Origin: Macrostomum lignano
Lineage: Eukaryota
Assembly (NCBI GenBank): GCA_002269645.1
Contig: NIVC01001054.1
Span: 268,656-332,655, forward strand
Direction of reading: 5' to 3'
DNA length: 64,000 nucleotides
The position numbers and the translations under genes are program-made. A model generated the notes under the pieces. The model ran no database searches. It was given only the letters and a program-made list of their open reading frames with translations, and was not told the DNA's origin. This document shows, one piece after another, positions 1-64,000 of the stretch (the stretch's first letter is position 1; every line of letters starts with the position of its first letter).

Positions 1-142
1 CTCGTCATAAATCTCGTTGTCGTGCTATAAATTATTCGCGTTTATCCTCATTGCGCCGTCGTATCTGTCCAACTCATCGAATCCTGTCTTTGTCTCCATT
101 CAGTCTTTGTTCTTGTGACTCGCCTTTTTAAGGAGGGGAGGA

Positions 143-590
143 TGTTGTGCAATCGTGCCCTTTCTCGCCCTCCTGCCCCGCCCCAACCCTCCAGTCTGCC
201 CCACCCCTCCAATCAATAATCAATGCGTACGCCGATCACGCCACCCCGCCCCACCTCCCCTGCTGTACCGTACATTTGTTCTTAAGTTATATTCATGTAC
301 GCGTAGGACCAATGAAAAATATATATTCGCTGTCTGGAGGGCAGACTCCTCCCTTGCGCGCGTTGGTCCGCCTCCGTTGGCTATTGAATAAAACGACTCG
401 TCGATCTACCATAAAAAGTGCACGGCGAACTGCATCGGCTACGGTGTGTAAGTTCGTGTTCGCGAGTTACTGCCCTTTTTCTGCTTCTCCCTAGGGCGCG
501 GGACGGGAGCTCTGACTGGGGACCTGGGGGTCGCAGCTTCCTGACAGGTTAAAGCTGTAGGCGTTGCTCCGGAGGACGGGGCTCACAACA
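143..590 (+). mobile_element. 3' LTR (448 bp) of an LTR retrotransposon that extends off the left edge of the window
   Basis: Perfect terminal inverted repeat TGTTGTG (143) ... CACAACA (590). Immediately preceded by a polypurine tract AAGGAGGGGAGGA (130-142). Internal AATAAA near 387. Confidence 0.8.
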
Positions 591-869
591 CTCTCAATAA
601 ACAAATAACGAAGACTCGAACAAAGGCTTACCGAACGGTATTTCCCTCAGAGATGTAGCCTTGCTTAGCTGCTCCAGCAAGCTCAAGATCTTTGGAGGCT
701 GCTCCGAGTCTGATATTTCATCTCGGATTTTTCGATTGTATTTATACACAATCTTTTCGGCCTTGAGTCGACCTTCAGCTCAATCAATACCTATTTTCTG
801 CTGAGTTCCTTTTTCTGCTGAAAAAGTAATTTTCACGTTCAGCGCTTGGTTGGCAAAATCCAGCCCACG

Positions 870-1090
<221 letters not shown>

Positions 1091-1284
1091 TCTCATCGTC
1101 TCTGGCCTGCAGTCATGCACTGGGTTCTCTATCTCGCATTGAAGAAAAAATGTTTTCCGACCCCTGATGTACATGTAAACAGTAACTCACTCCTGTTAGT
1201 TCACGAGTTGTCCGACGAGTACTTTAACCAATGTCGAATCACGTCGGGCTCACCAGTTGATGAGAAAGTAGAGAGAGAGGAGTG

Positions 1285-2316
1285 TGTAGTGAGTCGCTAG
1301 TTTAGTTAGGCGCCGCACTAGTCAGCTGCTTCCCTCGCCCTCGCCCCAGGCTTCTGTCTGCCGCTGGGCAGTTGCCTGTCCCTTCCCGCCTGTCCTCTGG
1401 CCTGTCCTTTGCCCGTTTGCCTGTCTGTCTGCTTGTCCCCGTTTGCCTCGTGTTCTCGTTTTGCAGTGCCCAGACAGCTTGGTCTGGCCTGCCTCTGTTT
1501 CGTTCTCTGTTTGGCATCTCCAAATTTGGAGTGCCATTCCGTTTTCCGGTCCCAAGGTCACGAGTGCCTTCACTTTTGGGCCTTTTCCCCTTGTCATGTG
1601 ACTTCCTTCTTTAGTCCAAAGTGCAATGATTTCATCATTGTACGCTGGGCTCGTGTTTATGGGGAGATCACGTGCGCCCGGACCCCCTTGCCTCCTCTGA
1701 GGCAGGGCCCGATTGTTTGTTGCTAAAAATAGCAACAGAGTCACCCATGACTCTCAGCGGGGGTCTTTCGTGCTATGGTGCAATCGATCCTCCCTATAAA
1801 TGCAGCCCCTCTCATGGCTTGGCTCAGACAAGCCCTTGCTCCGGACTCTTTCGCCTTTCCGCGTTTCCAGCATTCAGCCTACCTGCCAACCCGCTTTCTC
1901 TGCTGTTTCCGAGAGTGATACAGAGTTTGCGTCTGAGTTTGAACTCCCAAGACTCCCGACTTTGCGCGTGTCTGCCTCTGATTGCTCCTGCTATCAATTA
2001 GCAGGCCAGCTCGGATCGCCCGAAGCTAGCACTTTCGCTCTCACCCCGCACTAGCCCGACAGGGACTGCTGACGGTGGGCACCTCTGCGCGAGAAGTGCT
2101 AAATCTGCACGAAGTGCGAGTCTCTTTCTCTCGTCTTAGTTATTTGCTTCTACGAGCTCAGCACCTCACCGAAGGCTGCGACTCTGCGAAGCTGGTGGCA
2201 GCACTACCTACGCTACGAGAACTAGTTTCTAAGAAAGCGGCACCTAGAGGTCACCGCCCTGCGCCAGGAGACCTACCAGGCCATCTCCAGTCGACATCGC
2301 AGAAGCCTGTACTTCA
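1285..2316 (+). mobile_element. LTR-like element, family A copy 1 (BEL/Pao- or Gypsy-type LTR)
   Basis: Starts TGTAGTGA, ends TACTTCA. Purine tract upstream (1261-1282). TATA-like CTATAAAT near 1794. Shares many blocks with 39543-40518, e.g. TGTTGCTAAAAATAGCAAC, CACCTCACCGAAGG and CTGGTGGCAGCACTACCTACGCTAC. Confidence 0.7.
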
Positions 2317-2317
2317 C

Positions 2318-2328
2318 TGGTGGCAGCG
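2318..2328 (+). promoter_or_regulatory. Primer-binding site complementary to the tRNA-Leu 3' end
   Basis: TGGTGGCAGCG lies 1 nt after the LTR end and is complementary to the common eukaryotic tRNA-Leu 3' end ...CGCUGCCACCA. Confidence 0.6.
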
Positions 2329-3452
2329 CTCCTATTGAAGGCCTCTAGACAGCAACAGGCAAGACACATATATACACTTCAAGTGTTTAGTGTCTAAACG
2401 CCCACTACATCCAGACCGCAATTCTGGGAACAAAATAAAAATTTTAGCTAATGCCACTTGTGAGTATTTATAACTTCGGACTTATGAAATAAAAAACAAT
2501 AAGAAAATGAAACCTTGACATATCAACTACGTATCAATAAAATACAGCAGAGTAACATGCTAAATTAAATAATTGGTAATCTTCACAAACCCATATCAAA
2601 TGTAATAATTGATTTTGTGATGATGTACCATCAGTGTTCACTCTGCAACAGCTTTCAATCCTTAACTCTGTATGCGACAATCCGAAGATTGGGCGATGCT
2701 ATTTAAACCATGCAGTAATTATTTTCCTGTCGTAAAATATTGCTGACAAGGTGAAATATGGTCTACAGACATAAATTCGCTAAGAGGAGTGTATTGATTT
2801 CAATACATGGAGCCTTATTAATTTTGGCACCGGAAGGGAAGCCTAAATAAGAGCCAGGAAGCACGCTTGATGCGCAAGAAGGCGCAATTCGTCCAAGGCA
2901 TGAGTCAGATCAGGGGTCAGCAATTTCCGGCCCGCAAAGCCTCTCTATCCGGCCCCCTCAGGTGCTTTTTAAACTTTACAATAGCAATCCGGCCTGCTCG
3001 TCTCTTTTCAGCTCTGCTTTTCTTTCTCCTCTCTTCTCTCCTCTTTTGTTTCCTCTCGGACGGATGCGGCACGACAATCAGCTTCTCGTGCTCATTGAAC
3101 TGGTCTTAAACGTGCTCTACACGTTTCTATGTAGAAAATATATTAATAAATAAGTTTTATGAAATTAGGCAAACAGAGAGGCCTGAATATGAAAATAGCG
3201 TGCACTCAGCAAGGAACCTTGACATAGTGTATCAAGCGCGCGTTTGAGCAAAGCACTCGAAAAAGAGGAATGTTGCCAGTTTCAGGTAAATAACCCGAAA
3301 TTGAGCCCTGGATCCCAAATACTGTACAATCCAACTCTGTATTTGTGAGCAAAGCCAGAGCTCTATAAGTGTATAAAAGTTTGACAGCAAAAGGCAACAA
3401 AAATTGTTCCAACGAAAAACTTCGCAAGTCCCTATACGTGAGGTATTTAAAT

Positions 3453-5219
3453 ATGGCGCACGACCTCGCAGCTCACAGCCGATCGCTGTCCTCAGCCATG
3501 GCGACTGCCGGGTTTCGCTCAACAAACGCAGCGGTGCAGAGCGGCCTCGCAATGGCAGCTGAGGAGCTGGGCCGACTGCTGGCTAAAAGCTGCCACATCT
3601 TTGGCAGCTACGCTGACGGCTGGGGCTCCAACCTGTGCTGCATCAATGGAGACGTCGCTCCAGACTCCGACATCGACGTGACGTACATCATGACAGACGC
3701 GAGCCAGCAAATCCACATTCACCCGCAAGTCGCTGACGGACAGCGGGCCGAATTTCGACACAACGACTGCCAGCTGACTGAGCCTGCGGAGTACGAGGAC
3801 GGGCACGTCAAGGCGCGCGTTCGCAGTAAGGAAATTCTCGCTATAATATCATACTAATGCAATAGATATGAAATTTAGATATGTACAGAAACGAAATTTA
3901 TCATCTACATGTGTCCTGAAAATGCAGTTTTAGCGCCGAATATCGCATTGGAAGTGTCGCGGATGTTGCCTGCAATCGACCTGATTTTGGCGCATTCCTG
4001 CTGCGGCTACCCTCACATCGAGCTGCTGCGGCCCGGATACAGGACTTGCATTTCCGATGACATCATGAGGGCGCTCAGAGAAGAGGTGCTGGGCGAGACG
4101 CCAAGGTGCCACGCCGTCAGCAGTGCGCCGCCCGGTCTAGAGGGCAGCCGACTTCGAGTGAGCACAACCCTGCTGGAAAGGTCCGTCATGCAGCATCTCA
4201 CCACCGTGCAGGGTCAGTTCTTCATCCTCGTCAAGTTCCTCATCAAGAGGGTGATCGGCAGCCGAGTGAGCGGTCTGAAGACGTACGTTGGCAAAAACTT
4301 GCTGTTCTACATGCTCGACGAGACACCGGCGAAGGACTGGAAGTCGGACAACCTGCTGGCGCTGGTGCAGCAGTCGTTGGACATTCTCGTGGCAATGATG
4401 GAGAGCTCAGACTCCGAGGACGCCTGCATGAGACATTTTTTCTTGCGTGACGCCAGAGTGTTCTTCAAGCGAGAGCACGACTCAAAATCGAGGATTGTAG
4501 CAGCCGTCCGTCAGTCAGCAGACAACCTGCTCAGCGACCTGAAACCGTTCAGAGAGTCTCTGCCTAAATTTGAGGTCAACGTGATTCTCCTTTCGTTTCT
4601 CTCTTACTACCTTCTAGCAGTAGAGTTACTGGAATGCAGTGATTTCAGCTTGACAAAATACGCTTCCACAATGCAGACGGCAACTGAGCTTTGGTTAAGC
4701 ATCAGGAGTGAAGCTCCGGTCGGGTCTCGGTCTGGCAGATTGACTCAGCTTTTGTCGGACGTCGAGCGCCAGATTCCAGACAGCGCTCAGGTCGGCAAAG
4801 CCTACCTCAGAGCCGCTGCTCTCTTCAAAATGGGTCAGCTTGTCACACCAGAGCTGGAGGAGGCGGCAGGTGCATCTCTGGGCTATATTCGGTGTCCGGA
4901 GGGCGACGACAACTCCCTGACGGTGGCTTCGGCCAAGTCGCTGGCTGTGGACAAGCTTGTGCAGACTCGCTGCCTGGGTGTCACAGCAGCAAACGGCCAA
5001 ATAGTCGACTGCCCGAAGCTGGTTAATGAAATCGGGCCGGTTGTGTCTTTGTTTGAGAAGCACCTGTGCGGCTTCAAAGTGACGAAGCAGCAAATGATTC
5101 TGGCTTTGGCTTCCGGCTCCCTTTGCGCAAGACTCTGGATGAGCAATGTGAGTGCACAAGAGATGGGGGGTCGCTTGTTTATTATTGGGAAAGGAAATGA
5201 CCTCTATTCACTCTTTTGA
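3453..5219 (+). CDS. cGAS-like receptor / Mab-21 family nucleotidyltransferase. Exons about 3453-3825 and 3928(or 3934)-5219; about 550 aa
   Basis: NTase motif FGSYADG...SDIDVTY, third acidic residue in AIDLILA, and Mab-21 C-lobe motifs RVSTTLLERSVM, LKTYVGKNLLFYML, W...NL and HFFL. Phase-1 intron GTAAG (3826) ... CAG (3927) joins the two ORFs in frame. An upstream exon is possible. Confidence 0.85.
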
Positions 5220-6159
5220 GCACCCAATTCCAAGTTAGTAGCAAAAATGAAATAGAAACGTTAGGGGAGAAAATCTTTTAACAAGTGCTGCAGTCATCAG
5301 AATGCAGGTGTCTATGCCATCGCACCTGGCTGACATGATTTACGGTATAGCTAATTATATATTAGCAGGTAAATGCAAGCTTCAAACTATATGGTTGAAT
5401 AGAAAACTCCTGGATGCTAGCGATTGCGCAATTATGTCTAAATCCAATTTGCACTGGTCCAAATCGAACACAAAGCACCATGCTCCGTTCTCCGCTTCAA
5501 GGCAACCGAGTACAACTCAAGGAACACTATAGTGGGCAGGCATCTGCGTCACTTGGATATTTTTAGGCAGATCAGCGTTCAAAGACAAAGCGATCGGCAG
5601 CAAGACGCTCAAGAAGGAAGAGGGGACAAGCGAGGAGACCCAGACGACGAGTCACAAGGCGATTTGAATGACAAGAATGCCCAACAATGAAACCATATAT
5701 ATACAGCGTACTGAAAAGTATCTCTATCTAAAGTGAATTCCTGAATCTGCGAAATTCAGATGTTAAAGCCCTCACCGGGCTCACCCTAGTTAACAACAGC
5801 AAGCTGTATTATTCTAGACTTTTCTAATTGTAGAAATTTTCGATGAGATATCTGTTTAACCCAGTCCGAGCTGTTTGTCATGGAAAATTGATTTGGATGC
5901 GTAGCTCTTTACTTATTTCGACTGCTGATTAGCACTTCAAATTTGTCTTCGTAATGAACATGCAGCTGCCTAATCATTAAGTGAAGACGCTTCTAAAAAA
6001 GACTGTGAATCATATTTCAAACGGTAAAAATAACAACACGACAACATGGTAATTCTGATTGGGCAGATATGAGTCTGTTTTCAAACGCTTCAAAATGAAT
6101 TCTTAAATTGACAGAGGCGTAAGCGTAAGCAGGAATTCTAATTGGAGGGTGCCGCAACC

Positions 6160-6262
6160 CGGTCTCTTAGTGGGCGCCCCTGTCTCTTGGTATGCGCCCC
6201 TGTCTCTTGGTGTGCGCCCCTGTCTCTTGGTGTGCGCCCCTGTCTCTTGATGGGCGGCACCG
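6160..6262 (+). repeat. 19-bp GC-rich minisatellite (GCGCCCCTGTCTCTTGGT(G/A)T), about 5 copies
   Basis: Direct reading; a related array lies at 8792-8895. Confidence 0.85.
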
Positions 6263-6686
6263 GTGTTATGCCAACCATTATCCTAGGCAGAAAAGTATTC
6301 GGCTGAATAACTTTGGATGCGTTATTTTATCTGGGCCCAGATTGAATACGGCACGACATAAGTCATGCCAAGCACACTCCTAGGCTGATTTCTCTCTGGG
6401 GTTTACGAGATTAAAAACCTGTCAATAATCACAGTTTAAGCCGTGATCTGATATCACCTACATAAACACTGCTGAAAATTTATAGCCACGCATTCTCGTC
6501 CGCAAGTCTGTTGACAAAATTTTAAAGTCCTCTGACATTCAGTACATCAAAATCTATGCAGTATACGTACAATTGTACATTTTGTGACGCAATACGTTGC
6601 CTATAAATAACTGCAAGTTTAAATATTTCGACTAAACTGGACTTCGTGCACTTGGCTTTCTTATTTTGAGGTACTAATACAAAAAC

Positions 6687-8190
6687 ATGTCTGTCGCGTA
6701 TTTCGACATAAAACTTTACTTGCTTAGTGGCGCATACGACGTCCCTGCGTCTTTGACAACAACTAAGGAGAAGAACAACTTCAAAAGCAAGGTTCGGCAG
6801 AAGCGCGCAACTTCAGGCACGAGGGCCAGCAGCTGTTCTATCAGCTCTCAGCTCGGGATGATAGTCAGAAGAAGCGCCATAGGTCAAGTGAGTGTCGCCT
6901 GGAGGTGGAAGATCAAGAAGAACGGTGTCGATTAATTTAAGAATCACACCTCTGTGACTGGAGGAGCTCATCAGGGGATAAAGTCCACCCTATCGAAGCT
7001 GCAGGGGCGATTTCATCGGGACGGCATGACAAAATCTGTGCAAGATTACCGTACGTTCAGAATTGCGCCGTCTGCCAGCGCAACAAGAGGGCCGTGGCGA
7101 ACGAACCCCAGTTGACGCCAATTTTAATTCCGTTGATGGCCGAACGAGTATTCGGTTTTGTCTGTGTTGACTACGTCAGGTTCGAGTCATCTTCGAAAGG
7201 TGATTGATTAATAGATTAATAGTTTTTGTGGTTACATGTATCAAATCAAACTAGCATACTCTCATTCATTTTAATGTAAACTTAGCAACACAATGCTCCA
7301 CTGGGAGTCAATACCTGCTGACAATTTGCTGCAAATTTACCAAATTTGCATTGGCGTCAGCGCACAGCAGGAACGACGCACAGACAGCCGCAAAACAGCT
7401 GTACAAGGCCTTCTGCGTCTTCTCCCGGCCCGACATCTTGCTGACCGATCAGGGACAAGGGTTCAACAACAACCTGAAGAGCTGCTTGTCTGAGAGGATT
7501 GATAAGAGACGAACCTCTGCTTATCCCCCCCCCAGGTTAGTGAGGTGAATATTTTTTCCCTTACATGCTCTCTCAATTATAAGTCTTAATTCGAATAAAT
7601 TCGTATTCGATATTAAATAACTGACAATGCTCTTTCAGACCAACGGTCAGTGCGAGCGCCTCAACCAGAGCTTAGTCGCAGCTCTGCGCAAAATTTGCGA
7701 CCAGGACTCTGACTCTGCGGCATGGGATGATTATGTCGATGGCGCAGTTCTGGCGTACAACAGTCGCGTGCACTCGACAGCTGGCGTCTTGCCTTACAAG
7801 GCCGTGTTCGGCAACGAACCAAGACTTCCCCATGACAGCATCGGACCAGCAGACGCTGCCATGGTCGGTGACGTCACGATTCGTCATGTAGAGAGAAAGG
7901 CAGAATCGCGTGGGCGGACCATTGAGTTGATGCGTCGACGCATCCGTCGGGCGCAGCAAGCTATGCAGCAGTACCATCAGCAGCGTCTGGCGTCTGCCAG
8001 CAGCCTCAGCATCAAAACCGGAGACAAGGTGCTGCTGCGGAACTTTGACCGCGACGATCGGAAACGCGGCAAACTGTAGACACCATGGTGCGCCAAGGTT
8101 TACACGGTCGAACGTGTCCTAAGCAACAACTAAGGGAGATTTACAGCGATCAATGGCCGCCACCGGAAAAAATACCACGAATAGGTGATC
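6687..8190 (+). mobile_element. Degenerate intron-containing Gypsy-like integrase (Ginger-type DNA transposase)
   Basis: N-terminal YLLSGAY...KRA-NF...LFY, HHCC zinc motif (ESH...GAHQGIKST...CAVCQ), catalytic CVD / TDQG / NGQCER, and a GPY/F-like tail (KL*TPWCAKVYTV). Introns 7200-7285 and 7536-7638 keep the frame. Frameshifts and stops in the N-terminus. No RT or gag nearby. Confidence 0.8.
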
Positions 8191-8791
8191 TACAGAATTT
8201 GAATTTCTATTATTTGACAGTAGTTTTAGGCTTCTAATTAAAAAAATCGAAATGCTTCGTATGAACTAGAGACTAAAAAAGGTTTTTAACTTGACTCACT
8301 AGAAACTTTGTGCTTTAGACCAATGTCAACTTAATGGGAGATTTTGAAAGCTCGTATAGGACTTAATCGATAAGGAAATTTGATAATTCAACATATGCTC
8401 GTAATTTTTTGTGTATGTTTGCAAAATGTGCAGGATTTATCTAAAGGACAGGCTAAATTAGCTATTTACGGTTAATATATATTTCACATTATGCCTTATA
8501 ACATTATAATGTCCATTGACTAATTTTGTGTACGAGTACTTCATTCAGTTCTGGATTGTTGTTGTCTTTTTGTTGCAATGTATACTTTGCAGTAATAATT
8601 TATTGTCTACTCGCAATGTTGTCGGAATATTTTAAGACGAATAAAATAAGGCATAAGATAGTTTCTGCTCTGTGAGAGAATTCAAAATGACCGAATGAGT
8701 TTGGATAACTGAAAAGTAATTTGGCCAATACGTTTGTCGTCTTATTTCATTCAGCCGAATAAAACAAGGCAGAATTTTTTTAAGACGTGAC

Positions 8792-8895
8792 ACCGGTCTC
8801 TTGGTGGGCGCCCCTGTCTTTTAGTGGGCGCCCCCGTCTCTTGTTGAGAGGCCCCGGTCTCTCGGTGGGCGGCCCTGTCTTTTGGTGGGCGTCAC
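8792..8895 (+). repeat. GC-rich minisatellite related to 6160-6262
   Basis: CCGGTCTCTTGGTGGGCGCCCCTGTC-type units in the same orientation. Confidence 0.8.
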
Positions 8896-9597
8896 TAAAG
8901 CTATCTCCTATTGGTCAGGTTGATGCCAACTTAAAGAGGTGGCAGAAAGTTGAGCTTCTCTGTAATTCGTCTAGCTTTGGAGCGCAATTCTTGTGACGAA
9001 AAGTAGAAACTTTCATGGTTACTCCATCAAAATTGTTTAGCTAGCACAAGGCCTGGGTAGGTTTACTCAGCAGCGAGAATATATACTTGGCTAAAACTGA
9101 CAAAAGAAAAACTGCCTGTCACTTGTGGCTACTGTGCGTACATTTTAGTTGGCTAATTCAGAAGAGAAAAATTGTTCTCTAAAAACAGAAACATCTAGCT
9201 ACAGACCATGGGTCCTGACCGACCGAAATCTGTTCTGGTTATAACTGCTCTTAAAGACAAGCTTGCATACACAGCAAAGAGTTTACTCGAAAGCGGAAAG
9301 ACTAACCCATACTATAAGCTGCGAGCGCATGAGACATTCTGTTTGAATTGGGTTTCTTTCTTGCTCCGAATTTGGACAGAAATGCACCCGTGCCAATTGG
9401 ATGTACATTGTTGTTTTCATGTCTAGGTTTGAGGTGGAGCCACGTCAGAAGTTGAGAGGTGCTGTTTCTCTCTCCATCTTTTCTTCATTCTCTATATAGT
9501 GCAAAAAGAGAAAGCCAAGCATAAGCAACGCCCTCAAAGAAATTTCGTTTGCAAGAAATTATAGTTAAACGAAAGTTGAAATTCAAGCAACAGAATT

Positions 9598-11937
9598 ATG
9601 CAGCAGCAAACTACGCCGGATGCGTATGCCTACAATGCTCAGCAGCAGCAGGTGCAGCAGCAGCAGCAGCAGCAGCAGCAGGTGCAGCAGCAGGCATTGC
9701 AGATGCCACCTGCACTGCAGTACTTGGCCTCTCTCGATCAGATTCTAATCAAGCAACAGAAGGAAATGATCGAAAGTGAGTTGATATGCGATAATTGGCA
9801 ACAGGTGTGAACCCAGCCGCTATTAATGTGAACACTTGGTAAAAAAGCAAAAAAAAATATTTTAGATCTTCTATCACAGACTACAAAAAGCATTTAGCGA
9901 ATGCCAGATACTAGAGGGGTTGCAGCCTAGTAGTCAGAGCGTCGGACTCACGACTTAAAAGTTGGGAGTTCGATTCCCGATCCCACTGGAACAATTTGTG
10001 TCCCTGAGTAAAGCACTTAACTCTGCACTGCTTCAGTTCACCCAGCTGTAAAATGGGTGCCAGCATTAGCTGGGGTAATTGAGGGTGTGTGTGGCGACCC
10101 CCCAGTCCTTGGACTGAACAGTCGTACGCAGCCTTCAAATGCGCCACGCAATAGCTGCGGCTGAGCTGTCAGTTGCACATTTGGCCCAATTAGGGCAGGT
10201 GTAATCAATAATAGTTATTATTATTTTTATACTAAATCATCCTGTTAATATTATATAAGTGAAACTATATGTCGTTAAAACTTAATATCATCAAATTGCA
10301 ATTTCAACGAAAGTTCTTATCGGCTGGGAGACCGCCAACAAATATATCGTGCTCAACAATGTCGGTCAGCAGGTGTTCTTTGCCAAAGAGGGTGAGTTTA
10401 TACAGATAACTAGATATGCAAGCCATCAGTCAGTTACATGTAAATATATCTAATAGTCAGTCAGCCAATAGTCACACGACAAACCTCCCAGTCCAAACTT
10501 CATGTCACAAAAATTATCAATTGAAGCTAGTGGGTTTGAACGCGGGAGTGCTGCCATAAGTCGACATATCATTTGCACTGACTGAAGTTACACGTTCTTA
10601 CTTGTACTTTGACGTAGCTACACGGCGCGCATTCTGCAATTCCGGAATTGAACAAAAGTGTCAATGAGGTGCTGAAAGAATCTCCAACTTCACACACACA
10701 AAAGAATTATCAAGCATCAATCGTCAGTTCAAGCCTCACCCTCCCTCCAGATTCCAGCACCTGCGATCGTCAGTGCCTCGGCGCCCAGCGCCCGTTCGAG
10801 ATGCTGGTGACTGACAACACAGGCCAGGAGGTGATCCACATCAGCCGGCCCTACAAGTGCATGTGCTACGGCCAGTGCTTCTCCTGCGCAAAATGCTGCC
10901 TGGACAAAGTCACCGTCGAGGCACCGCCAGGCAGAATGGTTGGTACGGTCACGCAGGTGTACGAAGGGTGCAGCGCGAACTACACGATCCAGGATGCCCA
11001 GGGCAACACGGTGCTGCTGATCCGAGGGCCCAGCTACTGCGCATGCCACTGCCCTGGCGATGACATACCGTTCGCGGTTAGTGACTTTCTTTTCTGTAAT
11101 GCGTACATGAACGAGTATCGCTGATAAACAATCGCGACCGATTAAAAATGCGAAAAGTTTAGTACTTCCGGCTGAGCTGGAACAGGATGTATTCTTAGAA
11201 ATTTACCCAACCTGATTGACACCACCTTGACTAACGTGACGAAAGTATACATTGACAAAAGTACATTTCTACTTTTGCACTATTTAACTACACAGCTAAT
11301 GACTACGGACGGCAATAACGAGATCGGCAAGGTCTCTAGGCAGTGGTCGAACCTACTGCAGGAGTACTTCACGGATGCCGACAACTTTGGTATTACGTTC
11401 CCTATGGACCTGCATGTTGACATCAAGGCCACAATTCTCGGAGCCTGCTTTCTCATCGTGAGTAGATTTTATCTTTTGTGGATAAATTTGCGCAAAAATT
11501 CTGGGTGTGTTGAGGTGGTGGGTGCAGTTAGTGGCGGGCGCAGTGGGTGGTGGGTGCAGTGGGGTGGTGGGTGCAGTGGGGTGGTGGGTGCAGTGGGGTG
11601 GTGGGTGCAGTGGGGTGGTGGGTGCAGTGGGGTGGTGGGTGCAGTGGGGCGGTGGGTGCAGTGGGATGGTGGGTGCGGTGAGGTGGTGGGTGCAGTGAGG
11701 GGGTGGGTGCAGTGGGGTGGTGGGTGCAGTGGGGTGGTGGGTGCAGTGGGGTGGTGGGTGCAGTGGGGTGGTGGGTGCGGTGAGGTGGTGGATGCAGTGG
11801 AGTGGTGGGCGCATTCATGCGGATGTTGCGTCTAATATTTTCATTTGAATTAAAAAAACTCCCGCACACACTATGGTCAACCCCCGTTTCAATTTCAGGA
11901 CTTCATGTACTTTGAGAGGTCGGGAAATGAGCACTAA
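9598..11937 (+). CDS. PLSCR: Phospholipid scramblase. Exons 9598-9775, 10314-10391, 10751-11076, 11296-11457, 11899-11937
   Basis: LQYLASLDQILIKQQKE, GWETANKY, CDRQCLGAQRPFEM, Cys-rich CMCYGQCFSCAKCC, FTDADNFGITFPMDL, ILGACFLIDFMYFE. All five exons join in phase with GT-AG boundaries. Confidence 0.93.
9915..10228 (+). mobile_element. tRNA-derived SINE with a CORE/MIR-like central domain (scramblase intron 1)
   Basis: A-box-like GCAGCCTAGTAG, B-box GAGTTCGATTCC, CORE-like GTGTCCCTGAGTAAAGCACTTAACTCT...CAGCTGTAAAATGGG, and a TTA-repeat tail. Confidence 0.75.
11510..11812. repeat. 17-bp minisatellite GGTGCAGTGGGGTGGTG in scramblase intron 4
   Basis: About 17 tandem copies read directly. Confidence 0.95.
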
Positions 11938-12203
11938 AAACTGAATTCCAATTGCTGACAAAATAATTGACAAGAATCTAAAAGAACAATAAAAACATTT
12001 AGCACCTTTCTAACCATGTCTTATTCAGTGGTAGTAAAAGTTATTTTCTCTAAATACTCCTTTTAATACCACGCAATTCCTTAAATACCAAAATACCAAG
12101 AAAAGTAAATTCCATATTAATAGATTATTAGCCAGATAGAACAATGCAGTTTATTGTATATTTCAAACTTATTAAATCAACAATAAGAAGACAATGTCAC
12201 AGG

Positions 12204-14634
12204 TTAAAAGCTGTGACTCCACAGGCACAGCAGGTGATCATAGAATGAGCAGGTGGCCACAAGCTGCCTGTCAGACTCGGAGAAGCTGCCGACCCAGTCA
12301 GCGCCGTAGGCTATGCTGCTGTGAGGACTGTTGAACTCTTCGAGAAGCTGCAGTCCAGTTGCTAAATAGGAAAATATGAGGATCGTAAATCAATCAACAA
12401 TTTGCATCAAACCCTTAAAATAATTGAAGCAAGAAATTCTCATCAATTAAAATTCTTAGAAAGAAGAGAATTCCACTGCAGTTCCTTGGCTTATGTACGA
12501 GCGTACTGCCAGTGCATGCGATAAACAGCTACTGCAGCTATTGTGTTTTATATAATCAAATGTTATTTATAAAATGAAATAAATCTTGCAGCTTGTTCGA
12601 ATATCGTTAACAACTGTGTTGTTCTTTTGCCTTTCGCTACGCACTTTTTCTTTATAGTTTGCTAAGTTTCACCGAAGGTGCTGGCGCCCCTTGGTGCTTG
12701 CGCCCCTTGGTGCTGGCGCCCCTTGGTGCTGGCGCCCCTTGGTGCTGGCGCCCCTTGGTGCTGGCGCCCCTTGGTGCTGGCGCCCCTTGGTGCTGGCGCC
12801 CCTTGGTGCTGGCGCCCCTTGGTGCTGGCGCCCCTTGGTGCTGGCGCCCCTTGGTGCTGGCGCCCCTTGGTGCTGGCGCCCCTTGGTGCTGGCGCCCCTT
12901 GGTGCTGGCGCCCCTTGGTACTGGCGCCTCTTGTTGCTGGCGCCCCTAACCAAAACCTAATTCCTGAACCCTAACCTAAACCTAATTCCTGAACCCTAAC
13001 CTAAACCTAATTCCTGAACCCTAACCTAAACCTAATTCCTGAACCCTAACCTAAACCTAATTCCTGAACCCTAACCTAAACCTAATTCCTGAACCCTAAC
13101 CTAAACCTAATTCCTGAACCCTAACCTAAACCTAATTCCTGAACCCTAACCTAAACCTAATTCCTGAACCCTAACCTAAACCATAATATATACCCTTAGA
13201 TAAACCCTAACTTCAACTCTAACCTACCCTTTAAATCCTAAGCTAAACCATACACTGTAATTCTTAACCCAAACTTAACTGTTGGCAGTCCAATTGTCAC
13301 GGGCTCAATCTAGACCAATCGGAAAGAGAACCTCACTACTTGTTAATACGAGTAGTGAGAATCAAGCGAGAATCTCAAACATAAAAATATCTTAGGAACG
13401 AGAGTCTCAGCCCAGTCTGTTCTCACGCTGCGATGAAGAAAGCCCTGCACTCACCCGACGAGAAGGCCAGTACTTTGAACCCGTTGTACATGGCCGCGCA
13501 CAGCAGCCTCTGGCAGCAGGCCGACCATTTCAAACGCCAGACGCCGCCGCCAACGCTCAGCGAATGAACTGGACGGCCGAGGGCTCGGGTGTCCCACACG
13601 CGGACTGACTCATCGTAGCTGGGCGATCACGGTAGGACGGGTAGATTAGAGATTGAAGGTGAGACTAGATATCGAAATTAAGACTAGAAACTGAGGGAGG
13701 GTGAGAGTAGAGATTGAGGGAGGGTGAGAGTAGAGATTGAGGGAGGGTGAGAGTAGAGATTGAGGGAGGGTGAGACTAGATATTGAGGGAGGGCGAGACT
13801 AGAGATTGAGGAAGAATGAGACTAGAGATTGATGGAGGGTGGGACTAGAGATTGATGGAGGGTGAGACTAGATATTGAAGGAAGGTGGGACTAATATTGA
13901 GAGAAAATGAGACTACATATTGAGGCAGGGTGAGACTAGATATTGATGGAGGCTGAGACTAGAGATTGGGGAGGGTGAGACTAGAGATTGAAGCACAGAG
14001 TCGTTAGACTAGATACTGAGACAGGGTGTTACTATATACATGGAGGTGAATTGCGACTATGATTGAGCTGCTAAGACTAGATATGGGATGAGATTTTCAG
14101 TTTAGAGAATCGGCTGATGGATGGAGAAAATAAGACTAAAAAAAGTCAAAACAAATGCCTGCAGAAGAGAAGACAAACCGTTTTACCTGCCAGACAGGAA
14201 TAGATAAGGCACGGTTGGATGCTCCACTATCATGGTCACACCAGCGTCGTGTCTGCGTGGGTTTTTTTTCATAGCAACATTCATCGTGAGCGAGTTTTTC
14301 ATAGCATAAATGGACAGGCATTCAACGACACACAGAAGCAGGCACCCCACCTGAGGCTGCGACTGCAGGCGCCCGCCGAACGCCGGTCCCACAGCTTCAG
14401 CCGGCAGTCGTCGCCGCCGCTCAGAGCCGCCTGGCTGGACCAGCGGCTGGGCTGGCAGACCCAGGCCTCCAGGTCGTGGGCGAGCCAGGAGCTGCTGGTT
14501 GCGGATGCCTCCTGATGCTCGGGATGTTCTAGGAGTGCGCAGTGACCCGTTGAGTAGCTGGCTGCCACTCTGGGGATAGATAGGTAGATAGATAGATAGA
14601 TAGATGGATAGATAGATAGATAGATAGATAAATG

Positions 14635-14687
<53 letters not shown>

Positions 14688-14874
14688 ATGGATAGATAGA
14701 TAGATAGATATACAGATAGATAGATAGATACATAGATAGATAGATAGATAGATAGATGGATGGATAGATAGATAGATGGATAGATAGATAGATAGGTAGA
14801 TATATATATATATATATATATATAGATAGATAGATATATAGATAGATAGGTAGATAGATAGGTAGATAGATAGG

Positions 14875-14907
<33 letters not shown>

Positions 14908-14908
14908 G

Positions 14909-14939
<31 letters not shown>

Positions 14940-15195
14940 GGATAGATAGATAGATAGGTAGATATATAGATAAATAGATAGATAGATATATAGATAGATA
15001 GATAGGTAGATAGATAGGTAGATATAAAGATAGATAGATAGATGGATAGATAGATACATAGATAGATAGATAGATAGATAGATGGATGGATAGATAGATA
15101 GATGGATAGATAGATAGATAGGTAGATATATATATATATATATATAGATAGATAGATAGATATATAGATAGATAGGTAGATAGATAGGTAGATAT

Positions 15196-15242
<47 letters not shown>

Positions 15243-15268
15243 TATAGATAGATAGGTAGATAGATAGG

Positions 15269-15329
<61 letters not shown>

Positions 15330-15454
15330 GGATAGATAGATAGATAGGTAGATATATAGATAAATAGATAGATAGATATATAGATAGATAGATAGGTAGA
15401 TAGATAGGTAGATATAAAGATAGATAGATAGATGGATAGATAGATAGATAGATG

Positions 15455-15497
<43 letters not shown>

Positions 15498-16450
15498 GGA
15501 TAGATAGATAGATAGATACATGTAGACAGACAGACAGACAGACAGACAGACATAAGCGCCAGTGCAAAGCCGCACACCTGTCCTCAAAGCAGTTAACAGA
15601 CAGGGCGATGCAGTGCCCAGAACAGCCGTCCCCATGCGGAGCCCCGGCAGCAGCTGCGGGAGGCGGTCACGGTGAGGTCCTGCAGCCCCACGCTGTACAT
15701 GGCCAGGCTGCCATCAGCGTTGGCAGTCCACAGGCGCGGTGAGTCTCCTGTGGCATCGCCGGCCCAGCTGAGGTCCAGCACGCCGCCGAAGGCGCTGTCG
15801 CGGCTGTACATCATTGCGGCGGAGGTGGCACCAGAGGCGGCTTCGTCTTTGATCTCCAGCAGGTGCAGCCTGCCAATCCGCTTGCGGGACTTCGGTTTGT
15901 GAATAAGTGAGTCAAGATTAGGGGCGAATAAAAGCTTCCATTTTCAGCATCAAATATACCAAACTAAAAACAAATCCACCAGTCAAAAAATCTAATCTAC
16001 CGTTACAAAAATCAAACCTACAATCTTAAGAATCAGATCTACCATGTCAAGAATCAAATCTACCAAGAATCAAATCTACCCTTAAAAAAGCAAATCTACC
16101 CTTAAAAAGCAAACCTATTCTTTTACAAAAAGCAAATCTACCATTTCAAAAATCAAATCTACCAAGTTAAGAATCAAATCTACCATTTCAAAAAGCAAAT
16201 CTACACCATGTCAAGAATCAAATCTACCATTTCAAGGGTTTAATCTACCATCTCAAGTATCAAATCTACCAATCTACCAATCGTGAAGATGAAAGCGCAG
16301 CTCCCTACCGGTTCATCGTACCGATAGCATCCGCAGGCCAAAAACCTCGGCGTCTGACTTCCGACACTCGCTGGGCAGAACTCTGCACTATCGGCCTCCA
16401 GGCCTGTGTCGAATTTGTCAATGAGTCGCAGAGAATGAGCACAATAAATC
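12204..16450 (-). CDS. DPH7: Diphthamide biosynthesis WD40 protein DPH7/WDR85. Exons (minus) ~16450-16309, 15889-15578 (contains a frameshift), 14569-14351, 14252-14187, 13618-13455, 12361-12204; start exon not found
   Basis: [13 protein letters not shown]...[22 protein letters not shown]...[33 protein letters not shown]...[17 protein letters not shown]...[15 protein letters not shown]. Splice phases match except for one internal frameshift. Confidence 0.88.
12675..12946. repeat. 16-bp minisatellite GGTGCTGGCGCCCCTT, about 17 copies
   Basis: Direct reading. Confidence 0.95.
12948..13182. repeat. 25-bp tandem CCTAATTCCTGAACCCTAACCTAAA, about 9 copies
   Basis: Direct reading; directly abuts the 16-mer array. 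Confidence 0.93.
13680..14090. repeat. Degenerate ~23-bp minisatellite GAGACTAGAGATTGAGGGAGGGT
   Basis: Direct reading, inside a DPH7 intron. Confidence 0.85.
14575..15552. repeat. (GATA)n microsatellite (~1 kb) ending in (GACA)n
   Basis: Direct reading; fills DPH7 intron 14570-15577. Confidence 0.98.
15960..16280. repeat. Degenerate repeat with core AATCAAATCTACC
   Basis: Repeated core inside a DPH7 intron. Confidence 0.75.
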
Positions 16451-16964
16451 TTTATTTAGACAATGCAGAGCTCAACAATATTCTCTTATAGTTGATCTTC
16501 TCTTAAAACCGTAAAAAATAACTAAGGCAAAAAAAGATTGACAAAATATTTAAAACTCAAAATTGCCGGTAAATAAAAAACTTTTAATGTTTATAATTAA
16601 CTTCTTTAGTTACTGCTAACTAAATTTGCTCCGCCCTGTTGCAAACTACTCTACTTACAAGTAGTAGCTCGTAGTGTAAAACAGATATTAAAAAATCTTA
16701 ATCGATGATCAAAACGCAGATTCTCTTATTAAAAATGCTGAAAAAGAAATGCAATCAGACTGGAAACACGAGTGCACAGGTTAAAACTGGTAAATAAAAC
16801 CTTGGAGTACATATACAGTTTCAGAATGTTTGTAAACTTTATAGACTCTGAAACGTTTATAAAAATAATAATATTACAACTTTATATTTTGCGATAAGAT
16901 GTGATTACATATATTCAGGTAATTTGACTGTGCTCAAAGAGATTCTAAAAGCGATTCTCAAGGT

Positions 16965-18885
16965 GAGTTAGGGGCGATTCTCAAGGTGAGTTAGGGCGAT
17001 TTTAAAGGTGATTTCGGGCGATTCTAGACGTGCTTGGGGGCGATTCTAGAGGTGAGTTGGTGGCGATTCGAGAGGTGAGTTGGAGGCGATTCTAGAGATG
17101 AGTTAAGGCGATTCTAGAGATGAGTTGGGGCGATTCTAGAGATGAGTTGGGGCGATTCTAGAGGTGAGTTGGGGGCGATTCTAGAGGTGAGTTGGGGGCG
17201 ATTCTAGAGGTGAGTTGGGGCGATTCTATAGGTTAGTTGAGGAGATTTTAGAGGTGAGTTGGGGCGATTCTATAGGTTAGTTGAGGAGATTTTAGAGGTG
17301 AGTTGAGGAGATTCTAGAGGTGAGTTGAGGGCGATTTTAGAGGTGAGTTGAGGAGATTCTAGAGGTGAGTTGAGGAGATTTTAGAGGTGAGTTGAGGAGA
17401 TTCTAGAGGTGAGTTGAGGGCGATTCTAGAGGTGAGTTGAGGGCGATTTTAGAGGTGAGTTGAGGAGATTCTAGAGGTGAGTTTGAGCGATTTTAGAGGT
17501 GAGTTGAGGAGATTTTAGAGGTGAGTTGAGGAGATTCTAGAGGTGAGTTGAGGGCGATTTTAGAGGTGAGTTGAGGAGATTCTAGAGGTGAGTTAAGGAG
17601 ATTCTAGAGGTGAGTTGAGGAGATTCTAGAGGTGAGTTGAGGAGATTCTAGAGGTGAGTTGAGGAGATTCTAGAGGTGAGTTGAGGAGATTCTAGAGGTG
17701 AGTTGAGGAGATTCTAGAGGTGAGTTGAGGAGATTCTAGAGGTGAGTTGAGGAGATTCTAGAGGTGAGTTGAGGAGATTCTAGAGGTGAGTTGAGGGCGA
17801 TTTTAGAGGTGAGTTGAGGAGATTCTAGAGGTGAGTTGAGGAGATTCTAGAGGTGAGTTGGGGGCGATTCTAGAGGTGAGTTGGAGGCGATTCTAGAGGT
17901 GAGTTGGAGGCGATTCTAGAGGTGAGTTGAGGAGATTCTAGAGGTGAGTTGAGGAGATTCTAGAGGTGAGTTGGGGGCGATTCTAGAGGTGAGTTGGAGG
18001 CGATTCTAGAGGTGAGTTGAGGAGATTCTAGAGGTGAGTTGAGGGCGATTCTAGAGGTGAGTTGAGGGCGATTCTAGAGGTGAGTTGAGGGCGATTCTAG
18101 AGGTGAGTTGAGGGCTATTTTAGAGGTGAGTTGAGGGCGATTCTAGAGGTGAGTTGAGGAGATTCTAGAGGTGAGTTGAGGAGATTCTAGAGGTGAGTTG
18201 AGGGCGATTCTAGAGGTGAGTTGAGGAGATTCTAGAGGTGAGTTGAGGAGATTCTAGAGGTGAGTTGAGGAGATTCTAGAGGTGAGTTGAGGGCGATTCT
18301 AGAGGTGAGTTGGGGGCTATTTTAGAGGTGAGTTGAGGGCGATTCTAGAGGTGAGTTGAGGAGATTCTAGAGGTGAGTTGAGGGCGATTCTAGAGGTGAG
18401 TTGAGGGCGATTCTAGAGGTGAGTTGAGGGCGATTCTAGAGGTGAGTTGAGGAGATTCTAGAGGTGAGTTGAGGAGATTCTAGAGGTGAGTTGAGGAGAT
18501 TCTAGAGGTGAGTTGAGGGCGATTCTAGAGGTGAGTTGAGGGCTATTTTAGAGGTGAGTTGAGGGCGATTCTAGAGGTGAGTTGAGGGCGATTCTAGAGG
18601 TGAGTTGAGGAGATTCTAGAGGTGAGTTGAGGGCGATTCTAGAGGTGAGTTGAGGAGATTCTAGAGGTGAGTTGAGGAGATTCTAGAGGTGAGTTGAGGG
18701 CGATTCTAGAGGTGAGTTGAGGGCTATTTTAGAGGTGAGTTGAGGGCGATTCTAGAGGTGAGTTGAGGAGATTCTAGAGGTGAGTTGAGGAGATTCTAGA
18801 GGTGAGTTGAGGGCTATTTTAGAGGTGAGTTGAGGGCGATTCTAGAGGTGAGTTGAGGGCTATTTTAGAGGTGAGTTGCGGCGAA
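16965..18885. repeat. 22/23-bp satellite (GGA/GGGC)GATTCTAGAGGTGAGTTGA, about 85 copies
   Basis: Direct reading. Confidence 0.97.
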
Positions 18886-19169
18886 TTTTAAAAAAATAAC
18901 TGGTCGCATGATCTATTTATAATGATTTCGAGGCGACTTGTAGAGAATTTGATGACGAGAATTCCAAGATCAGATAGATCCGAAAGGTGATTATACAAGT
19001 AACAAATATTTTATAAAAGATTCAAAAAGCGCTTTAAATAGGAAAATTCTGAAAAAATTGTTTAAAATAAAACAAATGCAGGTCTGGGAGATCTGCGATA
19101 AAAATATAAAAAAATTGCAAAAGCTTGGCACAAAACTTCGCGCCAAAAGTCGCAGGATTAAACGCAGGA

Positions 19170-20696
19170 TTAAACAACCGCAGGTCCGGGCAGCTCGCCG
19201 TTGTCCCTATAGGCACCGCAGTCTACCAGCTGCCTACCAATCAACTGGTAGAGCCGGCTGTCTGGCCCAATCACACACTTGGCCACGGCCACCCTGTCGT
19301 GGCACACAATGCCGTGCACCCTGCTCCGGTGAGCAATCCTACTGGTGTAGTTGGTGAACAGTTTTCCACAGCCAGCCTGACCGCACAGCAGCAGCACCCG
19401 GTAGCGCTGGTGCCTGCCGCCCGAACTGGTCAGTCGCTGGAAATGCGAGACGGCTGCATCTGCCCGATCGAATTTCAAATCGCATTCGATACACGCGATG
19501 GGGGTAGCGGCCAGGGCGGAGTCTCGCGGAGGCTGATGCTCCTGCAGGTGAATGTCCAGCTGGCAGCCGCTAGAGGCCACCCGGCATAAGCTGGAGATTG
19601 GAATCGACAGGCAGTGCTGGCCGGCCAGCCGACAGCGCAGGGTGACCAACAGGCAGAGAGCTGACTGGCCGACCTCATTGGCCAAGGACAGGCTGAGCTG
19701 CTCGATTGAGTCCCGCAGCCTGCGGCTTCTCCGTGTCGGTTGCGGGCACCGCTTCTGGGAGCGAAACACGCCGCTGACCTGCTCAGACTGCGGGTTTGGG
19801 GGCGAGTCTGTGGTGATTTTGGGGCGATTCTGGGGGCGATTCTGGGGTGATTTTAGGGCGATTCTAGAGGTTATTTTGGGGCGATTCTAGAGGTTATTTT
19901 GGGGCGATTCTAGAGGTTATTTTGGGGCGATTCTAGAGGTTATTTTGGGGCGATTCTAGAGGTGATTTTGGGGCGATTCTAGAGGTTATTTTGGGGCAAT
20001 TCTAGAGGTTATTTTGGGGCGATTCTAGAGGTTATTTTGGGGCGATTCTAGAGGTTATTTTGGGGCGATTCTAGAGGTTATTTTGGGGCGATTCTAGAGG
20101 TTATTTTGGGGCGATTCTAGAGGTTATTTTGGGGCGATTCTGGAGGTGATTTTGGGGCAATTCTAGAGGTTATTTTAGGGCGATTCTAGAGGTTATTTTG
20201 GGGCGATTCTGGAGGTTATTTTGGGGCGATTCTAGAGGTTATTTTTGGGCAATTCTAGAGGTTATTTTGGGGCGATTCTAGAGGTTATTTTTGGGCAATT
20301 CTAGAGGTGATTTTTGGGCAATTCTAGAGGTGATTTTTGGGCAATTCTAGAGGTGATTTTGGGCCATTTCTAGAGGTGATTTTGGGGCGACTCTAGACGG
20401 GAGTTGGGGCGACTCTGGACGGGAGTTGGGGCGACTCTAGACGGGAGTTGGGGCGATTCTAGAGATGATTCGAGGGCGATTCTAGAGGTGAGTTGGTGAA
20501 TCTTTCCTACTGTCTGTCTCACCTTCTTCCTAGCCGCAGTGCGCAAGTCCAGGGCCATCTCACTGTGCTCAATATCGCCAAACAGCAGGTCAGACTGTCG
20601 CAAAGCGCTCTGAAAGCTAGCAGAGCCGCCTTCATCCAGCAGAGAGTCCAAGTCGATGCTAGCGAAAGCGGAGGCGGAATTCGATGACGTCATCAC
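19170..20696 (-). CDS. Uncharacterised C2H2 zinc-finger protein. Exons 20696-20523 and 19787-19170; about 263 aa
   Basis: Phase-0 intron (AAG|GTGAGA ... CGCAG|TCT). Motifs CIECDLKFDRADAAVSH and CGQAGCGKLFTNYTSRIAHRSRVH. Confidence 0.65.
19812..20490. repeat. 23-bp satellite GGGGCGATTCTAGAGGTTATTTT filling the zinc-finger gene intron
   Basis: Direct reading; shares the core GGGCGATTCTAGAGGT with 16965-18885. Confidence 0.95.
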
Positions 20697-21069
20697 AGTG
20701 AGCTGCTAATTCAAATGTCGGATTTAAATCTGGAATGAAACGATGTGAAAATCGCTTTTGAAGGGATTATAACTAGGTCAGCCAGACATACTACTGATTA
20801 AAGCAAAGAAAGAAACAAAAACAAAACATATCTTCTTCAAAACTTTTAAAGTAGTAAATAACGTGTATTTAGGCGTTGAAAAAAAACGAAAGTAACATGA
20901 TAAAACTGAAAAACAGAAATGTAAAACACAAAGAGAAAAAACCTGTTTATCAACACTGAGATTTATTAACAAAATTATGTTTTCCAATACTTTTGGATGA
21001 GTTGTTATAGGTAAAAAACTTTAACAACACAGTTTGGTTGATTTTGGTAGCGGGTAGGACTTTTCTGGT

Positions 21070-22045
21070 TCTGGTTGGGGTTTATGAGTGTTGGATGGGT
21101 GGGGTTTATGACTGATGGATGGGTGGGGTTTATGACTGATGGATGGGTGGGGTTTATGACTGATGGAAGGGTGGGTTTATGACTGATGGATGGGTGGAGT
21201 TTATGACTGATGGATGGGTGGGGTTTATGATGACTGATGGATGGGTGGGGTTTATGAGTGATGGATGGGTGGGGTTTATGACTGATGGATGGGTGGGGTT
21301 TATGACTGATGGATGGGTGGGGTTTATGACTGATGGATGGTTGGGGTTTATGAGTGATGGATGGGTGGGGTTTATGAGTGATGGATGGGTGGGGTTTATG
21401 ACTGATGGATGGGTGGGGTTTATGAGTGATGGATGGGTGGGGTTTATGACTGATGGATGGGTGGGGTTTATGAGTGATGGATGGGTGGGGTTTATGAGTG
21501 ATGGATGGGTGGGGTTTATGAGTGATGGATGGGTGGGGTTTATGACTGATGAATGGGTGGGGTTTATGAGTGATGGATGGGTGGGGTTTATGACTGATGG
21601 ATGGGTGGGGTTTATGACTGATGGATGGGTGGGGTTTATGAGTGATGGATGGGTGGGGTTTATGAGTGATGGATGGGTGGGGTTTATGAGTGATGGATGG
21701 GTGGGGTTTATGACTGATGGATGGGTGGGGTTTATGAGTGATGGATGGGTGGGGTTTATGAGTGATGGATGGGTGGGGTTTATGAGTGATGGATGGGTGG
21801 GGTTTATGACTGATGGATGGGTGGGGTTTATGAGTGATGGATGGGTGGGGTTTATGACTGATGGATGGGTGGGGTTTATGACTGATGGATGGGTGGGGTT
21901 TATGAGTGATGGATGGGTGGGGTTTATGAGTGATGGATGGGTGGGGTTTATGAGTGATGGATGGGTGGGTTTATGACTGATGGATGGGTGGGGTTTATGA
22001 GTGATGGATGGGTGGGTTTATGACCGATGGATGGTTGGGTTTATG
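21070..22045. repeat. 24-bp minisatellite ATGA(C/G)TGATGGATGGGTGGGGTTT, about 40 copies
   Basis: Direct reading; produces the artefactual [11 protein letters not shown]. Confidence 0.97.
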
Positions 22046-22459
22046 AGGGTGAGGTTAATGAGTGAGGTTGCATAGTAGACGACTCAAGCCACAAAGAAAA
22101 GCTTTGTGAGAGCAGCAGAACATATTAATTACCATGGCAACAAGGGAGCGCAAAGGTAAAGTAAGAAAAAATAGTGCTAAAATCAGCACATGATACAGAC
22201 TACTTGGCAGTAACAAAAACAAGAAAAATGCAGAAAAAACTCTATTGCAAGCCAAATGCAAGCTTAAACTGGATGCACAAAAATCTTCAAGAAACAACAA
22301 GGCAGCAAGTTTAAGCAAGATGATGAAAGCAGATTAGCAAAATACGCAATGAGAAACTGCGTGAAAATAACAAAAAATCAACACAATATTTGAATTGTGT
22401 TGAGGGCAATTTTAAACGGGAACCTGAGGGTGATTCTGTATTATAATCTAATGGCGACC

Positions 22460-23600
22460 CTCTCTATTAGATTCTGAGAACGATTCTCTCTATTAAAATC
22501 TGAGGGCGATTCTCTCTATTAGAATCTGAGGGCGATTCTCTCTATTAGAATCTGAGGGCGATTCTCTCTATTAGAATCTGAGGGCGATTCTCTCTATTAG
22601 AATCTGAGGGCGATTCTCTCTATTAGAATCTGAGGGCGATTCTCTCTATTAGAATCTGAGGGCGATTCTCTCTATTAGAATCTGAGGGCGATTCTCTCTA
22701 TTAGAATCTGAGGGCGATTCTCTCTATTAGAATCTGAGGGCGACTCTCTCTATTAGAATCTGAGGGCGACTCTCTCTATTAGAATCTGAGGGCGATTCTC
22801 TCTATTAGAATCTGAGGGCGATTCTCTCTATTAGAATCTGAGGGCGACTCTCTATTAGAATCTGAGGGCAATTCTCTCTATTAGAATCTGAAGGCGATTC
22901 TCTCTATTAGATTCTGAGAACGACTCTCTCTATTAGAATCTGAGGGCGATTCTCTCTATTAGAATCTGAGGGCAATTCTCTCTATTAGAATCTGAGGGCA
23001 ATTCTCTCTATTAGAATCTGAGGGCGATTCTCTCTATTAGAATCTGAAGGCGATTCTCTCTATTAGAATCTGAGGGCAATTCTCTCTATTAGAATCTGAG
23101 GGCGACTCTCTATTAGATTCTGAGAACGACTCTCTCTATTAGAATCTGAGGGCGATTCTCTCTATTAGAATCTGAGGGCAATTCTCTCTATTAGAATCTG
23201 AGGGCAATTCTCTCTATTAGAATCTGAGGGCGATTCTCTCTATTAGAATCTGAAGGCGATTCTCTCTATTAGAATCTGAGGGCAATTCTCTCTATTAGAT
23301 TCTGAGGGCAATTCTCTCTATTAGAATCTGAGGGCGATTCTCTCTATTAGACTCTGAGAACGACTCTCTCTATTAGAATCTGAGGGCGACTCTCTCTATT
23401 AGAATCTGAGGGCAATTCTCTCTATTAGAATCTGAGGGCGATTCTCTCTATTAGACTCTGAGAACGACTCTCTCTATTAGAATCTGAGGGCGACTCTCTC
23501 TATTAGAATCTGAGGGCGATTCTCTCTATTAGACTCTGAGAACGACTCTCTCTATTAGAATCTGAGGGCGACTCTCTCTATTAGAATCTGAGGGCGACCT
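22460..23600. repeat. 26-bp minisatellite TGAGGGCGATTCTCTCTATTAGAATC with an internal inverted repeat
   Basis: Direct reading; GATTCT ... AGAATC in every unit. Confidence 0.96.
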
Positions 23601-23692
23601 AATTGATCTGGGACGCTTTCTGGCCTGGCTGGCTGGTAGCGGTTTTCACCTGAACTGCTCAGCACAGCACTAACAAACGGATTACAAAAGTC

Positions 23693-26600
23693 TCAGTTAA
23701 CTGAACTGTTTCTCCTCAACTCTCGAGCAAGATCCCGCCGATTAAGCATTGTTAAATCAAGAAATGCTTTCAGAAACCGGACATGATCGGAAAGTGGGGG
23801 CTGAACTCCCTCATCTGGACACTGTCCACACAGCGCCTGGCAGAGAGTAAATCCCCAGCAATGGTGTACAGGACAGCCAGGTTGTAGAGCTGGCTCTCAT
23901 GATGCGGTGCCTGTGTACAGCTGCCGCATGCGATCAACAACTGGATGGCCTCAGGGATGTGGCTCGATGTTGCTGGGTCGTTGGACACCTGCAAAATTGT
24001 GGTTTGTGCCGCAGTACGCATGATTTTGCAGGATTGTCTGTATTATCCTGTGGGATTCTGTGTCTGTATTATCCTGTGGGATTCTGTGTCTGTATTATCC
24101 TGTGGGATTCTGTGTCTGTATTATTCTGTGGGATTCTGTGTCTGTATTATCCTGTAGGGTTCTGTGTCTGTATTATCCTGTGGGGTTCTGTGTCTGTATT
24201 ATCCTGTGGGGTTCTGTGTCTGTATTATCCTGTAGGGTTCTGTGTCTGTATTATCCTGTGGGGTTCTGTGTCTGTATTATCCTGTAGGGTTCTGTGTCTG
24301 TATTATCCTGTGGGATTCTGTGTCTGTATTATCCTGTAGGGTTCTGTGTCTGTATTATCCTGTGGGGTTCTGTGTCTGTATTATCCTGTGGGGTTCTGTG
24401 TCTGTATTATCCTGTAGGATTCTGTGTCTGTATTATCCTGTGGGATTCTGTGTCTGTATTATCCTGTAGGGTTCTGTGTCTGTATTATCCTGTGGGATTC
24501 TGTGTCTGTATTATCCTGTAGGGTTCTGTGTCTGTATTATCCTGTGGGATTCTGTGTCTGTATTATCCTGTGGGATTCTGTGTCTGTATTATCCTGTGGG
24601 ATTCTGTGTCTGTATTATCCTGTAGGGTTCTGTGTCTTATATTGAACACTGTACGATCATGCACGTGGGATTATGTATAAGATTGCGTCAGTTCACAATC
24701 ATGGGATTCTGGAACATTCTGTGAGATGACTTTATTACATCTAGGTCTCGGGACAATTAGCAAAGAAAACTTACCTGCAGATGAACCAAAGCCTGTGCCA
24801 GGTAGTCCCTGGCAAGGCAGGTCTGCGACTCGGACAGCCCTGGCTGAGTCAGCAGTTGGCGGCAGCACCGCTCAGCCCGGGCGAAGTCTCCGAGGCCCAG
24901 GGCGCAGTAGGCGGCGACGGAGAGCGCGGCCGAGCGGAGCTCGAGAATGCGTCGGCGGCTGCTCAGGTTGCCAAGGCGACCCGGACTGAGCGGTAGGGAC
25001 ACCTGGGTTCCAATAACGATTTTTCATATGCATTGTGCATGCTTCTATAAGACTTATTAGAAGACTTATTATAAAACTGAAATTTTTATTAGACTCGGTG
25101 CCTGTGCGCTGGCGAGAGGCATTATTGCCAATGCCGCCGACTCCGCTGAGCAGGCGGATACGTACGCAGTCATACGCACAGGCACACACACAGGAGTGTA
25201 CAGCAGCCCTAACTTAGGCATGTACATTTTAGATTCCAATTTAGCCCCAAATTAATGTAACTGCACTTGGAATCGAGCCTGGGTTAGAGCGCCGCGCTGG
25301 ATCACTGGGCTAAAAATATTTAAGATCCCTATTTGAGGGAAATTAATTGATTCCAACCAAATAAATCAAAGATCCTAACCCAACAGTTCAAAGATCCCCA
25401 AACCAACAAATTAAAGATCCCCATATTAATAAATCAAAGATCCCCAAACCAATAAAACTAATATCTCCATATCAATAAATCAAAGATCCCCAAACCAATA
25501 AAACTAATATCTCCATATCAATAAATCAAAGATCCCCAAACCAATAAATCTAAGATCCTCATATCAATAAATAAAAGATCCTCAAACCAATAAATCTAAG
25601 ATCCTCATCAATAAATCAAAGATCCTCAAACCAATAAATCTAAGATCTCATATCAATAAATCAAAGATCCCTAAACCAATAAATCTAAGATCTCATCTCA
25701 ATAAATCAAAGATCCCCAACTTAAATAATCAAAGATCCCCAACCCAATAAATCAAAGATCCCAAACCAAACAATAAAAAATCCCATAGGCGTAATCCAAC
25801 TCACATGGCCACCCGGCTCTGTCAGCGGTAGCAGAAGCAGAGCATTGCTGGCGCAGATGGCGCCAAACTCCAGCGTAGGCGCCGGCATCGCGGCCATTGA
25901 GTCGCCATTATTAATTTTATTAGATTCGCCATTTCCGCATAGCAACGGATTGAGAACTAACTTCCGGTGCAAAGTGGAACCGATTGATTCAATTCGCCAA
26001 GCGCATTGGCGGTCTGCGATTGACTGCTGATGCTGGTGAACGCAGCATTCAGCAAGGCGAAGCCATAGACAGGGATTTCCCGGAAATTTGTTGGCCACTT
26101 CTAGCAGACAGTTGAACGCCTGTGCCGGCCTGCCGCTGTCAAATGTTTTGTTTTGCGCGAGCACGTGATAATCATTAGCACACAGGCATTAGGATAATAA
26201 TTAGCACAGCAGATATTAGTATATTCATTGGCACACAGGCATTAGGATAATAATTAGCACAGCAGATATTAGTATAATCATTGGCACACAGGCATTAGGA
26301 TAATCATTAGCACGTAGGCATTAGGATAATCATTAGCACACAGACATTAGGATAATCATTAGCACACAGGCATTAGGATAATCATTAGCACACAGGCATT
26401 AGGATAATCATTAGCACGTAGGCATTAGGATAATCATTAGCACACAGACATTAGGCATCCGGCAGATATTAAGCAGATAAGAAAACACTATTTTATGTAA
26501 TATAATAAGACACACCTAAACAGCAAAGCCAGACCCAGATTGTGCAGCAGCTTAAAGTGCCGATCGGACGCGAGCATGCTCAAACTGGCTGTATGCGGTT

Positions 26601-29268
26601 GCCATGACAACGTAGACGCAGTTTCATCTGCCGATTGGCTTTGCTGTTGAATCAGCTGATTGCAATCCTCAACTTGACACTGCAGCGCTTGCCTGAGACA
26701 GTGCTGAGCCAGCCTAGGTTTACCCTGCCGCAAATACACGCAGGACAGATTATTGAGAACAATGAGACTATGGTCTCTGTTGGCCGTGGCGATAGAGCGC
26801 AACAATGACAAAGACTGCTCAAGGCTGCCAGAGAAATACAATAATTGAGCTTTGCGAATTTCTGACAGCAATTTGAAGCTTAACTTGACCTCGTCTGCCG
26901 ATTGTACCTGCAGTTGGGAAATAGGCACGGTAATCAAGAATCTTTGAGTGGGGAGAATCTTCAGGGGAATGGGGAGAATCTTCAAAAGAATGGGGAGAAT
27001 CTTCAGGAGAATGGGGCACCAATCTTCAGGAGAATGGGGAGAATCTTCAGGAGAATGGGGAGAATCTTCAGGAGAATGGGGCACGAATCTTCAGGAGAAT
27101 GGGGAGAATCTTCAGGAGAATGGGGCACGAATCTTCAGGAGAATGAAGAGAATCTTCAGGGAATGGGGAGAATCTTCAGGGGAATGGGGAGAATCTTCAG
27201 GGGAATGGGGAGAATCTTCAGGGGAATGGGGAGAATCTTCAGGGGAATGGGGAGAATCTTCAGGAGAATGGGGCTCGAATTTTCAGGGGAATGGGGAAAA
27301 TCTTCAGGGTAATGGTGCTCTAATCTTCAGGAGAATGGGGAGAATCTTCAGGGTAATGGTGCTCTAATCTTCAGGAGAATGGTGAGAATCTTCAGGGTAA
27401 TGGTGCTCTAATCTTCAGGAGAATGGGGAGAATCTTCAGGAGAGTGGGGAGAATCTTCAGGAGAATGGGGCACGAATCTTCAGGGGAATGGGGAGAATCT
27501 TTAGGATGATTGGGGAAAACCTTCACGGGAATGGGGAGAATCTTCAGGAGAATGGGGCTCGAATTTTCAGGGGAATGGGGAAAATCTTCAGGAGAATGGG
27601 GCTCGAATTTTCAGGGGAATGGGGAAAATCTTCAGGGTAATGGTGCTCTAATCTTCAGGAGAATGGGGAGAATCTTTAGGATGATTGGGGAAAACCTTCA
27701 CGGGAATGGGGCTCGAATCTTCAGGGGGATTGGGAAAAATCTTCAAGGGAATAGGGCTCGAATCTTCTGGGGAATGGGGAGAATCTTCAGGGGAATAGGG
27801 CTCGAATCTTCAGGAGAATGGGGCACCAATCTTCAGAGGAATGGGGAGAATATTCATGGGAGTGGGGAGACTTAGCATTCTAGAATGAAAGAGAAGCAAG
27901 AGGCAAACATACAGTACCACAAGAATTTAATTAAGACACTATAAAAACTGGAACCTACCTCCGTACACAATTCAGTTACTAGGCTTAACGCTCCATCAAA
28001 TTTTTTGAGCATCAGTGAGGCCTCGATTCTGGCATCCAATTGAATTAAGCGTTCCCTAGTATCTTGCTTCAGACTAGCATGGATATCTGAGTCTGAACAG
28101 GCGCTATTGGAGCCAGGTTTTGGCGACAGAGCCTGAGCAACAGCTCTGAGAATAGCGGCCTGCTCAGGAGAGCTGGGAGCCGGCGGCCTACTTTTAGCCT
28201 CGCTGTCAATCAGCTTGATGGCGGCGTCTGGCAGGCGCAGCCGCAACAGCAGGGTGTCCAGCAGCAGTTCACGGATAGCAGCGCCCAGACGGCAGTCAGG
28301 CGGTGCCAGAGGCAGCGCCAGCTCAAGCAGGCGCCTGGCCTCTGAGTGCCTGCGCTGGTAGTGCAGCACCAAGGCAAAGTTGTACAGCAGGGCGGAGCAG
28401 GCGGGGTCTTGGGCGGCGGCAGGCTGAAGGTTGGGACAGTCAGTTTTATGAGAGGATCTGGGAGGCTGGCCCAGCAACTGACACTCTGGGAGGCTGGCCC
28501 AGCAACTGACACTCTGGGAGGCTGGCCCAGCAACTGACACTCTGGGAGGCTGGCCCAGCAACTGAGAATCTGGGAGGCTGGCCCAGCAACTGAGGATCTG
28601 GGAGGCTGGCCCAGCAACTGAGGATCTGGGAGGCTGGCCCAGCAACTGAGGATCTGAGAGGCTGGCTCAGCAACTGAGGATCTGGGAGGTTGGTGGCCCA
28701 GCAACTGAGGATCTGGGAGGCTGGCCCAGCAACTGAGGATCTGGGAGGCTGGCCCAGGAACTGAGGATCTGGGAGGCTGGCCTAGCAACTGAGGATCTCC
28801 TGAGAAATGTAGGGCCTGGAAATACAACTAAGACAATATCATAAAAGCATAAAAACTAAAAAGTTCTATTGTTTGTCTTAATCGAATGCAGCAAATCAAA
28901 CAAGCTCCAACCTCTTCAGCTGTTTGAACCAGCAGTTCCTGCCAGGAAGAATCAGCGGCAGCAGCAGCAGCAGCCAATGCCAGTTCCTGGCCAAATTTGT
29001 CCACACAGTTACCGCCAGAGTTATAAAATTGCAGCACAGCCCAGTTGACAAGCAGGCCAGGATGATGGCTGTCACAAGCTTTCAGCCAGTTAAGTGCAGT
29101 CTGGCATTTATCAAGCTGGTTGCTATAGAAAAATTCTGTTGCTTGACTGGCTAGCAGAGATTCTTGCACACTAAATGGCTGGTTGATATTGCCCACACAC
29201 TTGAGCTTATTCGCTAGAGGCTCATCTCTGTCTTGTAGCTGATGCTGCTCTTGGGCTGAGTTTGGCAT
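23693..29268 (-). CDS. CNOT10: CCR4-NOT subunit 10. Exons (minus) 29268-28912, 28423-27959, 26907-26516, 26135-25805, 25002-24775, 23988-23693 (one frameshift near 23796)
   Basis: LASQATEFFYS, LLYNFALVLHY, LNNLSCVYL, LLHNLGLALLF, GRPAQAFNCLL...NPCLWLRLAECC...HRKLVL...PTLEFGAICASNALLLLP, AAYCALGLGD, LYNLAVLY. All splice phases are consistent. Confidence 0.9.
24035..24635. repeat. 26-bp minisatellite TGTCTGTATTATCCTGT(G/A)GG(A/G)TTCTG (CNOT10 intron 5)
   Basis: Direct reading. Confidence 0.95.
25040..25313 (-). mobile_element. tRNA-derived SINE, same family as 57516-57900
   Basis: Reverse complement matches the 57.5-57.9 kb copy (TAGCCCAG, CCAGGCTCGATTCCAAGTGCAG, CTGTACACTCCTGTGTG). Confidence 0.75.
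25340..25765. repeat. AT-rich degenerate minisatellite with core AATAAATCAAAGATCC (CNOT10 intron 4)
   Basis: Direct reading. Confidence 0.85.
26165..26460. repeat. 26-bp minisatellite ATAATCATTAGCACACAGGCATTAGG (CNOT10 intron 3)
   Basis: Direct reading. Confidence 0.92.
26945..27870. repeat. 21-bp minisatellite GAATCTTCAGG(A/G)GAATGGGGA (CNOT10 intron 2)
   Basis: Direct reading. Confidence 0.93.
28450..28800. repeat. 28-bp minisatellite TCTGGGAGGCTGGCCCAGCAACTGAGGA (CNOT10 intron 1)
   Basis: Direct reading. Confidence 0.93.
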
Positions 29269-32200
29269 TTTTAGAATCTTGAGTGCACTCAAATGGAAGT
29301 CTGAAATTTTGAAATAAAAAAATTGTGATTGTTTCTTAAAAATTAATTATATCCAGTTTCTTAGTTATTTAGTCATTCATCATCCCAATGCTATTGTCAA
29401 CTTCAACTTCCTGTTGCAACAAAGTCAGATTTTTCTTATCAAGCTTCAATATTTTGAACATACATTATTATACATTACAATGGGCCAACCTCATTTGTTA
29501 GGTACCTTGAGCTAGTTTCTCAAGCATCTGGTTGTCATTCAAATGCTGTTAGCACTTTCAAAAGACAAAAAGAAACCTGACTATAGATATAAAAAGATTT
29601 TTAAGATTGCTACTGTGCAGGGCCCCTCCCGATTTCTTTATAAAATAGTCACCATTTAGTCAATTTGAATTCATGGCAAAACTGAGAAACATATTTTGTT
29701 TTAATACTCATATTTTCTATAATATTTTACGCAAACTAATTTTTGTTTAAACTAGCAGTAAATTTTAGTATAAATAGAAGCAATTTCAATGGAGGAGAGA
29801 CCAACCTTGTGCATTGTGGTTCCGCAATAAGTGATTGATAGCGAATAGTAAGAGTTCGGAGAAAATAAGAATTGAAGAAGTGTTTTCTGTGTTAATTCCT
29901 TTTAGGAAGTAAGAGTGAAATAGACTGAAGCATATACAGTACATACTATTGAGAAGCAGCAGTATTGAGTAGTAAGAAACTACAAAGTAGATCTGAAGTG
30001 ATACGTGTTAGAATAACTGGAGGCTGTGACCTTCTGATCTCGGTAATGCCCAAGGACTTGCAAAGTACATGGAATACATATACCAGTATAGCCAATAGAC
30101 CACTCAGGCCAAAAATACAGCAAATGCTACCGGAATCCGAATATACGCTACCAGAATAACAGAGGAATAAAATCTTTAAGGGCTAATAGTTTCCAAGAAT
30201 AATACTCAGACTAAAAACTCAGACTAAATACTAAGATATATACTCAGATCAATTCTAAGAAATGTTTCTCAGATTATTCTAAGATTGATAAACTCATAAT
30301 TTATTAATAGGATAATCCTGGTGGCAGCTACCAAAATTTATAATAACAGGAATTTAGCCCTTTGACAATTTTAGTGACAGCTATGGAATCATTTGAAGAG
30401 ACAGAAGAATCAGCCCTTTGACACTACCAAGTATACATGAAATCAAATAAAATTACCATTATAATCAAAACAAACTTTTCAATATGTTGAGTTTTAAGTA
30501 ATAGCTATCATACTTTAATTGTAATTGTATTTTATATGTCTAGTATCATCTGTTGAAGGTGCCAAATAGCAATAGGGTAATAATAAAATGATTAAAGACT
30601 AGCTAAGGATACCAAAAATATAGACTTAGTAGTAATTAGGCCTTGATAATGAGGTATTTAGCCTTAATATAAAATAGTAATAGTTACTCCTCTTATTTAA
30701 CCAAAATTGCATTAATTTTTCTTTAGGGCTTTTTTTCCTAAGTAAGTTACATTTTTGGTCAAAAAGTAAATTACATAGTGTTAACATTTTGTCAACATTG
30801 GTTGCGAATGACAAAAGTTATCAACTTTTTACTTTTTGTAAAACTATATTTACTTTTTACTTTAGTAAATCAAGTGCATTACATGGGCCACCTTACAAAT
30901 CGGGTGAGTTGAGTAGGCCTATATATGAAAAAAGTCAGAGCAAATGCAAACACTTGCTTTGGAAATAATATGCTAATAAAATTAGAAGCTTGGCAAGGCT
31001 ACACTAAGGTATAATGCTGGTTGGTGCATAAGAACATTTTGAATAATATATTAGCACTTATAAGGAAAAAATGAAATCAAATTATACAAAAAATAGTTAG
31101 GCTTTTTGTCTAAAATTATAATTAATAAAATATATCTAGTCTAGATAGGCATCTACTTATAGCAGAATCATTGAAGATTGAATAGGCCTATCTTAATTTT
31201 TGATAGTCTAAGGTTTGGCAACTAGACTTTTCAAACTTGAGTCTTCTTATTTGAGAAGGTATATTAACAAAACAGTTAGCATATATTCTTAAATCTTATA
31301 TGCCTGAATTGCTTTATTTTAATATAGCAAAATTGTCAAAAATCCCCTTTTGATAGTTTGACAAGTGGAAAATGGCATAGTATTCTTATTGCTATAAAGA
31401 ACTAATAGACCTAAACATAATTTAACCTTAGCTAGGCATATATGCTATATCTGGTAAAAAAAAAGTTATCATAGGCCTTATACATAATTGATACTAAAAT
31501 TGCTAGGGACCTATATCTATAATTATGATTATGAACATAGTATGTAGTACATAATCATATTAAGTTATTTAACAAGTGTTTACTTATCAGCTTATCCCAT
31601 GTGCATAAGCGCAATTTCTGGCTAATCTAGCTAATCTACCAAGCATAAATTAACAGACCAATGATAAGTTGCAAAATTTGTCATTAGAAATTTTTAGCTT
31701 ATGATATAACAAATAAACTTTTGAAAAAATTATGACCTAGGCCTATATATAGGCCCTATTTATTAGTCTTAAAAGACATTATTTAAAGCTTCATCTTTAT
31801 TATGATAACTAGAGCCTATGACATGTTCTATAATTTGGTTAGCATTTAAATTAAAATACTTAAAATTGTTTAAAAATGACATTTAAAGCCCTAGCAAGAC
31901 AAAAGCCAAACTAGGGCCTATACTAGATACTATACTATTCTTCTATAGCCTAATTTTGAATGATGGGCCTACTTCAATAACATTAACAATAAAAATCCTG
32001 GTGAGATATTAAAAGTGTTATCAGATCAGTGATTAGCTCAAGTTCCTCTAAGAGTTCGCATTATATATATCTCTAATTTCATCATTACTTACAATATAAA
32101 TTAGGTTACATAAATCTAAGCCTCTGCTCTAGCAATATTTTCTTACTTTACACGGCCGCCTGTTAGAACACCACATGTTAGCTTGTTAGCCTACACTGAA

Positions 32201-33854
32201 CTATGCTGCACTGCACGAAGCTACTGTACAAAGCCTGTCCAGTATTGTGTGCACCGTGCTACATTGTGCACTAGTTAAAGTACCTGGCATGCACGCTTGC
32301 CCGTTTCGTTTTAAAGTTGTGCATGATCAAAGTCGAGAGCAAAGGTTACTTTTATTTTGAGTACGTTGATATATTTGCTATAATAAATTTAGCACAGATA
32401 CACAATTATTTATTTTTAAAGAGTTCTAACCAGCTTCATTAAATTTCTTTGTGTTTTAATGTACTAAGCCTTAGCTGATTCTATTCAAAAATTAGATGGA
32501 TTCAGCCATAAAAAATTGTGTTTAAAAACGAATATAGTCAAACAGTACTATTTGTTTGCCAACTCAAATTTGAGGTGGCATCGACCGACGGATACAGCGT
32601 GGAGGCGGAGGAGACTACCGGCCCATTCCTCAATTAGCCCCCATGGCGACCAAAGCCCGTCCAACGAAGTGGTATCGCGATCAGGAATCGTCAGTCTCAC
32701 GCCTTTAATTGCAGCGCAGTCTTTCTCACCAGTGGCGGAGAAGAAATTAGCTCGTCCCCACATGTCCCCAAGGTTACTTAAAAGGGAATTGGCCCAGAGG
32801 TGAGTGATTTTGTCCTTGATGGTGAAAACAGGCGCAAAGTAGAAAAGTACTTTGCGTTTTTTACTGTGCCTGCGATTGTGACAAATGGATCCTCACGCAA
32901 AAACCTGGCCCTGGGTGGCTAGAGAAACAGCCATGCCCAGAGGGGGCCATGCTGACTGCTCGTCTAAGGTTTCTGAGGTTGAGCAAGCCTAATTAAGGAG
33001 CTTATGGCTCTAATATGTACAGCTGGAAGTGCAGGGGAGAGTTGGGGATCGGGACTGGCATGCAATTAAATGTACAAGTGTTGTACGTGAACCTGCGAAG
33101 ATTCTCAGAGTCCATGCCCAGCGTCTACAGGCGGGATCTGAATCACCGAGAAGTTGAGAACGGCGATGGGGGCCGGGCAGTGCGGTAGAAATGGAATTTG
33201 AGTTGTCTGCACTCGCTTCGTGTCGTGTCGAGGCTGAATGACCTTGTAAGCCTAGCTCTGGCAGCAGCTCTGGATCGAATAGCGGCTTTCATGGGATTGA
33301 ATCCGTGAACAGTTTGACCCTGTCGCACTTCTCGAGAGTCTTGATCGATCGTCTGGAGTGCGGGGTAAGCGAACGCATCTTAAAAGCCTGAACTTTTCTT
33401 AAGGCTAGCACAGCGTTTCAGAAGACACCTGGTGCTCTTTGCCGCTTCTCCTTTGACATGTAAATATTCTGAGGAAGAGCACTGAGGAGGAAAAAGCATT
33501 CCAATGCCTTCAATGGGAGTAGAGGGTGCGCCCATAGTCGCACGGCAATTTACATGTAGCTTGCCCTGGACTCTGTAGAGAGCGTTGCTTCTAGTAAAGG
33601 AAATGAGCCTCCCTAGGTAGTGTCCACGTTGCGCCTGATCTGAGCCAGGACAGGCCAGGACAGTTCATAGTGAGGCGCGGTAGGAAGCCGGCCCCCTTCT
33701 CTATACAATATATTTTCGTGGGGCTTCGTGACCCAGAGCAGTAATGGTTGGTACATGTAAACATGACCGCTGGGATTTCGACTCTGCTAAGAGAGAGGGA
33801 GGCCACGCTGGTTCGCTCAGACGCTCCGCTCGCCCCAGGAAACCCTGAAGACAA

Positions 33855-34330
33855 ACAACAACAACAATTAACTACACAGCTCATCATGAAAGGTCACAGT
33901 TAGAGTAGGGTGCGTCAGATGGCGCGCCGCAGAGCCTGAGAGCGGACGAAGTTGTCGGACGCCCCGGCATCGCGTAGGAGGCAGTCCACGTATCGACGGG
34001 TTTGAGCCTGACCCCGCCTGAACGGGCCCTGCAAGGTGAGCAGCAGGATGTCCTGAACAGGTTGGGGGCAGTAGCCCTCGGCCCGGATCACGTGGCCCGC
34101 CAGTTGAAGTCGCCGCCGGCGCAGGATGGTGGACGGGCGCTGCAGTTTGGCCCGATCGTACAGGGCCTCGGTCCCGACGCTCTCGTCAGCTCGAAAGGCC
34201 GCACGGAGCAGCCCTGAGTGCGCCGAGAGTCCAGCTGCCGCTCTAGCGTAGCCGTCAGCGTTGTAGAGCAGGACGGTTTCAACCACCGCCTGCCACAGCC
34301 GACGTCCCGAAGAAAATCGCTGATGAAGAT
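33855..34330 (-). mobile_element. 5'-truncated RTE-clade LINE 3' end
   Basis: LLRAAF...LYDRAKLQRPSTILRRRRLQLAGHVIR...RRGQAQTRRYVDCLLRDAG, followed by a (TTG)n tail. Confidence 0.75.
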
Positions 34331-35149
34331 CTCTGATGTCGACCAAAGCGGCCGCCACAGTCAGCGTCATAGCACACCTTGAGAATGGGGTCAAATGGAG
34401 ATCGCTGCAAAGCGTATTCAGTAAATATAAAATTAAAAAGGAAATCTCGGAAAAGGTTTCGAATGTTAAAAGCTTTATACTGTTAGAGGATAGAGTATAG
34501 TACTTTACCTTAATGACACCCGTGAGACAGAAATTCTAGCAAATTTGTCGAAGACGTGTTGTAAGCTAAATCCAACTGCCAAGAACTACTCAATGTAGGG
34601 CGGGAAACTAAACTACATGTACGTTTTTTTAGAAAATATGTTAAAAAATGTTTTTTTCGAGAAAATAAACTGTAGAGATAGGAAGCTAATTTCATTTCTT
34701 CAGTACAAAAATTGCTCTCGCTTTCAATAGGAGGCAGACCCAGCCTATGTTCATCTTTTAATATGTTGTGCCTTTCATAGCTCTATTGATACTCATAAAG
34801 TTTTTCGTTTAGAAAATTACGATTCTGTTTAAATAACTAGCAGCTAAATACTCTGTTTGCGCACGAGAAGGAATATTTATTTACTAGCGAGATTTATTCA
34901 CCGGGATATTTATTCACTTTCTTTCGTTGTATTATTTCGACGGCTTTGACTTAGAGAGGAAACTGCTAAGCAAGCATGAACCATGAACCGCGACAGAACC
35001 ATGGCTCGGCACCGAAGGACCCTGAACTCTGGGTTCAACTGCACCAGGGAGCGGATTTCTTGCCCTTGTAAGCTTTGAGGGGTCAAGCTGACTCATAGGC
35101 AGTGTAGCGATCGCATCCAGAAAGGAGGCGAGATCCTTCACCTCATAGC

Positions 35150-35900
35150 AGTCAGGTGATTGGTGTTGTCAAGATCCCGAGGGTCATGGCCCAGCTTCGA
35201 GCTAATGACAGCCCAATCGGTATTCCTGGCATTTCGGCTTCATGGGACCTTTGGCTTTTGCGTAGTCAGCCCGAGGCAAAAGTGAACAAAACGGTAGCCC
35301 TAGAGCGATCGAGCTAGCCGTCGTCCGACCACGTCAGTCCAGGTGAGGGGATGGCGGATGTCAACGTCTTCGGCCCACCTCCCGTTGATGAACTTGAGGT
35401 GTATGCCCTCGTTTCAAAAATAAAATTTTCGTGCTGCTGACGTAGGCCAGCAGCTCTTAGCCTCTGTTGTTCGGTCTTGCAACCCCAATGCAGGTGGTGC
35501 ACATTTACATCCCCTGCAATGAGCAACTCGAACTGCCGGGACGCAAACGTAGTAAATGAGGTCGACTAGCGCGTCGCAAAACACGGAAGCGTCGCCCGGG
35601 AAGTAGGCGGATGCTACTAGGGTGGATTTATTGAAGACAAAATTATTGATTTGGACAACACAGATGTCCCCAGTCGAAGGATCAGGTCTTACCCATGCCT
35701 CAAAGATTTTTGCAAAAAAGATCATATATCTTGGACAAGGCTGAGAGTCTGCCATGCAAAAACAGTTGTAGCCAGATAGAACATTATTTTGCTTACCAGG
35801 TCATCCAGGGCTTTTGTACAAAGATCAGGCTCGGGAGATGCTGTGTTGTGCGCATCAGGTTGGCTAGTGCCCATAAGCAGTGCTGGGTATTGATCTGCAG
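35150..35900 (-). mobile_element. Degenerate AP-endonuclease domain of an R1/LOA/I-type LINE ORF2
   Basis: CLQINTQHC...ANL...IFVQKPW (N-terminal QIN/QEPW motif), VASAYFP, LIAGDVNVHHLHWGC and a downstream ARNTDW, interrupted by stops and frameshifts. Confidence 0.7.
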
Positions 35901-36329
35901 ACATTAGGTTGACGCTGGAATCGTGCACAGCAGATCAGGTGTTGCAGCCGCCAGGTCGAGTTACTCCTCCTCATCGACGCTCACCAGCTTCGGGTTGGGG
36001 TCGCTGGTACCCATGAGCTCCTTAGCAAAAGGTCCCTGACCATTCGGAAGGCAGCTTAGACGGCATTCGCTTGCCCTTTGCTCAACGACTGCGGGGTCCC
36101 CCGCCTCAGACTGGCCCAATGCCCTGGAGCTCCTTGAGAGTTCTGCCTCGAGAGGGATTGGGCCCATGCAACTGGGACGAGCTGGTGCGCCTGGGCGTTC
36201 CGGGGACCTCTCACCTCAACAAGCTGATTTTTGCTGTGAGAACCGCTTCAGCTGCTCGCTAGAACAGGCTGCGCCGTCTGGTGCTGCGCGCTGGGAGTTG
36301 GCCGCCTCCGCCCTCAGCAAGCATTTATC

Positions 36330-38680
36330 CTAGTCCTCGCGGCCTTACTGCCAGGCGGGGCGGTTCTCTCAGCAGCTGCCAGGACCCCGGCATATGGTGA
36401 GCCCAAAACTGAAAGTCGTGCCTCAGTGCTGTCAGAGTGGCCGTTTTGAGCAGGGTCATGACAATCGGGTTATTTGGAGGCACTACGGTTGATGGTGCAA
36501 ACCACCGCACCGTCGACGTAGCATGGCTTACCTGCAGGCCACCTGCTCATAGAATAGAATGATGGCGAGCAGCGGCAGTACCGTCTCATTGGCGTTGATA
36601 TGCTCGCTCAGGAAGATGCCACCGGCGTCACTGCAGAAGTCGACGAGGCGGAACTCGCGCCGGCCATCAGATGTGCTCAGGATCATACCACCGGCACTAA
36701 CGCAGTAATCTGTCTCGACCGCTGAAAGCACTCGAGCACGTCGCCACAGCTTGTCGGTCGGGAACACTGGAATTGCATGTTGCCAGAACTGCAACTGTGC
36801 CAGAAGCTCGCCGCGCACCGGTACTAGATGATTCTGCTTTGGAATCTCCATGAGTGCGCGAAGCAGGGCCTTCGCAGGTTTGGCCACCTTGCAGAACCAG
36901 TTCAGTTTGCCGACTAGGTGATGAAGGCGACGTTTTTGCAGGCTTTTTGAGTTGGCGCAGTCCTGGAGCAGCTCTCTAAGGCCGTCCATCTTCTCGGTAG
37001 GCAGCGACAGCAGGCCAGTCAATGTGTCGATCTGCACGCCCAGGAAAGTGACCGAAGTGTCTGGGCTCTGCGTCTTGACTCAGTTGATCCAGAAACCCAG
37101 GCAGAAATTTGTGCAGCTGTAGTCCCGGGCAGCTATGCAAAAATCTAGAGGTAGAGGTAGGCGATGACGGTGAATTTTGACAAATGCGAGAGAATTGTCA
37201 GTACAATGTAGCGCTTGACAGCTTGCGCTAGGCGGTGGAATATATGCCGCCGCACTGAAGCTGCACCGAATGGGAGTCGCGTGTCAACCAGGTAGGTTGG
37301 CTGACCGTCCAGCTCAAACGTCCACCTGAAATCCGTCGCCTGGTAGTAGTCTGGGTGCACTTGAGCGAGCGCTTCGGTAGGCGCGGCAAAGGTCGACCTT
37401 GCTGAGGAACCAGCCTGGTGCCAGTTGTGCAAACTTGTGCAGATCATTGAGGCTGTGGCACTGTAGCGCGGACGTGTCTTGAATCCTGGACGTGTCTGCC
37501 TTCGGGATGTCGCCCAGTGGGCTGATGATGGTCGGCCTGGCGATGCCCAAGTCAGTTGCGCAGATGTACTGGGCGGCCACGACCTCCTCCTCGCTGATAT
37601 GCAGTTTAATGACATGCCAATTTGCTTCGCAGCGGGCAAATGCATGATTCTCGAGCTGGAATTCGCTGGTCGGGGAGTCGTCGGTGATGTGAAAGCCATC
37701 GCAAATTCCCGTGCTCAGAAACTCTGCCTCCGAGTAGCCGAGCAAGAGCTTTGGAGTGCAGCCACCAGGTCGGCGGCGAGGTCCGCAGCAGGGCCAGCGG
37801 CAGGGCTAGCGGCAGGGCAAGCGGCAGGGCTAGCGGCAGGGCTAGCGGCAGGGCTAGCGGCAGGGCTAGCGGCAGGGCTAGCGGCAGGGCTAGCGGCAGG
37901 GCTAGCGGCAGAGCATCTGTCTCGCATGAGGGGAAATTGGATATTGGACTGTATTGAGTTATGCTGAAATATTGGACTGTCTAGCAGACGCCGTCCGCTT
38001 AGGACTAAAAATGGACCCGGCTCTTTGATTAGTTGTTTTATTCGGCAGCCACCGAGCCGTGTTGCGGCTTTGAGTGGCTCCCTTCACAGATGCGGCAGAT
38101 GTGGGCGAAATTGCAGGTGTTTCTGTGACAGCCTTTGTTGCTATTGAACAAGCCGCAGATGACCCCAGCAGATGACAGCTGACCCTTGCTCCGGTGACTT
38201 TGGACTCCTTGACTGACGGCCACTGGGCCAGCAGCTCGTAGGTTTTTGGGCGCCGTCATATGCTTGATGATGAGGTTCAGATTGGGGCTGTCCAGTCGCG
38301 CTGTCATAAGTGCTGCTGCAGCCTCATGTCCTGGTCTTACTTAGGCACCAACTTCCAGTCGTAGCACGGTTCAATCAGCTTACCAACGTGGATGTTGAAG
38401 TTGGGGTAGGCACTCAGCCTCTTGCAGTCGGGTTCTCCATCCGTACCGGGCGCCACCATGAGCTGGCCGGTCTCCAGAAGCCGCTGCATGATGCGCGCAT
38501 TGGCAACCATGCACCCACTAGCCGAAGTTGACTCCTGTGTAACGCAGGCATATAACAGAGACGCAAGGCAGGTTCCAAAAAGGGAAACTACCACACCCTG
38601 CTTTGGAACCAAAGGGAAACCATTCGCGACCATGACGATGACCATGACTCGATCTATGACTAAGCGTCCATATCAGCAGT
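36330..38680 (-). mobile_element. DIRS/Ngaro-type (tyrosine-recombinase class) retrotransposon relic: gag, RT, RNase H; no recombinase found
   Basis: Gag zinc knuckle CGLFNSNKGCHRNTCNFAHICRICEGSH. RT motifs GICDGFHI, SPLGDIPK, SLND, SKVDLCRAYR, DTRLPFG, FLGVQID. RNase H motifs VETD, HINANE, AVVCTINRSAS, HHMPG. The YLDD site is disrupted. Confidence 0.82.
37795..37912. repeat. 12-bp tandem GCGGCAGGGCTA, about 10 copies, at the gag/pol junction of the DIRS relic
   Basis: Direct reading. Confidence 0.93.
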
Positions 38681-38684
38681 TACA

Positions 38685-38915
38685 ACAACAACAACAGAAC
38701 AGGGCGCCTCAAGGCCAGGTCGCAAATGAACGCCGGCATCAGCCAGCAGGCAGTCGACGAAACGCCGAGTGCGCGCCTGCTCGCCTGTGGCCTGCCAGCT
38801 GGAGTCGCCGATGGTGCAACAGGTCGCTTGGACGGACCAGGCCGGCGCGGTGATATAAAGCCGCTTTGGTCACTCGCTCGTAGCCAATCTTGAAGGCAGC
38901 GCGCTGCAGGCGCGT
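38685..38915 (-). mobile_element. Second 5'-truncated RTE LINE 3' end, with an internal deletion
   Basis: LQRAAFKIGYERVTKAALYHRAGLVRPSDLLHHRRLQLAGH ... TRRFVDCLLADAG, then a (TTG)n tail; homologous to 33855-34330. Confidence 0.7.
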
Positions 38916-39215
38916 TTGCCTGCGGGAAGTTTGCTAGCCGACGTTTGCCTGTCGAAGTTTGCTAGCCGACGTTTGCCTGCGGGATGTTTGCCTGCGGGAA
39001 GTTTGCTAGCCGACGTTTGCCAGCCGACGTTTGCATGCGGGACGTTTGCCAGCCGATGTTTACCAGCCGACGTTTGCCAGCCGATGTTTACCAGCCGACG
39101 TTTGCCAGCCGACGCTTGCTAGCCGACGTTTGCCTGTGGGATGTTTGCCAGCCGACGTTTGCCAGCCGACGTTTGCGAGCCGACGTTTGCCAGCCGACAT
39201 TTGCCAGCCAACATT
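38916..39215. repeat. Degenerate ~16-bp repeat GCCAGCCGACGTTT
   Basis: Direct reading. Confidence 0.85.
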
Positions 39216-39542
39216 AAGTCAGTGAGTGAAAAATTTGATACTAAAATATTCGCAGTTTAGCGGTTTGAAAAAAACGTTTTTTAACCGGTTATTCGCAATT
39301 ATAAAAGTTCGAAAACAAAATCTATACAAATTATGCAGTTCATCAATCTAACAGCTAGTTTAACAAAAATTTCTTTGAATGTGAAAATATTATAAAGTTT
39401 ACTTCCGACAGTTTTGTATCGCTTTTCCCACTTTGAGATGTTTAATTTTTGATTTGCGAATGAATTGACACGCAAATTTAAACGGGAATCTCCGGCGAGC
39501 CAAGTTTTGAGCAAATAAAAGAACTGCTAGCTTAAATACTAG

Positions 39543-40518
39543 TGTAGTGATCCGCTAGTTGGTGTTAGGCGTCGCGCTTTGTCAGCAGTCGCCCTTGCTT
39601 TCGCCCTCGCCCTGGGTTGCTGTCCGCCGTTGGTCAGCTTCCCGCCTCCCTCCTTTTGTCTGTCTGTTGCTGCTCCCTTCCCTCGTTTTTCCCGTTTTGC
39701 CCCTTTGTTTCTCAGCCCTCAGCTTCTCTCCTGTGGGCTGTCGCTGTTTCGTCAGTCTTGTTTTCCCCTGTCATGTGAGCCAGTCACATGACAGGTCTCT
39801 CGTTCTTGGAGTCCTAAAGTGCAGTAAACAAGTTTACTGCACTCGCTGGTCCTGTTTACTGAGTGAGTCACGTGCTTTCGGTCCCCTCCCTTCTCTAAGG
39901 AGAGGAGTGATTCATGTTGCTAAAAATAGCAACTGAGTCACAGCCGCGTGTACTTCTGCCCGGAGACCCCAAGTGACGTCAGTTCTAAAAATAGAACGAG
40001 TCACGAGATCTTGTGCAATGGGACAGAGGTGAATCCTGCGCTATAAATAGGACCCCTCTCCCCCTTGTTTCCGTCAAGGAGTTTTCAGTTATCAGTATTT
40101 GCAGCCGAGTTCCTGAGATTCTGACTATTCGTCTTCGGAATCTTCTTCTTGTCTAGTTTTCCGGACTTCGTTCAGTTGTCCATTTAAGCTATCTGTAATT
40201 GGCCTGACTAAAACTTAGACGCTCAAGCCTAAGGGAGGCTAACACTGCCTTCCCAGCCACCCCTGAGCCCGGCGGGGATTTGCTGATCAGGACGCCTTGT
40301 TCATTAATCTGCAAATCTGCACGCTGTGCTGAGTTCGTTGACTTGTTTATTTCGTTCCGACGGGAAGCTCACCTCACCGAAGGCCGAGACCTGCACTTTG
40401 AAGGAACTGGTGGCAGCACTACCTACGCTACTAGGAGCTAAGAGAACTTCACTGAAGGGGCTCGAGTCTTAAGGTAATCTTAAGTGCCTAAAACGGGAAG
40501 AAACACCAATCTACTTCA
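39543..40518 (+). mobile_element. LTR-like element, family A copy 2 (diverged relative of 1285-2316)
   Basis: Same TGTAGTGA start and TACTTCA end, same hairpin series and TATA (CTATAAATAG near 40041), and shared 3' blocks. No TSD or PBS found. Confidence 0.65.
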
Positions 40519-40864
40519 CTTCCCAGTTCATTGGGAGATCCAAAAGTAAGTGAATTAATTCCAATGCAGCTTGTCAAGTGCACGCTGTCATGGCCAAACT
40601 CCGTTAAGCAGAGTTTGGCTATTGAGTAAGTAATATACCATTACTACCATTACAAGTCTATACCATTATGGATGTCTCAGTCTTTTCATTTAGCTTGTAA
40701 ACACTTAGCTTGTTTGGCTACTGAGATGGAAAGGGCCATTCCATGGCATACATAGACATCAACTGTGACGGTGGAAACTCCTATTTTGTATTTTTACCTT
40801 TATTTAGGCAGACAAGAGCAATAACTTCAATGTAACCTGTATATTGCTTAGCAGTAGAAGGGAG

Positions 40865-41719
40865 TGTGACGTTGCTAGTTTAAAGTAGTCCCACAAAAGG
40901 GCCGTTGGACTGTAATTTCCCTTGCAATTTCTCACTTAAATTTCTCCAATAGTTTTTTTTAACGTTTACTTATAGTAGCGTGCAACTAATCTGTATCAAT
41001 TGCTAATTCACTGTGTATTTGGAAGGCCTTGCGTTCGTCTGTAAAATTTAGCACGATGATCGATAATTTCAAGTTCTCTCGCCAGCCAATGAAAACTCTC
41101 CGCGTGCTTATTGCTAGCCCTCTGCGCTCTTTATTAACCCCCGCCTGGCGGCGGGCTGGGGGCCTTCACTTGGCTTTCTCTTTGCTTTCTCTTTGCTCCC
41201 TTGCGGCCCTTGTGTTTTCGTCTCGTTTTCCTTCTCTCGCCTGGCTGCCTCGAGCCTCCTTATCTCACGCCACGGCTCCTCTGTCTGGGCCCGCCTGTCT
41301 ACACACCGTTACTCCACTGTGTACTGCCACGGCTCACGCCATTCTCGCCGCTACTTATCCGCCCGTCTACTTGCTACTCACTGCTTCCACTGTGCTCATC
41401 GCCATCACCCACCACGTTACGTCACCATTGTATCCTTCGTCTGCTACTCGACTTCATCATTCTAAATTACCTTCAAAACCTTTGTTGCAGTCGCCAGTGT
41501 CCCAAAGCGCAATAAGTTTTGTATTGACATTAACCAGTTCTAATATTGATCTCAACAATAAATTAACTACGGCAGTTTCCTGCCCTTATACGCCAAGTGC
41601 TCCGCTACACAATCCATTTTGCAAGAATTGACTTCGATTCATTTTGGGACTACAACGACTTACGACAACTCTCGTTAAAACGGCCCTTTTAAGGGTCCTA
41701 GCACGCCAATAACGTGACA
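40865..41719. mobile_element. Solo LTR (855 bp), Gypsy-like
   Basis: TGTGACGTT ... AACGTGACA termini (8/9 inverted match), flanked by a 4-bp TSD GGAG (40861-40864 and 41720-41723). Confidence 0.85.
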
Positions 41720-43748
41720 GGAGCCAGGTGAAATTAGATTAGTGCTATGTCCACAGTTTTCAAATGCAAATACATGTAAGCCTAGAGAGAGCAAACTGCC
41801 GCACACTCAAGACAGTTACCCTATACTTAAAAGACCTGCCTTAACACTTACGGAACACTTGCTAATTATAGCACTCACTTTCTATTTGTTAATAAAAAGA
41901 GCGCTGTTCAGACTGTTTGATAAAAATATTCACTTAGATACATGTATTTCACTAAGCTTATAAACACATCCCATCACCGAATACATATTTTCCATTCTGT
42001 AAAAGATATATGCTGTACATTTTCTTCATGTTTAGTGCAAATTGTGATAAGCAAGGACCACCAGCTGTATATAACTGTTATCGAGTGGTCCTTGTGATCG
42101 AGTTTGTTAATTTTAATTTTGTGCTTTGCCAAACTTATTAACTGCTGCTTTGCCAAATTTAAGTGCACACGTTTGAAAAATGTAAGTGTCACTATTAAAT
42201 TTGATGAAATAAAAATATTTTAGGAGTTGAAAAACTCCTAAAAACACAAAAACAGAAAGAAACAAGCGCAAACGATTGAACAATTTTTATACATGTACAT
42301 GTAGATATCTATAAATTTCAACATTCTCCGTTTCAAAATTCAATTACTTTTAAATCTCTCAGAACTGCATATACTATGCATATACGAATGGTTTATATGA
42401 ACCGAACCGCCACAATTAACAACTGGGATTTATTGCATCGTGCCTTCCTTTTTTTTTTGAAGTTAAAATTTCGCGATGATATTATCGCGATAAATAAGTT
42501 CTACTAAAGTTAGCTGCTGTTGCCACAAAATTAAAAAAACAATTGTATTAGCTTATAGCATTCTGCTATATTAACAATTAAGCATAAAAAAGTTTTGTTA
42601 TAACATTCAAATAATTTAAATTTTAAGATAAAAATGTTCAAATATTGTTTGTCAAGTACTCAAGTTACTGCTATTGACTAACTGCTAACTGAGTATCATA
42701 ATAATATATTATAGCATGCCTGCTAAGTATGAGCATCCGGTATTTTTAAATTTATTGTATGTTTAGGGTATCATATTTTTCATATGGCGAGGGCTAGATC
42801 TTTTATTTTATTTACTGTAGGGTTCGACTTAACTTAAATAATGCTGGTTTGCAATTGCATAAATAGAATAGGCCTACTCCCCAGGCCTACCCGCCTACGC
42901 CTACTACATACCTAAACTAGTCTAGTCCAGTCCTACTCCTAGGCCCACCTAATAGCTAAATAATGCCAATGCCCAATATGCAATCGCTTAGACTAAAGTT
43001 TTAGAAAGGGAGCATTAATAAAGTGTTAAATAGCTTGGCCTAACATTGAATTTTTGTTATCTTAAACCAAAAATCTAAAATAACTATTTGTATCATTGCA
43101 AACTTTTTATTTCCTAATTTAAAATTAATACATTTGACTTATTTTTTAAATTAAACTTATTACTTAGTTTATTTTTTATTTTTATATTATGAAGGCATAA
43201 TTTATACAATTATAGCCAATATAGGCCTATTATAAATACAAAAAAATAAACTAAGTTGAATTAAAAAATATGAGTTAAAATAATGGTCTGCAGTCATTTC
43301 GTCTGCCACCTTTTCGTCTGCCAAAGAATTTTAGCAGACGAAATGACTTTTTTAGTTAGGTTTATTTTGGTTCACTTATTTAGTATTTTTTATGTAGGGA
43401 ATTAAAATAAATTAGTATAAGCGAGTTTTAAGTATGTTTTCTTATTTATATTGATACATTTTGTTTTTCTTCATTCTCTACGAAACCTACAGTGCTGGGC
43501 AAGTTAATCAATTTTTTTAACTCGTTAAAAGTTAAAAAGTTAATTTAATTGCTCCAAAAAAATTAACTGTAACTAGTTAATTATTTAACTTTTGCCCAAA
43601 ATTTAACTTCTGAAAAGTTAAAAGTTAAAGTTAATAATTCCCTAACAGAAAAAGTGACATTTTCCTGGACATGTGTTTGGTATGTTTTTTAAATTTCAGG
43701 TCGGCGTGGCGTGGCTGTGGCCAGGTTGCGGCGCCCTGGGGAGCTTGT

Positions 43749-44724
43749 CAGGGAATACTCCCCTGGGAATTAGACCGGGGACCCTGGGGAGAAAAAAAAG
43801 CATTTTTAACTAAATTTTTGCCATTTAAATAAGAAAATCATTCACAGAAAGCTGATTGAAACTCTGTCTATGCTTTTTTACCACAAAACTGCTTATTTCA
43901 ATGTATTATTTCAAACACAACACACGTTTGAATGGGGGGGGTTCATAAGACCTAAATTTCACAACGCCGAAACACCATACTTCACAAGACCAAAACTTCA
44001 TAAGACCAAAATTTCACGTTGTAGAAAACTTTACAATAAGGATTGTATTGCATGTAGAATTTTTGGCATTGTGAAATTTCGGTCTTATGAAATTAGCGAC
44101 CTGTTTGAATGTTTTTTTTTCATTATGAGTCTTTCAATCAAGCAAATTGAATGTACGAGCGTAGAAACCTGTCAGGAAAAAGAAGCCTTACTGACTATTG
44201 TGTTGGTCTACGTTGACGGCTTGACACATTTGACGCAGGCACAGCGCCATATCCTGTGTCAGTCACTGACGCATAGGGGGGTGTCATACAATAACAAAAT
44301 ACTCCGTATTAGACAGGACAAAATGGTGATTTACATGTATCTGCAAGAAATTAAAATTCCGATTATAAAAACAGTCTCATTCATTAATTATCCTCCCACG
44401 AGTGCAGCTGCTGAGTATGCATTTTCCGCCTCCGGAGTCTGGACCCTTTCTGATAAAGGTGCGCACACAATTTGGTGATGCCATGTTGTCAAATACAGTT
44501 TCAAACAAACATTGCTTAAAGTTTTTACCCTTGCGCCTTGAATATGTAGTCCATCCAAAGCTTTAATCAAAGTTTAAAAAATGCCACTTAGTGACTTATA
44601 AAGATCTAAGTTATCCGCTGTTTTTTACTTATTTTTTTCCCCGGGGTCCCCAGGGTCCCCGGGGAATGACAGTAAATTCCCCAGGTCCCCGATAAGAAAA
44701 TTCCCTGGGGAATCGACATCCCTA
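43749..44724 (+). mobile_element. Decayed hAT derivative nested in 43490-45119, carrying a dimerisation-domain remnant
   Basis: Imperfect (C/T)AGGGA... TIRs with GGGGACC subrepeats. PPTSAAAEYAFSASG at about 44390-44435 resembles the hAT C-terminal motif. No TSD confirmed. Confidence 0.55.
43934..44101. mobile_element. 168-bp palindromic MITE (Mutator-like)
   Basis: TTCATAAGACC...TTTCACAA / TTGTGAAA...GGTCTTATGAA fold-back; 9-bp TSD (C/T)GTTTGAAT with one mismatch. Confidence 0.7.
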
Positions 44725-45144
44725 TGTACAACGATAACTTCTAGTAGTCCTTGGGTAGAATATCAATAGATAATAGTTGAAGATTCCAGAATCTTCCGGA
44801 ATATTCTATACATTATAACTTGTATTTGAAATATATACATGTAATAGTTTGTGACGCATTAAATAATGCTTAGAAAGATGTATTAATTTTACTTTTTAAT
44901 GGCATACAAGCTGTTCAAACCCGCGGATTTTGAACCCGGGGAACTCCATTTCCCGGAATTATTAACTTTTGTCATTTAACTTTAACTTACAGAAAAAAAT
45001 TAATGATTTTTGTTAACTAGTTATTACATAAAAAATTAAACGAAAATTTAACGATTTTTAAAAAAAATTAACTAGTTAATTAACTAGTTAAACAATTAAC
45101 TAGTTAATGCCCAGCACTGGAAACCTAACTAACCTAACCTAATG

Positions 45145-45710
45145 CCACAGCCAGGAAGACGGTAGAATCCTCGGAATTTTCCGGCGCAAATCAGCAATTT
45201 GCCGGTGTACGGCACACACTTCACTGCGCCGCGCGCATGGGCTCGGCGCATCGGCGCATGGCTCGGTGCATCGGTGCATGGCTCGGCGCATGGCGCACAA
45301 GGTATGTCAGTGTACGTGACAATATAATAATGAATAATAAAAAAACGTATATTAAATGTCAATCAATCAATAAAATGAACGATAGTCATCACGATAGTCG
45401 TTATTTCCAATGTTGTTTCTATTTCAAATTTCATTAATCGACTTAACAAACTTAACAAATTTGCACCTTTCGCGGCTTTTGTTGCGTCTTTTTGCTTATA
45501 TTTTGCAAATAGAAGCCATGATTGAACTGCTTGAACTTCCATTGATATTGATTCAATTTAGATACTTAATACTTGATGGTGCTTTTTCAAGTGTATTTTT
45601 CTCGGCGCATGGGGCGCACAAGTAATTTTTTTTTCTCGGCGCACGCGGCGCACAACAAAAATTTTGATGGATGTTATTCCGGCGCACACGCTGCACCTTC
45701 CTGACCATGG
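45145..45710. mobile_element. 566-bp MITE (hAT- or P-like) nested in 43285-46132
   Basis: TIR CCACAGCCAGGAAG / CTTCCTGACCATGG; exact 8-bp TSD ACCTAATG (45137-45144 and 45711-45718). Confidence 0.8.
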
Positions 45711-46867
45711 ACCTAATGCATCGATGCGAAGTTATTTTCTGAGAAAGTGGTGTTATCGATAATTTTTTCACCATGGACGCATGCGTAATTTGTAAAAATT
45801 TTTTACAATTTTACAATTTACAATTTACAAAGTTTTACAATTTTAAAAAATTTGCAATTATTTGTAAAAAGAAAGTTGGAAGGAAACTAAACAATTGGAG
45901 ATATTTGCTTCTGGCTTTGTGTATTTATATGCAACATTTTAGCTCTGGAACTTTCAGAAAAATCCTAGCATTATAATAAATTACAATTAATAAGACATTT
46001 ACATTACACTTCCATGCGAAGCTTGATGACATAATTAGTTATTCTGATTTATATATTATATATATTGGTAGACGAAACAACTATATCGTATATTGGCAGA
46101 CAAAAAGGCGGCAGACAAAATGACCGTCAACCAAAATAATAACATTTATTCATTCATAATTGATGATAATAGACTATTTAAATTTAAGTCTTTGTAGGAT
46201 CTTCCTAAGCATTTTTTATCTTAAAATGTTTAAAAATAAAATAAATGCAATAAAAGTATAAGAATAAATACTCTAATAGGCCTATTTTTATAGCCATAAG
46301 ACTATATATTTGTTTGTAGATTCTAAAATGTACTTTATATTAGAAATTAGGCCTAACATTACTTTATATATAAACAAAAAGTAGAACAAATATATTAATA
46401 TATTATTTATAAAACATTCATTTTAAAAAGTAAAATATATTTTTAATTTTCTTTTATAAGGTTTATTTTATTGGCCTAGGGTTATGTAACTAAGACTTGT
46501 CTACATTGCAACCCTATTGCAGCCAAGGTCTGAACTGCATTAGATGTCACCCTTTCCTTTGCCAGACTACTTATATTGTTAGGGGCTAATTTTTGCCAAA
46601 TGCTATTTGCAATAAAGGCAATTGGTTATAATATAGTATTGCATTTCAACATATAGTATAAGTATACTAGATAACAAAATTAACTATATTAACTATACGT
46701 GTTAGACTAAGGGGGGGGCATCATTTGATAGGCTAACCTTAGCTGCTGCTATACATCTATCTACCTTGCCATCATACCATGCTGCCACACCATGTTAGAC
46801 CACTATACTGTGGCATTATCAAGCTAGTTTATGCCAAATGCCATTTTCCAAAATGTTAATCAATATA

Positions 46868-48182
46868 CAAGGGTTGTTTGGAAAGTCCGCAATCAAACAC
46901 CTCTAACAGTTTAACGGATAGAACAAATGTAACGCTAATCTTCCTGCTTCTCAACGTAGGCACCCTTGAAGCTTATGCACTTGAGCTACCTCTCAGACAA
47001 CTTCTTGATGCTGGCAGCATAGAAATTGGCAGGTGACCCCCTGACCCACTGGCTGATGGCCAATGCCAGGGTCTGTAGAGAGCTGTACCTCGGAGGGTTT
47101 TTTCATCATTTCAAAAAGGCAGAAGTCACTGGGTGCAAGGTCCAGTGAGTAGGGTAGGTGTGGTAGCACCTCAAAGCCTAGGTCTGAAATGGCAGCCATT
47201 GTTGCCTAGCTAGTATGCGGCCTGGCATTGTTGTGCTGAAGCAGATAGCAGGATACCACAGCTCAGCTTGCCACACTGCTGGGCCTTGATGGTTTCACAC
47301 AACTTCTGCAGGACTTGGATATAGTACTCACTGTTTATTGTGGCACCATGAGGAAGCCATTTGATGAGCAGAATACCCTCCTTGTCCCAGAAGATGGTGG
47401 CCATTTGCTTGCCAGCTAAAGGTGCTGTCAGGGCCTTACAGGTGTGGGCTCATGGCTGGCCTTCTACACACTGCTCTGCATCTTGGACTCTAGCTCACTA
47501 TAATGAAACCAAGATTCATCCCCAGTCATAATCTGGTCCAAAAAGTTGGGATCACTACAATATGACTAAAGGAGCTGCCAACACACCTGGACCTGCTCTC
47601 GCTGCTGCTGGTCAGTCAGAAGTTTTGGGACCCAACGAGCAACAACACGTGACATACAGTGCTCAACCATCAGGATTTTTGATTGAATAAAAGGTTGTTG
47701 ATGAGATGCCAGTAATGGTTAACAACTCTCGCATTGTAGCTCGGCAGTCAACATCCGGAGCACAATGCACAAGCTCAATGTTTAACCTGTTGACCATGGT
47801 GGCAGGTTGGCCACTCCGTGGAAGGTCATTGACTGTCTCCCAGCCATCTTCAAAATGCTGAACCCACTTGTTGACCATTGTTTTTGATGGTGCACATTTG
47901 CCATACGTTGCTTGCAACTCGCAAAGAATTTCTGCCTGTCACTTTCCTTGTTTCCACAAAAACCAAATGAAACTTTGCTTTGCTTCTTTGTTATTCAGCA
48001 TAGTGATGGAATTCGTGTGTGACAAAAAACACTGCAAGAAGGAAATTCCTGGCTCAAACAAGACCACTCTTGATTTAAAACATTGAGGGTATGATATTTG
48101 TCTATGGTATAAAGTTTCAAGACAAAGTAGTGACTAAAAAAAGATATGCATGTTTGATCGTGGACTTTCCGAACAACCCTCG
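46868..48182 (-). mobile_element. Full-length (1315 bp) inactive mariner transposon
   Basis: TIRs CAAGGGTTGTTTGGAAAGTCC / GGACTTTCCGAACAACCCTCG, with TA TSD. Transposase fragments VNKWVQHFEDG...DLPRSGQP, MATIFWDKEGILLI, HLPYSLDLAPSDFCLF, broken by stops and frameshifts. Confidence 0.93.
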
Positions 48183-49241
48183 TACTATATTTTTTAGACT
48201 TGTGTCCTATCTCTACAGGAAAAAGTAAAATTGCAGGTGGCATCCAGTGCACTTTTGAAATTTTTTCTAAAGTGCAATGTGTGCACAGGCATGTAGTGCC
48301 TGCGCGTGCATTGCGTTTTTTTGCTAGCTGCTGCTCTAGCAAATACATATACATGTAAAGGGGTCTAATACCTCTGTGGAAAGGGCCTATACACTCATAA
48401 TTTATAAAGCTTAGGAGAAGTTCTGAAATTTCAATTTCATTTTCCAAAATTTGAATTTTTAAAAAGCAAATTTCAATTTTGAAAAAAATTTAGAAGTCAA
48501 AATTTTGGAAGTGTCTAAAAAGTCATTATAAATAGACTAATTCTGCTACATATACATGTATTTTGTTTTGCATAAGCAGTAAATTAAAAGTAAAAAAGTT
48601 AGTGTTGGTCATACTAAACTTTGTTTTTCTGAAGTTTGATTTCAGAAAATTTCAATTTCAATTTTGGAAAGCTAGCAAATTTTGATTTCAATGAAATGGA
48701 ACATCTCTAATAATCCTAAAGCGCAGTAAAATAGTTTGACTCTTTTCTAAAGTGCGCATCCATGGGTTTTCAACATTTATTCCAATAGGGTGTCTTATTT
48801 GTTTGTTTGAACAATAGTTTTATCCTACCAATAGACAAAACCACTATGCCATTTATTCAAGGGCCCAACCTAATAGAGATTTTAGCTAGATGTTTATGCC
48901 TATTGCCCTTTAAACATAAGAATGTACATATTTTATGATTTTAACATGATTTTAACATCTTAATAATTTCTAAGCATGACTTAGCTTTATAAATTGGTTT
49001 TTGTTTGGAATTGCAATCCTTTTAGTTTAGGCAGTTTAATTTTTTAATGCATAGATAGTCTTTTTGTAGTATTGTATTGAGTTATAGTATTGAATTAAAA
49101 CTATTATTGTAAAATACTGCTACTTTCAATACTTAAAAAAATAATTACTCAAACCATGATTTAAATTTGCAGCAAGAAATAGAGATCTTCAGTTAGGATG
49201 CTAAGAAAGAATCTGTGGAAACAGTACTATTAAATTAGATA

Positions 49242-52200
49242 ATGAGCAGCAAAGCTAGCAAGAAAGAAATGGAAGATAATTGCCAGCATATTAAATGTGT
49301 GCCAAGAAAAGGTTTCCCACCACTTCTACTTAAGCCACAGGCTGTGGGTCCTATGCAAAAGCGGCAGAAGTCTTGCAATGATTTTCAACAGATTGAATAT
49401 CAGCAAAGCAATCATTACATGATGCAGAAACAGCCATGGAAGCAGAAGTTTTCTTATCAGCAAGTGCAAAAGCAGCAATGCCATAATCCGCAAGCGCAGA
49501 AGCAGCAATGCTCTAATCCGCAAGCGCAGAAGCAGCAATGCCCTAATCCGCAAGTGCAGAAGCAGAAGTTTCCCGATCAGCAAGCGCAGAAGCAGAAGTT
49601 TCCTGATCAGCAAGCGCAGAAGCAGAAGTTTCCTGATCAGCAAGCGCAGAAGCAGACGTTTCCTAATCAGCAAGCGCAGAAGCAGAAGTTTCCTGATCAG
49701 CAAGCGCAGAAGCAGAAGTTTCCTGATCAGCAAGCGCAGAAGCAGAAGTTTCCTGATCAGCAAGCGCAGAAGCAGAAGTTTCCTGATCAGCAAGCGCAGA
49801 AGCAGAAGTTTCCTGATCAGCAAGCGCAAAAGAAGCAATTTTATAGTAGGCAGCGTCGACCATATTGGTTGCCTCAAAAGCACGACCCCGTAAGTCCCTG
49901 CGTCGTGCAGCAAGACGAGAAGCAGTCCGAACTTGCTGATGAGAAGGAACTGCACCGCTACAAGCAGTGCTCGCTACCGCTCCCAGGTGAACTGGACGAA
50001 TTATTTCATAGCAGCGTCAATGCAGACAGCCAATTTCAACTATTGCCTGGGCGCAATTTGTGCAATTGCGCCGCGGCCAGACACAAGCTCGTTGGCTCCT
50101 GTCCCGTCTGCGGCCGAATCCAATGCTCCCAGGAGGGTGCCGGGCCCTGCCTGTTCTGCAGCTGTCCTCCCGGGCTGGAGCCAATACCGCCCGAAGCTGT
50201 GGTCACCCGCGGCCTCCGTCCGCTTGATGCCCCATCGCCAAGGCTCGTCTTCGAGCTGCCGACAGCGTCAGCTCCGAGCGGCTCTTCTACTGCCAGCTCA
50301 AGCTCAAACTTGGCCAGGCTTCGTAGATTGAGCCTCCGTCTGCAGGACGGCCATCTGCTGCGCCTTCGCGATGACGGCCTCTGCCTGCGAGCCTGGGAGC
50401 CGTGGGCTTCGCTTGTTCTGCAGACCCCTGCGCCAGAGCCTTCTTGGACTGGCCAGCTGCCCAGCAGTGCTTGGCCACTGCATCGGGGCTGCATGTGGAT
50501 CGCCGTACCTACCGAATGCGAGGTGTGAATAATTTAATGATCTCTAGTTATTAAGATTGTTGGGAAGCTTTTAAAATTTAGGGGAGGGGATTCGAGACGG
50601 TGAAACTCAAGATAAAGGGCGGGAAACTACGGTTCTTCGAAAATTTCGAAAACTTCGAAAGCCTGTAGTTTATGACCTGTGTAGTTCATGGCCTTGTAGT
50701 TTATGGCCTTGTAGTTTATGCCCTTGTAGTTTATGGCCTGTGTAGTTTATGGGCTGTGTAGTTTATGACCTGTGTAGTTCATGGCCTTGTAGTTTATGGT
50801 CTTGTAGTTTATGCCCTTGTAGTTTATGGTCTGTGTAGTTTATGGGCCTTGTAGTTTATGGTCTTTGTAGTTTATGGCCTTGTAGTTTTTGGTCTTTGTA
50901 GTTTATGGTCTTTGTAGTTTATGCCCTTGTAGTTTATGGTCTTTGTAGTTTATGGTCTTTGTAGTTTATGGTCTTTGTAGTTTATGCCCTTGTAGTTTAT
51001 GGTCTTTGTAGTTTATGGCCTTGTAGTTTATGCCCTTGTAGTTTATGGTCTGTGTAGTTTATGGTCTGTGTAGTTTATGGTCTTTGTAGTTTATGGTCTG
51101 TGTAGTTTATGGGCCTTGTAGTTTATGGTCTGTGTAGTTTATGGGCCTTGTAGTTTATGGCCTGTGTAGTTTATGGCTTTGTAGTTTATGGCCTGTGTAG
51201 TTTATGGGCCTTGTAGTTTATGGCCTGTGTAGTTTATGGCTTTGTAGTTTATGGCCTGTGTAGTTTATGGGCTGTGTAGTTTATGGTCTTTGTAGTTTAT
51301 GGCCTTGTAGTTTATGGGCTGTGTAGTTTATGGTCTTTGTAGTTTATGGCCTTGTAGTTTTTGGTCTGTGTAGTTTATGGGCCTTGTAGTTTATGGTCTT
51401 TGTAGTTTATGGCCTTGTAGTTTATGGTTTTTGTAGTTTATGGCCTTGTAGTTTATGGCCTGTGTAGTTTATGGCCTTGTAGTTTATGGGCCTTGTAGTT
51501 TATGGTCTTTGTAGTTTATGGGCCTTGTAGTTTATGGTCTTTGTAGTTTATGGCCTTGTAGTTTATGGTTTTTGTAGTTTATGGCCTTGTAGTTTATGGC
51601 CTGTGTAGTTTATGGCCTTGTAGTTTATGGGCCTTGTAGTTTATGGTCTTTGTAGTTTATGGCCTTGTAGTTTTTGGTCTGTGTAGTTTATGGCCTTGTA
51701 GATTATGGTCTTTGTAGTTTATGGCCTTGCAGTTTATGGTTTTTGTAGTTTATGGCCTTGTAGTTTATGGCCTTGTAGTTTATGGCCTGTGTAGTTTATG
51801 GCCTTGTAGTGTATGGTCTTTGTAGTTTATGGTCTTTGTAGTTCATGGTCTGTGTAGTTTATGGGCCTTGTAGTTTATGGTCTTTGTTTGTAGTTTACGG
51901 CCTCGTAGTTTATGGTCTTTGTAGTTTATGGCCTTTGTAGTTTATGGCCCTTGTAGTTTATGGCCTGTGTAGTTTATGGCCTGTGTAGTTTTTGGCCCTT
52001 GTAGTTTATGGCCTTTGTAGTTTATGGTCTTTGTAGTTTATGGCCTTGTAGTTTTTGGTCTGTGTAGTTTATGGGCCTTGTAGTTTATGGTCTTTGTAGT
52101 TTATGGCCTTGTAGTTTATGGTTTTTGTAGTTTATGGCCTTGTAGTTTATGGCCTGTGTAGTTTATGGCTTTGTAGTTTATGGCCTGTGTAGTTTATGGG

Positions 52201-54573
52201 CCTTGTAGTTTATGGCCTGTGTAGTTTATGGCTTTGTAGTTTATGGCCTGTGTAGTTTATGGGCTGTGTAGTTTATGGTCTTTGTAGTTTATGGCCTTGT
52301 AGTTTATGGGCTGTAGTTTATGTTTATGGTCTTTGTAGTTTATGGCCTTGTAGTTTTTGGTCTGTGTAGTTTATGGGCCTTGTAGATTATGGTCTTTGTA
52401 GTTTATGGCCTTGTAGTTTATGGTTTTTGTAGTTTATGGCCTTGTAGTTTATGGCCTTGTAGTGTATGGTCTTTGTAGTTTATGGTCTTTGTAGTTCATG
52501 GTCTGTGTAGTTTATGGGCCTTGTAGTTTATGGTCTTTGTTTGTAGTTTACGGCCTCGTAGTTTATGGTCTTTGTAGTTTATGGCCTTTGTAGTTTATGG
52601 CCCTTGTAGTTTAAGGCCTGTGTAGTTTATGGCCTGTGTAGTTTTTGGCCCTTGTAGTTTATGGCCTTTGTAGTTTATGGTCTTTGTAGTTTATGGCCTT
52701 GTAGTTTTTGGTCTGTGTAGTTTATGGGCCTTGTAGTTTATGGTCTTTGTAGTTTATGGCCTTGTAGTTTATGGTTTTTGTAGTTTATGGCCTTGTAGTT
52801 TATGGCCTTGTAGTTTATGGCCTGTGTAGTTTATGGCTTTGTAGTTTATGGCCTGTGTAGTTTATGGGCCTTGTAGTTTATGGCCTGTGTAGTTTATGGC
52901 TTTGTAGTTTATGGCCTGTGTAGTTTATGGGCTGTGTAGTTTATGGTCTTTGTAGTTTATGGCCTTGTAGTTTATGGGCTGTGTAGTTTATGGTCTTTGT
53001 AGTTTATGGCCTTGTAGTTTTTGGTCTGTGTAGTTTATGGGCCTTGTAGTTTATGGTCTTTGTAGTTTATGGCCTTGTAGTTTATGGTTTTTGTAGTTTA
53101 TGGCCTTGTAGTTTATGGCCTGTGTAGTTTATGGCCTTGTAGTTTATGGGCCTTGTAGTTTATGGTCTTTGTAGTTTATGGCCTTGTAGTTTTTGGTCTG
53201 TGTAGTTTATGGGCCTTGTAGATTATGGTCTTTGTAGTTTATGGCCTTGTAGTTTATGGTTTTTGTAGTTTATGGCCTTGTAGTTTATGGCCTTGTAGTT
53301 TATGGCCTGTGTAGTTTATGGCCTTGTAGTGTATGGTCTTTGTAGTTTATGGTCTTTGTAGTTCATGGTCTGTGTAGTTTATGGGCCTTGTAGTTTATGG
53401 TCTTTGTTTGTAGTTTACGGCCTCGTAGTTTATGGTCTTTGTAGTTTATGGCCTTTGTAGTTTATGGCCCTTGTAGTTTATGGCCTGTGTAGTTTTTGGC
53501 CCTTGTAGTTTATGGCCTTTGTAGTTTATGGCCTTTGTAGTTTATGGCCCTTGTAGTTTATGGTCTTTGTAGTTTATGGTCTTTGTACTTTATGGCCTTG
53601 TAGTTTTTGGTCTGTGTAGTTTATGGGCCTTGTAGTTTATGGTCTTTGTAGTTTATGGCCTTGTAGTTTATGGCCTGTGTAGTTTATGGCCTTGTAGTGT
53701 ATGGTCTTTGTAGTTTATGGTCTTTGTAGTTCATGGTCTGTGTAGTTTATGGGCCTTGTAGTTTATGGTCTTTGTTTGTAGTTTACGGCCTCGTAGTTTA
53801 TGGTCTTTGTAGTTTATGACTTTTGTAGTTTATGGCCCTTGTAGTTTATGGCCTGTGTAGTTTTTGGCCCTTGTAGTTTATGGCCTTTGTAGTTTATGGC
53901 CCTTGTAGTTTATGGCCTGTGTAGTTTATGGCCCTTGTAGTTTATGGCCTGTGTAGTTTATGGCCTGTGTAGTTTATGGCCTGTGTAGTTTATGGCCTTT
54001 GTAGTTTATGGCCTTTGTAGTTTGTGGTCTGTGTGTAGTTTTCCGAATTCTTGAAAATTTTAAAGTGGCAGTGTTATTGAAACTAAATACATCACGGAGG
54101 ATAGAGGTTTACATTTTTTCAGCACACAAAAATTATTATTGCTTTCACAATGTACTTTTCTTCAGCAAGCCAGCCGGCCGCCACCAAAGCCGGCGTCCAA
54201 AGGCGATTCGCCTCCGTCGCCTGAGATGTTGCTGCTGGGCTGCGTGCAGCTGGACGATGTGCTCTCGCTTGATGAGCATCGCCGTCAGTGCCTGGCATTC
54301 GGTCACTGCTCGCCCATAGGCCCGGATAGCCAATCTGAAGCAGCAGCTGCTTCTAGAAGTAACTCTAGCCATTCTAACAGCAGCAACAGGTTGCCGGCTG
54401 ATGCAAAGCTGCACCGAGGCAGTTGCGTGCTAATCTGCTCTCAGCCTAGGCGGCTCAGTCTGCCTAATCTGCTAGTTGTGCCGTCTGGGGCCGCCCAGTC
54501 TGCTGGCCTGTGCGGCGGCCTGTTTCAGTTGGATCGAAAATTGCACCTGAAAGCTCAAGGCCTGCTTGCGTGA
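49242..54573 (+). CDS. TRIP4: Divergent TRIP4/ASC-1-like protein (Q/K-rich repeat, zf-C2HC5, ASCH). Exons 49242-50522 and 54166-54573; about 562 aa
   Basis: LLPGRNLCNCAAARHKLVGSCPVCGRIQCSQEGAGPCLFC; DDGLCLRAWEPWASL...HRGCMWIA; LLGCVQLDDVLS; CVLICSQP; LFQLDRKLHLKAQ. Phase-0 intron 50523-54165. Confidence 0.82.
50660..54030. repeat. 15/16-bp satellite TGTAGTTTATGG(C/T)C(T/TT/TG), 3.4 kb, filling the TRIP4 intron
   Basis: Direct reading. Confidence 0.98.
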
Positions 54574-54724
54574 CTTTGATTGGACAGGCATGTGCTTTGA
54601 TTGTTGCTTAGATCACCATATAGGTCTATACATCCTGGGTGATGTTACTTAGATTACTGAGCAATAGAGCTCGATAGTGGCTTATATCACAGAATATGGG
54701 TCTATACATCCTGTTTGATGTGTC

Positions 54725-55435
<711 letters not shown>

Positions 55436-56149
55436 GGTTTTTTTGGAGAACCGTCAGGCCGATTTTTATCAAATTAGCCTTAGAAACTGTTATTGTTCGG
55501 CTATCATGCATAACTACTTTCTGATTAAAAATTTTAATTGAAAGTGTGTCAGATATTAAATAAACGATGTTTTTTAACGCTTGCAATGGGCGTTCCGCTT
55601 GAATTTGATTTTAAAGGCTCCCATGGGGGTCTCGGTGCGCTAGTACCGGTATAGGTCTATATATACATCCTTGTTGTGTTTTTTAGATCACAGCATTTTA
55701 CTTAAAAAGTTTTAATGGACATTAAAAAGATGTTCCAATAATGCATTACACTTTTTGTACCATTTTTCCTATTTATATTTTTATAATAGTAATATTTCTT
55801 CTTGTCAAATTTATTGCTAAGTTAAACTGCATAAATACTTTTTTGCTCGCTGGAGCTTTGCTTGGTAGCATATTTATCATTAATCATCTACTGAAGTTTT
55901 TTCAAAGTTCACTTATCATTTTTATATAAGTTTGTCATCTTTCTCTTCTGTTATCATTTTTAAATATAATAGTTTCGTTTAAAGTTTTGTACAATTTTTT
56001 TTGTTTTTTTGGATAACTTTAATTTTTGTTTAATTTCAGTTTTTTTCAATAAATTCAATAAAGTGAGAAAACAAAATTGTCTCTAAATAAATATTAATTC
56101 TTGGAATCAAATTTCTGAGAAGTTTATAATTATTGAATTTATGATCTGT

Positions 56150-56690
56150 TGTGGTTTATGGTCTCTGCGGTTTGTGGTCTGTGTATTTTACCGTCTGTAT
56201 AGTTATCGTCTGTGTAGTTTATGGCCTGTGTAGTTCATGGCATGTTATAGTTTATGGCATGTGTAGTTCATGGCATGTGTAGTTTATGGCCTGCGTAGTT
56301 CATGGCATGTGTAGTTTATGGCATGTGTAGTTTATGGCATGTGTAGTTTATGGCATGTGTAGCTTATGGCATGTGTAGTTCATTGCATGTGTAGTTTATG
56401 GCATGTGTAGTTTATGGCATGTGTAGTTTATGGCATGTGTAGTTCATGACATGTGTAGTTTATGGCATGTGTTGCTTATGGCATGTGTAGTTTATGGCAT
56501 GTGTAGTTTATGGCATGTGTAGCTTATGGCATGTGTAGTTCATGGCATGTGTAGTTTATGGCATGTGTAGTTTACTGACTGTGTAGTTTACGGACTGTGT
56601 AGTTTGTGATCTGTGTAGTTTATGGCATGTGTAATTTACGGACTGTGTAGTTTATGGCCAGTGTAGTCTATGCCCTATTTAGTTTATGCA
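56150..56690. repeat. 16-bp satellite TGTAGTTTATGGCATG, sister of 50660-54030
   Basis: Direct reading. Confidence 0.92.
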
Positions 56691-56823
56691 CTAAAAACAA
56701 AAAACTATAGGTCAGCGAAATTTACCTGTGTAGTTTTTTTAGTTCAAGAAGATTAAAGTATAACCTCGAATCTTTCAAGTCTGAAGTTGTGTTAGGATTT
56801 TGTTCTTGAGGCGTCAATCCGTC

Positions 56824-58456
56824 ATGAGCAAGTCCCCTCTGGCCACTCAGTCCGCAGCTCTGAGCTCATCGGGAGAACTGCGCCACTGGCGCGAGCTCAC
56901 CGCCCTAGAGAAGGAAGCTTTGCGCCTCATCCACAGCTTGCTGCAGTACCAGCTCAGGCTGGAGGTGTACGCGGGCCGCCTGCCTGACAGCTGTCTGCAG
57001 TCAGTTGATGCGGGCATCGCATTGCGCCTGGGCTTGCTGAGGATCCCGTCGGCTGGTCAGGCTCGAGCCTGGCGCACTCTGGAAACCACTCTGTGCAGGC
57101 GGGCAAAGCTGCTGGCATCAATGCGGACGCCAGCTAATGCCGCCGCAGTGTCCGAGTCGCTTTTTAATACCTCGAAATCTTTGCTTGGGTCTGCGCGCGA
57201 CGGCTGGTGAGCCAGACGTTATTAATAATTCATGCGCTACTTATTCCCGTTAAAACTCACTAGTAACTTTTTAACTACTCAAACGACTGTCTCCGATCTG
57301 ACTCTACGGCCCCAGAGTCGCAGACAATGAAATGTCTCAAATTTACTCTTTCAGCGACTTGTACCGCAAAACCTCGTTGTTTCAAAGTCGTCTAGAGTAC
57401 TTGAAACGACTTTGAGACGCTTCTCAGTCCATTAGGTACCGTTTTCATCGGGTTTGATATTTATCATATCAAGGAGGAAGGGGTTAAACACTGGGTGACA
57501 CTCTGCCTTGTAAAACTCTGCCTGCCTTAAGGGAGGCCGTAGCCCAGCTGGCAGGTGTGCCAGCGACCCAGGCTCGATTCCAAGTGCAGTCCCATTAATT
57601 TTGGGCTGAATTGGAATCTCGCTTTGGCTCTGCTCGTGCAATTAACGGCCTTGAGAGCCAACCCCCCAAGGCGCAGTGAATTGTGTACATGCCTAACAAT
57701 TGATAAAGTTAGGGCCGCTGTACACTCCTGTGTGAGTGTGTGCCTGCGTAACGTATCCGCGCGCTCGCGCTTGTATGCCTGCTCAGGGGAGTCGGCGGAA
57801 TGGGCAGTAATGCCTCTCGCCGGTTGTGTGCCTATGTCGCTTAAAGTGCGCCAGGGTGCACACAACCCCCCTGCCTCTAATAAAAAAAATAAAAAATACA
57901 CTGCCTTGTAAAAGTTAGCAAGATGTTGCTTTTAACAGACAGACTTTACTATAGGCATTCTGTCACTCCTTGCAGCCCTGGCAGCGGCGGTCGCAGACTG
58001 ACAGAGTCCGCTCTGGAACGCCTTGAAGCTGTCGCAGAGGCTGCCTGCTCTTCAGATGCCGCCGATTCCACCGCGGCATTCGACGATGTGTTGTCGGCTG
58101 GTCGAGCTTTCGTCCAGATGCTCGTTCGGCTGGCTGATCTGGACAAGCGGCAGGCTGGCGGCTGCGGCACCCGATCAGACCCGGATGAAAAGCTCGACCG
58201 ACTATGCGCCGCCTACGCCGCTTTTATTGGTCGAAGATCTTTGCATCGAACTGTGGCACTGCTGTGCCTGGAGTGTCCGGAGCTTCTGGCTGATTTGTGC
58301 GACTCTGGGGCCAGCAGCCTTGGTGATGAAGGCGCTCATGCTCAGACTGATGCAGCTGGTGGCAGCAGCAGTGTGTACACTTGGATGTACGGCTCACTGG
58401 CGGCTGGCAGCTTGGCTGCTGGCTTGTACGCCATGCGGAAGCTTGTTGCTAAGTGA
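56824..58456 (+). CDS. Hypothetical helical protein with a C-terminal transmembrane anchor. Exons 56824-57206 and 57976-58456; about 287 aa
   Basis: Two GC-rich ORFs joined by a phase-2 intron (TG|GTGAGC ... TCCTTGCAG|C); C-terminus WMYGSLAAGSLAAGLYAMRKLVAK. Confidence 0.6.
57516..57900 (+). mobile_element. tRNA-derived SINE with a 13-bp TSD
   Basis: A-box TAGCCCAGCTGG, B-box-like GGCTCGATTCC, A-rich tail; TSD CTGCCTTGTAAAA at 57503-57515 and 57901-57913. Confidence 0.85.
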
Positions 58457-58594
58457 ATTCAGTTTATAAGAATAAGCGTAAGATTATATTTGTCTCATTG
58501 TGCCTTTCATTTTTCTTTTCATTCTGCTTGATTCCTTGAGTTTTGTAGTCAGTTTTCTTTAGAAATATCAAACCTATAGTGTTTGTGTCAGGTC

Positions 58595-59110
58595 TGTTAA
58601 AATGCCATTTGGTTTTGTGTCAGATCTGTCAGAATATCATCAGGTTTTGTGTCAGATCTGTCAGAATCATCAGGTTTTGTGTCAGATCTGTCAGAATATC
58701 ATCAGGTTATGTGTCAGATCTGTCAGAATATCATCAGGTTTTGTGTCAGATCTGTCAGAATATCATCAGGTTTTGTGTCAGATCTGTCAGAATATCATCA
58801 GGTTTTGTGTCAGATCTGTCAGAATATCATCAGGTTTTGTGTCAGATCTGTCAGAATATCATCAGGTTTTGTGTCAGATCTGTCAGAATATCATCAGGTT
58901 TTGTGTCAGATCTGTCAGAATATCATCTGGTTTTGTGTCAGATCTGTCAGAATATCATCTGGTTTTGTGTCAGATCTGTCAGAATATCATCAGGTTTTGT
59001 GTCATCTGTCAGAATATCATCAGGTTTTGTGTCAGATCTGTCAGAATATCATCTGGTTTTGTGTCAGACCTTTCAGAATATCATCAGGTTTTTTGTCAGA
59101 CAGGTTAAAC
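58595..59110. repeat. 32-bp minisatellite TTTTGTGTCAGATCTGTCAGAATATCATCAGG
   Basis: Direct reading. Confidence 0.95.
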
Positions 59111-59689
59111 TTAAAACCAGATGTGTCAGACTCACTAAGATAAAATAAGTTTGTGTCAGGTGCTTTCAGATATCATAAGCTTTTGTGTCACTTGTTTCAT
59201 GTGAACCAAATGACCTCAAAAATTATTATTATTAAAGATAAATTTCCAACAAGCTATTGACCAGCGCCAGACATGTAGTTCTGTTTAAAGCTTTCAGTAT
59301 TATGACGGCTCGCATAAGTCAAAATGTCCATGTGTACTTTGAAATAGCACGAACATTTTCTTTTATTCTATTTTTGTCAAGTTCGTTCGTCAAATCAAAT
59401 TTTATAGACTTACTTAACATTGGGAGCTGCCATGTCATTATATTAATAAATACACTTGTTAATATTCAAATAGGTCAGTAAGTACTCGTCTGTACATATA
59501 TTTTATACATAGTCCAATAAAGGTTTCAAAAATCTCAACTTAATTCTTTGCTCTCAAATCTTGTATATTTGTAAATAGCATAGTTTGTAGTAAAGCATGC
59601 TTTTTGCTATTTTTATGTATAAAGTTTGGAATTTTTACTTAATATTCCTCTTAGTTATCGCATGCATAAATCATGCACTTATTTATGTA

Positions 59690-60728
59690 TCTCCCTCTCA
59701 GCTATGTCCCTCTAAGCCATGTCCCTCTCAGCTATATCCCTCTCAGCTATCTCCCTCTCAGCTATCTCCCTCTCAGCTATATCCCTCTCAGCTATCTCCC
59801 TCTCAGCCATGTCCCTCTCAGCTATATCCCTCTCAGCTATCTCCCTCTCAGCCATGTCCCTCTCAGCCATGTCCCTCTCAGCTATCTCCCTCTCAGCCAT
59901 GTCCCTCTCAGCTATCTCCCTCTCAGCTATCTCCCTCTCAGCTATCTCCCTCTCAGCTATCTCCCTCTCAGCTATCTCCCTCTCAGCTATATCCCTCTCA
60001 GCTATCTCCCTCTCAGCCATGTCCCTCTCAGCTATCTCCCTCTCAGCTATCTCCCTCTCAGCCATGTCCCTCTCAGCTATCTCCCTCTCAGCTATCTCCC
60101 TCTCAGCTATCTCCCTCTCAGCTATCTCCCTCTCAGTTATCTCCCTCTCAGCCATGTCCCTCTCAGCTATCTCCCTCTCAGCTATCTCCCTCTCAGCTAT
60201 ATCCCTCTCAGCTATCTCCCTCTCAGCCATGTCCCTCTCAGCTATCTCCCTCTCAGCTATCTCCCTCTCAGCTATCTCCCTCTCAGCTATCTCCCTCTCA
60301 GCTATCTCCCTCTCAGCTATCTCCCTCTCAGCCATGTCCCTCTCAGCTATCTCCCTCTCAGCTATCTCCCTCTCAGCTATATCCCTCTCAGCTATCTCCC
60401 TCTCAGCCATGTCCCTCTCAGCTATCTCCCTCTCAGCTATCTCCCTCTCAGCTATCTCCCTCTCAGCTATCTCCCTCTCAGCTATCTCCCTCTCAGCTAT
60501 ATCCCTCTCAGCTATCTCCCTCTCAGCTATCTCCCTCTCAGCTATCTCCCTCTTAGCTATCTCCCTCTTAGCTATCTCCCTCTCAGCCATGTCCCTCTCA
60601 GCCATGTCCCTCTCTGCTATCTACCTCTCAGCCTGTCCCTCTCAGCTATCTCCCTCTCAGCCATGTCCCTCTCAGCTATCTCCCTCTCTGCCATGTCCCT
60701 CTCAGCCATGTCCCTCTCAGCTATCTCT
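59690..60728. repeat. 15-bp minisatellite GCTATCTCCCTCTCA, about 69 copies
   Basis: Direct reading. Confidence 0.97.
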
Positions 60729-60979
60729 CTTAGGTAAATCTCTCATCTATCTCCTCCTGTACCTACCTATCCTCTGAGTCAGTAGGTGCTAAAATTTTAA
60801 ATGCATGATTCCTTTGCAAAAAAAAATTAATTGCTGCCTGTGCAACACAGCATTGCATTTGTAAATCAATTTATTGAAACAAACATGTAAATTTATTAAT
60901 TTCCAGGTGTGTCATCTTTCTTTTTTAGATTATTTGATCCAATCCTATTTGAAAAGAGGATATTATAACAACAACAGCA

Positions 60980-63425
60980 ATGTCTGCAACAGCACAGCCG
61001 GCAGCAGCAGCAGCGGTCAATGGCTCAGTCTCCAGGGCCGGCAAAGCCCAGCTCACATTCGTCATGGGCAGCCAGTGGGTGACGAAGGCAAAGGCAAACT
61101 GGTTGATTGGCTGGCAGCCAAGGAGTCGGTGAAGATCGTCTGCCGCTGCCAGGCGGCAACAATGCGGGCCATACCGTCATAGTAGACGGAGTCACCTACG
61201 ACTTCCACCTGCTGCCCTCCGGAGTGGTTCACCCAGGCGTACTGGGTGTCATCGGTCACGGCGTGGTCATTCACGTGCCCGACCTGTTCGGCGAGATCGG
61301 CAAAGCGGCCGCCAAAGGCTTGGGCGACATCGAACAGCGGCTGCTGATCAGCGACCGCGCCCACCTGGTGTTCAACTTTCACCAGATTGTCGACGGCCTG
61401 CAGGAGGGCGGCGTCGCTGGCGGGGCCGGCAATCGCTTGGGCACCACCAGGAAGGGCATTGGGCCAACCTACAGCAGCAAGATGCAGCGGAATGGGATTC
61501 GAGTCTGTGACCTTATGGGCGATTGGGCGGCGTTCGAGGTCAAGTATAAAACCCTGCTCAAGTACACGGCAGATCGGTACGCTGAGCGCCTGCGAGATGC
61601 TCACGCTGCCGATGCTGAGCTGAGCACCCTGAAACAGCTCAGGGAGCGGCTTAGACCGATGGTCAAGGATACTGTGCTGTACCTTAATAAGCAGATGATG
61701 AATCCCAACTGTCACATTCTTGTTGAGGTGAGCGAGAATTCCTGAAGCCATAATTGATGAAAATTGACCCAATTACAAATACTGGCATTCTCCTGATTCC
61801 TAAAATAGGGTACTGTATCAAATCACAAATCAAAGGTGATTTCCTTGACCTTAATTCAACTCTCATAGCATTCCCCATTCTAAAAATAGAGTTTACACCC
61901 TAAAGAGTAGAGGATTCTCCGATCTAATAATATGGGGATTCCTGTTCCAAAAATAGCTGGTCTAATGGATTCTCCTATCTAAGAATAGGGATTCCCCTCT
62001 CCAAGAATAGGGAATTCCTAATTCCAAAAATACTCTCAGCATTCTAAATCATCGGGAATCCCATCAAATCACGGAATCCAATAATTATATAGATAAGGTC
62101 GGGCCTTGACTCCACAATTTGCAGGGCGCCCAGAGCTCCATGCTGGACATCGATGTTGGCACCTATCCGTACGTGACCAGCTCGAACTGCAGTGTTGGCG
62201 GCCTCTGCACCGGGCTGGGCGTCCCGCCTCACCTGGTCACCAGCGTCTACGGCGTGGTGAAGGCCTACACGACCAGGGTGGGGGCTGGCGGATTTCCCAC
62301 CGAGCTCACGAATGACATCTGCGAGCAGCTGCAGGTGAGGAAGTGGATTAGCTAACACATTTATAGGGGATTATCTATCAAATATAAAAGGGTTTATCTA
62401 ACAGATTAAGGTTTAAAATATAAAAGATTTAAAGCGGATTATCTAAGAAATTTTAGTTTAAAATCTAACAAAGTTAAAGTGGACTATCTAATAGATTTAA
62501 TAGGGATTATCTGACAGGTTTTAAAGTGGATTATCTAAAAGCTTTAAGTTAAAAATCACTGATTTAAAGTGGATTATCTAAAGAGTTAAGTTTAAAATTA
62601 CAGATTTAAAGCGGATTATCTAAAGAGTTAAGTTTAAAATCACTGATTTAAAGTGGATTATCTAAAGAGTTAAGTTTAAAATCACTGATTTAAAGTGGAT
62701 TATCTAAAGAGTTAAGTTTAAAATCACTGATTTAAAGTAAATTATCTAACAGATTTAAAGCGGATTATCTAACAGATTTAAAGCGGATTATCCAGAGTTT
62801 GAGAAATCATGCTCACTGTGCATCGACTGACTAATCAGCTTGCTATGCTACAAATTCTGTCTGCACCTCTGACCATCCCAGGCATCGGCCGCGAGTTCGG
62901 GGTGACCACCGGTCGCAAGCGCCGCTGCGGTTGGCTTGACGCGCCCATTGTGAAGTACTCGCACATGGTCAACGGATTCAAGGCTGGCCCTCACCAAGCT
63001 GGACGTGTTGGACACATTCGACCAGGTGAAGATCGCGTAGCTTATAAACTCGACGGCAACCAATTGAAGGCGTGCCAGCCCTGGCCGAGGACTTAGCCAG
63101 AGTTGAAGTTGAGTTCGTCACCCTGCCAGGCTGGAAATGCTCCATTGAGCACTGCAGGCAGTTCAGTGACTGCCGCCCGCTGCCAGGGCCTAAACTCGAC
63201 GGCAAAACCAATTGAAGGCGTGCCAGCCCTGGCCGAGGACTTAGCCAGAGTTGAAGTTGAGTTCGTCACCCTGCCAGGCTGGAAATGCTCCATTGAGCAC
63301 TGCAGCAGTTCAGTGACTGCCGCCCGCTGCCAGGGCCTACGTTGAAGCTGTGGAGCTGCACACTGGGTGCCCGTGCTCTGGATTGGCGTGGGCCCGAGTC
63401 GGGACTGCATTGTGGTGCGGGTGAC
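60980..63425 (+). CDS. ADSS: Adenylosuccinate synthetase, frameshifted in this sequence. Exons 60980-61727, 62125-62334, ~62882-63425, including a ~146-bp tandem duplication
   Basis: GSQW(G)[10 protein letters not shown](G)[108 protein letters not shown]. Confidence 0.92.
62350..62795. repeat. Degenerate AT-rich repeat GATTTAAAG(T/C)GGATTATCTAA in ADSS intron 2
   Basis: Direct reading. Confidence 0.8.
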
Positions 63426-63489
63426 CTGCTGCCTGCTGCGGCTCAGGCTGCTGCCTGCTTGCGCTGCTGGATTCACAGCTGACCTGCTC

Positions 63490-64000
63490 ACCTCTCCCTC
63501 TCCTCCTCCTTTTCTCCCTCTCTCCCATCTCCTCTCTCCTCTCACCTCTCCTCTCTCTCACCTATCCTCTCACCTCTCCTCTCCTCACCTCTCACCTATC
63601 TCCTCTCTCCTCTCTCCTCCTCTCTCCTCTTCTCTCTCTCTGCTCCTCTCTCTCTCCCTCTCTCCTCTCATTCTCCTCTCTCCTCTCACTCTCCTCTCCC
63701 TCTCTCCTCTCACTCTCTCCTCTCCTCTCTCTCACTCTCCTCTCTCTCTCTCCTCTCACTCTCTCCTCTCCTCTCCCTCTCTCCTCTCACTCTCTTCTCT
63801 CTCTCCTCTCTCTCTCCTCTCTCTCTCTCCTCTCACTCTCCTCTCCTCTCTCCTCTCTCTCTTCCTCTCATTCTCTCCTATCTCCTCTCCTCTCCTCTCC
63901 CTCTCACTCTCCTCTCCTCTCTCCTCTCCTCTCTCTCTCCTCTCTCTTCTCTCTCCTCTCACTCTCTCCTCTCTCCTCTCCCTCTCTCCTCTCACTCTCT
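63490..64000. repeat. CT-rich low-complexity tract running to the window end
   Basis: Direct reading. Confidence 0.96.

What the first reader, a model, noticed from the sequence alone, without database searches (positions are those of the whole stretch)
3453..5219. Intact cGAS-like receptor with a ~240-aa unassigned C-terminal extension
Seen: an uninterrupted two-exon ORF with G-S, D-x-D and a third Asp (AIDL) all present, followed by the Mab-21 C-lobe. After the HFFL motif about 240 more residues follow that I cannot assign (helical, KAYLRAAALFKMG, scattered Cys). Established: cGLRs make cyclic dinucleotides when they sense nucleic acid, and lophotrochozoan cGLRs are mostly uncharacterised. 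Inference: this may be an active immune cyclase fused to a new sensor or effector module.
Basis: partly seen in the sequence, partly recalled or inferred. Interest (0 to 1): 0.72.

Follow-up and report, generated by a model that had tools for sequence, protein, structure and literature searches.

The report
Flatworm cGAS-like enzyme, unassigned helical tail
This is an intact gene for a cGAS-like immune-type enzyme from the flatworm Macrostomum lignano; it belongs to a large family that was already catalogued, and its extra C-terminal domain is shared by the whole family and still has no known fold or function.

Summary
The gene is real and intact, but it has three exons, not two: 3453-3825, 3928-5147 and 5502-5690 (593 aa).

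All homologues found are from Macrostomum lignano. The best are 97%, 93% and 83% identical, and there are dozens of paralogues, many with N-terminal ankyrin repeats.

The evidence for a cGAS-like fold:
- An AlphaFold2 model (pTM 0.82) matches only cGAS, cGLR, MAB21L1 and MB21D2 structures.
- The C-lobe aligns to cGAS/cGLRs by profile (94.5% probability).
- GS, D73-x-D75, D142 and the cGAS substrate-contact residues are conserved across the family.

The tail (aa 321-531) is a helical domain present in every family member. It has no Pfam, PDB-sequence or Foldseek match. About 60 disordered residues follow it.

Li et al. 2023 already listed this family as cGLRs and put five members, one a 42%-identical paralogue with the same tail, through their biochemical screen. 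None is among the 15 enzymes they marked as active.

The protein is acidic (pI 6.1), which argues against nucleic-acid sensing.

Verdict: a new member of a known kind. The tail is undescribed but is not a new fusion.

The parts
3453..3825 (+). Exon 1: aa 1-124 plus the first base of codon 125. Holds the N-terminal spine helix and the start of the nucleotidyltransferase N-lobe.
   Evidence: This is the first ATG of the open frame. Residues upstream of M16 (SLSSAM) are conserved in paralogues, which favours M1 as the start.
3826..3927 (+). Intron 1: 102 nt, GTAAGG...TGCAG, phase 1.
   Evidence: An in-frame stop lies inside it, since the ORF 3369..3857 ends there. The spliced junction matches P0001 and the paralogues.
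3928..5147 (+). Exon 2: aa 125-531. Holds the rest of the N-lobe, the C-lobe helix bundle and the folded tail.
5148..5501 (+). Intron 2: 354 nt, GTGAGT...TTCAAG, phase 0.
   Evidence: The homologous gene models P0001, P0002, P0003 and P0194 splice here. A paralogous locus keeps the same layout.
5502..5690 (+). Exon 3: aa 532-593 plus the TGA stop at 5688-5690. A charged, predicted-disordered C-terminus.
   Evidence: tblastn finds it as a separate block. pLDDT is below 50 for the equivalent residues 517-575 of P0001. GRAVY is -1.7. It is 63% identical at protein level in the paralogous locus L001.
3603..3608 (+). G51-S52 of the nucleotidyltransferase GS motif (IFGS).
   Evidence: S52 is invariant and G51 nearly invariant. 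It sits at the end of strand 1 in the model. A weak local hhalign places it on human cGAS G212-S213.
3669..3677 (+). D73-I-D75, the metal-binding DxD.
   Evidence: Invariant in the family alignments, and DhDh is present in 55 of 55 family sequences. It sits at the start of a strand with pLDDT of about 88.
3978..3980 (+). D142, the third catalytic carboxylate (AIDL).
   Evidence: Nearly invariant; one paralogue has E. It lies in a strand of the model (P0001 E125-134). It is separated from D75 by 66 residues, and the gap between the two motifs (64 residues) lies within the X50-90 of the published motif.
4155..4178 (+). R201-V-S203-T-T205-L-L-E208, the strand that aligns to human cGAS R376-L-S378-F-S380-H-I-E383 (substrate contacts).
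   Evidence: hhalign of the family profile against a cGAS/cGLR profile gives 94.5% probability and E 8.4e-8. These residues are nearly invariant.
4284..4295 (+). Y244-V-G-K247, which aligns to human cGAS Y436 and K439.
   Evidence: Both residues are invariant in the family.
4077..4514 (+). C-lobe helix bundle (aa 175-320). The Pfam Mab-21_C match is at 4260-4502, and the HFFL motif is inside it.
   Evidence: Sp-cGLR1 (8gjy) aligns up to its residue 365 of 376, so a canonical cGLR would end at about aa 330 here.
4515..5147 (+). Family-specific C-terminal domain (aa 321-531). It is mostly helical with two small hairpins and matches no known family or fold.
   Evidence: AlphaFold2 models. Foldseek against PDB and BFVD finds nothing with E below 0.6. 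Pfam finds nothing consistent. A tail profile finds only M. lignano Mab-21 proteins and nothing in PDB sequences.
4773..4835 (+). The best-conserved element of the tail: IPDSAQVGKAYLRAAALFKMG (family consensus LPDCARTxRExLxALAxLKFG), a helix-turn-helix hairpin.
   Evidence: P408 and L418 are nearly invariant. Helices flank the PD turn in both models.

Best explanation
The locus is a three-exon gene of Macrostomum lignano, or a very close relative. It encodes one member of a large, lineage-specific expansion of cGAS-like receptors (Mab-21-fold nucleotidyltransferases).

Shown:
- The N-terminal 320 residues adopt the two-lobed cGAS/cGLR architecture.
- The catalytic residues are intact: GS, D73-x-D75 and D142.
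- The cGAS substrate-contact equivalents are conserved: R201, S203, T205, E208, Y244 and K247.
- A folded helical domain of about 210 residues follows. It is found only in this family and in all of its members. About 60 disordered, charged residues come after it.

Inferred:
- Like other cGLRs, the enzyme is held inactive until a ligand binds. It then condenses two NTPs into a cyclic or linear nucleotide second messenger.
- The core is acidic and the core charge varies widely between paralogues, so the activating ligand is more likely a protein or another non-nucleic-acid molecule than dsRNA or dsDNA.
- The tail, like the ankyrin repeats of the longer paralogues, most likely serves as a binding or regulatory scaffold packed on the C-lobe, not as an enzymatic effector.
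For: Origin and family:
- All homologues are M. lignano proteins: 97%, 93% and 83% identical copies, and about 40%-identical paralogues with or without ankyrin repeats.

Fold:
- The AlphaFold2 model of the 97%-identical P0001 has pLDDT 78.9 and pTM 0.82.
- The top 50 Foldseek PDB hits are all cGAS, Cv-cGLR1, Sp-cGLR1, MAB21L1 or MB21D2, with E from 1e-6 to 1e-4 and target-normalised TM of 0.40-0.53.

Sequence homology of the C-lobe:
- hhalign against cGAS/cGLRs gives 94.5% probability and E 8.4e-8, and aligns the substrate-contact residues.
- A family profile hits Sp-cGLR1 (8gjy) at E 0.0076.
- Pfam Mab-21_C matches 21 of 21 members.

Catalytic residues:
- They are invariant or nearly invariant.
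- GS and DhDh are present in 55 of 55 family sequences.
- They sit on the expected strands of the model.

Prior cataloguing:
- Li et al. 2023 list five M. lignano proteins of this family in their 140-enzyme cGLR screen. One is PAA57558.1, which contains the whole of P0006, a paralogue 42% identical to this protein with the same tail.

Tail:
- It is conserved through the family but has only hydrophobic or proline near-invariants.
- dN/dS against the paralogous locus is about 0.39 for the tail and about 0.53 for the core.
- In the full-length model the tail has higher confidence than when modelled alone, and the overall pTM is 0.82. This is consistent with the tail packing on the core.

Charge:
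- pI is 6.1 for the whole protein and 6.35 for the core. Li et al. report pI above 8.5 for nucleic-acid sensors and propose non-nucleic-acid ligands for acidic cGLRs.
Against: - No activity is known. The five screened relatives are not among the 15 enzymes marked as active.
- The residue before GS is F, not the Q or T of the published motif.
- N-lobe sequence homology to cGAS is not detectable (hhalign E 0.07; Pfam PF03281 matches 0 of 21). The N-lobe assignment therefore rests on fold and motifs.
- I could not read model coordinates, so the geometry of the triad and the tail-core contacts are unverified.
- dN/dS values of 0.4-0.5 come from few substitutions, and the comparison copy has frame shifts in its assembly.
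- Whether M. lignano has STING or another receptor for the product was not testable. Li et al. state that most platyhelminths lack cGLR signalling.
- Transcription is inferred only from gene models.
Confidence: 0.6

Rival explanations
1. It is a Mab-21-fold protein that keeps the motifs but does not signal. It would act as a scaffold or adaptor, as proposed for MAB21L1 or MID51, with the helical tail and the ankyrin repeats of paralogues as its real working parts.
For: - MAB21L1 structures are among the Foldseek hits.
- The five screened relatives were not marked active.
- The protein is acidic and shows no sign of a nucleic-acid-binding surface.
- Q/T is replaced by F or V before GS throughout the family.
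Against: - GS, DhDh and the third Asp are retained in essentially every one of more than 50 diverged paralogues, down to 25% identity. So are the equivalents of cGAS R376, S378, E383, Y436 and K439. That is hard to explain without catalysis or at least nucleotide binding.
- Failure in a screen that used only nucleic-acid ligands does not show inactivity.
Confidence: 0.2
2. It is an active nucleotidyltransferase with chemistry other than cyclic dinucleotide synthesis. Examples would be OAS-like linear 2'-5' oligonucleotides, or nucleotidylation of a protein or RNA bound by the tail.
For: - The N-lobe is too diverged to align to cGAS.
- One paralogue weakly hits the generic NTP_transf_2 and poly(A)-polymerase palm models.
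- The GS-to-DxD spacing is 20 residues, at the upper limit of the published motif, against 11 in cGAS.
Against: - The best structural matches are cGAS and cGLRs, not OAS or poly(A) polymerases.
- The C-lobe residues that position the two nucleotides in cGAS are conserved.
Confidence: 0.12
3. This particular copy is a silent or decaying recent duplicate in a highly duplicated genome. Its open frame would then be a leftover.
For: - There are several 83-97% identical copies.
- A paralogous locus shows frame shifts in its assembly.
- dN/dS is fairly high: 0.39-0.53, and about 1.1 in exon 3.
Against: - All 593 codons are open across three exons with canonical splice sites.
- All catalytic and structural invariants are intact.
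- dN/dS is still below 1 in the folded parts.
- The frame shifts in the other copy may be assembly errors, because the matching gene model P0003 is intact.
Confidence: 0.08

Closest known systems
Macrostomum lignano cGLRs catalogued and screened by Li et al. 2023 (PAA57558.1, PAA86972.1, PAA45980.1, PAA93208.1, PAA68676.1; PMC9980059, Table S3 samples 89-93)
   Same: - Same species and same family.
- They share the GS(F/Y)(A/S)(D/E)(G/A)W(G/A) ... D-h-D ... HFF core signature and the same tail with the LPDCA...L(K/R)AL element.
- PAA57558.1 contains the whole of P0006, which is 42% identical to this protein over 88% of its length and has no ankyrin repeats.
   Different: - This copy and its 83-97% identical siblings form a separate subclade with a shorter distal tail and a charged, disordered exon-3 end.
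- At least three of the screened proteins (PAA86972.1, PAA45980.1, PAA68676.1) carry N-terminal ankyrin repeats.
- None of the five is marked as an active enzyme, so no ligand or product can be transferred to this protein.
Sp-cGLR1 (Stylophora pistillata, PDB 8gjy) and Cv-cGLR1 (Crassostrea virginica, PDB 8gjw), characterised invertebrate cGLRs
   Same: - Two-lobed cGAS-like fold: Foldseek E 7e-5 and 1e-5, target-normalised TM 0.50-0.51.
- C-lobe sequence similarity to 8gjy at E 0.0076.
- Catalytic motif order is the same.
   Different: - They are basic proteins that sense double-stranded nucleic acid. This protein has pI 6.1.
- The 8gjy chain ends about 11 residues after the position equal to aa 319 here, and the 8gjw chain is only 346 residues. 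This protein continues for 273 more residues.
- Sequence identity is only 12-15%.
Vertebrate cGAS
   Same: - Fold: Foldseek E about 2e-6.
- GS / (D/E)x(D/E) / D triad.
- Equivalents of R376, S378, S380 (T here), E383, Y436 and K439.
   Different: - No zinc-ribbon insertion. The cGAS segment KSKTCCENKEEKCCRKD has no counterpart in the alignment.
- Acidic rather than basic.
- 20 residues rather than 11 between GS and DxD.
- No disordered basic N-terminus. A helical C-terminal domain is added.
cGLR fusions to ankyrin or TPR repeats (Li et al. 2023, Fig. 1C)
   Same: The longer paralogues of this gene are ankyrin-cGLR fusions. The tail is helical and its weak Foldseek neighbours are mostly helical-repeat or helical-bundle proteins.
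   Different: - This copy has no ankyrin repeats.
- Its tail gives no TPR, ANK or other repeat hit, even at E up to 1.
- Li et al.'s domain table, as far as it is held, lists only Ank domains for the M. lignano entries it shows. The tail is not recorded there as a domain.

Membership tests
cGAS-like receptors (cGLR), criteria of Li et al. 2023 | Active-site motif: GS, then 8-20 residues, [DE]h[DE]h, then 50-90 residues, h[DE]h | tested here: met
   G51-S52, 20 residues, D73-I-D75-V, 64 residues, I141-D142-L143. These residues are invariant or nearly invariant in the family. The 20-residue spacing is at the upper limit.
cGAS-like receptors (cGLR), criteria of Li et al. 2023 | Q or T immediately before GS (h[QT]GS) | tested here: not met
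   The sequence is IFGS, and the strict regular expression fails. The whole family has F or V at this position. Even so, Li et al. accepted family members with FGS, MGS or LGS into their list, so this position is evidently not applied strictly.
cGAS-like receptors (cGLR), criteria of Li et al. 2023 | Sequence homology across both the nucleotidyltransferase core and the C-terminal helix bundle | tested here: inconclusive
   C-lobe: hhalign 94.5% probability, E 8.4e-8; Pfam Mab-21_C at 23.9 bits against a cut-off of 24.1 for this protein, and 21 of 21 members matched. N-lobe: not significant, with hhalign E 0.07 and PF03281 matching 0 of 21.
cGAS-like receptors (cGLR), criteria of Li et al. 2023 | Predicted structure homologous to known cGLR / CD-NTase enzymes | tested here: met
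   AlphaFold2 model with pTM 0.82. The top 50 Foldseek PDB hits are all cGAS, cGLR, MAB21L1 or MB21D2, with about 350-410 aligned columns for most and target-normalised TM of 0.40-0.53. The model is of P0001, a 97%-identical sibling, because the spliced window protein was not accepted by the tool.
cGAS-like receptors (cGLR), criteria of Li et al. 2023 | Ligand-dependent synthesis of a nucleotide second messenger | not testable with these tools
   This needs biochemistry. Five relatives were screened by Li et al. and are not among the 15 marked active.
Nucleic-acid-sensing cGLRs (cGAS, Dm-cGLR1, Cv-cGLR1, Sp-cGLR1 type) | High isoelectric point (above 8.5) and a long basic ligand groove | tested here: not met
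   pI is 6.09 for the full protein, 6.35 for the core and 5.35 for the N-lobe. The threshold is from Li et al.. The groove itself could not be inspected, because no coordinates were available.
Pfam Mab-21 family (PF03281 + PF20266) | Scores above the gathering thresholds of both models | tested here: not met
   PF20266 scores 23.9 bits against 24.1. PF03281 gives no hit at E up to 10 for this protein or at E up to 0.01 for any of 21 members. UniProt nevertheless names these proteins 'Mab-21 domain-containing'.
TPR / ankyrin / other helical-repeat domains (for the tail) | A match to a repeat profile, or a repeat-protein structural match | tested here: not met
   Eight diverse tails gave no repeat family at E up to 1. 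Foldseek best E was 0.6 with TM about 0.2.
SLATT 2TM effector domain (for the tail) | SLATT_1 profile match and two transmembrane helices, conserved in relatives | tested here: not met
   E is 0.11-0.23, far below the cut-off, and the hit occurs only in this copy. The hydrophobic stretch at aa 341-359 carries prolines in paralogues and is modelled as a buried strand plus helix.

The most novel reading that the evidence does not exclude
The 210-residue helical tail is a previously undescribed, Macrostomum-specific sensor or gating domain. With it, this acidic cGLR clade would respond to a non-nucleic-acid ligand such as a protein. That would reveal a working and greatly expanded cGLR signalling system in a phylum otherwise reported to have lost it.
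Probability: 0.2. Interest if true: 0.65.

Novelty: new member of a known kind. Interest (0 to 1): 0.35.

Why it matters
Li et al. 2023 report that most flatworms lack cGLR signalling. Macrostomum lignano, a free-living laboratory model with RNAi and transgenesis, is an exception. It has dozens of cGLR-like genes, and all of them carry an extra C-terminal domain that nobody has described and that resembles no solved structure.

If these enzymes are active, they offer a tractable animal in which to look for non-nucleic-acid cGLR ligands and for a signalling route that may not use STING.

For this particular locus the practical gains are modest. They are a corrected three-exon gene model, the species assignment, and the recognition that the tail is a family trait, not a new fusion.

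Tried and rejected
1. SLATT_1 effector or transmembrane reading of aa 336-409. Rejected: E 0.11-0.23, seen only in this copy, prolines in paralogues, and modelled as a buried strand plus helix.
2. TPR or another repeat in the tail. No profile hit in eight tails and no structural match.
3. 'Terpenoid synthase', the automatic name of fragment P0190. The fragment is just a family tail with no DDxxD motif.
4. The exhaustive HMMER search of 1.84 billion representatives was wasted. Alignment A3 had ankyrin columns in more than half its rows, so 730,490 ankyrin proteins swamped the list. The only usable result is that the hits covering the Mab-21 plus tail region are M. lignano proteins; 10 of 10 looked up were. 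How far the family reaches outside Macrostomum therefore rests on three word-indexed searches and one metagenome scan. All were negative.
P0001 (97% identical, starting at M16) served as a proxy for the full-length model, and window:4506-5147 was used for the tail model.
6. hhalign on the N-lobe alone was not significant.
7. The search for related loci with the tail alignment failed because no stretch was conserved enough.
8. A search for paralogues inside the window found none.
9. Literature searches for flatworm cGLR work beyond Li et al. found nothing specific.
Full report
**1. What is in the sequence**

The region holds a long open frame on the + strand. The ATG at 3453 is the first in its frame. 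A GT..AG intron at 3826-3927 (102 nt, phase 1) joins ...HVKARVR to (I)LAPNIALEV in frame. An in-frame stop inside the intron shows that splicing is needed.

- G51-S52 at 3603-3608
- D73-I-D75 at 3669-3677
- A-I-D142-L, with the Asp at 3978-3980
- HFFL at aa 294
- KAYLRAAALFKMG at aa 415

The 3' end needs correcting. Close homologues end ...ARLWMSN-ATEYNSRNTIVGRHLRHLDIF.... The window encodes that continuation at 5502-5687, after a GTGAGT donor at 5148 and an AG acceptor at 5500-5501.

The gene is therefore 3453-3825 + 3928-5147 + 5502-5690, giving 593 aa. Four gene models (P0001, P0002, P0003, P0194) use this exon.

A paralogous locus from the NCBI M. lignano assembly (L001, contig NIVC01000517.1) has the same layout:
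- 87% nucleotide identity over 3248-5259
- 79.5% over 5354-5701
- the same 20-bp satellite downstream

Residues upstream of M16 (SLSSAM) are conserved in paralogues, which favours the 3453 start. The window holds only this one copy.

**2. Whose gene it is**

Every protein homologue found is from the free-living flatworm Macrostomum lignano. The closest are P0001 at 97%, P0002 at 93% and P0003 at 83% identity to the 593-aa protein. Dozens of paralogues lie at 25-45% identity. About half of them carry long N-terminal ankyrin-repeat arrays.

My one exhaustive HMMER search was spoiled. Ankyrin columns entered the profile, and 730,490 ankyrin proteins swamped the output. The hits that covered the Mab-21 plus tail region were M. 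lignano proteins; 10 of 10 looked up were. A pattern scan of JGI metagenome contigs found no relative. Within the reach of these searches, the family is specific to Macrostomum.

**3. The first 320 residues are a cGAS-like nucleotidyltransferase**

It is 97% identical and starts at M16. The model has mean pLDDT 78.9 and pTM 0.82. Its top 50 Foldseek PDB matches are all cGAS, Cv-cGLR1 (8gjw), Sp-cGLR1 (8gjy), MAB21L1 or MB21D2. E-values run from 1e-6 to 1e-4, most alignments span about 350-410 columns, and target-normalised TM is 0.40-0.53.

*Sequence.* Only the C-lobe is recognisable:
- Pfam Mab-21_C scores 23.9 bits against a cut-off of 24.1. All 21 family members scanned match it.
- A family profile hits Sp-cGLR1 at E 0.0076.
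- hhalign of the family against an alignment of human and mouse cGAS plus three cnidarian cGLRs gives 94.5% probability and E 8.4e-8 over aa 175-311. The reference sequences came from Li et al., Table S3.

That alignment pairs these residues with human cGAS:

| This protein | Human cGAS |
|---|---|
| R201 | R376 |
| S203 | S378 |
| T205 | S380 |
| E208 | E383 |
| Y244 | Y436 |
| K247 | K439 |

From my own knowledge of the cGAS structures, these cGAS residues are substrate contacts. All are invariant or nearly so in the flatworm family.

The N-lobe cannot be aligned significantly (E 0.07), and PF03281 gives no hit. Even so:
- GS and DhDh are present in 55 of 55 family sequences.
- D142 is nearly invariant.
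- In the model the three motifs sit at the end of strand 1, at the start of strand 2 and within a later strand, as in all Pol-beta-type transferases.

I could not read coordinates, so the geometry of the triad is untested.

**4. The tail**

Sp-cGLR1 aligns up to its residue 365 of 376 at the position equal to aa 319 here. A canonical cGLR would therefore stop near aa 330, whereas this protein continues to aa 593.

Residues 321-531 are predicted as a folded domain of about nine helices and two small hairpins. pLDDT is about 65-90 in the full-length model and averages 70 when the tail is modelled alone. Residues 532-593 (exon 3) are charged and disordered.

The tail matches nothing known:
- Pfam finds nothing consistent in eight diverse tails at E up to 1.
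- A tail profile finds nothing in PDB sequences.
- Foldseek finds nothing in PDB (best E 0.6, TM 0.23) or in BFVD.

A weak SLATT_1 hit (E 0.11-0.23) occurs only in this copy and is rejected.

A tail-only profile search of 5.8 billion proteins returned only M. lignano proteins of this same family; most are named Mab-21, and the rest are fragment gene models with unrelated automatic names. The tail is present in every family member, and its proximal 150 residues are the conserved part. The consensus elements are FHPF, LPDCARTxRExLxALAxLKFG and SRGIxCP.

The near-invariant positions in the tail are hydrophobic or proline (L336, P408, L418). That pattern points to a structural or binding role, not a catalytic one. 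The high pTM of the full-length model, and a tail strand adjacent in sequence to the C-lobe hairpin, suggest that the tail packs on the C-lobe. This is inference.

dN/dS against the paralogous locus is about 0.39 for the tail, 0.53 for the core and about 1.1 for exon 3. These values rest on few substitutions.

**5. What was already known**

Li et al. 2023 (PMC9980059) define cGLRs by three criteria: the active-site motif, homology across both lobes, and AlphaFold2 similarity. [quoted passage not shown]

Their Table S3 nevertheless lists five M. lignano proteins among the 140 enzymes screened (samples 89-93). Their sequences plainly belong to this family. Sample 91 (PAA57558.1) contains the whole of P0006, a paralogue 42% identical to this protein with the same tail.

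It is empty for all five. As far as the domain table is held, it gives only ankyrin domains for the M. lignano entries it shows.

So the family is known as candidate cGLRs and has been tested with nucleic-acid ligands without a reported product. Its tail has not been described.

**6. How it probably works**

*Shown:* a cGAS-like fold, intact catalytic and substrate-contact residues, and a family-specific helical domain.

*Inferred:* the enzyme makes a nucleotide second messenger when activated.

The activator is unlikely to be dsRNA or dsDNA. The pI is 6.1 overall and 6.35 for the core. Li et al. find pI above 8.5 for nucleic-acid sensors and propose non-nucleic-acid ligands for acidic cGLRs.

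Across the family the core pI ranges from 5.2 to 9.7 while the active site stays fixed. That is the pattern expected of receptors diversifying for different ligands. The tail, and the ankyrin arrays of the longer paralogues, are the obvious candidates for partner binding or gating.

The rivals are:
- a non-catalytic scaffold
- a transferase with other chemistry
- a silent duplicate

They are weighed in the Rival explanations section of this report.

**7. Verdict**

It is, however, one more member of a family that has already been catalogued and screened, and the tail is a family trait, not a new fusion.

Interest is moderate to low for this locus. It would rise if the family proved active with a non-nucleic-acid ligand.

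Noticed in passing
window 6158-6249 and 8796-8891; L001 10179-10828: A 20-bp tandem repeat (consensus about CCCTGTCTCTTGGTGTGCGC) lies roughly 470 bp downstream of the gene and again 2.6 kb further on. The same satellite, expanded to about 650 bp, follows the paralogous gene in contig NIVC01000517.1. The duplicated unit therefore spans gene plus satellite.
   Followed up: partly
L001 7271-9771 (NCBI GCA_002269645.1, NIVC01000517.1): The P0003-like paralogue in this assembly switches reading frame near 7962 and near 8700 relative to the intact gene model P0003, and only a 239-aa piece is annotated there. This is either an assembly indel error or a decaying copy.
   Followed up: partly
window 11227-11835 (+): An ORF with a scramblase domain (PF03803, E 1.8e-17). 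It is overlapped by a 17-bp tandem repeat at 11514-11813.
   Followed up: no
window 49242-50528 (+): A 428-aa ORF with a C2HC5 zinc finger (PF06221, E 6.8e-6), of the TRIP4/ASC-1 type.
   Followed up: no
window 873-979: A perfect (TC)53 microsatellite, followed by a CT-rich 21-bp repeat at 984-1043. A further CT-rich stretch lies at about 3000-3057, upstream of the gene.
   Followed up: no
proteins P0002, P0194, P0190 (M. lignano gene models): P0002 lacks aa 343-374 of exon 2. P0194 joins ...DCPKL directly to exon 3. These are either alternative splicing or model errors. P0190, a tail fragment, carries the automatic name 'Terpenoid synthase', which the sequence does not support.
   Followed up: partly
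M. lignano family as a whole (P0001-P0195): The core isoelectric point ranges from 5.2 to 9.7 among paralogues, while GS and DhDh are kept in 55 of 55. Some gene models contain two tandem cGLR cores (P0016, and possibly P0018 and P0020).
   Followed up: partly
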